DNA of 64,000 nt from Antechinus flavipes (lineage: Eukaryota). Below are positions 1 to 64,000 of the stretch, piece by piece. The DNA lies in contig NC_067400.1 in NCBI RefSeq assembly GCF_016432865.1, forward strand, positions 264,802,001 through 264,866,000. Reading direction: 5' to 3'. Position numbers and translations under genes: made by a program. The notes under the pieces are model-generated. The model saw nothing but the letters and a program-made list of their open reading frames with translations, did not search any database and was not told the DNA's origin. Positions within the stretch are counted from its first letter, which is position 1, and each line of letters starts with the position of its first letter.

Positions 1-1284
1 TGTTTCCTACCTTGATTAGCTCTGGAGGAAAGTTCAGTTTTAAAAGGGGCCATTAAAGAGGTGGCCATCTTTTTCTATCCATTGGCATTGCCCCTTTGAA
101 TTCAATGAAAGGAAACTCCTCCCTGTTACATAAGGGGATGATAAAGAGTAGGCAATCTGTTGCCTCTCTGGGTTCCATGAAGGAAAAACTTTTCTATATT
201 TTATAAAGGGATAACTGTGTATGCAGATTTTTATATTTTAACACATTAATTTTCATTGTGTCTATTATTCTGTGATTATATCAACTGATCTTGGTGGGGC
301 AGAGAAGGTTGGAGAATCAATTTGCCAGAGACCAACTACTCACTCCCATGCCATTCCCCCATTCCCTCCTCCTCCCTTCTCTGAGTTAAATATTTACTAT
401 TCTTAGAAAATCAACTGGGAAGATTTTGGCACATTTGTCTATAGTCTCTCATTTTGGATAACTCTAATCACTCAGAAATGCTAATACATTATACTTTTGA
501 GTTCCTTCTCCAATGTCTCTAAGCAAGATTAACATTCCTATCATTTCTACCAGGCCTACTACAACTAGTGGGCCTGGAGAATATGTTTTTCAACAAATAT
601 CTGGTTACACACAATTGAGTTACACTGCAAATAATGAAATGTATATGTCATCTGCAAAAATGCTGCCAATACTTTTGACACAATAGTATATGCATAATAC
701 TACATGTTAGAATATACACTATAAATGTATGTACATCAACAGTTTAATGTAAAATCTCATACAACCACATAGATATCAATATTTCACATTAATAAAATAT
801 GGTTTAAAGATGAAATACAAAGCATGTTGAAAATGTATAAATCCATCAGTTCTTTAATGTAGTTGCAGAAGTAACCAATTATCTCATTTTTCTTGAATAA
901 TCATAAATAAGTCTGTTTACAGACCAAATGATCCTGGCACTCTTGCCATCCCCTTCCATGATTATAGATAGTTGGTTATCACTATCCATAAGCCTATGAT
1001 TCTGGTACTAAGATTATGGATGACTCTGACTGACTATAAAAGTCTCCTATGGGTCATCACCTTAATCAGAAGTGATTCAAGTAAGGTAGTATATACTGAG
1101 AAATATTTTTCAGATATCATGTTATTGCTTATATTAGCTATCTGCTTCCTGATAATAGATATGACTGTGCATATCAAATGAAAAGGTCATTTGCTACTAG
1201 GATATAGCTGATGTTCTTGCTGATTCCTTTCAGAAACAGAAAACCCTTGTACATTGGCTTATATGTACATACAATATACATATA

Positions 1285-1436
1285 GAAGGTAGGTGACACA
1301 GAAGAAAGAATGCCAGTCTTGGAGTGAGGAAGATTTACTCAGAGTGACATAACTAATCTGAATCTAGCTTTGAATTGAGGTCCTCTTGACTCCAAGACTA
1401 GCTGCTCTATCCATTGGACCACCTAGCTATCCCACT
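1285..1436. mobile_element. Degraded MIR/CORE-SINE fragments (head-like piece joined to an antisense tail piece)
   Basis: Contains ccagtcttggagtgaggaaga and tttgaattgaggtcctcttgactccaag...ccacctagctatccc, matching tRNA-derived CORE-SINE head motifs in both orientations. Boundaries approximate. Confidence 0.5.
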
Positions 1437-2051
1437 TATTTTTTTTTTAATAAATTAAAACAGATTGTTTGAAATTTCTCCACTACTGTTAACTTCCCAT
1501 GTCTCATTATGGAACATAGGGAATCCTAAATCTCAAAGTGATGTTAATGTTGTACAAGTTCTAAAAGATTCTAAAAAGATGAAAAGACTTTATGTGTGAG
1601 CTTTACAACAGATTTATTTGAGAACCAGTCTAGCTAAGTTCAGAGATCATTACCAAATAGCCCAACTCCCTCATTTTTCCATGTGTGGAAAATGAGTTTC
1701 TGAGAGATACAATTCATCTTGCACCATGGGTATAGCCCAAGGCTCTCTGTCCTGGGTCTTCATTTCTTCTCTCTCTGCTGTCATCATCTCATATGAATTT
1801 AATGATCCCCTTCAATATGATGTCTCCTAGATCTATATAATCATTCTTGGTCCTTCTCCTGAGCTCTAGTCCTTTCTCATGAGCTTCCTATTGGAAATTT
1901 CCAACTAGATAGCCTGAAGGCTTTCTACATTTTCAAGATGTTTCAATTTGTTAGTTTTCATGATATCTATCAGGATATAAGCAAAAAGTAAATTTTAAAT
2001 TCTGTGTGATTATCTATAACTGTTCATGAATTATTTCCATTTTTAAGTTCT

Positions 2052-2082
2052 CACACACACACACACATACACACAAACACAC
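2052..2082. repeat. Imperfect (CA)n microsatellite
   Basis: cacacacacacacacatacacacaaacacac read directly. Confidence 0.9.
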
Positions 2083-2281
2083 TACCTTGTGGTAACCTCT
2101 TTATATATGCCCTTCCACATCTCTCTCTCTACCCACTCAAAACACCCAGAATTTCTCTCTTCTTCAACTTAAATGACAATAAACACACTTAATTTTAAAA
2201 AAAAGTAAAATTATTGTGATGAGATAGGGTGAGAAAGGAAGAAATAAAATATACCATATATGTTATATATTAGATTAATAT

Positions 2282-2303
2282 ATTGTCTAATATATTAGAC
2301 AAT
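2282..2303. repeat. Perfect 22-bp palindrome
   Basis: attgtctaatatattagacaat equals its own reverse complement. Confidence 0.95.
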
Positions 2304-2628
2304 GAGCTACTTGGAAAATTGTGAATTTTTTCTTTCACCTGAAAAATATTTCATAATCTTCTCAAAGTGCAAAATTTAAAAGACACCAGTTACAAATCTT
2401 CAAAAATAATTCCCAACTTTATCCTCATCACTGATGAGGCCTGAGGGAACAAGCTAATAAGACTAGTAAGGGTACTCAGGTACCTCTGCTTCTAGAAACT
2501 AAATGTCCTTGTAGTTGGTCCTTTAACAGGGCACATCTCCAATCTATGTCACTGTTTTCCCAGCTAGAGAAAGTGGCCATACCTTCAGACTTGGGAGAGA
2601 AACAGGAATTATAAGGTGCTATTGCAAA

Positions 2629-2873
2629 GTTAGTCAGTGACTTCATTCACTCTTTCTAACTGGAACCTCATTTGGAGTTTTCTTGGCAGAGATACTAAAA
2701 TGGTTTGCTATTTCCTTCTCCATCTCATTTTACAGATGAGGAAATTGAGGCAAACAGGATTAAGTGACTTGTCCAGGATCATACAGCTAGTAAGTATCTG
2801 AGGTTGGATTTGAACTCAGATCTCCCTGACTTCGAGTCTGGCACTCTATCTGCTGGCTCATCTAGCTGCCCCC
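2629..2873 (-). mobile_element. Mar1-type marsupial CORE-SINE (tRNA head + CORE + RTE/BovB-like tail)
   Basis: Antisense tail ttttcttggcagagatactaaaatggtttgctatttccttctcc, CORE ttttacagatgaggaaattgaggc and head ending tctagctgcccc. Confidence 0.85.
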
Positions 2874-3869
2874 TACTCAGTGACTTTCCATTGACCTGAG
2901 ATGTACACCAGTGCCCATGAATATCTCCTGAAAGTTCTTTCTTTTGGCCTCCTTAGTTGTGCAGAATGGATCTTGCATTTTACATTTTCTTCCTCCAGAG
3001 AACCCAAACAGCTTCAAGAGAATAATTACCATAAACCAATTGTGTTGTTCTCTGACCAGTGAAAATTGCTCCATTAATCAGACTAGCTTCCAAGCTTTCA
3101 ATTCCAGGAATTCTCGTTTTGGACTGGCAGGGCAGAACAGGGCCACAGATAAATTAGTCCTTGTGTTATTGCATGTGAAAAGGAATTGATTTAAGATATT
3201 TCCTTCTCTGGGCTGACAACTTATCTAAATAGTCCTTGCCTCAACAAGACAATTCACATACAATTTGTGTACCACAAGGCTATTACAAGTACAGAACTTT
3301 GAGCCCTGCTCCGTGTTCTCAAATTGACATAAAGTCTTACAAAAAAAAAAAAACAAAAAACAAAAACCTTCCTATTAATGGACTGTTTTTTTTTTTTTTT
3401 TATAAAGTTGATTACTAAAAACAGAGAATGTAGCATTGAGGAAGGTATCAGATAGAAAATAAAAACAGTTTTTAAAGAAATAGTATATTTCTTTTGTGAA
3501 TGGTATGTTGATTTATTGAATTATTTATTGATTTGGGAGAAATTTTGGAGTTTACTGATTGTTTGAAATTTTAGAGACATTCAAAATTTATCCATTTAAT
3601 ACAGGGAGAAAAGTAATTACTGATGTGTCATAATTCTTGGGGTCATCTTTCTGGTCTCTTTATTCCTGTCTCTATTAGTAATTTCCATTGACAATAATAA
3701 TAGTTCCTATTACATATTATAAGAATAGTTTTTTGAACCACTAATGTAGGTATCTTGCAGAGTAAGATCTAATATTCTTATCTAGGCTACTATAGGTTAA
3801 TCTAATCTACAAATTGCTCCTTCATGACTCAGGGAATCAAATATCAAATGTACACGGTGGCTGATAGAC

Positions 3870-4045
3870 GACAGTAACTGCTTGACCCTAAGCAAATCAC
3901 TGAATTCTCTTTGCCTCAGTTTCCTCATCTACAAAATGAGCTGGAGAAGGAAATGACAAACTACTCCAGCATACTTACCAAGAAAACCCAAAATGGGGTC
4001 ATGACGAGTATGACACAGATGAACAACAACACAAATAACAACAAA
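3870..4045 (+). mobile_element. Mar1-type CORE-SINE, 5'-degraded
   Basis: cctcagtttcctcatctacaaaatgagctggagaaggaaatgacaaactactccagc...atggggtcatgacgag...aacaacaac. Confidence 0.8.
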
Positions 4046-5323
4046 AATAAAAATTGCATGAATTTTTCTTAGCAGAGCTTCCTAAAGGAGCTAGCTACTA
4101 CTTTCCTATGAATATATAATTTAAAGTGAGGCATTCAAACTTTCTAGCTTCAATTTCTTTGTCTGAAAAATAAGAATGATAATATTTGCACTCACTACCT
4201 CATAAAGTTATCAGGAGAACAGTTTCCTATAAGTAGAATGTTAGGGAGGGCAGGAACCATTTTAACTTTTTTAACTTTGAACTATTTTTGTCTTTTGACC
4301 TACACTTATCATTGCATTTAGCACATAGGACTATGGGTACTTGCTGAATATTTTGAATTGGATTAGATTTAATTCTAAGCTTTACAATTCTGTAGATATG
4401 AAATATTATAAACGTTGCAAACAGTTTACATGAAATCCTTGCTCTTTTCTGGATGCCAGCAAGTTCCTACCTGCCTTGCTTGGACACTATTGCATAAAGA
4501 CAGGATTAATTTCATTGTAACATTTCGGTGAAGTTGCTAGGCTTTTTGTTTAACTCCGTTGGAGATTGTTTCTCTTTCCTTGCATGAATCATTTTATGAT
4601 GTTAAACCTGGCTATATTGCTCAAAAATCACAGTCCCATCCTAATCTCCCAAACTATATTCTCTTCCCTGCTCTCTCCATTTATGGTCTTTGAATACCTA
4701 TTTTGTCCTCTTGCTCACAGGACATCTTCCTGTTTACCAGACCTTATGTTTCTATTTATATGTTTCCGATCTGAAACCATTCTAATCTATGCAAGATTCA
4801 CCGTGAAAAACCTTGATCTTCATCAATTAATGAAAAAAGAAACTAAGGGAAATCTTCCTGTGAGCCATCCCAATAGCTACGCTTCAAGAAGAAACTTTTA
4901 TAAGAATCATTCAAAGAAATGTCTTAGGTCAATCATAATAAAGAGGAAACCGAGAGCCAGAGCTTCCCCAGGTCACACATCTAGATGTTAACAAAATCAG
5001 AACTGAAACCTTGGCAAAAAGTCCACTGCTAAGATTCTGCTAATGGAGTCTTATTAAAATCTGGAAAAAGCTATTGAGATGACTCTAGAATAGGAGTTCT
5101 CAACCTCAAATCCATAGCAAAACATTATGGGGAAATTTTAGGGAGTCCATGAACTCAAATGGGGAAAAAAATTTACATCTTTATATTTTACTAACCTTTA
5201 AGTAACATTTAGCATTTCCTTCAATTAAATATATAGGTAACAAAACATTATTCTGAGAAGAGGTTCATCTGCTTCATTAGATTATTAAAGGGCTCTAGGA
5301 CAAGGTTAAAAACTTCTGGATTA

Positions 5324-5659
5324 AACAGCTACACCCAAAGAAGGAACACTGGGAAACAAATGTGAACTATTTGCATTTTTGATTTTCTTCCCGAGTTATT
5401 TTTACCTTCTGAATCCAATTCTCCCTGTGCAACAGGAGAACTGTTCGATTCTGCAAATATGTATTGTATCTAGGATATACTGCTACATATTTAACATATA
5501 TAGGACTGCTTGCCATCTTGGGGGGGGGTGGAGGGAGGGAGGGGAAAAATCGAAACATAAGCGAGTGCAAGAGATAATGTTGTAAAAAATTACCCTGGCA
5601 TGGATTCTGTCAATACAAAGTTATTATTAAATAAAATTAAATTAAAATTTAAAAAAAAG
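5324..5659 (+). mobile_element. Young 5'-truncated L1 (3' UTR + A-rich tail) with 13-bp TSD
   Basis: TSD aacttctggatta at 5311-5323 and 5660-5672. G-rich polypurine tract at about 5520-5545. Sequence closely matches the L1 3' ends at 36300-36570, 49282-49435 and 55700-56010. Confidence 0.93.
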
Positions 5660-5902
5660 AACTTCTGGATTAGACAAAATAGTAAAGTTATTCATTTTAT
5701 TATCTAGGCCACCTTCATTCATCTCTTTGCCTTCTTGTAGTCATTTTGATTGAAGATTCTATGTTCCCTACATGTCTCATGCTTTCATACTTATGTTGGC
5801 ATGATGGCATTCATTTTGCTCCAGTACCCTTTGCTTTGTATATGTTCCATTTTTCTTGTCTCCTCAAAACTTGGAAGTATTCTTCTTAAAAGTGTTTGAC
5901 CT

Positions 5903-6045
5903 TGCAGGCAGCTAGATGATGCAGTGGAAAGAGCACCAGCCCTGAAGTCAGGAGGATCTGAGTTCAAGTCTGACCTCAGATACTTAACATTTCCTGGCTG
6001 TATGACCCTGGGCAAGTCACTTAACTTCAATTGCCTCAGTTTAAA
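5903..6045 (+). mobile_element. WSINE1-type short tRNA-derived SINE with 15-bp TSD
   Basis: A-box gatgcagtgg and B-box gagttcaagtc. TSD aaaagtgtt(t/c)gacct at 5888-5902 and 6046-6060. Confidence 0.9.
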
Positions 6046-7269
6046 AAAAGTGTTCGACCTCATACCACTGAGTCAAAGTCAACAATGAAAAAAAAAAATC
6101 AGCATTGAAAAACGATGAGGCTCATCTTCAGTTGTTAAGGTAGTAAAGAAGAATCAAGTAGAAGCAGATGCTTTCTCAAAATGAATCACATAATTGTATA
6201 GTTTTTTTTTTCACTTATCTTGAACAAATCAGAAAAGTGAAAAGAATTCACTTAGCTATCCCATTATGGTTTAATGAATTTTGTGATCCTTATTATGAAG
6301 ATTAGGACCAGTAAAATTAGTTCATATGATTGAAATAACACTCAGTTTTCTTTTTCTTAAGATATTTAGACAGATTTTCTTTCTTGGAAGTATAACAAGT
6401 GAATCCAAAGCCATGGATTTTCCAGAACTTTTGCTTAGAAGAGATGCATAAGAATGGAATTTAGGGTCTTCTTATTCCAAAGCTTAATTTTAGTAGCTCT
6501 TGAGCAGCACAACTCCCCTAGACATTCACTGACTTAGATTCAAATACCAGGATTTTAAAAGGCAGCTAATTTTTCCAGATCACTTGCTGCCACATCTTTT
6601 GGGAAAAACAACCACTACCACCTAGAAAAACCTAAAATTAATTAGAATCTATCTTTCTGATGGGTCACCATGATAACAGACCCAGGCAAAGAATAACATT
6701 GAAAAGGTAAAACATTTCGTCAGAACAGAAATTAATGTGAAAGAAACAAGAAAAACAATTATCAGCATATATTCTGTAGATATGTGAAATATTATAAATG
6801 CAGGAGATCATTTCCAAGGGCAGCCCATTTCCCCAAAATGGGAAGGTAAATGAGAAGAATCTCATTCACTTTCTCATGATCTACACTCCACCCTCTCCCC
6901 ATCAAAAAAAAAAAAAAAAAAAAAAAAAAAGTGGTTTTGGAAATAAACTCAGAAGGGTAGGGGAGAGGGGAGGCAGGAAAGGGAGAAGGAAAGGTTTGAA
7001 GATTTGAATGAATATAGAATTGGCATCAGTGCTTGAAAAGTGCCCCTGATAATATCTTCTTGTTTCTCTTGTTCTTAAATTTTACTCAGTTCCCAGTTTG
7101 ACAAAGCTCTGCTTATCTATCTCTTTATAGTTCAAACTCCAAAAGAGAACTCCATTCTTCATTCTCTTCCCAGAAATGCTCCACCTTCCCCTGCACCATC
7201 CTCACCCCCTCACATCATCCCTTATCCCTACTCACCCCTGTAAAATTAGCATGTGTCACACATATCTCA

Positions 7270-7490
7270 CCTGGGCAGATGGAGTCAGGAAAACTCATCT
7301 TCATGAGTTCAAATCCAGCCTCGGACACTTACTAGCTATGTTATTCTGGGAAAATATTTAATCCTGTTTGCCTCAGTTTTCCCATCTGTAAAATGAACTG
7401 GAGAAGGAAATGGCAAATCACATCAGTATCTTGTCAAGAAATTGGGTCGGGAAGACTCGGACATAACTGAAATGACTGAACAGCAACACA
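7270..7490 (+). mobile_element. Mar1-type CORE-SINE
   Basis: gagtcaggaaaactcatcttcatgagttcaaatcc head, CORE, and ggagaaggaaatggcaaa...gactgaacagcaac tail. Confidence 0.85.
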
Positions 7491-7569
7491 ATACATGACT
7501 TACAAAAATTGGACTTCGAGTACTGTTTCTTGCACTAAGTACTTCCTTATCAAGTAGAAGATATAGTTC

Positions 7570-8005
7570 CATAATCATGTGATCTTAGATCTATAGTTGG
7601 AAAGGACTTCAGAGTCCATTTAGTCTAATCCTCCTCATTTAAGGATTGAGATAAAGTCTCAAGGTCATATAGGTAATAAACATTAGAAGCAGGATATAAA
7701 TCCAGGTCCAAAGGCACTGAATATTCATCCTTCCCATTCCATCCCCCACCGCTACCCAAGGATCCATACAATTTTATCATAATTAATGTTATTATTTATT
7801 GTACAGTCATGTCTGACTCTTCATGATCCCATTTGGGATCTTCTTGGCAAAGATACTGGAATAATTTGCCACTTCTTTCTCCAGCTCATTTTATAGATAA
7901 GGAAACTGAGACAAACAGTATTAAATGATTTGCCCAGGGTCATATATGACTTCCTGAATATAACACCAGCACTCTATGTAACATGAAGCCACCTAGCTAT
8001 CCACC
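7570..8005 (-). mobile_element. MIR-like fragment (about 7570-7720) and Mar1-type SINE (about 7800-8005)
   Basis: gaaaggacttcagagtccatttagtctaatcc, then ttcttggcaaagatactggaataatttgccacttctttctccagctcattttatagataaggaaactgag. Confidence 0.75.
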
Positions 8006-8369
8006 ATAGTTAAGTGCAAATTACAATTTTGTAATAATAGTAAAGCAGATGGAATGGTATAGGAATGGAGTTCGGTTTCAAATTTTGACTCTAACACTAT
8101 CTCTGAGATGATTAATCATCTGTGTGATTGTGGGCAAATTAAGGAAACTCTATAGGCTTCAGGAATCTCCTAGAACTTCTCTACTAAGGCATAGATGAAT
8201 TGAGATCTGAAGATGGGGAGGGGGAGGGAAGGAAAGGATTCTTTATGCTGATGAAATCAGAAATTCTTTGTAAATTTGTCTGTTAATTGCAGTAAGAACT
8301 ACCATTTATATCACATTTTAAGGCTTAAATTTTAGTTACATTATCACATTTGTTTGTATAATTTAACGA

Positions 8370-8822
8370 TTTGGACTATCTTAAGAAGGAGAATTACACT
8401 GATGGATGTGGCTCTCTTCAACATTGAGATGATTCAAACCAGTTCCACTTGTGCACTGATGAAGAGAGCCATCTACACATAGAGAGAGGACTATAGGAAC
8501 AGAGTGTGGAACACAACATAGCATTCTCACTCTCTCTGTTGTTATTTACTTCCATTTTGTTTTCTTTCTCAGTTTTTTTCTTTTTCTTCCTTCTTGATCT
8601 GATTTTTCTTATACAACAAGATAACTGTATAAATATTTATACATATATTGGATCTAACATATATTTAACATCTATTGGACTACCTGCCAACTAGGAGAAG
8701 GGGTGGGAAGAAGAAGGAGAAATTTTGGAACAAAAGGTTATGCAAGGGTCAGTGTTGGAAGAATTTCCTATGCATATGATTTGTAAATAAAAAGCTTTAA
8801 TAAAAAATATTTTTTTTAAAAA
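8370..8822 (+). mobile_element. Older marsupial L1 3' end
   Basis: ctgatggatgtggctctcttcaacattgagatgattc...agagtgtggaacacaacatagcattctcactc...aataaaaagctttaataaaaaa tail. Paralogous to 24795-25265. Confidence 0.8.
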
Positions 8823-9299
8823 AGTAAAATTACAGTGACAGATGTCAACATGGGTAAAGAAAATAGATTTTTTTTATTCATGAAGCCAAACTGTTAAGTA
8901 AAGATTAGCAAATGTGCACAAAAATTGTTGACAGTCTAACTTCTTTTCTTCATTTTGAAGTTTCACATAAGACATCAAATGAAAATGTTTCAGGTGAAAG
9001 TAATATGATTACTTCCACCTAACAGAATATCCAGAATATTTGAAATATATATATTTTAGATATGTTCTCCAAAAGTGAAGATTAGAAATTTTCTAAGATT
9101 AGAAATTCATTGTTAAGCTAATAATCAGTAACATAATGATATTTTTTAAAATTCTCATTTTTGAGAATTAAGCAATTAACTGCTGATTCTTTGTTGTATT
9201 ATTACTAAGGTTAAAAACAAACTATAATAGCCTTTACATTTCTATCTGGCAATATAGCAAATATCCAAGTACTCTTCACTAGTCTTTTCAGGGAAACAG

Positions 9300-9470
9300 T
9301 GGTTAAAACACAGATACTTATTAGCGGTGTAAATTGGGCACATCACTTATCCCTGTTTGCCTCAGTTTTCTCATCTGTAAAATGAGCTAGAGAAGGAATG
9401 GGCAACCCACCCAGAATCTTTACCCAAAAACCCAAATGGGGTCCCAGTCAGATGCAATACAATAACAAGT
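9300..9470 (+). mobile_element. Mar1-type CORE-SINE fragment
   Basis: cctgtttgcctcagttttctcatctgtaaaatgagctagagaaggaatgggcaacc...aaatggggtc. Confidence 0.75.
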
Positions 9471-9879
9471 TTTCTTTCTCTCTTCCAGAGATATCTTGTT
9501 AATTCTCATCTTCATCCCGTTTGCTCATACTTTCTTTACCACATGGAATGAATGACTTCTTGCTTCTTTTCTGTCTAGCCAAATCCTCAACCCACTGAGA
9601 TTCAACGTGAGTCCAAATGGCTACAGATAACATTCCTCAAGGATTGTAGTTTATGTTGTTATTCCTTTCTCAAAATTCCTATAAAATCATTCATCAATGC
9701 GACTAATTTTGTTTTTGTATTATCATTTAATTGTTTCTTGCATGCCTATTTGTTCTCCAAAATGTTTTACATATGCATTTATGTTTTCTCCAATGGGGAT
9801 TTAAAATTCTTGAGTTTCAGTATCATCTCATATATCTTTCAGTGTCAAGTACTATAATATGCACATTCATATAGTTGTT

Positions 9880-10545
9880 TAGAGTCTTAAAAATCATTTT
9901 GCCCAACTCTCCTTTGATGCACTTAAGCCTCTCTATAATATCCCAGACTTGTGATTATCAAGCCTCAACTTGAACACCTGTAGTGACTAAGAGCTCCCTA
10001 TCTCAGCAAGAAGTTCAATGAACTTTTAAACAGCTATAATTATTAAAAAATTATTCCTTATATTAAGCCAAAATCTACCTCCCTGCAAATTTCATTAATT
10101 GGGCTTTGTTTTTCCCTTTGAAGCTATACAAAAGTGTTCAGTCTCCTTGCAAATTAAAACCTTTCAAATATTTGAAAACAACCACCACTATTTCCCTTCA
10201 TAGTTCATCCCACCCTAGCAAAGTTTTTCAACTCCAGGAAGATCACCACTTCTCTTAAGCAACAAAGTCTTCTTCATGTGTTATGATTTCATTGTGCTGA
10301 TCATCTTCTGAACATATTCCAGGTTTTTAATGTTCCTCTTAAAATATATGACCAAGAATAGAACATAATAGTCTGAGTGTAGTCTGAATATCATATAGTG
10401 AGATTTTTATCTCCATCACACCTCATATTTTTCCCATCTTTAGCCTGTACAAGTTGATTTTTTTGAACTTGACATAAGAACATACCATTTCTTCTTTTAA
10501 AATTTAACTTAGCTAGATTTGATCTATAGTTCTACTTAGATCCTG
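9880..10545 (-). mobile_element. CR1/L3 LINE fragments
   Basis: caagcctcaacttgaacacctgtagtgactaagagctcccta and ttaaaatatatgaccaagaatagaacataatagtctgagtgtagtctga are antisense to the CR1 3' ORF2 region (YCVQFW..HF motif, decayed). Confidence 0.6.
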
Positions 10546-10639
10546 ACTCATAACATCCAGAAAAAAATTATGACAAAAATAGGGACAATCTTGGGATTAT
10601 TTAAACTTTGAAGGATGATTCAACAACATTCCTTTATAG

Positions 10640-10890
10640 GACGGCCTTATGGTCAGACATTAGATATGGCCTGTACCTGTGATTTCATTGGTAAAGGCCA
10701 CTCAAAGATTAACACCTTCTGCCAATGCAGACCAGAACCTTTTCTGTAACGTGTACTTTTAGAAAATTATCCACAGCATGAAGAGTTATTACTTGCCTAG
10801 GGTAATTTAACCAGTTAGGTGTGTAAAAGGTCAGCTTTAAACCCAAGACTTTCTGGTTTCCTGGTTGGCTCTCTAGCCATATGTTACTCC
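10640..10890. mobile_element. Marsupial CORE-SINE (WALLSI/MIR3-Mars-like)
   Basis: tgtgatttcattggtaaagg...ctgccaatgcagaccagaacc...ttacttgcctagggtaatttaaccag. Related copies at about 8090-8260, 59225-59420 and 61560-61760. Family name uncertain. Confidence 0.55.
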
Positions 10891-11269
10891 ATCTCTTGGA
10901 TAATATCTTTCAACCCAAGACTTATTCTTTTCAGATTGGATCCTATGGCAATTGAGGAGTTAGAAAAGTTTGGAACAAACCAATGAGGACATAGTATTTG
11001 GAGCATATTTAGTGTTCTCTGCTTGCCTCACATCCATATGGAGATGATAAGCCCACTTCTGAAGTTGCATAATGGAAGGCTTGGCTCTTTACTGCAAAAT
11101 ACGTGCCATTACCACATTACTATTTTCTATCAGTTTACTGTGTAGTGATTAAAAAAACAAAACAAAAAAAAAAAAAACTTACTTACTTGTCATGTGGCTG
11201 TACACACATGGCACTTTTCTTTCTTTTCTCTCTATTGTCTTTATTCTTCATGATCCTCGGTAAATGGAT

Positions 11270-11880
11270 ATGAGATGATGATTTACTGAGCTTTGAAAGA
11301 TCAGAAAAACCACTAGAGATCCAACAATGAGAGTCCATAGAAGAGTCAGTCATAGCTGAAGCAGGGGAGCCCAGTAAAACAGTTCAGCTATGAGGAGTGA
11401 TTGATCCATACTAGTGGTAGATTGACCAGCAGTCAAGATATTATGTCCTGAAAGAAAGGGAATGATTTGTCTGTTAGCTTTTCAGCTAACTCAGACATGA
11501 ACTTGGTAGGATGAATATTTTGTAGATTGAGTCCATGCTCTCATCAAAGACTAATGTGATAAAGGAAAATGTGTTCCAGTTTAGGTTGATATTTTGGTAC
11601 TTTTGATCCTATTATATCTTCTCAGTAAATATTCTTTTGTAAAAAACTAATTGATGTCAATTAAATTGATATTGGGGGCTACTCACTGATTTGATCATAT
11701 TGAAGTAAATGATAAATTGATAGGGGGAGGAATATACAAATTAGGTTCTCATGAGCAAGAGTATAAGTAAAAGATGCCCCCAATTCCTCAAGATTGCTCC
11801 TAGAACTTTAAAGGATATAGTAGCCTTCCTTTGAGGACATGATATGCTGGTGTGAGTTAGGAAACTGAGTTCAGAGTATA
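11270..11880 (+). mobile_element. Possible very ancient L2-clade reverse-transcriptase relic
   Basis: Frameshifted translation gives DP..HRRVS, QL..IDPY, DKGKCVPV.VDILVLFD, IDIGATH.F and IPQDCS. The order matches L2 RT motifs (DP..NYRPIS, LDP.QSGF, LLDLSAAFD, LGIGG...WF, VPQGS). Many stops, match by eye only. Confidence 0.3.
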
Positions 11881-12009
11881 TGTGTACTGTAAAAAGTTTT
11901 TAAAAAGCAACATTGAGAAAATTTTGAGGTCTTATTTCTCAGAATAACTAATTATACAGGACCATAGCATACAAGCATTAATACAACCTATGGACATTTT
12001 TATGACTAA

Positions 12010-12335
12010 TTTTTAAAATTTATTTTATGCTAAATTATGGAATAAAACAAGCATTTCCAAAAATATAATAATTAAAAAGATGATTGCACATAAAACTACA
12101 AATCTACTATGTATAACTTGCTATTCCTTTTAAATATGTATCACTTAGCATGTTCATTTCTTTTTCTTTCCCTTTCTCCCCCTCCCTTCAAGAGATGGTC
12201 ACCATTAGACACAGACAAATATAGATGTACATATGGGTGTTTGAAATTATTCTATATATATATTTCTATTTATCAGTTCTTTCTTTCAATGCAGAAAATA
12301 TCTTTCTTCACATGTCCTTTATTTTATTTTTAATT
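12010..12335 (-). mobile_element. Old L1 3' UTR fragment, antisense
   Basis: ttttaaaatttattttatgc...gattgcacataaaactacaaatctactatgtataacttgctattcc; reverse complement resembles the plus-strand L1 tail at 13950-14185. Confidence 0.6.
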
Positions 12336-12654
12336 ATTATGAAAATGAACTATGGAAATAGCTTCAAGATTGTTTAAAATCTGGCCCATCAGAATGCATA
12401 CAGATAGACAAAAGTATGGTTGATTTCAAGAATTTTACCAAGTAATAATGAGGCTACCTTTAGAAAGAATCTCTTTGTTGGAAAGGATGGCCTTCTAGAA
12501 AGAATGAGGGGAGGAGATATAAGAAGAAATTTAAGTGATATAAAAACAAAAGCTATGAGCAATAGTGTATTTAAAAGAAATTTTTCCATAAGCTGCTTTG
12601 AACTCTCTTGATTGGCATGATAGCGTAATAATGATAATGATAATGATAATACAG

Positions 12655-12900
12655 TTTTTTATTATTTACTTGTTTTTACTTTTGTCCAACTCTTCATGAT
12701 TCCATTTGGAGTTGTCTTGGCAAAGATACTGGAGGGGTTACCATTTCCTTTTCCAGCTCATTGTACAGAAGAGGAAACTGAGGCAAACCGGTTTAGGTGA
12801 CTTGCCCAGGCTCACCCAACTGTAAGTGTTTAAGGCAGGATTTGAATTGAGAAGATGAGTTTTTGACCAGGTCCAGCTGTATCCACTGAGCCCCCTTGCT
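12655..12900 (-). mobile_element. Mar1-type CORE-SINE
   Basis: gtccaactcttcatgattccatttggagttgtcttggcaaagatactggagg...gaggaaactgaggcaaacc. Confidence 0.85.
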
Positions 12901-13949
12901 GCCCTTATTATATATTTACTCTCTGACAAGTATTGTGCTAGACACAAAAGTTGTACAGACAAAAACAAATAGTGTAAAACCATAGGAGAAGTAAGGACTA
13001 TGTACCGTGGGAGTTTCTTGATGTAATAAAAAACTTCCAAATTGCCTGGAGAAATACCAGAGTAGTCATACTTGGGAAATTATCAAAAAGAAAGAGAAGA
13101 ACATCAATGAAACATTTTAAAATTACACAGAAGAGAGAAGATAGCTTTATAAGAAGATATCAAAACCAGGAAAGTTTATTACTACCATGTTAAATTTATT
13201 ATTTATTTTCAAAAAACCTTAATGTTTGTATAAGTTCACAGTTTCAGAAAAAAATCTTCTTTTCTGTTCTTTGTCAAGTCAACAAGCAAGTATTAAGTTC
13301 CTATTGTATGCCAGACATTGTTATTTGTATGTTGTAATATTGACATTCCTTGAAAGATTGGAAAAAATTCCAGCTGCACACAAGTTAAAAAAGGTACAAG
13401 TGAAAGTAATGCTTGAAGACCCAACAATCATGAACCATGTAGCAGCTGAGATTGCCTGAAAACCAAAACCAGGCTCCTATTGCTTGCAATTAATAAAATT
13501 TATTCAGAAGAAGAAAGACAAGCAGTTTAGAAGAAATGGACATCCGTTAAACAGGCTCCATGACAACCAGTCTGGGTGTTAACAACCAATATGAGGGATG
13601 ATGCTACAAAACAAGTCCAAGGCTTGAGGGTCACCTTCTAGGATGCTATGTAATTTTCTACTTGAGTTTGAATTGGAGAAGATCAAGCTCAAAGGTCAAG
13701 GAGGCCAGCTGGACCACTGCAGTGTAACGATGGGGCCTACCAGGAAACGCCGCCTATTATCAATATGGTCAGGAGAGACATATATGGACTAAATTTATTT
13801 TATCCAAGCAGTAATACAAACCTCAGCTACACACACACACACATATGTATAGACACAGAGCAAGAGAGAGAGAGAGTGAGAATTAGGTATGTATATGTGG
13901 TTATATGTGGTATGTGTATGTATGTGTGTCTGTGTGTATACCTATTTGT

Positions 13950-14185
13950 ATTTAATATACTTAGCCATCTCTAGGGCAGGAGGGGAGGAAGTTAGGAAAA
14001 AAAGAGAGAGAAAAAAAGAAATGTACATGATAATTCTGTTGTATATTTGAAAGGAATAACAAGTTATGCATAGTGAATTTGCAATTTCTTTTTTAATTTT
14101 ACTATGTTATGGAAATTATTGTTTTATTCTGTAAATATGTTTTAATATAATAAAAAGGGGGGAGGGGAGAAAAAAAAAAAAAAAA
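13950..14185 (+). mobile_element. Old L1 3' UTR with A-tail, preceded by CA/GA/TG simple repeats
   Basis: agggcaggaggggaggaag...gtatatttgaaaggaataacaagttatgcatag...aataaaaa followed by poly-A. Confidence 0.6.
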
Positions 14186-14383
14186 GAACCAGAATCTACT
14201 GAACAGGTATTAGGAAACAAGGAAGGAAACAGATAAAGGAGATCTGGCCAATGATTAGTTTTCTTTAGAGATTTCTATAGAGATTGGGATGGTGAGGGGA
14301 AGTGTTTATTTAGTAGTGTTTGGGAAAAGAAAAAAAAAAGATTTTCTGGGACCATGAGATCTTATTCAAGATTCTATAAATGA

Positions 14384-14529
14384 GGGACAGCTAGGTAGCA
14401 CAGTGGATAGAACATCAACCCTGAAGTCAAGAGGACCTGAGTTCAAATCTGACCTCAGACACTTAACACCTTCTAGCTGTGTGACCCTGGACAAGTCACT
14501 TAACCCCAATTGCCTCAGGGAAAAAAATA
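14384..14529 (+). mobile_element. WSINE1-type SINE with 10-bp TSD
   Basis: TSD ctataaatga at 14374-14383 and 14530-14539. A-box and B-box intact (gcacagtgg, gagttcaaatc). Confidence 0.92.
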
Positions 14530-14579
14530 CTATAAATGATATATTCATTATATATATAAATGCTTCTTTTCTTCCTTTA

Positions 14580-14870
14580 CAGATACTCACTGACTGTGTC
14601 ATCCTGGATAAGTAAACTTACCCAGTGAACTGACCCTCTTTCAGTCTCTTCCTCATTTGTAAAATGAGATTAATTATATAGTGCCTACCTCAATAGGTAT
14701 TGCTGTGAGGGTAAGATAATAATAATATAATATAAAAATCATATAATTAAAACAAATAAAATATATTTTATTATATATAGTCTATATATAATTTTATATA
14801 TTTTATATATAATCTTAAAATAATATAAATAAACTAAATAAATAATATAAAAATATAATAAATCACTTTG
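14580..14870 (+). mobile_element. MIR fragment followed by an AT-only low-complexity tract
   Basis: cagtctcttcctcatttgtaaaatgagattaattatatagtgcctacctcaatagg, then about 140 bp almost entirely A/T. Confidence 0.65.
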
Positions 14871-15811
14871 AATAACTTTAAATACCTCATTAATGGCTAA
14901 TTACAATTATTTTCAGGTTAAAAGTTTCCTTGAAAGTTACTATGGGATCACCAGTACTTCAGTGTTGCCCTCATTCTTCATAGGGGAGAATCATAAGAAA
15001 TAAGAGAAAATTACAAAGAAATTGGAAAACCATTCCACTCCCTTTAGCCAAGGGAGAACAGCAGGCAAAGGCCAGATTTGAGAGGGATTTTCACAGAGAT
15101 TTCACATTTGTGACCGCAAGTTACCAGGAATTCACAGAAATCTTTGTTACTAATGGTTGCCCTTTGGAAGAACTTGGTTTAGTTTTCTCATTTTTGCTTT
15201 CTTTTGTAATATTATGAACTGTGTATTTGCAAGTCAATCACAATATACTGGAGAATATGTGCATATATATTTTCCCAGGTTTCCTGAGTGAAGACTATTA
15301 GCCAAGAGAGTGAGAAAATCCCTCAATGTATTCAAATCCTTCGTGCCTTGAGAATCTCGCAAGGTTATACTTGTGTTAAACATCTCACAGAGGTGCTGTG
15401 AGGAAATTGCTTTGTAAATTGTAAGGAGATATAGAAATGAGGACTATTGTTATAATATTGCTCATTCCCCTTTCCATGATTTTCACTCACAGAGCAGGAG
15501 ATCTGTTAAGGCTGACATATCTTTGTCTAGCAGACTGAAATCAAAAGACATATTGCCAAACAGGCTCATAGCTGTGAGGAAGCAATGACATCATCAGGAG
15601 ATTATTCCTTCCATTCCTTCATTTTTTTTTTATCAGTTCAAAAGATTTTATTTTTTACCAAGGAACTGGATTAGGAACTAGAGAGAAAAAGACAAAATAT
15701 CTCCTACCCTTAAGGAACTTATATTCTAATACGAAAAAACTGTATATACATTAGAAAATTTTAAATGCATACAAATCAAATAAAGAGTAATTTCTAAAAG
15801 GAAGGAAAGGT

Positions 15812-16050
15812 AGATGGGCAGTGGCTAGAGCACCAACTCTGGAGTTAAGAACTCTTCTTCTTGAATTCAAATCTAATCTCAGACACTTTCTAGCTGTGTG
15901 ATCAATCCTAAGCAAGTCACTCATTCTTGTTTGCCTCAGTTTCCTCATCTGTAAAAATCTGGAAAAGGAAATGGAAAAATGCTCCAGTATCTTTGCCAAG
16001 TAAATCCCAAATGGGGTCACAAAGAGTCTGAAATGATTGAACAGCAACAA
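15812..16050 (+). mobile_element. Mar1-type CORE-SINE
   Basis: gtagatgggcagtggctagagcacc head to aaatggggtcacaaagagtctgaaatgattgaacagcaac tail. Confidence 0.88.
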
Positions 16051-17842
16051 AATTTCTAAAGGGAAGATCAATAGCAAATAGAGAAAATGAGGATGCATAT
16101 GATTTTGAGAAAGGAGGTAGCACTTGGCCAAAACCTTGAAGGAAGCTGGAAATTTTAAGGACTTCAAGAGGGAGTGCATTCTAGTATAGAGGATATATCG
16201 CCTCTGCAATGACAGAGATGGGAGGTAGAATGCCAGTAGGAAAGGAGCAGAGGTGTGAAAGGGGCATGGTGTGACTAGAATGTTGAGTGGTGGAAGAAAT
16301 GTCACATGTAATAGGCCTAAAAAAAAATAGGCTGGAGCTAGATTAGGAACTGCTTAAAATGTCAAACAGAAGAGTTTGGATTTCACAACCCATCTTCACC
16401 TGCTCTGTTCCTAGGCAATTTTTCCCTGTTGTTTTCCCACAAAGCCTCCATGGCCGAACTGCCCAAGGTCTTCTTTTTGTTCTTTTAGCATTTAAAGCAA
16501 GGGGGATAGCTCTCAGTTTATTTATTCCTACAAGGCCAGTTCACTTTCTTTACATCCTGCATTGCTAATATATTCAAATCACTTCCAAAGCCCCAGCTCT
16601 ACCTGGAATCTTTCACGATGAAACTGGGAAATAAAGCATTCCTTGTTTTGCCCACATTAACTGTTTTTAACTAAACATCATATCTGGGGGAAATTTTGCT
16701 ATTGTCAGAGGCTTTGACATGTATTGCTTCCTCCTAGAAATCAAATAGACACCTCTACTCAAGCCTATCCATAGCTGCCAACTTCCTCAGAGTATGGTAG
16801 ATTATTTGACTAAGTACTGATTAAATAATGACCTGTTAATACCACATTTTGTTGAAAAGCAAATAGCACAAGCAAGTATAGGATCCAGTTTGTCCAGAAT
16901 GACATTTTAAGAGTTTCCTGTGGGGGATTCAGTCCAGCTGGGAGTAGAAATAGGGTGATATTTATAAAGGGTCCTTTCAGGAGGTATAATAAGAAATAAT
17001 ATATAATAACATAACACATGAAATATTATATATTTTGTATTCTAATTTCTATAAGAATATCATATAATATATGACAGTATATGATATATATTATATGGCA
17101 TAATATATTATGTTATAATATCATAACAAGGAAACTCAGAAAAAGACTACCTAAAGTTTTGAATCTGTTTCCAGATAACAGAGTATGTGTCAACACAAAT
17201 ATTTCTGGCTTACCTATAATATTATAGGCATATCATATATTATAAAATATTGTAGATGCTGCCACCCATTTCTGATGAGAAGGTTAGTTTTAGGGAATCT
17301 CTATAAAAAGACACATCCTCACATATTCATTCCCAAACATTTTCTTCTCTCTCAACACTTACTTATTCAGTATTCTTAGAAATATTTCTTTGACATTTAT
17401 GAACAAATAGGTTTTACCTCAAGCCTAGGACCTTCTGTAGACAGGGGCAAATGCTGGAAGAATATGGCAGATGCCAAATTTCAAGAGACACAGAATATTA
17501 CAAACCTGGAATTGGAGATTCAGAGAGTTTCCTCCGTGTGCACTTTGAGATTTCCTTATGCTCTAAAAATGATAAGACAGGCTCCAAAGATATTGCAATG
17601 AACATAGGAGAAATATCTCTCAGATAATAGAAATTGAGACAAGACCAAAAGACCATAAGTAGTCTATAGAAAAGGAAACAAGATGTCTCCTAAACAAGAC
17701 CTCTCCCAATCTGCAACTATGACTTCCCCAATCAAACATCGATCCAAACCCTGTGACTGATACCAGTTACAGTACTTTTGGCATTCTGTCCCCTTACAAT
17801 TCAGCTAGACTTCTGAATGTTGGTAATCACTTGTGATCTTAC

Positions 17843-17958
17843 CTGAAGCCAAGTTCCAGGACAAGGTGATGGTTTATCAGGGCAGCACCTTGAACTCTAG
17901 AATGATTTCCTTATTCTAATCCCTGGGTACATCGTTTGATTGCATAAAGAGAAAACAC
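17843..17958 (-). other. Candidate 116-nt non-coding exon
   Basis: Minus-strand acceptor tcaattttttccttag|GTG and donor TTCAG|gtaaga are both near consensus. All three frames contain stops. No transcript evidence. Confidence 0.3.
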
Positions 17959-18629
17959 CTAAGGAAAAAATTGATTGATAGTCTTGATTAAATTTCTTTA
18001 TCCAGTTTTTTTTCCCTCTTCTTTTTACAAATGACCTTAGTTTATACATGGAGAGAAGAGATGGAACACTACTTTCCTAGAAATCTAGAGTCTCTGAATG
18101 GAAATAAGAAATGATTCCAAACATACACCAGGTCCTCTATGGATGGCGATATCAAAAAGATGGAAATTTTTGTCTTCTATCTCAAATCCAATGAGCAACT
18201 TCAAAGAAATCAAGAGTTTAACTCTCCAATAACCCAGTCAATTTATTTCAAGATACTATAAGGCTCTCAGTGTGGAAAAAGTGGATTTCTAGAGCTCTTC
18301 AACATCTGTTTCCAGCAATTATAATGTGCTTCTTTTTTTTCATTAAAAGAAACATCTGGTGAAACACAAAGATAAATTTCTTTTAAAAAAGATTATTTGT
18401 GTCTTTACCAATGAGGATGCTAAAGAAAATAAATTCCCTTCTACCATATAAAGAGATTTTTCTTTTTGGTTAGAATGTGGAGAGTCTATTTTAAAAATAA
18501 AATTTAAATGTCCTGGTCTTTTTAGCAAATGTATGATATGTCAGCAATTTTTTTTCTGATTGTTGACTGTGATCATGTAGGAAAAAGAGGTGTTTTCTAC
18601 TTAATTAATCATCTTCTAAAGTGATATTA

Positions 18630-18860
18630 TAGATTTAGGGCTTGAAGGAATCTTAGATATCAATTAATTCAACATCATGAAGATCTGAATTCAAATCCTC
18701 CTTCAGAAACTTAGTGACCTTGAACAAATAACTTCTCTGATCTTTTGTTTTCTCATCTATAAAATGAAGCTAATAGCAGCACTTATGTCCCAATGTTATG
18801 AGGATCAAACAAGAGAATGTATATAAAGTACTTTATGAACCCCAATGTGCTTTATGTATC
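18630..18860 (+). mobile_element. MIR elements (two nested fragments)
   Basis: gaagatctgaattcaaatcctccttcagaaacttagtgaccttgaac...ttctcatctataaaatgaagctaatagcagcac. Confidence 0.7.
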
Positions 18861-19149
18861 ATTTGTTGTTACCCATTTTTCATTTTACTTCTCCTTTCAT
18901 TTGCATGGGGCCTTCCACAGAGTAGAGGCTTAATCAATGTTCTGTTGAATTACATCAAATAGAATTATATTTGCAAGCAAAAGTCCAGTACCTGTTTTGC
19001 ATGAATAGGATTATTTGATGTTATCATCTTATGAAGCTCCCAGTCTATAAATGCAGTTGACTCATAGCTAATGTTAAAGATATCATGAAAAAATATCAAT
19101 AACAGCTCTTTTGTATTAGTCCAAAACTGAGGACAAAAGGACTGCTCAC

Positions 19150-19700
19150 CTTATAGGAAATGAATAAACCAATTGTGATATTTGAATAGAATATTGTTGT
19201 GCCATAAGAAACAACGAAATGGATAGTTTCAAAAGAAACTAGGAAGATGTATGAACTGATGCAAAGGGAAGTAAATACAACTAGAAAAACAATTTATACA
19301 AAAATGATAGCAGTATTATCAAGAAAAAAATTGGAGAGATATTACAATGTTGATGAAAGCAATGATATGTCATAAATCCAAAGGACTGAAGATTACTTGT
19401 ACTACCTACCTTAAAATCCAGAAAGATATCTGCATATTTGAACTTGGTCAATGTAGAAATTTGTTTTGCTCAACAATGAATTTTGTTGTAATAGTTTTTG
19501 TTGTTTGTTGTTTTTTTTTTTTAATTGGGGCAATTGGAGGAGGAATTTGGGGAAAAAAAGTTGTTGTTGTTTTTTTTTTTTAACAAGATAATGTAAGGTT
19601 TGTTTTAAAGCCCCTATTTTCCCCTTTTTTGGAGAAGCTAGTAAAGAGAGAAATGTAAGAAAGCATACCAAATAAGGTTTTTAAAGTTCTAAAAAAATTA
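19150..19700 (+). mobile_element. Old L1 ORF2 end / 3' UTR
   Basis: aataaaccaattgtgatatttgaatagaatattgttgtgccataagaaacaacgaaatgg...atgaactgatgcaaagggaagt is the decayed equivalent of the L1 ORF2 C-terminus at 55480-55600. Confidence 0.75.
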
Positions 19701-19704
19701 TTTC

Positions 19705-19930
19705 AAAGTATTTCTCATTAGATCCTCACAGCAACCTATGAAATAGGTAGCACAAATCATCAGAAATCATCTAGGTCTTTTTTACAAATGAGAAAAGTGA
19801 GGAAAGTGAACATATATTGCAAACTTCAGAGATAGGATTTGAATTCATGTTCTCTGACTATAGACACTGTGCTCTTTCCATTTGTACCAAATGGTAATTA
19901 TTTACCTTATTTTAGAGTTGGAGAAATGGA
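19705..19930 (-). mobile_element. MIR fragments
   Basis: ctcattagatcctcacagcaacctatgaaataggtag...ttttacaaatgagaaaagtgagg...ggatttgaattc. Confidence 0.65.
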
Positions 19931-20051
19931 AGTATTGTGAGATTTAAGAGCTTAAATAAATCAGAATAACAGAACAGGAGCTCCTACTCTAGTTTCCTAA
20001 CTCCTAGATTGATTTTTTTTTCAATAACATGCATTTAATTATCCTACTAGA

Positions 20052-20290
20052 GCAGTAGGAGATGCCATAGTGCACAGAGCACTGGGGCCTGATGTCAGGA
20101 GAACTCATTTCCCTGAGTTCAAATCTGGCCTCAGACATTTACTAGCTATGTGACCCTGGATAAGTAAAGTAACCCTGTTTGCCTCAGTTTCTGTAAAATG
20201 AGTTGAAGAAGGAAATGGCAAACTACTCCACTATTTTTGCCAAGAAAAGCCCAATTGGGAGATGACTAAAATTACTGAACAACAAAATTT
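20052..20290 (+). mobile_element. Mar1-type CORE-SINE
   Basis: gtaggagatgccatagtgcacagagcactgggg...gagttcaaatctggcctcagac...gaaggaaatggcaaactactcc. Confidence 0.88.
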
Positions 20291-20519
20291 ATAGAAAAGT
20301 ACTGATGTCCCATATCCTGTCAACTGAGGAAAGTGGAATCTCCTCCATGTATCCCCTTTTAAAAAAAATTCTATAGACATGTCTCAGCTACTACAATAGC
20401 CTCATCTTTGATTATGGCAGTCAATTCTAAATGTTTTGGAAATGCCTGTATATTCTGGAGTTCTATTTTCTATTCTCCCTTTTTTAGAAAGGAAGGAAGA
20501 AAACAAGCACCTACGAAAT

Positions 20520-20980
20520 GCAGTCACTGGGTTGAGTGCCTTGTAAATATGATCTCATTTGATCCTCACAACAATCTGAAAGGTAAATGCCATTATTATT
20601 CCAGGTTTATAGTTGAGATAGAAATTAAGTTGATAGTCAAGGGTTACCCAGTGATTTAAGTGTCTAAGGTCAGGTCCAGCATTCTATCTACTGTCCTATC
20701 TAGTTCATTCAATTTGAAAATATCCCCAAATATTAATGCTGTTGTAATTGAGTCATTTTGGACATGGCCAGCTCTTTATGATCCCATTTAGGTTTTCTTG
20801 GCAAAGATATTAGAATGGTTTGCCATTTTCTTCTCCAACTCACTTTATAAATGAAGAAATTGGCAAACAGGAATAAATGACTTAGCTAGTGAGTTTGTGA
20901 AGCCATATTTGAACACAAGATGAGTCTCTCTGACTCTAAGCCCAGCACTCTATCCATCTTGCCACTTAGAGGCCCCAGAT
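20520..20980 (-). mobile_element. MIR fragment (about 20520-20700) and Mar1-type SINE (about 20755-20980)
   Basis: atctcatttgatcctcacaacaatc; ttttcttggcaaagatattagaatggtttgccattttcttctcc. Confidence 0.75.
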
Positions 20981-21559
20981 ATAATTTACAAAAAAGTATA
21001 TTTTAGTTGTCCTTCATAAGAGATCAATCTGACCGTGTTCTGTATTTGTGTATGTGTATATGTGTAGGTATGTGTGTAGTCATCAGCAGCAGCATCCTTA
21101 AAAGGAAATAATAACAATTCTATAAAGTTCTTCCAGAATTAGTCTGAGAAAGTTGAGCAGTCTCAGAAAAAAGCAGAATTTAAGAAAGAAAGAAAAAAAA
21201 AATAAGGCTGTATAGATGTGTAATATGAGTCTTATAAGAAGGTTAATGTTGATTTCTAGAGATTCTTCCTGTTGTAAAATTCGTGATTCTGTGATTATTC
21301 CTCCCAATTACATTGGTTCTATTTGAAAACTTCACACCTTCATTTCAAAGATGATGATGGCTGATCAGCTCAGGTCAAATAAACTTAAACTGACTTAAGC
21401 CAGAGAGAGGTTCCCTCTAACAAGAATGACCAAATATACTGGTCTGAAGTATACTGGACTGGCCACATGGATTATTAAGGCAGTTATCCCAGGCCCTGAG
21501 GACAACAATGCACAATTTAGAACCCAATGTGTGACGCAGGGACAAGCTGACATTCAAAC

Positions 21560-21775
21560 ATAACTCTTTTTGAATTTGTATTTGAATCCTACCTCTGAAT
21601 GATGTTGTAGGATCATGAACAAATCCTTTAGTCTTTCTGAATTTCAGTTTTCTCATCTTTAAGGTGGGCATAATTATACTTACAGGTACCTCCTTATAGG
21701 ATGTTGTGAGGTTGAAATACAATAATGTATTTAAAGTGCTTTGTAAACATTAATTTAATGTCAGCTACTATTATC
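21560..21775 (+). mobile_element. MIR
   Basis: ttcagttttctcatctttaaggtgggcataattatacttacaggtacctccttataggatgttgtgagg...aaagtgctttgtaaac. Confidence 0.75.
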
Positions 21776-22950
21776 ATATGAATTTGTTCACCTACTAATG
21801 TAGTTATTCTCTTTTGAGGAGAGTCAGGATTTAGGTGTAGCAATATTTATCATGCCTTAACATGAATTAAAGTTAGATTTCCCTAATGTGACTCACTGCT
21901 GTTCATAGGTATTGCTAGATGGCCAGAGAAACAGCAGTCAGATGATGCAATGTCAATGTCTTTTAGAAATCTGAGAAGATGAGGAAAGAAGAGACAACCA
22001 ACTCACCTTGATGACCTCAATCAAAGTTCTTGCTAACCTTTTACCTACAGTGTATTGCTAAACCAGACAGCCTTATCTATTGATAAGCTCCTGCTTCATT
22101 CTAGCTAAAAGCCCAGCAGATTGGTTGGTGATGGCAGCTACCCAGAGACAAACCAAACTGTATGGCTGGATAATTTGAGAAAGGAATGCTTTAACCTAAC
22201 TGCTCTGGTCTTGCAACCTTATAGAATGAAAAGGACATAAAATTAACAGCTCTGTTTCTACTGAAGTGAAGCAGGGAAATAATTTCTGGCCTTCTTCACA
22301 CCTTAAATATCATAAGCATATTTCTTAAATATAAATGCAATTCCCACAAGCAACTTCTAAATTGCAAGGAGTCTGTAGAAGGAGGAAGATCCATTAAAAT
22401 GAAGAGACCCTTTCTGAAAATATATTTGGGAGTCCAGAATTTAATTTTTAAATTTTTTTATTTAAAAATTATCATAAACAACTATCAATAAAATAAATTG
22501 TCAAATAAACACATAAACCAAGGAATAAAAAATTATGGATATAGGTGAGAAGGTAGGGATTAAAAAAGGCGAAAAGCCTTGTGCAATATAAGCACTTTTG
22601 TGTCCCTCCCCCAATCAAGGGGAGATTCTGTGGGTAATCTAAGCTTTCCAGGACTTGTGATCCCCAGAATCCTTCCTCTCCAGTTCTAGACAATATTATG
22701 AAATCATTAACTTCTTTAAGTCCCATGTTAAGGACAGTTTACAATTTTATCCTTTTTTTCTGAGATAACAGATAGGAGACTGATTATTAGGTTAAGTTTT
22801 TAAAAAATAGACTTTCTATTGTCACCTAGTGTCTTCTGAAACCAGTCTCATTGAACCCAGTAGCATAGACATATTTTATTAATGAACCCTTTCTGGAGGT
22901 TTCATAATTCCCACAGTGAATAGTTCAAAAGAAGCCCTTAAAACATTGTC

Positions 22951-22983
22951 CAGGTGAGTTTCTAATTCTTGACAACTCACCTG
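22951..22983. promoter_or_regulatory. Perfect 10-bp inverted repeat carrying two E2-boxes (CAGGTG/CACCTG), also a consensus 5' splice site on each strand
   Basis: caggtgagtt (22951-22960), 13-nt spacer, aactcacctg (22974-22983). The repeat is certain; function is inferred. Confidence 0.35.
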
Positions 22984-23329
22984 CTGGGTTCCAGGCTTTA
23001 TTTATGGGCTTAAGTAAAGGGTTTCTCAAGTTTTCTAAGATCAGATGTACAAACCAAAGGGAAGCAGAAGCTATTTGGCTATTTAGGTTTTTGAGGCTGT
23101 AGTCACTGAAATTGGATAAACCCAGACAAAAGATACAAAAGATCCCAGGTTTAAACCAGTTCAAACCTTTCTTTTTTATAGATGAGAAAAATGAGACCAG
23201 GAGAGATTATATTGAAAACCTTCAAACAAAGTAGAATCAAATATAATTTAAGGACAATTCTCTCTTCACTTTCTGGAATAAATGAAGAGTTCCTAAATGC
23301 AGCAAACTCTGCAAGAACAGGAAGGAGAA

Positions 23330-23510
23330 AATTGAAAGAATCCTTACAAGAAAAAAACAAAGTAAATGAGAACATCAACTCACCAGAAATTAAAATATAC
23401 TTCAAATGCTCAATAACTAGATAAATGTAAATTAAAACAGTTGTAAGGTTTTGCCTCACACCATACAATTTAGGAAAGATTAAAACAAAATTTAAAAATG
23501 GTTGATGTTG
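23330..23510 (+). mobile_element. Decayed L1 ORF2 C-terminal fragment
   Basis: aaatgtaaattaaaacagttgtaaggttttgcctcacacc...gatgttgga corresponds to EMQIKTTLR.HLTP...CW. Confidence 0.5.
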
Positions 23511-23947
23511 GAAATATATATATATAGTTGGCCAGAGTCAAGTAGGCAGATTTGGTATCTCAGATTTGATATTAGAATTAAATGAAACACGTGGAGATAC
23601 GGCAATAAACAAAAAAAGAAGATTTATTTAGCTATAACAGAAGAAGAATAATATTTAGGAAGAATGTTCAGCAGCAATACTCAGTTGATTCAACGGAGTA
23701 AAGCTCCCTGGTCATTTGGTTTCCAATGGTAATACACTAGTTAAGCATGAGAGAACAGTTGGATTATGTTTTTTGTTTTTTTTTTTTGCTCACATGCCCA
23801 GGAAACCATATCAATAAATTTAGTCCCTAATCCCTGAAACAGGTAAATCTCAAGGATAGTACAGTATCTTTTTTAGGGGGAAAAAAATAGACCAAACTGT
23901 ATAGACAGAGCTTTAGGATTTTTGCTCCCACCACATCCCACCCCTTG

Positions 23948-24170
23948 GTGTGCAGTCATTCAGTGATGTCTGATTCTTCATGATCTCTTTTGGGTTTTTT
24001 TTGGCAGAGAGATTGGAATGACTTGCCATTTTCTTCTCCAGCTCATTTTACAGATGAGGAAACTAAAGTAACAGTTTTATGTGACTTGGGCAGAATCACA
24101 TAGAAAATAAGTATCTAAGGTTAGATTTGACCTCAAGAAGATGTTTTTCTGATTCAAAGCCACTGGTGTT
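23948..24170 (-). mobile_element. Mar1-type CORE-SINE
   Basis: cagtcattcagtgatgtctgattcttcatg...ttgccattttcttctccagctcattttacagatgaggaaac. Confidence 0.85.
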
Positions 24171-24794
24171 CTGGAAGATCATTTACTATTTAAATGGCTT
24201 TTGAGCTGTTACTGGACAACCCCAACTTTGGCATTCAATAAACCTATATAAGATAGCAAGAGAAGAAGAAGAAATACAACAGAGAGATTTAAAAACAAAA
24301 CAAAAAACCCTAATAGAAAACAAATACCGAAAGTAGACAATAATTGAATGCTGAATATGGGAGGATAAAGACCCCAAATTCTAAGCCTTTTCTCTCCCTT
24401 CACAAAGACTAAGCCTTAGATCTAAACAGTCATAAGTAATCCCAGCTCTTTGTAGTTCACAGTAAGCTTCTGATGTAAAGAAGTGACCACAAGCAGGAAG
24501 AGAGTAGGACCATCAGGGCTACAATGAACATAAATATACTTTCACTGATTCTCATCATGGACCAGATCAGCTGGAGTACAGTGGATAATAGATCATTCCT
24601 TTTTTGCATTCAGTCTGACCCAGTACAAGGGTTGATAACAAGAATTTTCTTGTGCCAACACAGACTTCATCTTTCTTTGCTGAGAACCTTCTCTTTGAGA
24701 TCCCAAGGAAGAAGGGAGAATATCCTTTGTTCCTTAAGAGACTTTTTCTGAAGGACTTCTTTCCTGGCCTACAAGAAGGTGCTCATCAGGCTGA

Positions 24795-25265
24795 TTTCAG
24801 AAAGGCCTGGAACTGATGCTGAGTGAAGTGAGCAGAACTAGGAGAACATTGTACACAATGGACAAAAAGATAATGTGATGATCAATTCTGATGGATGTGG
24901 CTCTTCTGAACAATGAGGTGATTTAAGGCAATTCTCATAGACTTGGAATGGAGAGAACCTTCTGCATACAGAGAGAAAATTTTGGATACTGAATGTGGAT
25001 CAGTATTTTCACCTTTTGGAGGAGTCTATTCATTTTTTTCTTGTTTTTTTTTTTTCCTTCTTAGTCTGATTTTCTATGCATAACATGACAAATATTGAAA
25101 TATATTTAAAAGAATTACACATTTAAACTATATCATATTGCTTGCTGTCGTGAGGAGAAAGGGAAGGGAAGGAAGGAGAAAAATTTAAAACACAAAGTCT
25201 TACAAAAATGACTGTTGAAAACTATCTTTGCATGTATTTGGAAAAATAAAATACTATTGGAAAAA
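24795..25265 (+). mobile_element. Older marsupial L1 3' end
   Basis: gaactgatgctgagtgaagtgagcagaactaggagaacattgtacac...ctgatggatgtggctcttc...aaataaaatactatt. Confidence 0.85.
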
Positions 25266-26479
25266 AGGGTGTTCATCAACTAGGGAATGATAGAAAAAAA
25301 GCAAAACAAATAAAAAAACCATGCTATACAAATGTATTAGAATATTATCGTATAGTTAAAAATGTGGAGGGAGAGGATATAAAAAATTAAGAGAAATATG
25401 ATGAGATTCTTATTAGCTAAATGATTCAGAGTAAAATAGAATTTTAAAAAAGAGAGAGAAAGAGAGAACAACATAGGTAAAAATGGAAACCTGTAAATGA
25501 AAGACTACCTTTAAAAGGAAATCAAACTGAGTAAATGGAAACCCTGAAGAATTGACAAATAAAACATATCTGTCTCCCTCTTCCTCACAGCAAAGAAGAC
25601 TAGAGAAGAATGTGATATGCTGTCCTTGTATCAAATGTATTTGCTTAATTTTTCATAAGGAAGGGAAGTTCATTTTGGAGAGAGAGTAGGTCTTTCCTTA
25701 ACAACCTCTTCCTCTCCAGTATTTGTAATGTAGAGACAAAAGGCATCAATAAAACATTTTTTTAAAGGATGCATACCCTTTTCAATGTGGTATAAGAATT
25801 TAAATCAGAGAATCTGTTTTCAAATTCAGACTCTTACTTTTACTTTTAAATGATCTTGGCTAAGTTATTTTACCTCTATGGGATTCACCATCTCCATATA
25901 TAAGGAGTCAGAACCATATGATATCTAAAGTACCTTTTGGGTCTAAATCATGATCTTAGCTTAAACAACTAAAATAGCTATTTCTTTTATCTAAATAATT
26001 GTGGCTATTTTAACACATTGATTGATCAGAAGGATTAGGTTTTGTTCATTTGTTTACTCTAAATGAAAACAAAGTTCATTTTTAGAAACTTCAAAAATTC
26101 TTCTATAAATTGTAAATATATTTTAATGTATTTATATTAATATTAATGAATTTTGATTGGTCTGAATTTATTATGATTACAATTGCAATTGTTAGAATGT
26201 TTTATTTTGTAATCATAACATTCATGCAGCATCATATCTAACTAATGCCTATTACCTTGCTTGTGTGTATTTTGTTGAGTTTTTTCTTAAATATGTTACC
26301 ACAATCATTAAATTAGACAAGACTATTTTTAGATTATATTGGAGGTAGGACTGGTCTTAAGCAGAAAATGTCAGGGAAAAGAAGATTGTGAGCTTCTTGA
26401 AGGTGATAGTCATGTATTGGGCTTTCCCATTTTCCAGAGTACCTACCATTGTATTAAACAGAGTGGTGTTCACTGTCCA

Positions 26480-26660
26480 TTTAAACCTCGGGTTTTAAAA
26501 TAGGTGGCAAGCTAAATATGAATCAGCAATACCACTAGACTGGCAAGCATGATATCGGGGTGTATAAATAGAGATGCCATAGAGAATCTATGAGGTAATG
26601 CCCTCTTTCATTCCTGGCATGAGTCAAGTTTTTCCATAGAAGACTATAATGTACAGGACT
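26480..26660 (+). mobile_element. CR1/L3 fragment
   Basis: aagctaaatatgaatcagcaatac...ggggtgtataaatagag...gaggtaatgccctctttcattc resembles CR1 KLNMSQQC...ILGCINRS...EVILPLY. Confidence 0.55.
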
Positions 26661-26774
26661 ATAACCCTGAGCCTGAAGAATCAGAAGGGAAAACTTAGGG
26701 CAGGAATATTGGGATTAAAGGTTGGGAAATCAAGACAGAGGAAATTGCAAAAGGAAGGGAGTAACTTCAGGAAG

Positions 26775-26960
26775 ATAATGTCTTGACATGCAAATGAACT
26801 GGATTTCAGTGAAGGAGGATTTTGCAGAGTCATCATTCTCACTTTCTCCTTTAGAGCCTTCTGGGTCTGGTGGCCAGATATAAATCAGATGACTGGAGAT
26901 GGCCCTGAATACAGTGGGAAACCTCTGTTTTTTTAAGCTCAGATCTTTAACAGGTCTTAG
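26775..26960 (+). mobile_element. Marsupial RTE-associated SINE-like repeat (family name uncertain)
   Basis: gacatgcaaatgaactggatttcagtgaagg...gactggagatggccctg; second copy at 34760-34935. Confidence 0.65.
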
Positions 26961-27596
26961 AACAAGGTAATGTCCATTCTGTAATTAAGGCTAGGTAAGA
27001 TTTGTGGAAAAGAATGGCCTCTTTTTAGAATAAGCCTGAAGGAAGACATTAATGTATTCATATATATACGAACATTAAAAAAAAAAAAAAAAGAATTTTG
27101 TATGATGACTAGTATACAAAGTGTAGTCATACCTTTGCATATCTGCTCATTGTAAGAAGTCTTTGGTCTCCTCTCCTTAAATGCTTGCTTAAGAATAAGA
27201 TAGGATTCCTCCTCAATCAGTGATTTGTTATGAATCAACAAAATTTATGCATACAGTCCTCAATTTCCTAATGGAAATAGAAATGGCTCTTAGACAAAGA
27301 TAAAATGAGCAACTAGACTAGATCTTGTTCACACAGAGCATGTTCTTTCTTGTTCTAGATAGCTCTGAAAGAGAAGGATGCTATCTACTTAGGGAAAATC
27401 ACAGGTTAACTGCATCCCAACTTCCCCCCACTCCAAAAAAGGGGGGAGAAGGGTATATGTTTACATAATCTGCAAATGCTATAGATCAAGACCTGATTTA
27501 TTGGTTTATTGATTGTCCAGATTTAGGAATGTTTTGGAGAAAATGGTAATAATGCAAATTAAACTTTAAAATGTGTCATGGATATATAGGAGGTTT

Positions 27597-27597
<1 letters not shown>

Positions 27598-27631
<34 letters not shown>
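27598..27631. repeat. (GTT)n microsatellite, about 11 units
   Basis: Read directly. Confidence 0.95.
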
Positions 27632-27632
<1 letters not shown>

Positions 27633-28029
27633 TTCCAGAGAGTTGCTTGTTCAACATTAACCAGCATGCCCCTGAACCTACATTCAAATAGTTATCATTG
27701 TGATTTTTAGATGCATATGTAGATAGTTCTCATTCTCACTTTAAGATAACACCTCCTTGTACTTTTCTATGGCTCTAAATTTTAGGAAGCTTTTCCTTAC
27801 ATCAAGTTTAAATGTACTTCTTCAAAACATATTTGGCTCTCCTCCACATTGCAATCCTTCAAATGTTAGAACACCCCTTTCATGAGCTCCCGAATCCTCT
27901 CTTCTTCACCTTAAACATCTTTAGTTCTTTTAATTAACTCCAACATGATATGAACCCAGAACCCTTCATGATTATTGCTGTTGTGCTCTGAATGTTCTAA
28001 TATTTATTAACATCCTTCCACAAATATGA

Positions 28030-28280
28030 GAGGCAGCTAGGTGGAGAAGTAGTAGACTATCCAGCCTGAAATCAGGATGACATCTTCCTGAGTTCAAATC
28101 AGGTCTCAGACACTTATTAGCTGTGTGATTCTGGGCAAGTCACTTAATCCTTTTTGTCTCAGTTTCTTCATCTGGAAAATGGACTGAAGAAGGAAATAGC
28201 AAAAGAATTCAATAGTTGCCAAGAAAATCCCAAATGGGGTCATGGAGTATCCAACAAGACTGACAACAACTGAATAATAC
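28030..28280 (+). mobile_element. Mar1-type CORE-SINE inserted beside a CR1 fragment (about 27780-28025, minus)
   Basis: ggcagctaggtggagaagtag...gagttcaaatcagg...gaaggaaatagcaaaag...aaatggggtcatggag. Confidence 0.85.
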
Positions 28281-29389
28281 CAGGGATCAGGAAAAGGTTC
28301 AATGACCTTTTGAGTTAAGCTTTGAAGGAAATCCAGGATTCTAACATGTGGGTGAGAAGGGAGTGCCTTGAAGGCACAAAGTACAAAGGTATGAAGACAG
28401 GAGGTTTAGTGACCAGTGTAAAGGAAAAGTAAAAAAGCCAGTTTAGCTAGAATATGATGTGCATAAAAGTGAAGTGTCTAAAAAGGTGAGTTGGAGCTAG
28501 GTGGTAAAAGACTTTCAATGACAAGGAAAAGAGTTAGTATTTGACTCTTGAAGTTATAAGAAGTCACTGGATAGATGGCTATTGCAATAATTCAGGGGAG
28601 AGGTAATGAGGTCTTTCCATTCTTCTCCCAACTACATTTTGCTTTCACCACAATAACTTAGTTATTTTCTCACCCAGAACTTCCCTCAGTTTCTGGGTCT
28701 TCTTACTTTGGACATTCTCCAACATACTGATCTCCTTTGGTGAGTTCCTTCCAGGGTCTTCATACTGGGCACTGGTCCAATTCCTGCTCAACATGTCTCT
28801 GATTCTATGGATTCTGATAACTCAATTGCCTTCTCAACCAGGAACTCTCCGCAACATCTGGACTCTTCCTTCAACCACATAAGTCCCCTTCTATTTTTAA
28901 TAAATATAGTCTCAGTCACCTAGTATTTATTAAAAATCAGGCACAATGCTGAGTACTGAAGATACCAAAAGAAGCCATGTCCCCTCCCATTTTCCACCCC
29001 CCCAAAATCTCAGTTGTCAAAGAGCTCATAGTCTAATGTAGAGAACAACATGAAAATAAACAACTAAACGCAAGATACATAGGACACAGAATATCCCATA
29101 GAGGATAGATGTGGAGTAATCTTAGAAAAAGGCACTAATAAAACAAGACTAGAATAGAGTTCTTTCAATAGTTAGAATCTTAGCTTGAAGAAATCCAGGA
29201 AATCTAGGACAGAGATGAGGAGAGAGAGAGTTCCAAAAATGATGAACAGCCAGTAAACATTTGAAGAGTTGAGAGGAGGGTCCTATGCAAAAAACACTGA
29301 ATTGCAGAGTACATGGAAAGAAATAAGGTGGAAGAATATTGGAAAGGTAGGAAAGGGACAGATTATGAAGAACTTTCTCCCCTCCCCCG

Positions 29390-29985
29390 CCACCATTTTA
29401 ATAGCATTTTTCCCAAATATATACTATATGCAATGATAGTTTTCAACATTCACCTTTGCGAAACTTTGTGTTCCAAATTTTTCTCCTTCTCTTCTCTCTT
29501 TTCTCCTACCCAAGACAGCAAGCAATCCGATATAGGTTACACATGTGCAATAACGTATTTCCATATTCATCATGCTGCACAAATAAAAATCAAATCAAAA
29601 GGTAAAAAACACGAGAAAGAAAAAGACAACAAAAAGTTGAAAATACAATGCTTTGAACCACATTCAGTCTCCAAATTTCTTTCTGTGGATGCAGATGGCA
29701 CTTTCCATTTACAAGTCTAAGGAAATTTTCCTGAATCACCTCATTGTTGAAAAGAGGCAAGTCCATCACACTTGACCATCAACCTTTTTGTTTTTGTGTA
29801 CTGTGTTCTCTTTGTTCTATTCACCTCACTCACATCAGTTCATGTAAGTCTCTCCAGATTTTCTGACATCAACCTGCTCATCATTTCTTACAAAACAATA
29901 ATACACCATTATATTCATATACCATAATTTATTTAGCCATTCCCCAAGTGAAGAGCATTTTCCCTCAATTTCCATTTCCTTCAAA
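29390..29985 (-). mobile_element. Marsupial L1 3' UTR, antisense
   Basis: ttttcaacattcacctttgcgaaactttgtgttccaaatttttctcc...aagcaatccgatatagg...ttatttagccattcccca. Confidence 0.8.
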
Positions 29986-30574
29986 GGACTTTCTTTATAA
30001 ATAAAAGACAATCCTGGAACAGAGAATTATTCGAGTTTACTGAATGGGGTTGAGGAGGGAGAGAGGGACATGGTCAAACATGTGCTTTTTAGGTAGATCA
30101 CTTTGATAGCTGAGTGAAGGATGGATTGGAACAAAAAGAAATATGGTATAGGAAAACTAACCAGTGATTATTATAATAGTTCAGATATGAGATGATAAGG
30201 TAATGTCCAGAATGCATCAGTATCAGAAGAGAGAAGGGAGATGTATGAAGATAGTTCTCTCTAGGGACTATCTCATTTTTTCATTTATCTATCCATTATC
30301 TGATTCAGGCTGATCATTATTCATTCTCATTTGTACTTCTGATTCTCTGGACTTTGCCACCAGACCGCAAGCAAGAAGCTTAACCTTTTCTCCCCATCCT
30401 CCAACTACTATCCTTTGTTTTTTAAGATTAGATAGATAAATAGATAAATTCACCTATTAGAATGTAATTTCTTTAAGGACAAATAATATCTTTCTTTTTT
30501 GTTTACATTTATATCACCGATGCTTAGCATAGTACCTGGCACATAGCAAATACTTCAAAAAAATCAGACCTAAA

Positions 30575-30875
30575 CAACCAGAAAATATCAATTATTCATG
30601 AATAGATCAAGTTAATATAATAAAACTGACAATTCTGCTTAAATTAATATATTAATTCAGTACTAGTTGAACTACCAAAAATATTTTATAGAGACAGGGA
30701 AAACAAAACAAAACACATCTGGGGGGAAAAAGGTCAAGAGTATTAAAGGAATTAATGGGGAAAATATGTGAAAAAAAAGCCAGTCTCACTATACCAGATC
30801 TCAAACTATTACAAAATGGTAATCATCAAAACTCACTGGCGCTGGCTAAGAAATAGAGTGGTGGATCAATTAATT
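30575..30875 (+). mobile_element. Decayed L1 ORF2 internal fragment
   Basis: Resembles NIIKMTILPKLIY...PDLKLYYKAVVIKT.WYWLRNR.VDQW. Confidence 0.7.
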
Positions 30876-31314
30876 ATAATTAACAAATGTTTGTTGTTTG
30901 TTGCAAGTTTCCTGAAATAGGTTGGTAGATGTATAAATGAAGAGAAAGAGATAAATACAGGAAATGCTGTGAAGGAAAAAATGACCACATTTGGCAACTA
31001 CTTGTGGGGTGGGTGAGAATAAGGAGCAGAAGATTACTCCCAGGTTGCAAATTTGCGTAATTAGAAGTTTGGTGGTGTTCTAACAGGAATAAGGATGTTA
31101 GGAATAGGGAAGTTAGGAAGAAGAGTAGATTTTTAGAGAAAAAAATCATGAATCTGTTTTTAAATGTTGAGCTTGAGATGACCGTGAAATATTCAGTTGG
31201 AAATGTTCAACAAGTGATATAGAACTGGAACTCAAGTATGAAATATGTTGATCTAGGAATCATAAACCTAGATAATAATTAAGCCTGTGTGAGCTGATGA
31301 AATCACCGAGAGAA

Positions 31315-31505
31315 ATTTGAAGAGAATGAGACACACAGAGAGACAGACAGAAACACACACATAGAGAAACAAAGAGATACACAAATACACAGAGACAAAG
31401 AAACAGACACAGAGAGACATAGACATACACAAAGAGACAGAGACAAAGAAAGGGGAGGAAAAGGGAAGAACAGAAGGAGGGAGTGAGAAAGAGAAAAAAC
31501 AGGTC
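31315..31505. repeat. GA/CA-rich low-complexity repeat
   Basis: gagacacacagagagacagacagaaacacac..., purine-rich on plus. Confidence 0.85.
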
Positions 31506-31559
31506 ATGGACAGAGCCTTAGGATATGCTCATATTTTAGACATGTGATATAGATGATTA

Positions 31560-32300
31560 TACATCAAAGGAAACCAAAGAATGGCCAGATGAAAATTTTA
31601 TTTCTAGAATCTATGTCTATCTTAGCTCCAGATCACATTAACCTTTTCAGCTGCCATATCACTGTGTTGACTCATATTGAGCCAGTAGTTCACTGAATTC
31701 CCCAAATCTTTTTCTAGACAAACTGTACCTGTGAAATCGATTTTTTTAAAAATTTATGTAAGATTTTATATTTAATATTTATTAAATGCCATCTTATTCA
31801 ATTCAGCCCAATGTTCTAACCTGTTGATTTATTTTAGATCCTGACTCTGCCTTTAAGTGTGTCCCTCCCAGCTTCATGTCATCTAAAATATGATTAAACA
31901 TTAACATCTCTGCTTTCATCCAAGTCATTGATAAAATTGGTAAATAGCATAGGGCCCAGAATAGATTTCCTAAAATAAGGTATCAGACAGGAAGCCATTC
32001 ACCTATTTCTAAATCAGTCTAATTTTGCAATCATTTAGCCAATATCTATCCATCTTTTTAAAAAGATAACAATTCATCCGATGTTTTATTAAAATCTAAA
32101 TAAACTGTAACTACATTATTCCCCCCATCCCCAATCTATTTAATTTAGTAATTCTATAAACAAAACAAAAAAAAAGTCTACCATGACTTGCCTTTCATAA
32201 AGCCATTTCTTTACTAATCAATCCAATCTAGAATTTTGAAAGAAATAGCAATCAGATTCACTGGCCTAAAAACTGGAAAAAAAAAAAAAAAGTAGTAAGA
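31560..32300 (-). mobile_element. CR1/L3 ORF2 fragments
   Basis: tgttgactcatattgagcc...cctcccagcttcatgtcatc...tcatccaagtcattgataaaa are antisense CR1 RT motifs (FINDLD, DDMKLGG). Confidence 0.7.
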
Positions 32301-33364
32301 GATAGTCTTATACTCAAAATAGTGTTCCAAATGGGTTTATGTGAAATGATAAGGGTGAAGAATCCACATCACCCAACAGAAAATCATCCTTTGCCTTTCA
32401 AATCCCCATAGACTTCAAACAACTTATGCACAAATATATTGTGCAATTTAAATTTCAGTTTTCTTGAAGTCAAATGATTGGTGCATTTTTTAAAAGATCT
32501 CTCAGTTATAAAAGATCCATTAAACAAGAACTTAATCACATATATTTGGCATAAAAACATTCCTCCATTTATCTAAACTACAACTTTAAAGATGGTCCAC
32601 AAATTATAATAATAATCACATATTTATAGACCACATCAAGGTTTGCAAAATTCTTTATAAACTTTATCTTAAGTAATACATTGATGAAGGGATAAAAAGG
32701 AGAAACTTTCACAAATTCTATTTCACAGCACAGTCCCACACTTAAAAGGTACAGAGAATGCAAGGTCCAACTCTGTTTATTTTTTATTGATTTTTTTTTA
32801 AAGCATTAGGTTCAATAAAGCAAAATTTCACCTAAAAGTCAAAATCATACAAAGTTTATTGAAAGATGCAAATACAGTCACTTCTTTGATTCATGATCTT
32901 ATTATTAATACCAAGTGAATCATAAAAAAGGCAGATATTTTTGTAAAGGGTTGGGTTTGGGGGTGTTTTTTTTTTTTTTTTACCATCATAGAAGATATCC
33001 AATACAGAGACCAAATGGAAAGAAACCTTCCAGTGTGTCCCCCACAGATGTTGAGGTCAGCTATTTGTTTCTATTTGGTTTTTTTTTTCATAGACATAAT
33101 CTAGATTCATTCTAATAGATTCATTACATTTATATTTACATTGACTAGATTTTTTTCCTTTTTCTACCCACTCTTAAAGTACCATATAGTAATATCAGAT
33201 TGATTTAACAGAATGTTTTTCTTTTTTTAAATAGTATTTTATTTTTCCAAATCCATTCAAAGTTAATTTTTAACATTGCACCTGTATCAGATTGCTTGCT
33301 GTCTTGGGGAGGAGAGAGAAAAAACATGGACCACAAGGTGACTGTTGAAAATTACTCAGTTATT

Positions 33365-33640
33365 CACTGATAGAATATGGGTTCTGGAATCAGAAAGAAT
33401 AGAGTTCAAATCTGGCCTCAGACACTTATTAGCTATGTGACCTTGGACAAATCACTTCCTTCCATAAAATGAAAAGGCTAAACAAATCACTGCAGGGAAA
33501 ATCCTAAGATCAACTAATCTGTGGGGTCACAAAACTTATTCTCATTTTACAGATGAGGAAACTGAGATTAAAGAATTTCCAGGGTCACCAGCTTTTAAGT
33601 TGAAATATATGCAGCATTCCTCACTCGCAGCAACAGAATT
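33365..33640. mobile_element. Two MIR/CORE-SINE copies in opposite orientation
   Basis: gagttcaaatctggcctcagacacttattagctatgtgacc (+), then ctcattttacagatgaggaaactgag (-). Confidence 0.75.
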
Positions 33641-34444
33641 CATGGGTAAACAATGAATGGAGCTCAGGAGTAAAGAGGAAAAAGACAAGTTACTGAAGTG
33701 CTTCTGGGAAATTTTCTCAGTGCTTTTAATGTCCTCAAGTTTCTTCCCCTTTCTCCTAGTTCCCCCAAGCCCATCTCTTTGAATATCCATATTATTTTAG
33801 TAGCACAGTGAGACTGTGAATTAGAGTGCCACGGGCTTTGAAGAATTATGGTATTGGGTCCCCCAAAGGTAATGGATGTGGTTTGGTTGACATAAATGGG
33901 GAAGGAAGGGTAAGAAATCATAAGGAATCATAAGAAGATGTTCCATTGAGAATATCAACTGAGAGACAGGTGTCTGAAAAAAACAAAGTGGATTAGGAAT
34001 ATAATATCATCAAAGAAAAATCAATGGGCAACCCAGGTACTCTATTGGTATCCATTTATTGTGAAGAATTAAAGAAAGGTTCCAGAAGGTTGAAAAGATT
34101 CCTTCCCAATAGATGGATGATTTATGGGAAGACATGGACAAGAGTTACACAGGATGAAAATTTTTAGATAGGTTATGATCTAGGGAGTACCAGTGTTGAT
34201 GAGATCATAAATTTGTCAAAGTTTGAAAGTATTTATCTGCATTAGTCATTATTTGGACTCATGCTTTTATTTCACATTGTTCTGTCTTGCTTCCCTGGAT
34301 ATTTAATAAATTCCTCCATGAAGAGACTTTTATTTTTTGTCTCTCCTCTCCCTACTCCATCTCTCCAAAGTCCCTATGGCAGTGCTTTGTATATACTAGT
34401 GATCAATAAATATTGAATGAATAAATAAATGAAAGATAGGTTTG

Positions 34445-34665
34445 AAATGAAACTAGAGGAATTTAGGTTTGACATTCAAATTAATTCCCTTAAGAATAGT
34501 GATATTGTGGAATATATTAACAAGGGAGAAATGTGGAATCACCACCTCTGGAAGTAGTTTTTTTTTTTTTTCCCCTATAATGGTTTGATTATAATCCTGC
34601 CTTGAAATACTATAATGAATTAGGTGACCTCTACAGATCCCCACCAGCCCAATGATTCTAAGACA
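34445..34665 (+). mobile_element. CR1/L3 3' end
   Basis: gaggaatttaggtttgacattc...ggaatccaccacctctggaag...gacctctacagatccccaccagccc...gattct. Confidence 0.65.
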
Positions 34666-34759
34666 TATTTTATCAAAAAAAAAAAAAATTAAGACATTTT
34701 TGAAGTTAGAAAATCAACTAACTGGCAACTATCTAGTCAAATTTAATCCATTCTTTTAG

Positions 34760-34935
34760 ATATTGTTATTTGTCCTTCATTCTTGAAGAAGACCATGACA
34801 TCAGAGAGGTGATGTCATGTCATGCAAGTGAATTAGACTTAAATGAGGGAGGGCTTCTCCTCCAGAGCCATCTGAGTCCAATAGCCAAATATAGATCAGG
34901 ACAACTGGAGATAACCCTGGGTGCAGAGGGAGATA
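34760..34935 (+). mobile_element. Marsupial RTE-associated SINE-like repeat
   Basis: ttgtccttcattcttgaagaagaccatgacatcagagaggtgatgtcatg...gatcaggacaactggagataaccctgg; paralogous to 26775-26960. Confidence 0.65.
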
Positions 34936-35737
34936 GAGAGATAATAAAGAATAAAGAAATGAAGAAGAGAAGTGACTTCTTTCATGTTAAAGATAGAGCA
35001 GGGACTAGATCCTATGTCTTCTTATTGCCTCCACAGTATATTATATTACCCTCCCACCCACTAGGAGAAAAATAGCAGGACAATAAGTATGATACAATTG
35101 TGACATAAACTGCTAAATTTACACATCTCTGAATGTATTGAATCAGACTAAAAGTTATTTTCTCTGAACTTTGCATGATTAAGTCATAAACTTTAATTCA
35201 AATTAAAAAAACTTTAAAAATCATTCTGTGTAAATTCCTTTCAAGTTTGAATGAAAATGCCATGTGCAAGCTGTCACTGCCTTTAAATAATGAGACTAGT
35301 TTTAAAAAATCATCAATAGCTGGTATAAGGCTTCTGCATAAATTGAGTCAACTCTGAATTGGATTAATGAAAAGGAGTAATGATGGTAATAATTCCATAA
35401 CATTTAGATTTGAATTTGAAATACAAATCTTTTCTATCCAATTTAAACTCATAACTATGCTATTTTTAAGCACTTACTTACATTGATGACATGCCTTCAG
35501 TTGCTAACAGCTGAGTGGTAATAGTTGGGTTTGCTCCTGATAGTACATAAAGCAGATATTCCACAGTAACAATCAGTCAATCAACTAGGAATTATTAAGT
35601 ACTTAGGTACCTAAGAGTGCTAAGTCTGGAGTCAAGAAATGAGTTCAAATTCCGCTTCAGATACTCACTAATTGTATGACCCCCAAGATCATTTAACCTC
35701 TGTTTGCCATAATCCACTGAAAAAGGAAATGGCAAAT

Positions 35738-35881
35738 NNNNNNNNNNNNNNNNNNNNNNNNNNNNNNNNNNNNNNNNNNNNNNNNNNNNNNNNNNNNNNN
35801 NNNNNNNNNNNNNNNNNNNNNNNNNNNNNNNNNNNNNNNNNNNNNNNNNNNNNNNNNNNNNNNNNNNNNNNNNNNNNNNNN
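35738..35881. other. Assembly gap (144 N)
   Basis: Run of n. Confidence 1.
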
Positions 35882-36640
35882 ATTGTTCTGTAAGAAATGA
35901 CAGCAGGATGAATACAGAGAGGACTGGCAAGACTTACATGAACTGATGCTAAGTGCAACGAGCAGAACCAGGAAATCATTATATACTTCAACAACGATAC
36001 TGTTTGAGGATTTATTCTGATGGAAGTGGATCTCTTAAATAAAGAGAGCTAATTCAATTTCAATTGATCAAGGATAGACAGAAGCAGCTACACCCAAAGA
36101 AAGAAAGAAAGAAACTCATAACTATGCTATTTTTAAGCACTTACTTACATTGATGACATGCCTTCAGTTGCTAACAGCTGAGTGGTAATAGTTGGGTTTG
36201 CTCCTGATAGTACATAAAGCAGATATTCCACAGTAACAATCAGTCAATCAACTAGGAATTATTAAGTACTTAGGTACCTAAGAAATGAATATAAACTGGG
36301 AAATGAATATAAACTGCTTGCATTTTTGTTTTTCTTCCCGGGTTATTTATACCTTCTGAATCCAATTCTCCCTGTGCAACAAGAGAACTGTTCGGTTCTG
36401 CACACATATATTGTATCTAGGATATATTGTAACCTATTTAACATGTAAAGGACTGCTTGACATTTGGGGGAGGGGATGGAGGGAGGGAGGGGAAAAATCG
36501 GAACAGAAATGAGTGCAAGGGATAATGTTGTAAAAAAATTACCCTGGCATAGATTCTGTCAATAAAAAGTTATTTTTTTTTTAATTAAAAATAAAAAAAA
36601 AAAATAAAGAAGAAGAAGAAAAGAAGAAGAAGAAATAAAC
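35882..36640 (+). mobile_element. Young L1 ORF2 end + 3' UTR + A/AAG tail, interrupted by a 172-bp local duplication
   Basis: attgttctgtaagaaatgacagcaggatgaatacagagagg matches 55510-55550. G-rich tract at about 36465-36495; tail to about 36640. Confidence 0.92.
36112..36283 (+). repeat. Exact 172-bp direct copy of 35445-35616 inserted inside the L1 3' UTR
   Basis: aaactcataactatgc...taggtacctaaga appears base-identical at both loci by manual comparison. Confidence 0.95.
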
Positions 36641-36738
36641 AAACGAACAGTAGGATCTGGAGAGTCACAAAGAGTTGGACTCAACTCAGCAATAATAACT
36701 TTGTTCTCAGATACTATGCTAAGTCCTGCATATACAAG

Positions 36739-37188
36739 TGTTGAGGTTGGGAAGGGGACCCCAAAAGTTTGGGGTCATAATCTGGTGTTGTGAGACATAT
36801 CAAAAGAATTTGCAGACTTGAACCCATTTCCTGGTCAAGGGGCAAAGTTTTATTGTAATTATAATGCCATTACAAGTCAACAAAATTCCAACAGAATTTA
36901 GCAAAGTCCCAAGAGAGAGGAGACAGCTTTATCCAGCTTTCTATCATTGACATGTTAATTCTATGGCCCAGAGGTAGGACCAGGGCCTGGGAGTGATCTG
37001 ATTTTGGTTCTCACTGACCAGATTGCCAATCAGTAATGAATCAGACAGATTGTTGTTTTTAGATTGGGAGTGTGGGAAGTCCCTGAGGCAGACTCCAAAG
37101 CCAGAAGATTTAGGATTACTGACTTATTGTTAGGACAGAAACTCCCCCTAAAATGAGGGGATCTCAAAGTCATTGTTGTATTACATCA
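36739..37188 (-). mobile_element. 3' LTR (450 bp)
   Basis: Minus-strand order CCAAT (about 37064), GATAAA TATA-like (about 36930), AATAAA (36849-36854). Aligns to 42117-42561. Confidence 0.93.
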
Positions 37189-37218
37189 TTTTCCTCTTTT
37201 AAGTAGTCATCCCCAAAT

Positions 37219-37800
37219 TCATTTGGGACAAAGGGATAGAAGTCTCATCTTCTGGAGCTGCTTCAGGCGGACAAGAGACATAGAGCTGCCCCTACTTAGA
37301 GGGTTCACACTGGAGAGGGGAGGCAAGATGGTGGCAGCAGCATTCAGAATTTCAGAATCAGTTGGCCAGTGGTATTCAGGATGAACAAGTAGCTGGAAGT
37401 TCATAGCTTGGAGTCTGGGGAAAACAAATCTCACAAGTAGGGTAAAAATGTAGGGGCTAAATATGAGCAAAAAGAATAATTAAAAGTGCAGTTAGTAGGG
37501 ACAATAGATGGGAATCTCAGCCAGAGCAAGGCTGGGGGCAGGAAGATGAGGCTGTCATGAATACTCTCTTCCAGGCAGCTTTTCCTAAAATAAATACCAA
37601 AGAATGTTTCCCCCCAAATCCCCACTTTTGTCTCCTTGAAGGGGGCGCAGTGTCTGAAGCAGTGGCAGTGTACACAGGGAAAGGAACACTCACATGACTT
37701 GTGGTACAAGCACCATAACCGATCTCTCAGAAACATCGAAGTAGAATGGAAATCCCATTTTACAAAGAAAAACATATCCCTTAAATGCACAGATGGTACC
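37219..37800 (-). pseudogene. env: ERV env remnants (SU C-terminus and TM cytoplasmic end; fusion/ISD region apparently deleted)
   Basis: ICAFKGYVFLC resembles class I CAP.GYVFLCG. IFSPYIFTLLVRFVFPRLQAM resembles LFGPCIFNLLVKFVSSRLQAI of HERV-W/ERV9/HERV-H-like TM. No LQNR.GLD motif seen. Confidence 0.8.
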
Positions 37801-38374
37801 TGAGGTCAAGTTTTGTAGGAGCTTCCTAGTTGTCCCCAAGGATGTTCATAATAACATGACATTATATTAATTGGAATGTTAGTTCTCAGGAGGTTACGAA
37901 GAAGCTTTAAGAAGGTGGTATAGAAGCATTATGAGTGCATTTGCCAGAATAATTTTGGAATGGATATATCCTAAATTATTATGTGGGTAAGAGATCCTTT
38001 CTGGCAAGGAAACAGGGGATAGTCAGGTTAAAATTATTCCCTTTTGGGGAGGAGGGTAGCTAGAACAAATGGGGCAGCATCCAGGGTCGGGATGGTAGCA
38101 TTTGGGAAGAGGGCCTTTGCAAATAATGCATCAGGTCACATATGTGGGCTGCCTTAGGGATGCTGAAGGCACACCCAGCAATCCTGAATACCCCCACTGC
38201 CCACGGAGTTCCCTAGCCTGACTAAAGACTAAGGAGTTCTCTCCCACTGGCAGGGGCCCACAAAGTGACCAAGAGAGCTGGAGAGAAAATGCTAAGAGCA
38301 AAGCTCTCATTCTTGGAGTGTTATTCCACGTGCACCTGGAAAAAGTGGAAAGTAATAAGAAAGAAAGCTAATCT

Positions 38375-39403
38375 TAAGTGCCTCAGTCATCTTTTGAGTT
38401 ATTTAAGATGTGAAGGCCTGCCATTATGGATCTGCAAGGACTGAGCAGGCTGGAAAAAAGTTCCCACTGGCTGGGCTCTGGGATTAGAAACTGGCCTGAG
38501 GGTGTTTGAAATCATTCTGAAGGAGAAAGGGTGTGTCCCCTTTCTTCTGAGATGGGGAAGTAAAGGTGCCATGAGCAGGGGCATATGGGCAACTGAATCT
38601 GCAAGCCTGTTTCCCTTGCATATTTAATTGTAGAACTTTTTGCTGTCAAAAGTCCTCTTTCTTTACATATAACCCCATGAGTGTGCAAAATATGAAAAGC
38701 ATATTTGGAGTCAGTATAGATGTTCACTTTCAATAGTTTTTCCAGTTCCAAGAAAACTGGACCCTCTGTAAACCATTCACCATCTGGGTTGTAATGTCAC
38801 CGACTGAGTATTGTCAAGGAGCAGAGCTGCAGGGGTAAGGATGTGCACACTGGGAGAGTCAAGTTGGGGTGTCTAGCAGGAGAGCCTGAGCTGGTAAACC
38901 TCCTTCTAGAAAGCCATTGATGACCTTTGGTTTCAAATATGCTCAATTAGAAGGGCTGTGGCAGCTAATTTTAAGGCAGGAAGTTCACCCTCAAAACACA
39001 AAGTTTCTTTGAGAAGTAAGCAAGGGTCTGGGATAAGATTCAAGAGTCAAAGCCCTAGCACCTGGCCCACCTTTCATCATCCTCCAGAGTAAAAGGCTTA
39101 AGGTAGGACTAAGGCTGAGTAAGAGATTAGTTTATCTTTTAGGGTCTTAATAAACTATGCGGGCCCTTAGACAAAGAAACTTCATAGCCTTGAGTGGGGG
39201 ACTGTCCATATGCATTGATGGGGATTATATTCCCCTGGATTTGCCCCTGAATTTTTATGCAGTGGTATGCAAAGGAAAGCATCTTTAAGATCTAAAGTAG
39301 AAAAACATTTTGTCCCCTGGAAAACTTGTATAGGGCTCATGGCTTCTACTGACCATTTGCTCTGATGATAGAAATTTGCTATAAGAGGAAAAAGCAGAGA
39401 CAT
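38375..39403 (-). pseudogene. pol: ERV pol remnants (RT, connection, RNase H, integrase) with large internal deletions and frameshifts
   Basis: RT FSTLDLKDAFLCIPLH (about 39257-39306) and WTV jumping straight to QGYEVS; PLAYFSKKL (about 39000-39026); RNase H VNIYTDSKYAFHILHTHGVICKERGLLT (about 38640-38740); IN SLQIHNG/AFTS*ITQKMTEALKI (about 38375-38445). Confidence 0.9.
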
Positions 39404-40784
39404 GATTATAACAGCATCAAAATGGATCCTTCAGGCTTCAGCCTGAAAGCACATACATGACAGGATGTCTGTCTGTCTGTCTGACATGCTGATCATGCAA
39501 TAATAATTAGCCAGACTCAGAAATAATCAGGTAGGAAACAAAGAAACAGAACTGGGGAACTAAGTCAGAAGGATTCCACTTTAAGCAGAAGCTAAAGTTG
39601 TCCTTTCAACTCTTGCCCAGATAAAATCCCACTTGGAAACTTACAGCATTTCTCTTGAAGGGTGGGCTACTGACTTAATGATCAGGCAACCAGATTCAGA
39701 AGTCAAAAGAATATTGGTAATAGTCCCAAGAGATTTTATCTCTAATAGCAAATTCTACCAATCACAGCTTAGGACTAGATACATTATTTTTAAAATTTAC
39801 CAGGACTTAAATCCATAAGAGATCTTGTTTATCATGTTTTATATGTTTAAACTTATCCTGGTGCAAAGGATCAATCATTATACAGGCTTATAAATTTACT
39901 TAGAATTTTCATTCTTTGTTCATTGTTTAGAAACTATAAATCCTAAACAGGCTCATGTCTCAGGGCTGATGGCTTTGCTTACCCTAATGGTTTCAAGAAA
40001 ACTGGCAAGCCTACAAATTAAGGGGAATTAACAGAGACTCCAGGGAAGGGGCTAAGCTTGCTGTTGCCCATCCCAACAATTCTTAGTGTTTTTCTGGGCT
40101 GTGCTGTTTGATATGTCTCCCATTCTGTGAAGTGGAAAAAAATATTGCACACTTCATTCTTGGAGGTAACTGATAATTTAACATGATGAGAATAATTCCA
40201 AGAAACTTAGTTAACAATTTTAGAATTTTCTTAAGTAATAGCCAAATAGTCTTAGCTGTAGTTTCAGTTCCCTTAAATAAGTTTCCCTTTTGTTTAAGGG
40301 ATAAAACAAGACAATCCTTAAAATTGAGATAGAATAGATTTTTAAATTGACTTAATTTTAGTTAATGAGATTCCCTAAATTCTGATTAAATGTTCTAGAC
40401 AAACTGAATTGACATTTGGTTATTTTCCAATTCATGCAAATCATTTCTCTTCTGTGAGCCAGGAAAAGGGTTGAGGTGGCACTTTTTACTGACAGGGCTC
40501 TCAGAAGTCTGACTCTAGATAACTAGAATTTTTAAAGTAGTGGCAAACTGCTTTTCTGTTTTCCTAAAGTTGCAAAACTCTTCTGTTAACACTATCAGTA
40601 CAAATAGATTACAATTCACAGATCCCTTTAGTGAGCTTTAATTAAAACTCTTTTAAAAATTGCTTTTACCATCATATTTCAGACAAATTTCCAAATTACT
40701 TTACATACACATAGAAATCATTTATCTGTTGGTCACATCTAAAAAACCCATAAAGTTATCAAATATGAAGCAATTATATCCGAT

Positions 40785-40965
40785 AAGCAGTTAACATTCA
40801 AATAGCACATTTTATGCTAAGCATTTTTGCAATCATATGGTCTTCACAACTATTATTTCTCTTTACAAATCAGAAAACTGAGCAGAGATAAAATAATTTG
40901 CTATAAATTACATAGCTAATACATATCCATAATTGAAACGGAGAATGGTGCTTTTACCAAATGCA
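40785..40965 (-). mobile_element. Heavily decayed near-full-length MIR inside the provirus
   Basis: gcagttaacattcaaatagcac...gtcttcacaactattatttctctttacaaatcagaaaactgagcagag...ggtgcttttaccaaatgcataagctg follows the antisense MIR consensus from tail to head. Confidence 0.7.
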
Positions 40966-40988
40966 TAAGCTGACTGGGTTTTCTCACT

Positions 40989-41201
40989 TCACATTGACAT
41001 GCTGGGTGGTGCCAGGAGTACCCAAATTCTGGCCAGAACCTGCTGAAGGCTCAGGTAACTAGTGCCAAAATAACCCTTTGATGGTAGTTTCAGGAGCCAA
41101 AACTCAGGAAATGCTGACCATGGAACCTGACCCCGACTCCATTCCCATTTCCCAAAGCTGGATTGGGGAGGTGTTTGGGCAAGACTGAATGAGTTCCCCA
41201 C
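40989..41201 (-). pseudogene. Possible gag matrix (p15-like) remnant, GTG in place of ATG
   Basis: (M)GNSFS fits the MGxxxS myristoylation consensus. TPxxxxxGKW has the same spacing as MLV TPLSLTLGHW, and SAFPEF..LPSKGYF resembles SAEWPTF..WPRDGTF. Position fits a gag start after the leader. By-eye match only. Confidence 0.4.
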
Positions 41202-41524
41202 AATTTTGCTTCCCCTATTTCTACAGGTGAGGCAGAATTTGAGTGTTAATCTGATCTGAGTTAAAAGGGATTAGCAATAAATTGCTATTTACCTGATTTG
41301 TTTTTCTTTCTTCCATAATGGGGTAAATTCCTGGAATTATTTCCAGTATTTCAAGAATTTATCTTGCAATCTTAAAATGATTAATTGGCATACTTCTTAA
41401 TCATTGCTTTCAAAAATTTTGAGAATCTGCTAAGATGTTATTTTTATTTTATTTAGTTAACTTTTTTGTGTAGCCCCTAGATTAGCCAGAGCTGAAGTCC
41501 ACAGAAAAAAAGTTAGGCTTTTCA

Positions 41525-41680
41525 GAGCAGCCAGGTGGCAAAGTGGTTAGAGCACCAGTCCTGAAGTCAGGAGGACCTGAATTCAAATCTGGCTTCAGAC
41601 ACTTAACACTTCCTGAATGTCTGACCTTGGGCAAGTCACTTAACTCCAACTGCCTCAGGAAAAAAAAAAAAAAAAAAAAA
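41525..41680 (+). mobile_element. WSINE1-type SINE inserted in the ERV leader
   Basis: gcagccaggtggcaaagtggttagagcacc...ctcagg + poly-A; imperfect TSD agttaggcttttcaga / ggtcaggcctttaaaga. Confidence 0.9.
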
Positions 41681-42052
41681 GGTCAGGCCTTTAAAGAAAT
41701 TTTCCCAGCATTTTAACAGAGGATTTAAATTTCTTTTTTTTTTTTTTTTTGCTAGTTACATTTTAAATCTTTTCAGGTAACAAAATCTAGTTCACAGAAC
41801 AAACATGACACAGACATCCTGCACAAAGATTTAACCACAGACAAAATGACGTGAAAGAGGACCATCCCATTTTTGCCAAAAGCCATTTGTCTTCTCCTTA
41901 TGAACGTTGCAAAAATTGCAAGAATTTCCCAATCTGGGCATTTCCAGTCAAGGTAAACTTGCTGAGTGTGAGTGTCACAATGACCCAGACAAGCCTTCTC
42001 CCAGTGGCTTGGGGTGTCTCACTATAGGATTGTGGGATAAAAAATTGGCGGG

Positions 42053-42063
42053 CTTACCTTGAC
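42053..42063 (-). promoter_or_regulatory. ERV major splice donor
   Basis: Minus strand GTCAAG|GTAAGC about 60 nt downstream of the 5' LTR, the typical class I leader position. Confidence 0.6.
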
Positions 42064-42093
42064 AAAGAGGGAATCAAGCTAGGGGAGGCCAGA

Positions 42094-42111
42094 CTCTTCC
42101 CATAAATGCCA
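42094..42111 (-). promoter_or_regulatory. Degenerate primer-binding site
   Basis: TGGCATTTATGGGAAGAG just after the 5' LTR. Closest by eye to tRNA-Gly PBS (TGGTGCATTGGCCGGGAA), but a poor match. Confidence 0.35.
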
Positions 42112-42116
42112 CAAAA

Positions 42117-42561
42117 TGTTGAAATTGGGAAAGGGTGGCAAGATATCTCAAAAGAATTTGCAGGCTTGAAGCCATTTCCTGGTCAAGGGGCAAAGTTTTA
42201 TTGTAATTATAACACCATTACCAGCGAACTAAATTCCAACAGAATTTAGCAAGTTCCCAAGAGAGGTGAGACAGCTTTATCCAGCTTTCTATCATTGACA
42301 AGTTAATTCTATGGCCCAGAGGTAGGGCCAAGGCCAGGGAGTGGTCTCCTGATTTTGGTTCTTACTCACCAGATTATTATTCAGCAATGAATTGAGGAGT
42401 CTTCTATTCAGAATCAGACAGATTGTTGTTCTTAGATTGGGAGTGTGGGAAGTCCCTGAAGCAGACTCCAAAACCAGAAGATTTAGAATTACTGACTTAT
42501 TGTTAGAACAGAAGCCCCTCTAAAATCAGGGGACCTCAATGTCATAAGCTATATTACATCA
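42117..42561 (-). mobile_element. 5' LTR (445 bp)
   Basis: Aligns to 36739-37188 at roughly 88% by manual count, plus two indels of about 25-30 bp; AATAAA at 42197-42202 (minus). Confidence 0.93.
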
Positions 42562-42579
42562 CAAGAAAAGATTAAAATT

Positions 42580-43625
42580 GGGCCTTATTCTCAAGTCTTC
42601 CCTTTCCCACATTCTCAGCTGAAAATTTTGTCTCATATCCTACAGAAAAAAATTGAGATTGTTTTCCATAAGTTTCCTTTTCTCCTTTATTTTTTACTTC
42701 ATACCACTCAGATGCCTTCTGCCATTATTTCCTCCTTTTGTCTCACATGAAGCACTGGCCCTACTCCTCACCAAGGCAAATCACAAGCATAAATGATTCC
42801 ATTCCATCCCATCTCATCTAGCAGATTGCTTCCTCTATAAACTCCATTATCCCACTTATGTTCAATCTCTCATTATGTACTCACTGCTTTCCTACTACCT
42901 GCAACATGTCCATGTCTCCCCCTTCTTCAAAAAATCCTTGCTTGATCCATCATCCCTGCTATTGTCCCCTATCTCTTCTGCCTTTTGTGACTAAACTCCT
43001 TGAGAAGGCTGTCTACAATAGGTGCCTCCATTTTCTCTCCTCTCACTTATTAACTCCTTACAATCTGGCTGCTGACCTCATCATTCCACTGAAATTGCAT
43101 TTTCCAAAGTTACCAGTAATCTCTTATTTGCCTTTTCTCAGATTTCATTCTTCTTAACCTCTGCAGTTTTTGACACTATTGGTCACCCACCCTCTTCTCC
43201 TCTGATACTTTCTTCTCTCTAGGTTGTCAGAATATTCTCAAGTTTTCTCTTAGTTTTCCTCTAACCCATCAGACCTCTTCATTTCATTCTCCTTTGCTGG
43301 ATGTCATCCAGATCATAACTACATATTGGGAATATTTATCAGGCATTCTTTTGAGTCCTCTTCTCTTCTCCCTCTATTCTATTTCATGGAATAATTTCAT
43401 CAGCTCCAATGAATTCAATTACCTCTCTATGCTGATGATTCTCATCATCTACTTATCCTGACAACCTTTCTGCTGACCTCCACTATTCTTCTCCGTTTGC
43501 TTATGTCTTTCCTAATCAGACTGTGAGTTCCTTGAAGGTAAGAACCATCTTTTTATATCCTAGCACTTGGCATAGTGATTGGCACATAGAAGGCATTAAA
43601 TAAATATTTATTGACAGACTGACAG
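42580..43625 (+). mobile_element. L2 LINE ORF2 (RT) fragment to 3' end
   Basis: ORF 42858-43157 YCPLSLLPFVTKLLEKAVYNRCLHFLSSH matches L2 YRPISLLPFLSKLLEKAV; 3' end cttggcatagtgattggcacatagaaggcattaaataaatatt. Confidence 0.88.
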
Positions 43626-43935
43626 TTAAGTGATGGAGAGAACATTCAAACTACGTTTGATGTACAAATAAGATATATAGAAGAAAAAATGAGGACAGTG
43701 ACAGAGCAAAGGCACTAAAATTAAGAACTTGGAAAGGTTTTTTTTTTTTTTCCAAAAGATGAAACTTTAGCTAAGACTTGAAGGTATTAGGGAATGTAGG
43801 AAATGAAGATCAGGAGAAAGAGATTCTATATAAGTAGGATAGCCCTTGAAAATTCTGTGTCAAGAGATAGAGTGTCTTAGACAAGGAACAGCAAAGAAGC
43901 CAGTGTTACTGGGATAGAGTATGTGTATATATTGT

Positions 43936-44545
43936 GTTGTTGATGGTGGTAGTGATCCTTTGTTCTCAAAGAGGATCTAAATGACATCACTATGTTAGAA
44001 TTGAGTTATAGTGTGTCCTACTGTGGGTGATCAGACCAGTATGAGCTCAGAATTTCTGCCACAGGTCAGAAACAAATAGTTCCTATGAGCATTTGGGGTG
44101 GATTCTTTAATTTTGCTCATCTCTCATTTCTTCTAAGCTAATTCAATTCTGCTTTGTTCATAAAACCTAGCACCTTCCCTGATGAAGGCACACCGTGCTG
44201 GATTATCCCGTGCCAGTGTCTCCCGTGTCATACAACCAATTCTAAAGTTCTTAAGAGTGTCCTTGTATCGCTTTTTCTGACCACCTTGTGAGCTCTTGAG
44301 CCCTTTGTGAGTTCTCTATAAAATAATCTTTTTGGCAAGCATACATGTGGCCAGGCCAATGGAGTTGTGCTTTCCAAAGTAGAATTGGTCTCAGTATCTG
44401 ATATCTTATCCTGCCAAGTGATCTTCAGAATTTCTGAAGACAATTCTGATAGAAATGATTCTGTTTCCTGGCATGGCGCTGTCCGGATTTCATAGGCTTA
44501 CAACAATGAGGTCAGCAGATTTGATTGCTTATACTTCACAAAATA
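43936..44545 (-). mobile_element. RTE-1-type LINE 3' fragment
   Basis: ILKITWQDKI..TE and LPKRLFYRELTKG...KDTL on minus; ends in a CAA-like tail; paralogous to 63079-63474. Confidence 0.88.
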
Positions 44546-44920
44546 TTTTAGGGTTTGGAGGCTAGACTTTTTTTCTTCTCTATTTATTCTATAATTTCAC
44601 CCCCCAAAAAAATTGAGATAATTAACTTTTGTCTCATGTGGTTTTCAATTAAAATTTTTTGAAATATAGCTCTGGTAAACTAGGCTTCAATAAAGCCCAG
44701 TGGGATTTAAAAGGAACTACTTGACTATGCCTTTAAACTCAAATCGCTTAATAAGTTAAACTCAAGTCACTCTGGTTTTCATTGATTGGTCAATAATAGA
44801 TCCCAACTCAAGCCTCATTTGTCCATTATGTTTTTGATGCTTCAGAGTGAGTGTAAATAGCAATTGTTTCTGTTCTGGCCAGAAATTTTGAAGGTTTTCC
44901 TCTCCCAGATTGGGGTGTGT

Positions 44921-44924
<4 letters not shown>

Positions 44925-44969
<45 letters not shown>

Positions 44970-44979
44970 GTGTGTGTGT
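44925..44979. repeat. (TG)n microsatellite, about 27 units
   Basis: Read directly; one TGCG interruption. Confidence 0.97.
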
Positions 44980-45029
44980 AAAGATAGGGGGTAGAAGTGG
45001 GACAGATTTTTAAAAACATTGATTGAAAA

Positions 45030-45650
45030 CAAAGGATTTTACATTTGATCCCAGAAGCAATAGGGAACCACTTAGAATTGGTGGAGGACATGGTAAGACC
45101 TGCATTTTACAAAGATGAATTTGACAGCTGATTGGAGTGGGGTAAGACATAAACAGGGAGAAAAACCAAGAATCAGAAGACTATTACAATAAACCAGAAA
45201 TGACCTGATGAAGGTCTACCTCAGGATAGTAGTGCTGTCAGAGAAGAGAAGGGGACCATGCAAAAAAATGTCATAAAAGTAAAAAAAAAATTGTATTTTA
45301 TGTAATTTGAGGAATGGGAGAAATATTAGCAGTTGAGAGAATCAGAAAAGTCCTCATATAAGAGAATGCATTTGAGCTGAACTTTGAAGAAATTTGGAAA
45401 ATCTAAGGAAGAGGTAAGGAAGGAGTGCATTCCAGGTAAAATGGAAAAGCAGGAGACCAATATGTAAAAGATAATTATCTATAATAATGCTAGAAAGTTA
45501 TTCTGATATTAAGTTGTAAAGACCTTTAAATGCCTGAGAATTTGATCTGAAAATGAATAGGGAATCACTGAAATTCTTCCAAATAGAGGGAATGACATGA
45601 TCAAATCTGTGTTTCAAGAGTGTCATCGGAATAGAAACAGTGCCACTGAA
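45030..45650 (-). mobile_element. L2 fragments, antisense
   Basis: tttacatttgatcccagaagcaatagggaacc; gcatttgagctgaactttgaag; tttgatctgaaaatgaatagggaatc. Confidence 0.65.
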
Positions 45651-46092
45651 GCATGCATTTTGACCCCATGGGGGAGGGAACCCTAATTAAAGGAAATGCA
45701 CAACCAGAAGCTTCTATTTGGTTTTCTGTTTAGTCTTCTGTTTCGGGAGGGGGACATGGGGTCTACATCAAAGAGAATTGACCACTGACAGGAAAAAGAG
45801 CCAAGTCAGTAAATAGATTTTAAAAGGACGATCTTTCCATCTTCAAATTCTCTCTTGGACTTACCCTGAGGGGAGGAAGATGCTCCTCTCAAGATAGTCA
45901 ACAAGCCTTGTTTCAAGAATTTATAATATCCCTACCTTTGTGCTAATCACTGGGGATACAGGAAAAAATAAAAACAGAGTCTCCTGTCAAAGAGCTTAAG
46001 TTTCACTAGAAAGAGACAAATTGTAAATAATTAGACATATACTAAATATGAACAGAATCTGATGAGTGATACCCTAAAGAAGGGGAGATGGT

Positions 46093-46440
46093 TCAGAATT
46101 GTGGTTCTGGAGAAGACTTTTGAAAGTCCATTAGGAGATCAAATCACTTAAAGAAATTAACTCAAGCTATTGACTAGAAGATCAAACACTAACACTGAAG
46201 CTTAATGATTCTGGCCAAGTACTAAAAAAGGGGGACTCATTGAAAACAACCCTGATGTTGGGAAAGATTGAAGCGATAAGGAAAAGGAAGGCAGATAATA
46301 GGATGGAAGGATGGATAGATTCCATGCTTGGATAAATATAGATGCAATAATGATGAGTTTGGACAGACTTCAGGAAATAGAGAAGGATCTGACTTGTCTC
46401 TTTATGACTCTGTGGAGTCATTCCCTTGAACAACTACAAC
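46093..46440 (+). mobile_element. BovB-like RTE LINE 3' end
   Basis: From 46150 reads KEINSSY*LEDQTLTLKLNDSGQVLKKGDSLKTTLMLGKIEAIRKRKADNRMEGWID, resembling BovB KEI.PEYSLEGLMLKLKLQYFGHLMRRADSLEKTLMLGKIEG.RRRG.QRMRWLD. Confidence 0.85.
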
Positions 46441-47869
46441 CCTAGGGTGGGGAGGAAAGGAAAAGACAACAGAAATCAAGGTGAGGAAAAGGTCTGAAGA
46501 AGATTGCATTGGAGAGTCTTGTAGGAAGCCTGGGAAACTGGTGGGAGGTGAGGAGGCAGAGCATCATAGAAATGGGGGACAGCCTGTACAAAGGTAAGGA
46601 GATAAGACACAGAATATTGACAACTAAGCCAGAATGATGAGTCAGAAAGATGTGTGTATTAGAGGATAGTGTAATTCTTGATGATGATGGTGATAGTAAT
46701 AGGGGCCAGTAGAACTCATTGACTAGGATGGCATAGTGAGAACTGAACTTTAGATAAATTTAGATAAATTACCTGAGCAGCTGAAGAGAGCATAAATTGA
46801 AGTAAGAAGTAACCTAAATGAGGATAGTATCTGTACAGATAGAGAGAAACATAAGGAAAGATGTTTTGAAGGCAGAAACAATAAGCTTTGTTAACTAATT
46901 GGATATGTGGAATGAGAAAGTTCGAGAAGTCCAGGAGGATAGCTGCCTTGCAGAATTCATTGCATTGAATTGCACTCCATTGAAAACACATGTGCTGACC
47001 TAAATGAGTCTGATTTTGTACAAGTGATGAAACAATTACTATAAGAGTTGAATTTTCAGGAGTTTGGCAGTTTTTACCTTCTTGAGTCAGAGTTGATTGA
47101 AAGCAAGAGGAGCTTTTTGCAAATACATTGTTATTGGAGAAAATGACCACCACAAGAAGTATGGGATAATGTCATGCACTAACTTGCTTTGTTATCTGGA
47201 CCTTGAGTGAATTGTTTTGAAAGTGCTAAGATGAAATGAAGTGGAAATGACTGTTGAGCTGTCCTATTAAGTATTTCCTGTTTTCATGTTTTAAGTGTAA
47301 TCCTTCCAGGAGATTATAATAAGAGTCATAATTTATTATTTCATGTTTTAAGTCTTCATCATTATGCTTATGTCTTTTGTGTTTTAAATATATCTTTTGT
47401 ATGGAGGAAATAAAAAGCTGTCCCACATTTGATCTATAATATTCAATGAATGTGTTTTTGCCTTAAATATGAATATCGATTAATATCTTTTGCTTTAAAT
47501 ATGAACCAAGTTTAAATTTAAAATGATTTATCCTAGAAATGGAAGGTTAGTCATAAAAACCACAAACAGTAAGATAGATTTTTCTCCCTTTCTTTAGAGA
47601 CTAGGTTCCTAAAAGATGGAACCAAGTTCATATTAACCCAGAGCTGAAGCTCTTCAGTGAGAGAAATCACACAAACGAGAGCATTTCATATATACATCTA
47701 GAATCTTCATCAAATTTGCAAATGCTATTAAATTAGAAGGCATAGACAACCAGATCCAAAAGGATCTGGACATGTTTTAAAGCATTAGCCTGGAGCATTT
47801 ATTCCTTTTGAATTTTTGAATAAAATCTAATAAAGGCAGCAAAATGATTCTGAACCTGATAAACCAGGA

Positions 47870-48850
47870 TAAAGTGCTGAACCTAAAACCAGGAAGACTT
47901 CTCTTCATGAATTCAAATCTCAGTTAAACACTTATTAGCAGTGTGCCCCTGAGCAAGTCACCTTCCCCTGTTTGCCTCAGTTTCCACATCTGCAAAAATG
48001 CTCCGGAGGAAGAAATAGCAAGCTACTCCAGTATCTTTGTCTAGAAACACTTGACTATCTGGTATTATGAAAAGTTGGACATGGGTGAAAAAAAGACCAA
48101 AAAAGACAAGATAAAACTTACTAGGAATAAATGTAAAGCATTGTACTTGGGTACAAAAAAAATCAACTTTACAAATATAGATGGGAGAGGTATGAAGAGT
48201 AGCAAATGATCTCTGCAAATAATCTTGAGGTTTTAGCAGACCAAATCTAATGAGACAGCAGTGTGATATGGCAGGGGGGAAAAAAGCTAACATGACATTG
48301 AATTGCATTGAGTGACATAGCTTCCAGAAACAAGATGATATTCCCACTGTGCTCTGTTCTCATAAGAACTCATTTGGACTATTATGTTCAGTTCAGTAGA
48401 CTACGATTTAAGGATAATAATAATAGGTTAGGGATGGTCTAGAAGATGACAGCTAGGAGGATGAAGGGTCTTGAGTCCATGATACATAAAGACTGATTTA
48501 AGAAGCTGATTAGAGGACACTGGGGGGAAGGGGAGACTGTAACATGATAGTTTTCAAAGAGTTCGAAGAACTGCCATATTGAAGAAGAACTGAACTTGTT
48601 TTGTTTGTCCCCAAGAGTAAAACTGGTTACAATGGGTGAAATTTATAAAATGACCAATGTGGGGGAAAAAAAATTTCTAACAATTCGAACTACCCAGAAG
48701 TATAATTGGCTATCTTGAGAGTTGGTGGGTATCCCCTCCTTAAAGATCTTAAAGCAAAGGCTTGATGAATACTTATTGATCTGTTATGGTAGGTGTATGG
48801 ATTGGATTAGATGGCCATGGAAATTCCTTTTATCTCTCAAACTCTGTGAT
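47870..48850 (+). mobile_element. Mar1-type SINE (about 47870-48085) followed by a CR1/L3 ORF2 3' fragment (about 48085-48850)
   Basis: CR1 motifs aataaatgtaaagcattgtacttggg, gaactcatttggactattatgttcagttc (HLEYCVQF), gggtatcccctccttaaagatcttaaagcaaaggc. Confidence 0.82.
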
Positions 48851-49281
48851 TCATTCATGATAACATCCCTGACAGTCATCCATCCTCTACTGGGACACTT
48901 CCAAAGATGGAAAAGTTTATTCACTACCCAACAAGTTAGCCTTGATCCCTTTGGGAAACTGAATTGTTAGTTTTTCTTTTCATGAAACTGGAATATGCCT
49001 CCTAATGTCTTCTTGGTCCTCTCTAGAGCTATATAGATTGAGAGCAATCTTTCTTCCACATGACACCTTGCCTAGTGGTACACTTGAAGACAGTCATGAT
49101 CCCTTCCCTTTAATCTTAATTCCAGGTTAAGCAAAGTTCAGGATATTGGCTAGCCAAAGCATAGTCAGTCTAACCTGATTTTCCCTAAAAGGTTCATTTC
49201 CTGAAGTTTACCAGTTGAAATTTTATTGGAGTCTTGTCCACTTTCTGATCTTCAAGAGTGTCTTATGAAGATGTAAATATC

Positions 49282-49435
49282 ACTGTAACCCATTCAACAT
49301 GTAAAGGACTGCATGCCTCTGGGGGAAGGGGTGGAGGGAGGGAGGGGAAAAATCGGAACAGAAGTGAATGCAAGGGATAATGCTGTAAAAAATTACCCTG
49401 GCATGCATTCTATCAATAAAAAGTTATTAAAAAAA
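49282..49435 (+). mobile_element. Very short young L1 3' end with 14-bp TSD
   Basis: TSD aagatgtaaatatc at 49268-49281 and 49436-49449; near-identical to the other young L1 tails. Confidence 0.92.
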
Positions 49436-49504
49436 AAGATGTAAATATCCATAAGAAAGGAAGCACCTTAGAAGGAAGCAGGTGACTTGGAGGTGAAAAG
49501 CTGG

Positions 49505-49715
49505 GAAGAATTATGTTCTAATCTGATTTCAGATACTTGTTAGCTATATGACCCTGGACAAATAGCTTAACTTCTCTGTACCTCAGTTTCCTCAACTGTA
49601 AAATGAGGATAATAAGAACACTTCGCCCCAGGGTTATTGTAAATATCAAATAAATTAACATGTAGGGAATGTCTTTGCAAAACTTAAAACTCCATACAAA
49701 TATCATTGTTACTGC
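49505..49715 (+). mobile_element. MIR
   Basis: ctaatctgatttcagatacttgttagctatatgaccctggac...cctcagtttcctcaactgtaaaatgaggataataagaacac. Confidence 0.8.
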
Positions 49716-49950
49716 TGTCAGTAAGCAAATGTGAGTGGGTTTAGTATTACTAAGTGATGACAGAGCAAGTAGAAATTAGTGATTGATGAAAAGAGAGGTT
49801 AAAAAACTTTTATTTTGTAAAAGTTTGTTTATAGTCAATGTTTCTATCAATATCTATTTATAGATGAAACATAATCAACCAATCAACAACTTGCCATATT
49901 CCATTACATTTCTAATATGCAAAGAATATGAGCAAAAAAAAACAAATAAA

Positions 49951-49989
49951 TGGATGGATGGATGCATGGATGGATGGATGGATGGATGG
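49951..49989. repeat. (TGGA)n microsatellite
   Basis: Read directly; one TGCA variant. Confidence 0.95.
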
Positions 49990-51699
49990 TTAACAGGGAT
50001 ATGAACAAAGGAATATATAAATGAATGGGCAGATTCCCTTACAGCACTATGAGATACATACGTTATTATAATAAAAATCCATGAGGAGCTTGAAATTGTA
50101 TCAACTTTGCATAACTTTGCATAGCTAGTAGTACTGTTATTGGAAAGGCTAGATAATTTCTCTGGGCTTCTTAACCTTTTTCGAAGGGAAGAAGGTAGGG
50201 GCTGTCTCCTCAGCTAATCAATGAACAAATGTTACCTGAGTGGCTGTTTTTTTCAAGGTACTATTTTAGTAGTCACAGGAGATACAAATAAGTATAAGAT
50301 ATAGTCTCTTAACTTGAAGACTTGAAGGTATTTAAAATCTATTTAGAGTTGTGTATATATAGAAACTTAGCCAAACAAGTTCTTTGTAAATAGTAATATG
50401 ATAAAGGCAATGGGATTCAGGAGGGCAGAAAACAAAAGAACAAGTAACAACAGCCTTAATGAGGACATTACCATCTTCCCAATTATTAAGGTGCAAGATA
50501 TGATAATAATAGCAAGAATTTATATAGTATTTAGTATATGCTGGACACTGTGCTAAGTGTTTTATAAATATTATCTCATTTGATTCTCATAACAATCGTT
50601 AGTGGGATCTTTGATTTTTCCTTCTCTTTCAGAGCCATCATATCCTATTACACATCAGGTCCTAACCAATTTATTTCCATAGCATCTCTACTTAGTTTTT
50701 CTTCTCTCAACTTAAACAATAATCACTTGAGCAGCTGGACCATGTCCTTTCTCAGTTGAACTATTGTCTCTCAATCAGTCATCCTAGCTTTAATTTGTCC
50801 CATCTCTAATTCATCCTTCATTTTGTTGCCAAAATAATTTTCCTGAAGCATAAATTCTATTCTGTCATTCCCCTCAAAAACCTTTGTTGGCTCACTATTG
50901 TCTTTTCTACTAAGACTATCATTTAAAGTCCTTCATAAACTGATTCCAATCTACTTTTCCAGGTTCATTTTATGTGATTACCTTTCCCAAGCCCCCATAC
51001 CATGCTTTGGGTAGATATTTGTAAAAATCTGCTGCTGAGCATTGTCTCAGATTTATTTAGTACTTGACAACTTATAAAATGCTTTAGTTAAATAGAACCC
51101 AAGAAACAAGATACACAACTACCTATGTGAAGGGAAAGAATAAAATAAATAAATAAATAAATGCTGAATAATTATGATGACCAAGTCTGGCACCAGCAAG
51201 TTAGGAAAATATACTTCCTTCACTTTTTTCAAAACTAAGAAACTATGTATATAGAATATTGTATATATTGCCAGATGTAGTAGTTTTGTTGACTTTCTAT
51301 TTTTTTTTTCTTTCTCAAGTTTTGTTTATAAAGGACTAACTTTTTGAAAGAGAAATGGGAAGGAAAGAGGGTTATATTTAGAAGTGAATTTGAAGTTTTC
51401 AAAAAAGATGTCTATAAAAATAAAGTTAAAAGTTTTTAATGTTTAATTATGCTGTTTAATTATCATGATAACCATATAATTTTAAATGACTTGCATATGA
51501 TCATACAATTAGCATCATCACTGGTCCTCAAAGACAGATCATCTACTATCAATCCAATATTCTTTATTCATTTTAAGGAGAACATTCAGGTCAAGTATGT
51601 CTTCATTCTTCTCTAGGCTCCATTCCTAACATTCTTGTAAAAACAAGACTTCCTGTACCATGCCATAGAAATCTGGAAGCTCACTCCACCCCTGAACCA

Positions 51700-52290
51700 C
51701 TTCTCACATTCAAAGTACTCACCACAACAAAGAATTGGAAATTGAGGGGATGCCCATCAACTGTATATGTATATGATAATACTATTGTACTATAGGAAAT
51801 GATGAGTAGGATACTTTAAGAAAAACCTGAAATGATTTCTACAACTGAAACAAAATGAAATAAGCAGAACCAAGAAAACATAGTACTCAATGACAACATC
51901 TTATCATTATCAGTTGTGAATTACTTAGCTTTTCTCAACAATACAATGTTCCAAGACAATCTCAAACAACTCATAATGAAAAAAATTCTATCCACTTCCA
52001 GAGAAAGAACTGATGGAATCTGAATACAGATCAAAGTATGGTTTTTTTTTAACTTTATTTTTCTCATTTTTTTCTCCTTGTGGATGGTTAATACGAAATG
52101 TTTTACATGACTGCACATGTATAATCTATATCAAATTACTTGCCATTTCAGGGAGGGAGGTGGAAAAGAATAAAGGGAGAAAACTTAGAACTCAAAAAAT
52201 TTTTAAATAAAGGTTAAAAATTGTTTTCACATATAATTTAGATGTATGTGTATGTATATAAATGTATATGTATTTAAATTTTTTAATTAA
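51700..52290 (+). mobile_element. Old L1 ORF2 end + 3' UTR
   Basis: aaagaattggaaattgagggatgcccatcaac...aatgaaataagcagaaccaag...gaaagaactgatggaatctgaatacagatcaaag. Confidence 0.8.
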
Positions 52291-53764
52291 AAAAAACTAC
52301 TGCAACTTTTCCCTCTGATTGGTTGGTTTCTCCCATAACCTCCAATTTAAGGAGGATACCCAGTCCAGCCATGTCTTCATTTCTCTCTAGCTTTGAATTC
52401 CTCACTCTCTGGACTTTCTATACTATGCCTCCACCTTAGATATTTTCATTTCCTTTCACCCCTTTTCAGTTTTTTTTATAATGTGTTATCTTCCCCTACT
52501 AGAATGTAAATTCCTCGAGGTCAGAGACCCTCATTCTTTTTGCTTGTATTTATATTCTCAGTACAGTGTCTAGAGCACAATAAATGCTTGTTGATTTGAT
52601 TGTTACCACCTTCTTTCACAGAAATCATGGGAGCCAAGCAGCTTCAAATATCCCATTAATCAATGAGTCAATATGATATTACAAAATCAAATTTAGAGAA
52701 CAAAGGTTACAATCCTTGATTATGCTATTTTATAAATATAGCTTCGGTTTTTAATATTCAGTTTTAATTCAGAGGATTCCCTCATAGCTTAATTTCATTC
52801 AGACCTAATGCCTTTGGATTCAAGCCAGTTCCCACAGCCTTCTAACAAAGCAGACAGAAACAATATGATTTTCACATTTTCATAATCTCATCCATCGTCC
52901 TACTCTCCCTTTTTCCCACACAAAATTTACTGACATCTGATACTCCCACAAACTGCAGCCCTTATTTAGGACTTTCTCAATTTTTAGTAAAATGGTAGAA
53001 TATTCTTGGTCCTTTATGTGCTACATATCAATATTTATTTTGATGTCAGTTTCTTCCACATATTTTCACCAAAATAAAATTCTGAGGTGGACATGGAAAA
53101 CTTATGAAATCAAAGCTTTTCATTTAGGCAGCATGATATAGTAGGAAAAAATGCAGGCATTTGATTCCCAGGAGTTCACCTCTAATAGCAACTACCTTTG
53201 TGACTTTGGGCAAATCATTTAACCTGTCTATGCTGAAGCATTTTCCCTCTATCTGTAAAATATGAGGACTTCACCAAATGACCTCTCAGGTAACACTCAA
53301 GCTCTACATTTTTGATCTCCTGAGTTGAAATAGGGATGTTTTGGCTAGAGAGATAAACAAGAGGGGGAATGCGCAAGTGTCCTTTGGCCCACAGCTTTGC
53401 AATCTTTCCAAACTTTTCAAAAAATTATAGATAGGGGAAAAATGCCTTTAAACTGATATGTTAATTCCTCAGAGTCAATGAAAACACTGATATCACAGAA
53501 TAGATTAACTCCATTTTAAATCTCAGAAACATAAAGGAAGAGAGCTGGTTTTAACATTGCAAGTCTTATTTCTAAAACAAAAAGTAATTGCTCATAGTTA
53601 CTTAGAAATCTCTAATCACCAGACTGAACCATTTTTAGAATACACCATCATTTATAATACATGGGAAGTCATTTTGTACTTTGTACCAAACCACAAACAC
53701 ATGACCCATAGTTCAATCCATCAGGAGCTAAAATGTGATCAGCTTTTTTTTTTTTTTTTGAGAC

Positions 53765-54065
53765 ATGTGCAGCAAATTGCTTTTCCTAATTAGCGTAGAT
53801 GAAGACATAAGCACACACACCACTTACCGCTCTGGGATAAAATTGACTTTCAAATGAAATTTAATGGGCCAGCCTGATGGTAATATTCTACTATACCAGG
53901 CAGGAGGCCTGGATTTGGCTCTCTCACAATGGAATGAGAAGAAGGGCATTTTTATCACAGTGAGAGCAAGAGAGGAGAGAATAATTTCTCTCCAGAACAA
54001 ATTTAGTACTGCTTTAATGACGTGGAACAATGAAGAAGCTTCAAGAGAGAACAACAAGGAAGTTG
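53765..54065. promoter_or_regulatory. Non-repetitive, motif-dense segment (possible conserved enhancer)
   Basis: Clustered homeobox-like TAAT cores (ctaatta, tttaatggg, ttaatga), a TGACGT half-CRE, and no repeat signature. Conservation not tested. Confidence 0.25.
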
Positions 54066-55006
54066 CTTGTTTTTTTTTTTTTTTTTTTTTTAAGCAGTAT
54101 GCATGGAATGTTGAAAAAGATCTAGAAAAACAATAGTATTGGGCACAAACTCTTTTCTTCTTTAGAATTTGCAGAGAGGCTCTGGAAAGGTTGTGATAGC
54201 ATTAAACTCAAAGTCAGCAGAGATCTGAATCCCTACCTTTTAGTAGCTTTGGGACCAGGACCTACAGCCTGTTTGCTCATCCATAAAATGGGTAATGACA
54301 AAGAAGAAAGTAACTCATTGATTGTTGTGAGGATCTAACAAGTTCATGTAAGAAAAACTTTATTGTTATTTTTCCCCAAATGTCTTTTTTATTTATTTAT
54401 TTATTTATTTTTATTTTAATAGCATATTAGTTTTCCAGTTAAGAAAAGCACTTTAAATGCTTTATAAATGTCAGCTATTATTATCACTAATACTATTACT
54501 ATTACTAAGATTAATTGTTTTCATCAAGCTGTTCTGTAATAAAAATAGCCCTATTTTATTGATGTGCAAATTGAAACATGGCAATGGAATGATTATTTTT
54601 CAACTGTATTTAAAGTAGAGTTAGAATTTCAAAATTATGAGTCTCAAATCCTAATCCTTATTCAGTCAAATTGGATCAACAAGAATTTATTCCTTTTGTG
54701 GGCTATCTTACCCCATTGGACTGTAAGCTCCTTGAAGATATCTTTATTGTCTCATTTATAACCGCAGTACTTAACAAAGTTCTTGGCATATCTAAGAGCT
54801 TAATTTTTATAGATTAAATTTTGAATTGAATTGTTTAAACACCTAGTATGTGCCAGGCACTGAATTGAGTGCTGGAAATAAGAAGAAAGGAGAGTCCCAA
54901 GCTGGGGGAGCTCTAATGTAAAGGAAGAAATAACAGGTAAACAACTATGGATAAAGAATTTATATATATGGAATAAATTGGAGATAATCTTAAAGGGAAA
55001 GCATTA

Positions 55007-56045
55007 CATTCTCCAATTGATAAATGGTCAAAGGATATGAACAGACAATTTTCAGATGATGAAATTGAAACTATTACCACTCATATGAAAGAGTGTTCCA
55101 AATCACTATTGATCAGAGAAATGCAAATTAAGACAACTCTGAGATACCACTACACACCTGTCAGATTGGCTAAGATGACAGGAAAAAATAATGATGAATG
55201 TTGGAGGGGATGCAGGAAAACTGGGACACTGATGCATTGTTGGTGGAGTTGTGAACGAATCCAACCATTCTGGAGAGCAATCTGGAATTATGCCCCAAAA
55301 GTTATCAATCTGTGCATACCCTTTGATCTAGCAGTGCTACTACTGGGCTTATACCCCAAAGAGATCTTAAAAAAAGGAAAGGGACCTGTATGTGCCAAAA
55401 TGTTTGTGGCAGCCCTGTTTGTAGTGGCTAGAAACTGGAAAATGAATGGATGCCCATCAATTGGAGAATGGCTGGGTAAATTGTGGTATATGAATGTTAT
55501 GGAATATCATTGTTCTGTAAGAAATGACCAGCAGGATGAATACAGAGAGGCTTGGAGAGACGAACTGATGCTCAGTGAAATGAGCAGAACCAGGAGATCA
55601 TTATACACTTCAACAATGATACTGTATGAGGATGTATTCTGATGGAAGTGGATTTCTTTGACAAAGAGACCTAACTCAGTTTCAATTGATCAACGATGGA
55701 CAGAATTAGCTACACCCAAAGAAAGAATACTGGGAAATGAATGTAAACTGTTTGCATTTTTGTTTTTCTTCCTGGGTTATTTATACCTTCTGAATCCAAT
55801 TCTCCCTGTGCAACAAGAGAACTGTTTAGTTCTGCACACATATATTGTATCTAGGATATGCTGTGACATATTTAACATATATAGGACTGCTTGCCATCTG
55901 GAGGAGGGGGTGGAGGGAGAGAGGGGAAAAATCGGAACAGAAGTGAGTGCAAGGGATAATGCTGTAAAAAATTACCCTGGCATGGGTTCTGTCAATAAAA
56001 AGTTATTATAATAAAAATTTTAAAAAAGAAAAGAAGAGGGGGGAA
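55007..56045 (+). mobile_element. Young 5'-truncated L1 (about 1.04 kb) with 15-bp TSD, inserted into an L2 fragment
   Basis: TSD aaagggaaagcatta at 54992-55006 and 56046-56060; ORF2 C-terminus, 3' UTR with G-tract, A/G-rich tail. Confidence 0.95.
55037..55642 (+). CDS. L1 ORF2p C-terminal domain fragment (201 aa, Cys-rich CWRGC...HCWWSC motif), not a host gene
   Basis: REMQIKTTLRYHYTPVRLAKM, CWRGC.KTGTLMHCWW and W.GKLWY....EY are hallmark L1 ORF2 C-terminal motifs. Frame is open back to the 5' junction. Confidence 0.93.
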   Translation: MNRQFSDDEIETITTHMKECSKSLLIREMQIKTTLRYHYTPVRLAKMTGKNNDECWRGCRKTGTLMHCWWSCERIQPFWRAIWNYAPKVINLCIPFDLAVLLLGLYPKEILKKGKGPVCAKMFVAALFVVARNWKMNGCPSIGEWLGKLWYMNVMEYHCSVRNDQQDEYREAWRDELMLSEMSRTRRSLYTSTMILYEDVF

Positions 56046-58539
56046 AAAGGGAAAGCATTAACATTAAGGGGATTTGGGAAAGATTTCTTGCATGAGATGG
56101 GATTTTAGCTGGAACCTGAGGGAAGCAAGGAGGTGGAAAGAAGCATGGGAGACAGTCAGTAAAAATGCAATTAGAAAACAGAGTGTCTTGAGCAAGCAGC
56201 ATTAAGAAAGGCAATGCAACTGAATCACATGAAAGGAAACAAAGTATGAGAAGACTAGAAACATTGAAAGGAAACAGCTTATGAAGAATTTTGAAAGCCA
56301 AATAGAGTATTTTATATTTGATCCTGGAGATAATAAAGCCTAGAGTTTACCAAATATGAAGCAAAACATGACCAGTCTTGCATTTTAAAGTCATTTTTTT
56401 TCACTTGAGTGGAGTATAGGTGGGAGTGGAGAGAAGCTTGAGGTGGACAGAACAATCATAAGATTATTGCAATTGTCCTGACATGAGTTAATGAGAAGAA
56501 AAGGAAAATTCCAAAAACCATAAGACTTCTCTATCACTAATTCAATGTCCATTACTTAAAAAAAAAAAAAAAGGACTTGTCTATGAAGCTGAGACAAAAT
56601 CTTTATAATATTTTGACAGAACTGAGCTTTGAACCTCCATGATCAGATCCAAGACCTAATGTTTATAACATAGCAAGGATGACCCCATCCCTGACAGGCA
56701 CTTAAAGGTTGGGCAGAGACATTGGAGATGCAGGGGTTGCAGCAATACAGTGGGTTCAGTACCAAAGACAAGGAGGTCTGAATTTCAGATTTCATTATGT
56801 TTCCTTCAGTGCAAAAGAGGACAGAAAGTTCCTTCCTAGGTAGAGCCACATTTTTTTTTTTTTCTGCTCACTTCTTTGGTAGGTCCCTTCTTGCTTCTCT
56901 AGTGTCTTTAATAAAGGCCATGTCTGTATAATATTACTCTGTAGAAAGATAAAAATAAGAATAAATCAGTGTGACATAGTAGAGAGCTAAGCTTAGAATT
57001 AGAAATATCTAGGTTCAAATGCTAGCTACATCACCATGGGATAAATCACTTAAATTCTCTGAGTGTCATATGGTAACATGGATAATTTAAACCAAACCAG
57101 TGACCTGTCAATAGTATTTTTCTCCATGTATTATTTGAATAATTACCTCAATATTAAATTTAATTTTATTTTGCTGACATAACCAGTGTGCTCATTCATT
57201 TCTACTGAAATCTTTATTGTGACAGTCTCTATATGGGAAAAGTTCTGTTTTTAGAGTTAGATGGAAAAAAATCCTCTTTTAAATCTTTACTCTTCAACAT
57301 ATTGTCTATGTGATCCTGGGCCCTCTCTATGCTTCAGTTTCAGTAAAATGGAGAAACTACTATCGATCCCAGAATTGTTGTAAAACCCAAGAAAAAGTAT
57401 GTCAAGCACATTGTAAACTTTAAATTGCTGCACAAAGGTCAGTTTTCTTTCTGATCACTGTCTACTTTAGTTTTAAGTACAAAGACAGTTCCTAATCATT
57501 CAAATAGAAAGCATTAGAGAATAAACTACTCTTCAAATATGAGATAGCCAAAACAAGTCCATTTTGTTGATAAGGGGTTAAGTTGTAAACAGTGATATCA
57601 AGCTGTGGTAACTGGTACTAAAGTCCAGAAAGAGAGAGACAAAGAAAGACTGGAAGAAAAAGAAGGTGTGAATGAGAGATGGAGAAAGGAAATATGACAA
57701 AGCTGTCCCCCACATGGAGCATTAGAGTGTCATTGTGTGACTCAAAGGGAGGCAGGACAGATATCTCTAGCTGATCCTCTTCCCAACCTCCCTTTCTTCA
57801 AGGGAGATTTTAATCCCTACCAGGAGAGGAAGCAAGAGATTGACTTAGAAACTTAGTCATTCTGCTCTCCTCAGAGAGGAGTACCAGGGGGAACTTGTAT
57901 CTATTGATTCCCCCTATATTGTTAGACTAGGGAATATGATTTTCAGGTTAAGTCTAAACATCTAATGGCTATTTCTTAGTGGAGGATGGATGAACCAAGT
58001 TTTGTATCCAAAACTTGACTCTCTTTCTACCAAATACCATTTTCATAATGAACACATATAAGAAGCAGAAAAGAAATCCATTTATTCAAGTCCATAGTAA
58101 AACAGAAATCAGATTAAGTTATACATAGGAGAATATATACCATAGTGAAGGAGCTGTCCCACTTAGAAAAAGGAAACTCATCTCAACCAAAGGAGTCCTG
58201 GATATCATACAACAGACCATGCTGAGAATAGGAATGTGATGGAGACTGATAACTCCTCTATTATTGGCTTCCTCTAAGAATCTTATTCTCCCTTCCTCAA
58301 ATTAAAGGAAGCTAGCATTGTCCACCTTCTTTCAAGAAGAGGAAAGCCAGAAGTGTCTGAAGCAACTGCAGATTCTGAAGAGATTGTACAAAGATATACA
58401 AAGAGCTCTCCTCTCTCTCCTGCTGAACTCCATCCTGCTTCTCAAATAGGGACAAGGCATTGACCTCCATTAATAAGGAGAAAGTTCCCCACCAATGAAC
58501 TTTGGGACTTGGGTTATAGAAAGAAAGAAGCAATCACCA

Positions 58540-58760
58540 AGTGCCTACTATGTACCAATTACTATGCTATATACTTTATACATATTACCTCATTTGATCC
58601 TTACAATAACCTTGTGAGGTAGGTGATATTATCCTCATTTTACTTCCCTCAGACCCTGAGGCAGACAACATCAGATAGGGTTATGCAATTAAAGAGTATA
58701 TGAGGCCATGTTTGAATTCAAGTCTTCCTGAAACCAAGTCCTCCTCTATCCACTGTGCCC
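58540..58760 (-). mobile_element. MIR
   Basis: tacctcatttgatccttacaataaccttgtgaggtaggtgatattatcctcatttta...gtttgaattcaagtcttcctg. Confidence 0.8.
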
Positions 58761-58764
58761 CTGA

Positions 58765-59115
58765 AAGAAAAGGAAGATGAAAATGGGGAAAGAGAAACAG
58801 AGAGAGGGAAAGAGGGAAGAAAGGAGGGGAAGAGAAGAGAAGATGAGGAGAAGGAGAGAGAAAGACAGAAAGGGAGAAAGGAAATAAGGAAAGGAAAAAG
58901 AGACAGTGAGAAAGAGAATGAGAGAAGGTGGGAGGGAGAGAAGGAAAGAAGGAAGAGAGAGGAAGAGACAAAAAGAGACAGAGGGGGAAGGGAGAAGGAT
59001 GGAAGCAGTGAAGGAAGGGAGAGGAGAGAGACAGAAAGACAGACACAAAGAAAGACAGAGAAAGACAGAGAGACCAAAGGGGTGAGGCAAAATGTGAGGG
59101 AGGAAGGGAAAGAGA
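58765..59115. repeat. About 350-bp polypurine (GA-rich) low-complexity tract
   Basis: Almost exclusively A/G on plus (gaaagagggaagaaaggagggaagagaag...). Confidence 0.92.
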
Positions 59116-60313
59116 CAGCAATAAAATTTACCCCTTCCAAAGCTCAGCCAGGTAATCACAGACATTATTCTGTCTAAAGGTATACAAGAAAAGATAAAAG
59201 CAAGAAAGGGGTAAGAATAGGGACTAGACCTTTGATTTCAATGATACAAACTCTTTCCACAAAGCAGACTGATATCTTCTCTTCAATTTCTGATCCTTGA
59301 GAGCTGCCTTATACACTGAGATCTTATGTGATTGCTCCAGGTCACACAGCCAATGTGTGTCAGTGACAGGACATGAACCCAGCTCTTTATCCATTATATC
59401 ACAGTCTCCCCAACCCTTCTCCCTCAACCCCCACCAAAAAAATTCTTTGACTATGGGTTAAAGTTTGCAATGAATGTGGATTCTTTAATCCCAGAACCCT
59501 GTGAAATTGGACAATGGCATTCATTCAAATGCTCATGGTGAAATCATTTTTCTGTAAATCAATATATCCCCATAAATTGCTTTTCTTTTTTATTTTGTTT
59601 TGTTGAGACTGCCCCTCTACTTTTTTTTTTTTTTTATTTCAAGTAAAGCACCAAACAAAGCCTAGGGAGACAATAAAAGCATTAAAATAAAATGTCAGAG
59701 TCAACATCAATGAATGCCTTTGTGACTCTGGGAATGGAGAAAGCAGTGATGTCCCAGTTGGGAATAATTTAAAATTTCCATTGAGAAAAGGATACTTATT
59801 TGCACAGAAACAATTCTCTCTAAAGGACTTCTCATGGGGGCAGCCCCAGAGTGGAACTCAAGAGAATTCAATTCCATAACCACCGTGAAGAAAAAAGGTT
59901 TGTTGGTTCACAAGTGATTTTTTTTTTTAAATGTCTTATAAAATAAAATACTTTTTAAGTAAAGATTATTTTGAAAGTAAAAGACATTGAGGATAGACTT
60001 TTCTCTTCAGTAGTATAAGCATATAATGGACTGAATGATGTTAAAGAAAAAAAATCACAATTTCTTTTAAAGGTAAGGACTATCATATATTGATATACAT
60101 TTCATAAAAAATGTCCAGCCATGGCTAGAAAATGATGTAGTTGATGCTCATCATGTTCTCTGAGCACAGACATGGGAAGGCCACAACACATAGCTTTGAG
60201 GACTTTGCAGGGACTAAAAATGTTCTTTATAGTATTAGCTTAAGAATTTATCATGTTTGCTTCTGTATTCCCATAATTATTTGATGGGTTTGAAAAAATT
60301 CCTCTTGGAAAAG

Positions 60314-60373
60314 TGTTAAACTGAACTGTTAAATTCTTGCTGAATTGTTAAATTCTTAAACTGAAATGTTAAA
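60314..60373. repeat. Short degenerate tandem repeat, 19-21-bp unit, about 3 copies
   Basis: ctgaactgttaaattcttg / ctgaattgttaaattcttaaa / ctgaaatgttaaa. Confidence 0.75.
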
Positions 60374-61039
60374 GGAAATTATATGATTATTCCAACAAGT
60401 GTTTTTGGGGTCTACAGACTATACTCTCAGGCACTATCACTTAAGATACAAAAGGTAGGAATACAATTTTACTTGGATAACCCATATTACTCTTCCATTC
60501 TAGTCAAACCGCCTTTGAATTCTCAGGTCACAACATTCTATCTCCCATCTCCAGGCTTTTATCCAAGTAATATTACCTCCACCCATGCATTCCATTTCAA
60601 CACAGTATAGGAGCCACCTCCTACACAAGGCTTTTTCCTGATTGCCCCAGTTATTAAGTGTCTCCTTATTAAAATTATCTTATATTACTTTGTTCACATT
60701 TTATAATTACTTATTTGTACCTAGTAGGTTCCATACAGCAAAAGTGAGAACCTTGAAATCAGGGGAGGGGGGGAAATTTTTCATTGTATTCTCAATCCTA
60801 GCATACTGCCTTGAGAAAAATAGGTGCTTGATAAAATGCTTATTGAATTGAATTGAGTATTACCCAGGCCACTATATGAAATATTTTAATCATATCTCTC
60901 TCGCATCTTTGGCCATATCATTGACACAACTGAATTAGCTGACTCATGGAAAATTTGATGACATTAACAATTTGTTTTGCCATAATTTTCCAGTAATTAA
61001 GATGGTTAAATTTTTTTCCAATTTTTTTTTTAAATATCT

Positions 61040-61430
61040 AAATCAATGCAACCTTTTAGTGATGAAAATGATAGAGATCATAAAAATTTGCTGAGACTCC
61101 AAATCACTGATAATAAGAGAAATGCGAATCTAAACAACTCTGAGATTTCATCTTTCATACCCTACAAAGCGACAAAGATTATAAAAGATAGATTCCTATC
61201 TGTTAAGGTCAAAGGGGTTCTGGGAAGATAGGCATATTATTGGTGGAGCTGTGACTTAATATAAACATTTTAGAAAACAGTTTGTAGTCATGCAAATTAA
61301 AATGACTAAAATATCCATCTTCTTTGGTAGAGAATCCATTTTTAGGCTTATAGTTCAAAGAGGATATTGGTAAGAAGTTCCCATATACACCAAAATATTT
61401 ATAGCAGCACTTTTTATGGTAGCAAAGAAT
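61040..61430 (+). mobile_element. Old L1 ORF2 C-terminal fragment
   Basis: agagaaatgcgaatctaaacaactctgagatttcatc (REM.I.TTLRFH); aaaatatttatagcagcactttttatggtagcaaagaattg. Confidence 0.7.
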
Positions 61431-61974
61431 TGACCCTCCATGCCAACTGCTCTGATCTATTTGCCTTCAATGTCTGTTTGCATTTTCCCCCCTTCAAATT
61501 GGCCTTCTAATGACATTTTCAATTGCTTTTACATGGGGAGGGTATATCTTAATATATTTATTTTATTAAATGGATTGTTTGAGACCTTGGGCTCTGAGTG
61601 ACTGATTATACCAGATGCATGACCTTAGACCTGGTACTCTAGAACACTGAGAGATTTAAATGTCTTGCCCAAAGACATAAAGCTAGTTATGTACTAAGAG
61701 TGGAATTCAGGTCATCCTAACTCTTAGGTCAGCTCTCTAACTACTGACCCCAGCTGCTTTTAAGTAAGAGAAAAGATATAGTATAATGGATAAAGAGATA
61801 AAGTTCTAAGCAAAATTTTCTAGGAAAATGAGAATATTTTCAATTGGGAGAACCTGGAAAGTCTTCGTGGAAGAGGTGACATCTAGGCTAAACATATCTT
61901 TTATGAGATCTTCAAAATTTTTGATATTCCAGAATTCTCCCTATTTTTCCTATCCTTCCTTTTTATTTATGATT

Positions 61975-62190
61975 AAGTTTATTATTTATTAAAGGTTTTT
62001 ATTTGCAAAACATATGCGTGGGTAATTTTTCAACATTGACCTTTGCAAAACCTTCTATTCCAAATTTTCCCCTCCTTCCCCCTTTCCCCTAGATGGCAGG
62101 TAGACCAATATATTAAATATGTTAAAATATATGTTAAATCCAATATATGCATACATATTTATACAGTTATCTTGATGCACAAGAAATATG
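61975..62190 (-). mobile_element. Marsupial L1 3' UTR, antisense
   Basis: ttttcaacattgacctttgcaaaaccttctattccaaattttccc...cccctagatggcagg. Confidence 0.8.
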
Positions 62191-63078
62191 ATTAAGTTTA
62201 GAAGAAAGTCTACCATCTATTTCAGTGATCCTTCAACTAGAAGAGAAATGCACATTTAATAGAATGAAAACCTTTGCTATGCAACATTTAGGGATATTAG
62301 GGGGTTTCTAGCAATAACTTTCCATTTCAAATGTCCAGAGGCACCTGACAAGAAAGCTAATCTAAATTTTTCAGAATATGTTTGATCTTTATCATAATTT
62401 ACATGGTTCTCTCAAGATGTCACAAAAATTGCAGGAAATTAGGAAATGACTCTCTGGACAAATCGTTTAACCATTTCTTCATCTGTGCAATGGGGATAAT
62501 AACACACAGAATACTTACTTCACAACGTTATTAGGAGCCTTTCGGTAAGGAACCATTGCTGGGTCCAAGAGGCTGAGGACTTAGCCCTTTTACACTAAAG
62601 GAGCCCTTCCATCTGGATCCCTGTATATATTAAGGCAGGGTTTAGTCCTGGGGGAATCTGGTCTCTATTGGGAGTGGGTGTAATTCCCCCTTTTCACTTT
62701 TTTTCAGCTAAACCCTTGTCTTAGTGCCCTAGGGATAATTTATTTAAAGTTTAAATTTGGGTTTGTTTCCATGTCTCTCCAAAGTACTAGATGAAAATGA
62801 AAATCAGATATAGATATCTATTTCTTATACATAAGAAAACAGAAAGAATACTACATACATATTAATAGAATAACAAAATAAGATTCAGTAACTTAACCTA
62901 TCAATACTAAAAAAATGTCTGAGGAGACTGAAATTTAAACCTTATCATTTAATCAGTAAACATTTATTAAGCTCCTACTCCTACTACTCCTAAGCAAAGT
63001 GCTATGAATACAAAGATAAAAATCCCAGCTGTTGAGAAACACAGAATCTAATGGAGGTAACAACTTGTAAATAATTAT

Positions 63079-63474
63079 ATACCAAAGAGACTATTTTATG
63101 GAAAACTCACACAGGGCAAATGCTCACGAGGATGGTCAGGAAAAAAATGTTACAAAGACAGTCTCAAGGTCTCTCTTAATAATTTTAGAATTAGTTGTAC
63201 GATGTGGGAGACTGACACAGAACTGCCCAGCATGGTGTGCCTGCATTAGGGAAGGTGCTGGGCTCCACGAGTAGGGCAGAATTAAATTAGGTCAGAAGAA
63301 ATGTGAAATATGCAAAATTAGAGAATCCATCCCAAATGTTAATAGAGATTATTTGTTTCTGACCTGTGGCAGAGAATTCTGAGCTTATATTGATCTGATC
63401 AACCACATATTATAACTCTACTCTAACACAGTGATGTCATTTTGGTCTCCTTGAGAACAAAAGACAACAACCAA
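63079..63474 (+). mobile_element. RTE-1-type LINE 3' fragment
   Basis: IPKRLFYGKLTQGKCSRG...KKCYKDSLKVSLNNF; 3' end gagaacaaaagacaacaacc. Confidence 0.88.
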
Positions 63475-63519
63475 CTAATTATATATCAACAACCTATATG
63501 CAGAAAATAGATTGGATAT

Positions 63520-63610
63520 ATTAAGTGGTTCAATGGATAGAGCACCAGCCCTGTAAGACCCGAGTTCAAAAGTGATCTCAAACACTTGCTAGCTATGTGA
63601 CCTTGGATCT
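63520..63610 (+). mobile_element. CORE-SINE head fragment
   Basis: gtggttcaatggatagagcaccagccctg...gagttcaaaag...ctagctatgtgacc. Confidence 0.7.
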
Positions 63611-64000
63611 AACACAAACATACAGAATAAGTAAAAAGTCATCAACAAATGCAAGGTATTAGCATTAAAGGCGATTGAGAAAGGCTTCCTGGAGAAGGTG
63701 AGATTTTTATCTGGGATTTGAAGAAAGCAAGGGAAGCCAAAAGGCAGAGATGAGGAAGAAGAGCACTGTATACATGGAGGAAGTTTGGGATACCATGATC
63801 CGGCATGGCCACATTTCAATCCAAATCATTCCCAGCTATCCTTCTGCCAGGTGGTCATATTCTTTGATGGATAAATTCTTCTGGTTATTAACCAGTCACG
63901 TCCTCTAAAAGGACCCAGTGGTTCTATGAACTTCTGGGTCTCACAGGGTCACTTCTAAGCTTAGACATATCTATCTCAATATTAAGGCAAAGTAATTGAA

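Follow-up and report, generated by a model that had tools for sequence, protein, structure and literature searches.

The element at this locus, an endogenous retrovirus (ERV) copy in a 64,000-nucleotide stretch of Antechinus flavipes contig NC_067400.1 (the window), occupied positions 36739..42561 of the minus strand between two long terminal repeats (LTRs) with TG...CA ends (Table 1). The CAAG target duplication and LTR pair described in an earlier note on this DNA were both real, and the LTRs were 90.0% identical over 419 aligned sites (K2P 0.109; 0.107–0.109) where about 88% had been counted. As that note had also read, the reverse transcriptase (RT) jumped from WTV to QGYEVS and both integrase and env survived as fragments. 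RNase H was fragmentary too, and tblastn found no capsid trace on the window copy when probed with 18 gag sequences, 17 of them long ORFs of Gag_p30 loci and the other taken from a family relative. Pfam matches of the window copy to RVT_1 and RNase_H were both sub-threshold, the putative env remnant had no Pfam match, and a protein search with the integrase fragment gave nine unnamed matches. In relatives, Gag p30 (PF02093) and an MLV-type integrase C-terminus (PF18697) scored above cut-off; these domains, together with the LTRs, 4-bp target duplication, tRNA primer site, and polypurine tract, assign the lineage, on sequence features, to the class I (gamma-like) ERVs. The family primer was tRNA-Ile(AAT), which 8 of 54 copies matched at 14–16 of 18 positions. 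Two features of Table 1 had been missed earlier, the younger private SINE, which we take to be WSINE1-like, and the near-identical tract.

Table 1. Features of the ERV copy and its borders, in window positions.
Feature	Position	Strand	Remarks
Target site duplication CAAG, left	36735..36738	.	
3′ LTR, 450 bp	36739..37188	-	
Polypurine tract	37189..37200	-	Purine run adjoining 3′ LTR
Tract nearly identical to copies L032 and L039	37217..38728	-	Probable gene conversion
Putative env 5′ remnant	37982..38337	-	Assigned by place after integrase and CWVC motif
RNase H and integrase N-terminal remnants	38364..38796	-	
RT remnants	38800..39324	-	Private recent deletion at 39200/39201
AT-rich block replacing gag, pro, and RT start	39325..41858	-	No recognizable retroviral homology
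Old CORE-SINE (MIR-class) remnant within block	40786..40928	-	Head missing; ERV sense
Younger tRNA-SINE, poly(A), degenerate target duplication	41523..41680	+	Private to window copy
gag first four codons, ATG at 41870	41859..41870	-	Last sequence common with gag-bearing relatives
Retained 5′ leader	41871..42096	-	Likely packaging region
Decayed primer binding site	42097..42114	-	~12/18 matches in window copy, counted by eye
5′ LTR, 445 bp	42117..42561	-	
Target site duplication CAAG, right	42562..42565	.	Contigs from three other organisms span the junction

The element belongs to a large, high-copy, non-coding class I ERV family. Of 33 loci retrieved from around the top matches, nearly all were collinear with the window element, and the SINE-bearing block was covered at 83–89% in all 40 best-scoring matches listed, the window itself being one. 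Among 86 fetched loci, with presence called by cover thresholds, 64 carried the block and none of these had 5′ gag; 16 had 5′ gag and none of these carried the block. The block started 12 nt into gag in 64 of the 86 copies, and its main type (60 copies, including the window's) is ~2.5 kb long and rejoins within RT. The switch after the gag ATG was sharp when nine block-type copies were set against five gag-type copies, GC content was 0.29–0.39 in the block versus 0.43–0.47 in gag/pol, and sequence corresponding to 39325–39650 was missing in four half-gag copies. Family-wide losses comprised pro, a portion of RT, and the integrase core, the integrase core and C-terminus being mostly absent from block-bearing copies. 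These copies are many and dispersed, and their independent flanks and shared coding loss indicate a non-autonomous ERV subfamily of the ETn/VL30 kind. The earlier proposal of a non-autonomous marsupial family with a SINE passenger was thus sound: the block and an older SINE are common to dozens of copies. The same note had taken relatives with intact gag and no SINE, with deletions private to this locus, as evidence against such a family; some relatives do have gag and no SINE, but dozens of copies have the block and several of the deletions in common.

In a midpoint-rooted tree of 39 rows, from which 15 of 54 loci were excluded for low cover, block-bearing copies and the hybrid L032 formed a star-like clade (99) separate from gag-bearing copies. 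L035 was recombinant, with a block-type 5′ half and gag-type pol. The LTR, leader, and pol of block-bearing copies belonged to one lineage with those of gag-bearing relatives, and the relatives fetched, whose LTRs were related and of equal age (n = 5), were all broken and included no intact helper. The available text of the literature searched held no description of this family, for which Repbase or Dfam may have a name.

The MIR-like piece reported at 40785–40965 matched a CORE-SINE profile (32.4 bits, E 1.3e-8) derived from 38 SINEs of the host that lie outside ERVs and may mix subfamilies, but it was not near full length: the remnant spans profile positions 22–202 of 261, matching host SINEs across their CORE domain and 3′ tail, and lacks the tRNA-derived head. 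Candidate subfamilies are MIR, Mar1, and Ther. An initial profile (13.1 bits), which had caught another subfamily, was dropped and rebuilt. Several deletions had been noted in the piece, and five each recur in 80% or more of 33 copies, in which 51 of 155 SINE columns also carry a common non-host base. K was 0.154 among copies versus 0.35 to the host consensus. The latter greatly exceeds half the LTR distance, and the SINE is thus not young. Because its deletions and substitutions are common to the copies, SINE decay, as judged from these alignments, predates family amplification, although fast mutation in viral cycles could mimic long decay.

Several observations bear on the tract at the 3′ side of the interior. 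First, over its full length the window copy was 96% identical to L032, 3.6 Mb away, with a perfect run of 251 bp at 38139–38389, and over ~37400–38527 it was 94% identical to L039, 8.9 Mb away; K in the tract was 0.043 and 0.061 versus 0.14–0.28 elsewhere in the same two pairs. Second, 27 of 29 window-private sites at 37862–38361 were also present in L032, LTRs of tract-sharing copies were only 76–82% identical, and the window copy, L032, and L039 had no flanks in common over ~70 kb. Third, identity of at least 95% in 200 bp occurred in 8 of 37 pairs less than 10 Mb apart (the other 29 had no such tract) and in 1 of 2983 other pairs, counts that are not independent and include L032 and L039, which came via the window query; for pairs including a newly fetched locus, the counts were 3 of 25 near pairs versus 0 of 1813 others. 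All such tracts fell in one pol/env stretch, identity profiles were graded and tapered along the copies, and GC content, in the tract stretch only, was 0.464 in converted copies versus 0.448. Finally, five further independent groups repeated the pattern, two of them in opposite orientation. Local identity, shared derived sites, unrelated flanks, and linked-pair enrichment, the marks of non-allelic gene conversion, were all present, and the near-identity is likely to reflect recent long-range conversion between copies megabases apart. The available text of the literature searched held no report of megabase-range ERV conversion in marsupials. Separately, a PRDM9-like gene was present, its exons including SSXRD, SET-like, and 8-finger ones.

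The earlier note had held the interior to be far older than the LTRs. If an ancient and ruined provirus core had been repackaged entire at this locus, between young LTRs, that would fit the window LTR–LTR distance, the second lowest of 34 block-bearing copies, and the family-wide loss of coding sequence. The distances argue otherwise. Median pairwise K2P among copies was 0.171 for the block, 0.183 for RT, and 0.199 for 3′ pol/env versus 0.23–0.24 for LTRs, so pol distances do not exceed LTR distances; interior distances of 0.15–0.24 were on par with LTR distances, and the within-copy LTR–LTR median was 0.173 in block-bearing (n = 34) and 0.172 in gag-bearing copies (n = 5). The window interior branch, ~0.064 from medians, was close to half of the window LTR distance (0.054). 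Nor was the RT jump a sign of an old core. At least 40 extra letters stood at that place in 36 of 40 measurable copies, the window included among the 40, and in four runs the orthologous contigs lacked the gap, 77 extra letters standing there in one of them, as expected of a recent private deletion. With LTR and pol also of one lineage with gag-bearing relatives, an old core in young LTRs is largely refuted by the interior distances, orthologous contigs, and RT comparison, and we give it almost no credence. The insertion itself is old, because it is common to three other organisms whose flanks differ by 4–7%.

The alternatives of a remobilized fossil provirus or host DNA in place of gag had both been raised earlier; the gag-replacing block stands, and the old provirus in young LTRs falls. 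The block is likely host DNA, to judge from its host-like composition and decayed SINE. Own-genome searches with three block parts returned only family copies among the best 40 matches listed, BLAST of 404 kb of host flanks found only SINEs and one weak 70-bp match, Pfam gave one chance match (E 0.075) on 12 read-through block frames from three copies, a blank that carries little weight given that the same scan also missed the true gag 5′ regions of L190 and L192, and Rfam gave no match at E up to 0.5. The block could instead have come by recombination from a non-coding, SINE-inserted segment of another, older LTR element or fossil provirus, as PhER did for KoRV: such a segment leaves no protein trace, the block opens with a TG-rich, leader-like stretch, one weak tblastx match joined a gag-type leader/MA to the block start, and, according to the available text of PMC4724089, mosaic ERVs have commonly recombined and then amplified. 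This origin seems unlikely to us, given that blastn and tblastx against gag-type relatives matched nothing past the first 100 nt, that 32 new loci inspected showed the block only within its own family's LTR, leader, and pol, and that the block is like host DNA in composition and in the decay of its SINE. For the tract, assembly or polishing artifacts or remnants of local segmental duplication might be invoked from the use of one assembly and the single perfect 251-bp run, but these are highly improbable: LTRs and flanks differ between tract-sharing copies, identity declines in gradients, the pattern recurs in independent groups and both orientations, and contigs of the closest run differ by 0–2 in neighboring unique parts. 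Segmental duplication was rejected for five pairs with unrelated flanks.

We consider it probable that the element is an old, high-copy class I derivative with a host-captured block, spread in trans, and a 3′ interior overwritten by gene conversion, with capture, spread, and conversion each being likely. The block, which begins ~12 nt past the gag ATG and re-enters at RT, would derive from host RNA captured via template switching in reverse transcription, with LTRs, primer site, leader, and polypurine tract kept; its SINE already bore its deletions and substitutions when the family began to expand. As block and gag types have equal LTR ages and recombinants exist, a helper-driven burst may have followed, with gag-bearing relatives likely acting in trans. 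Decay private to this copy, such as the RT gap and the young SINE, came later, and the 1.5-kb tract shared with two distant, non-duplicated loci would record repeated ectopic gene conversion, favored within 10 Mb and in the pol-3′/env stretch.

The family would be an old, fully amplified marsupial counterpart of ETn and recKoRV, with the SINE as an internal clock that makes the passenger older than the amplification. Of broader importance than the gag-less family are the conversion tracts. They point to exchange between well-diverged proviruses over megabases, which would distort ERV trees and dates, and allow ectopic recombination to be counted directly as a function of distance in marsupials, in which ERV-driven instability has been proposed and, in the available text of the literature searched, no measurement was found. 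More tentatively, and with some doubt, an ERV parasite may have taken 2.5 kb of host DNA for gag, outnumbered its helper, and seeded the genome with a long-lived recombination hotspot, located in its pol/env remnant, that still converts copies 20% diverged over distances of up to 9 Mb.

Dasyurid class I ERVs include clades MEGrv1-3 (PMC11334065) and devil ERV1 solo LTRs (PMC4408412), with an ERV1 expansion placed at about 40–30 Ma. Compared by description only, the window family resembles them in class, 4-nt target duplication, and LTRs of 450–580 bp; a gag-replaced subfamily is described in the available text of neither paper, and window LTR motifs were absent from four supplement files of PMC4408412, although a further one, file 1, may contain a matching ERV1 sequence. 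In mouse, ETn/MusD and ERV-beta4_1B are LTR-flanked, non-coding ERVs moved by coding relatives, and the middle half of ERV-beta4_1B lacks retroviral homology (PMC6466679, available text). The window family is likewise LTR-flanked, non-coding, and probably mobilized by coding relatives but, unlike class II ETn/MusD, is class I, marsupial, and long extinct, with a passenger carrying a datable decayed SINE. LTR-mediated retrocopies, as outlined in the available text, arise by double template switch, foreign sequence replacing part of the ORF in a chimera that can re-amplify (Tan et al., 2016; PMC5131818). Here too, retroviral ORFs are partly replaced at sharp switch points rather than interrupted, but no coding exons or parent gene were found and copies are many and dispersed.

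In koala recKoRV/PhER, class I ERV ends and leader surround a foreign middle (PMC6112702, available text). The window family shares marsupial class I ends and leader, a foreign middle, and spread with target duplications. In contrast to recKoRV, its middle is no recognized retroelement, its pol/env remnants share the LTR lineage, and the event would be tens of millions of years old. The earlier recKoRV-type model of an old fossil provirus in young LTRs is not supported: LTR, leader, and pol are of the same lineage as in gag-bearing relatives, pol is no older than the LTRs, which are not much younger than the interior, and pol/env do not come from a different, older retroelement. The non-coding block may, with lower probability, have such a source.

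AZFa HERV15 gene conversion is a familiar precedent. For HERV-H/HERV15 non-allelic recombination and LTR gene conversion, the available text describes same-chromosome exchange that clusters within elements and declines with distance, human LTR tracts of 14–450 bp, and PRDM9 motifs implicated in human ERV exchange (PMC4195946; PMC4921805). Exchange in the window family similarly joins same-chromosome copies, clusters in the element, and falls with distance; unlike the human cases, its partners are ~20% diverged, and its interior tracts extend 1–2 kb, link copies up to 9 Mb apart, and occur in both orientations.

The minus-strand element at 36739..42561, bounded on each side by a CAAG target duplication, is a real feature and ordinary for its family. 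Its LTRs were 90.0% identical over 419 sites (K2P 0.109), only fragments of RT, RNase H, integrase, and env were left, and its primer site had decayed; in 8 of 54 family copies, this site matched tRNA-Ile(AAT) at 14–16 of 18 positions. Eight of 13 matches to the tRNA-Ile 3′ pattern grouped at G000:C4:40969871-41102606, and the one checked was tRNA-Ile(AAT). The young SINE in the table may be WSINE1. Outside the element, an exact 172-bp direct repeat (35445-35616 and 36112-36283, 667 apart) flanks an N stretch and adjoins an L1 3′ end; it reflects either a recent duplication or the assembly.

Mapped parts of the window copy
Feature	Position	Strand	Remark
5′ LTR	42117-42561	-	LTR pair comparison
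3′ LTR	36739-37188	-	LTR pair comparison
Young SINE	41523-41680		private to window copy

Searches with the ERV interior recovered many loci collinear with the window element; first-look candidates (916–1672 for parts of an AT-rich block that replaces gag, 2446 for the LTR) are not copy numbers. We examined 86 copies, the window copy and 85 loci. These loci were the ones best matched by queries from the window or by a piece of gag from locus L032, a choice that biases the type proportions. The block was present in 64 copies, of which 60 were of the window's type, lacking 3′ gag, and four were "half-gag" copies that have it; 16 had 5′ gag without the block, and six had neither. Gag_p30, the integrase core, and an MLV-type integrase C-terminus were found in gag-bearing relatives, none of which was intact among those fetched, and block-bearing copies shared losses that took out pro, a portion of RT, and the integrase core. 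Elsewhere, a Gag_p30 match at G000:C7:26111879 lies inside an open frame of 1591 aa, which is a candidate for the little-decayed gag-pol of a different class I ERV. The L059 copy contains an inverted RT piece (L059 sense 3863-4100), and just downstream of the L048 copy (L048 sense 7586-9500) is the pol of an unrelated ERV, presumably class II, in which long stretches are open.

A CORE-SINE profile built from 38 host copies matched 40786-40928 (32.4 bits, E 1.3e-8, profile positions 22–202 of 261). Among 33 ERV-borne pieces of this SINE, five deletions were common to at least 80%, a non-host base was shared in 51 of 155 columns, and distances were 0.154 among copies versus 0.35 to the host consensus (0.56 by multiple alignment). 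Most SINE decay thus preceded amplification of the family, bearing out the passenger proposed in the earlier note, and very probably this is a non-autonomous family carrying a pre-decayed SINE. Its distance to the host consensus resembles that of free host copies (0.32). We infer long residence of the SINE in host DNA; viral mutation could have contributed to the decay. The same note had placed a much older core inside younger LTRs, which is wrong, as interior distances among copies (0.15–0.24) do not exceed LTR distances (0.23–0.24). Within-copy LTR medians were 0.173 for block-bearing (n=34) and 0.172 for gag-bearing copies (n=5).

In a midpoint-rooted pol tree of 39 rows, 15 loci being omitted for low cover, block-bearing copies formed one star-like clade (support 99) except L035 (G000:C4:421895400-421904900), a likely helper-parasite recombinant with a block-type 5′ half and gag-type pol. 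The RT jump is private to the window copy, as 36 of 40 copies have at least 40 extra letters there; low-divergence contigs of four related runs (4/4) end or run on at 39200/39201, and one of them has 77 letters inserted at this point. Contigs of three other organisms (E, F, and H) span the right ERV junction at 4–7% differences, and the insertion is therefore older than their split. If 41523-41680 is WSINE1 and the host a dasyurid, as the earlier note assumed, insertion before ~30 Ma would follow from the accessible part of PMC4408412.

Block-type and gag-type copies are alike to ~12 nt past the gag ATG (41870) and then diverge sharply; in the window's type, foreign sequence (GC 0.29–0.39 vs 0.43–0.47) extends to ~39325, where RT resumes. 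Past its first 100 nt the block matched no gag-type sequence, and its last 330 bp matched no gag-type or half-gag copy. In the half-gag copies, the block ends at a short GA repeat that capsid contains as well. It is simpler to suppose that a single contiguous stretch of 2.5 kb was captured and that the half-gag copies are recombinants formed afterwards, although the events may have come in another order. No source locus appeared among the best-scoring genome matches listed, and a Pfam scan of the block was blank, a weak result given that gag controls were blank in the same scan; we consider host origin probable.

The 37217-38728 tract shared 95.9% identity with L032, at a distance of 3.6 Mb, and 94.1% with L039, at 8.9 Mb, with next-best full-length matches at 74–85% and a perfect run of 251 bp (at most 46 for other pairs of the same alignment). 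The LTRs of these three loci are ~80% alike, and ~70 kb of their flanks share only common repeats. In all-versus-all comparison, whose pairs are not independent, 95% identity over 200 bp was reached by 8 of 37 pairs <10 Mb apart versus 1 of 2983 others, by 5 of 32 against 1 of 2754 once the three C3 loci were removed, and by 3 of 25 versus 0 of 1813 among newly fetched loci only. GC was slightly raised in converted copies within the pol/env tract stretch (0.464 vs 0.448, p 0.009) with no rise in the block, a pattern that fits GC-biased conversion. Gene conversion very probably produced these tracts. The longest tract seen joins L031 and L052, which lie 0.43 Mb from each other on C4 in opposite orientation; identity rises from 85% to 96–100% across ~2 kb of pol, and LTRs and flanks are unrelated. 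L032 (G000:C3:261246500-261256400) is itself a hybrid of block-type leader, gag pieces, and converted tract. Immediately beyond its primer site, part of a second class I ERV, unrelated to it, is nested, comprising the end of integrase, env, and an LTR.

In all eight of the near pairs that reached 95%, the best window starts within window-equivalent 38083-39026, an interval in which 722 of 2454 background pairs also have their peak; both halves were available in four groups only, giving 0.29 to the fourth power, or 0.007, for an interval picked after the fact. A near-threshold pair without the 3′ part (L044/L217) peaks in RT. That the element itself carries a hotspot is a tentative proposal, with the odds slightly against it. 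A sequence-directed, PRDM9-type hotspot would be possible, as a PRDM9-like gene is present at G000:C3:612595000-612600400 (L243, L246), where one exon encodes SSXRD, another is SET-like, and an open zinc-finger exon has eight rather dissimilar fingers.

Literature searches, with repeat libraries outside their scope, returned no description of this ERV family or its conversion tracts; three dasyurid class I clades are listed in the available portion of PMC11334065. From what the accessible sections of the following sources describe, the family probably behaved much as ETn and ERV-beta4_1B do (PMC6466679) and as LTR-mediated retrocopies do (PMC5131818). By the age test the window element is not a recKoRV-type recombinant (PMC6112702). 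Its tracts resemble human HERV-H recombination and LTR conversion (PMC4195946, PMC4921805), although they are longer and their partners more diverged.
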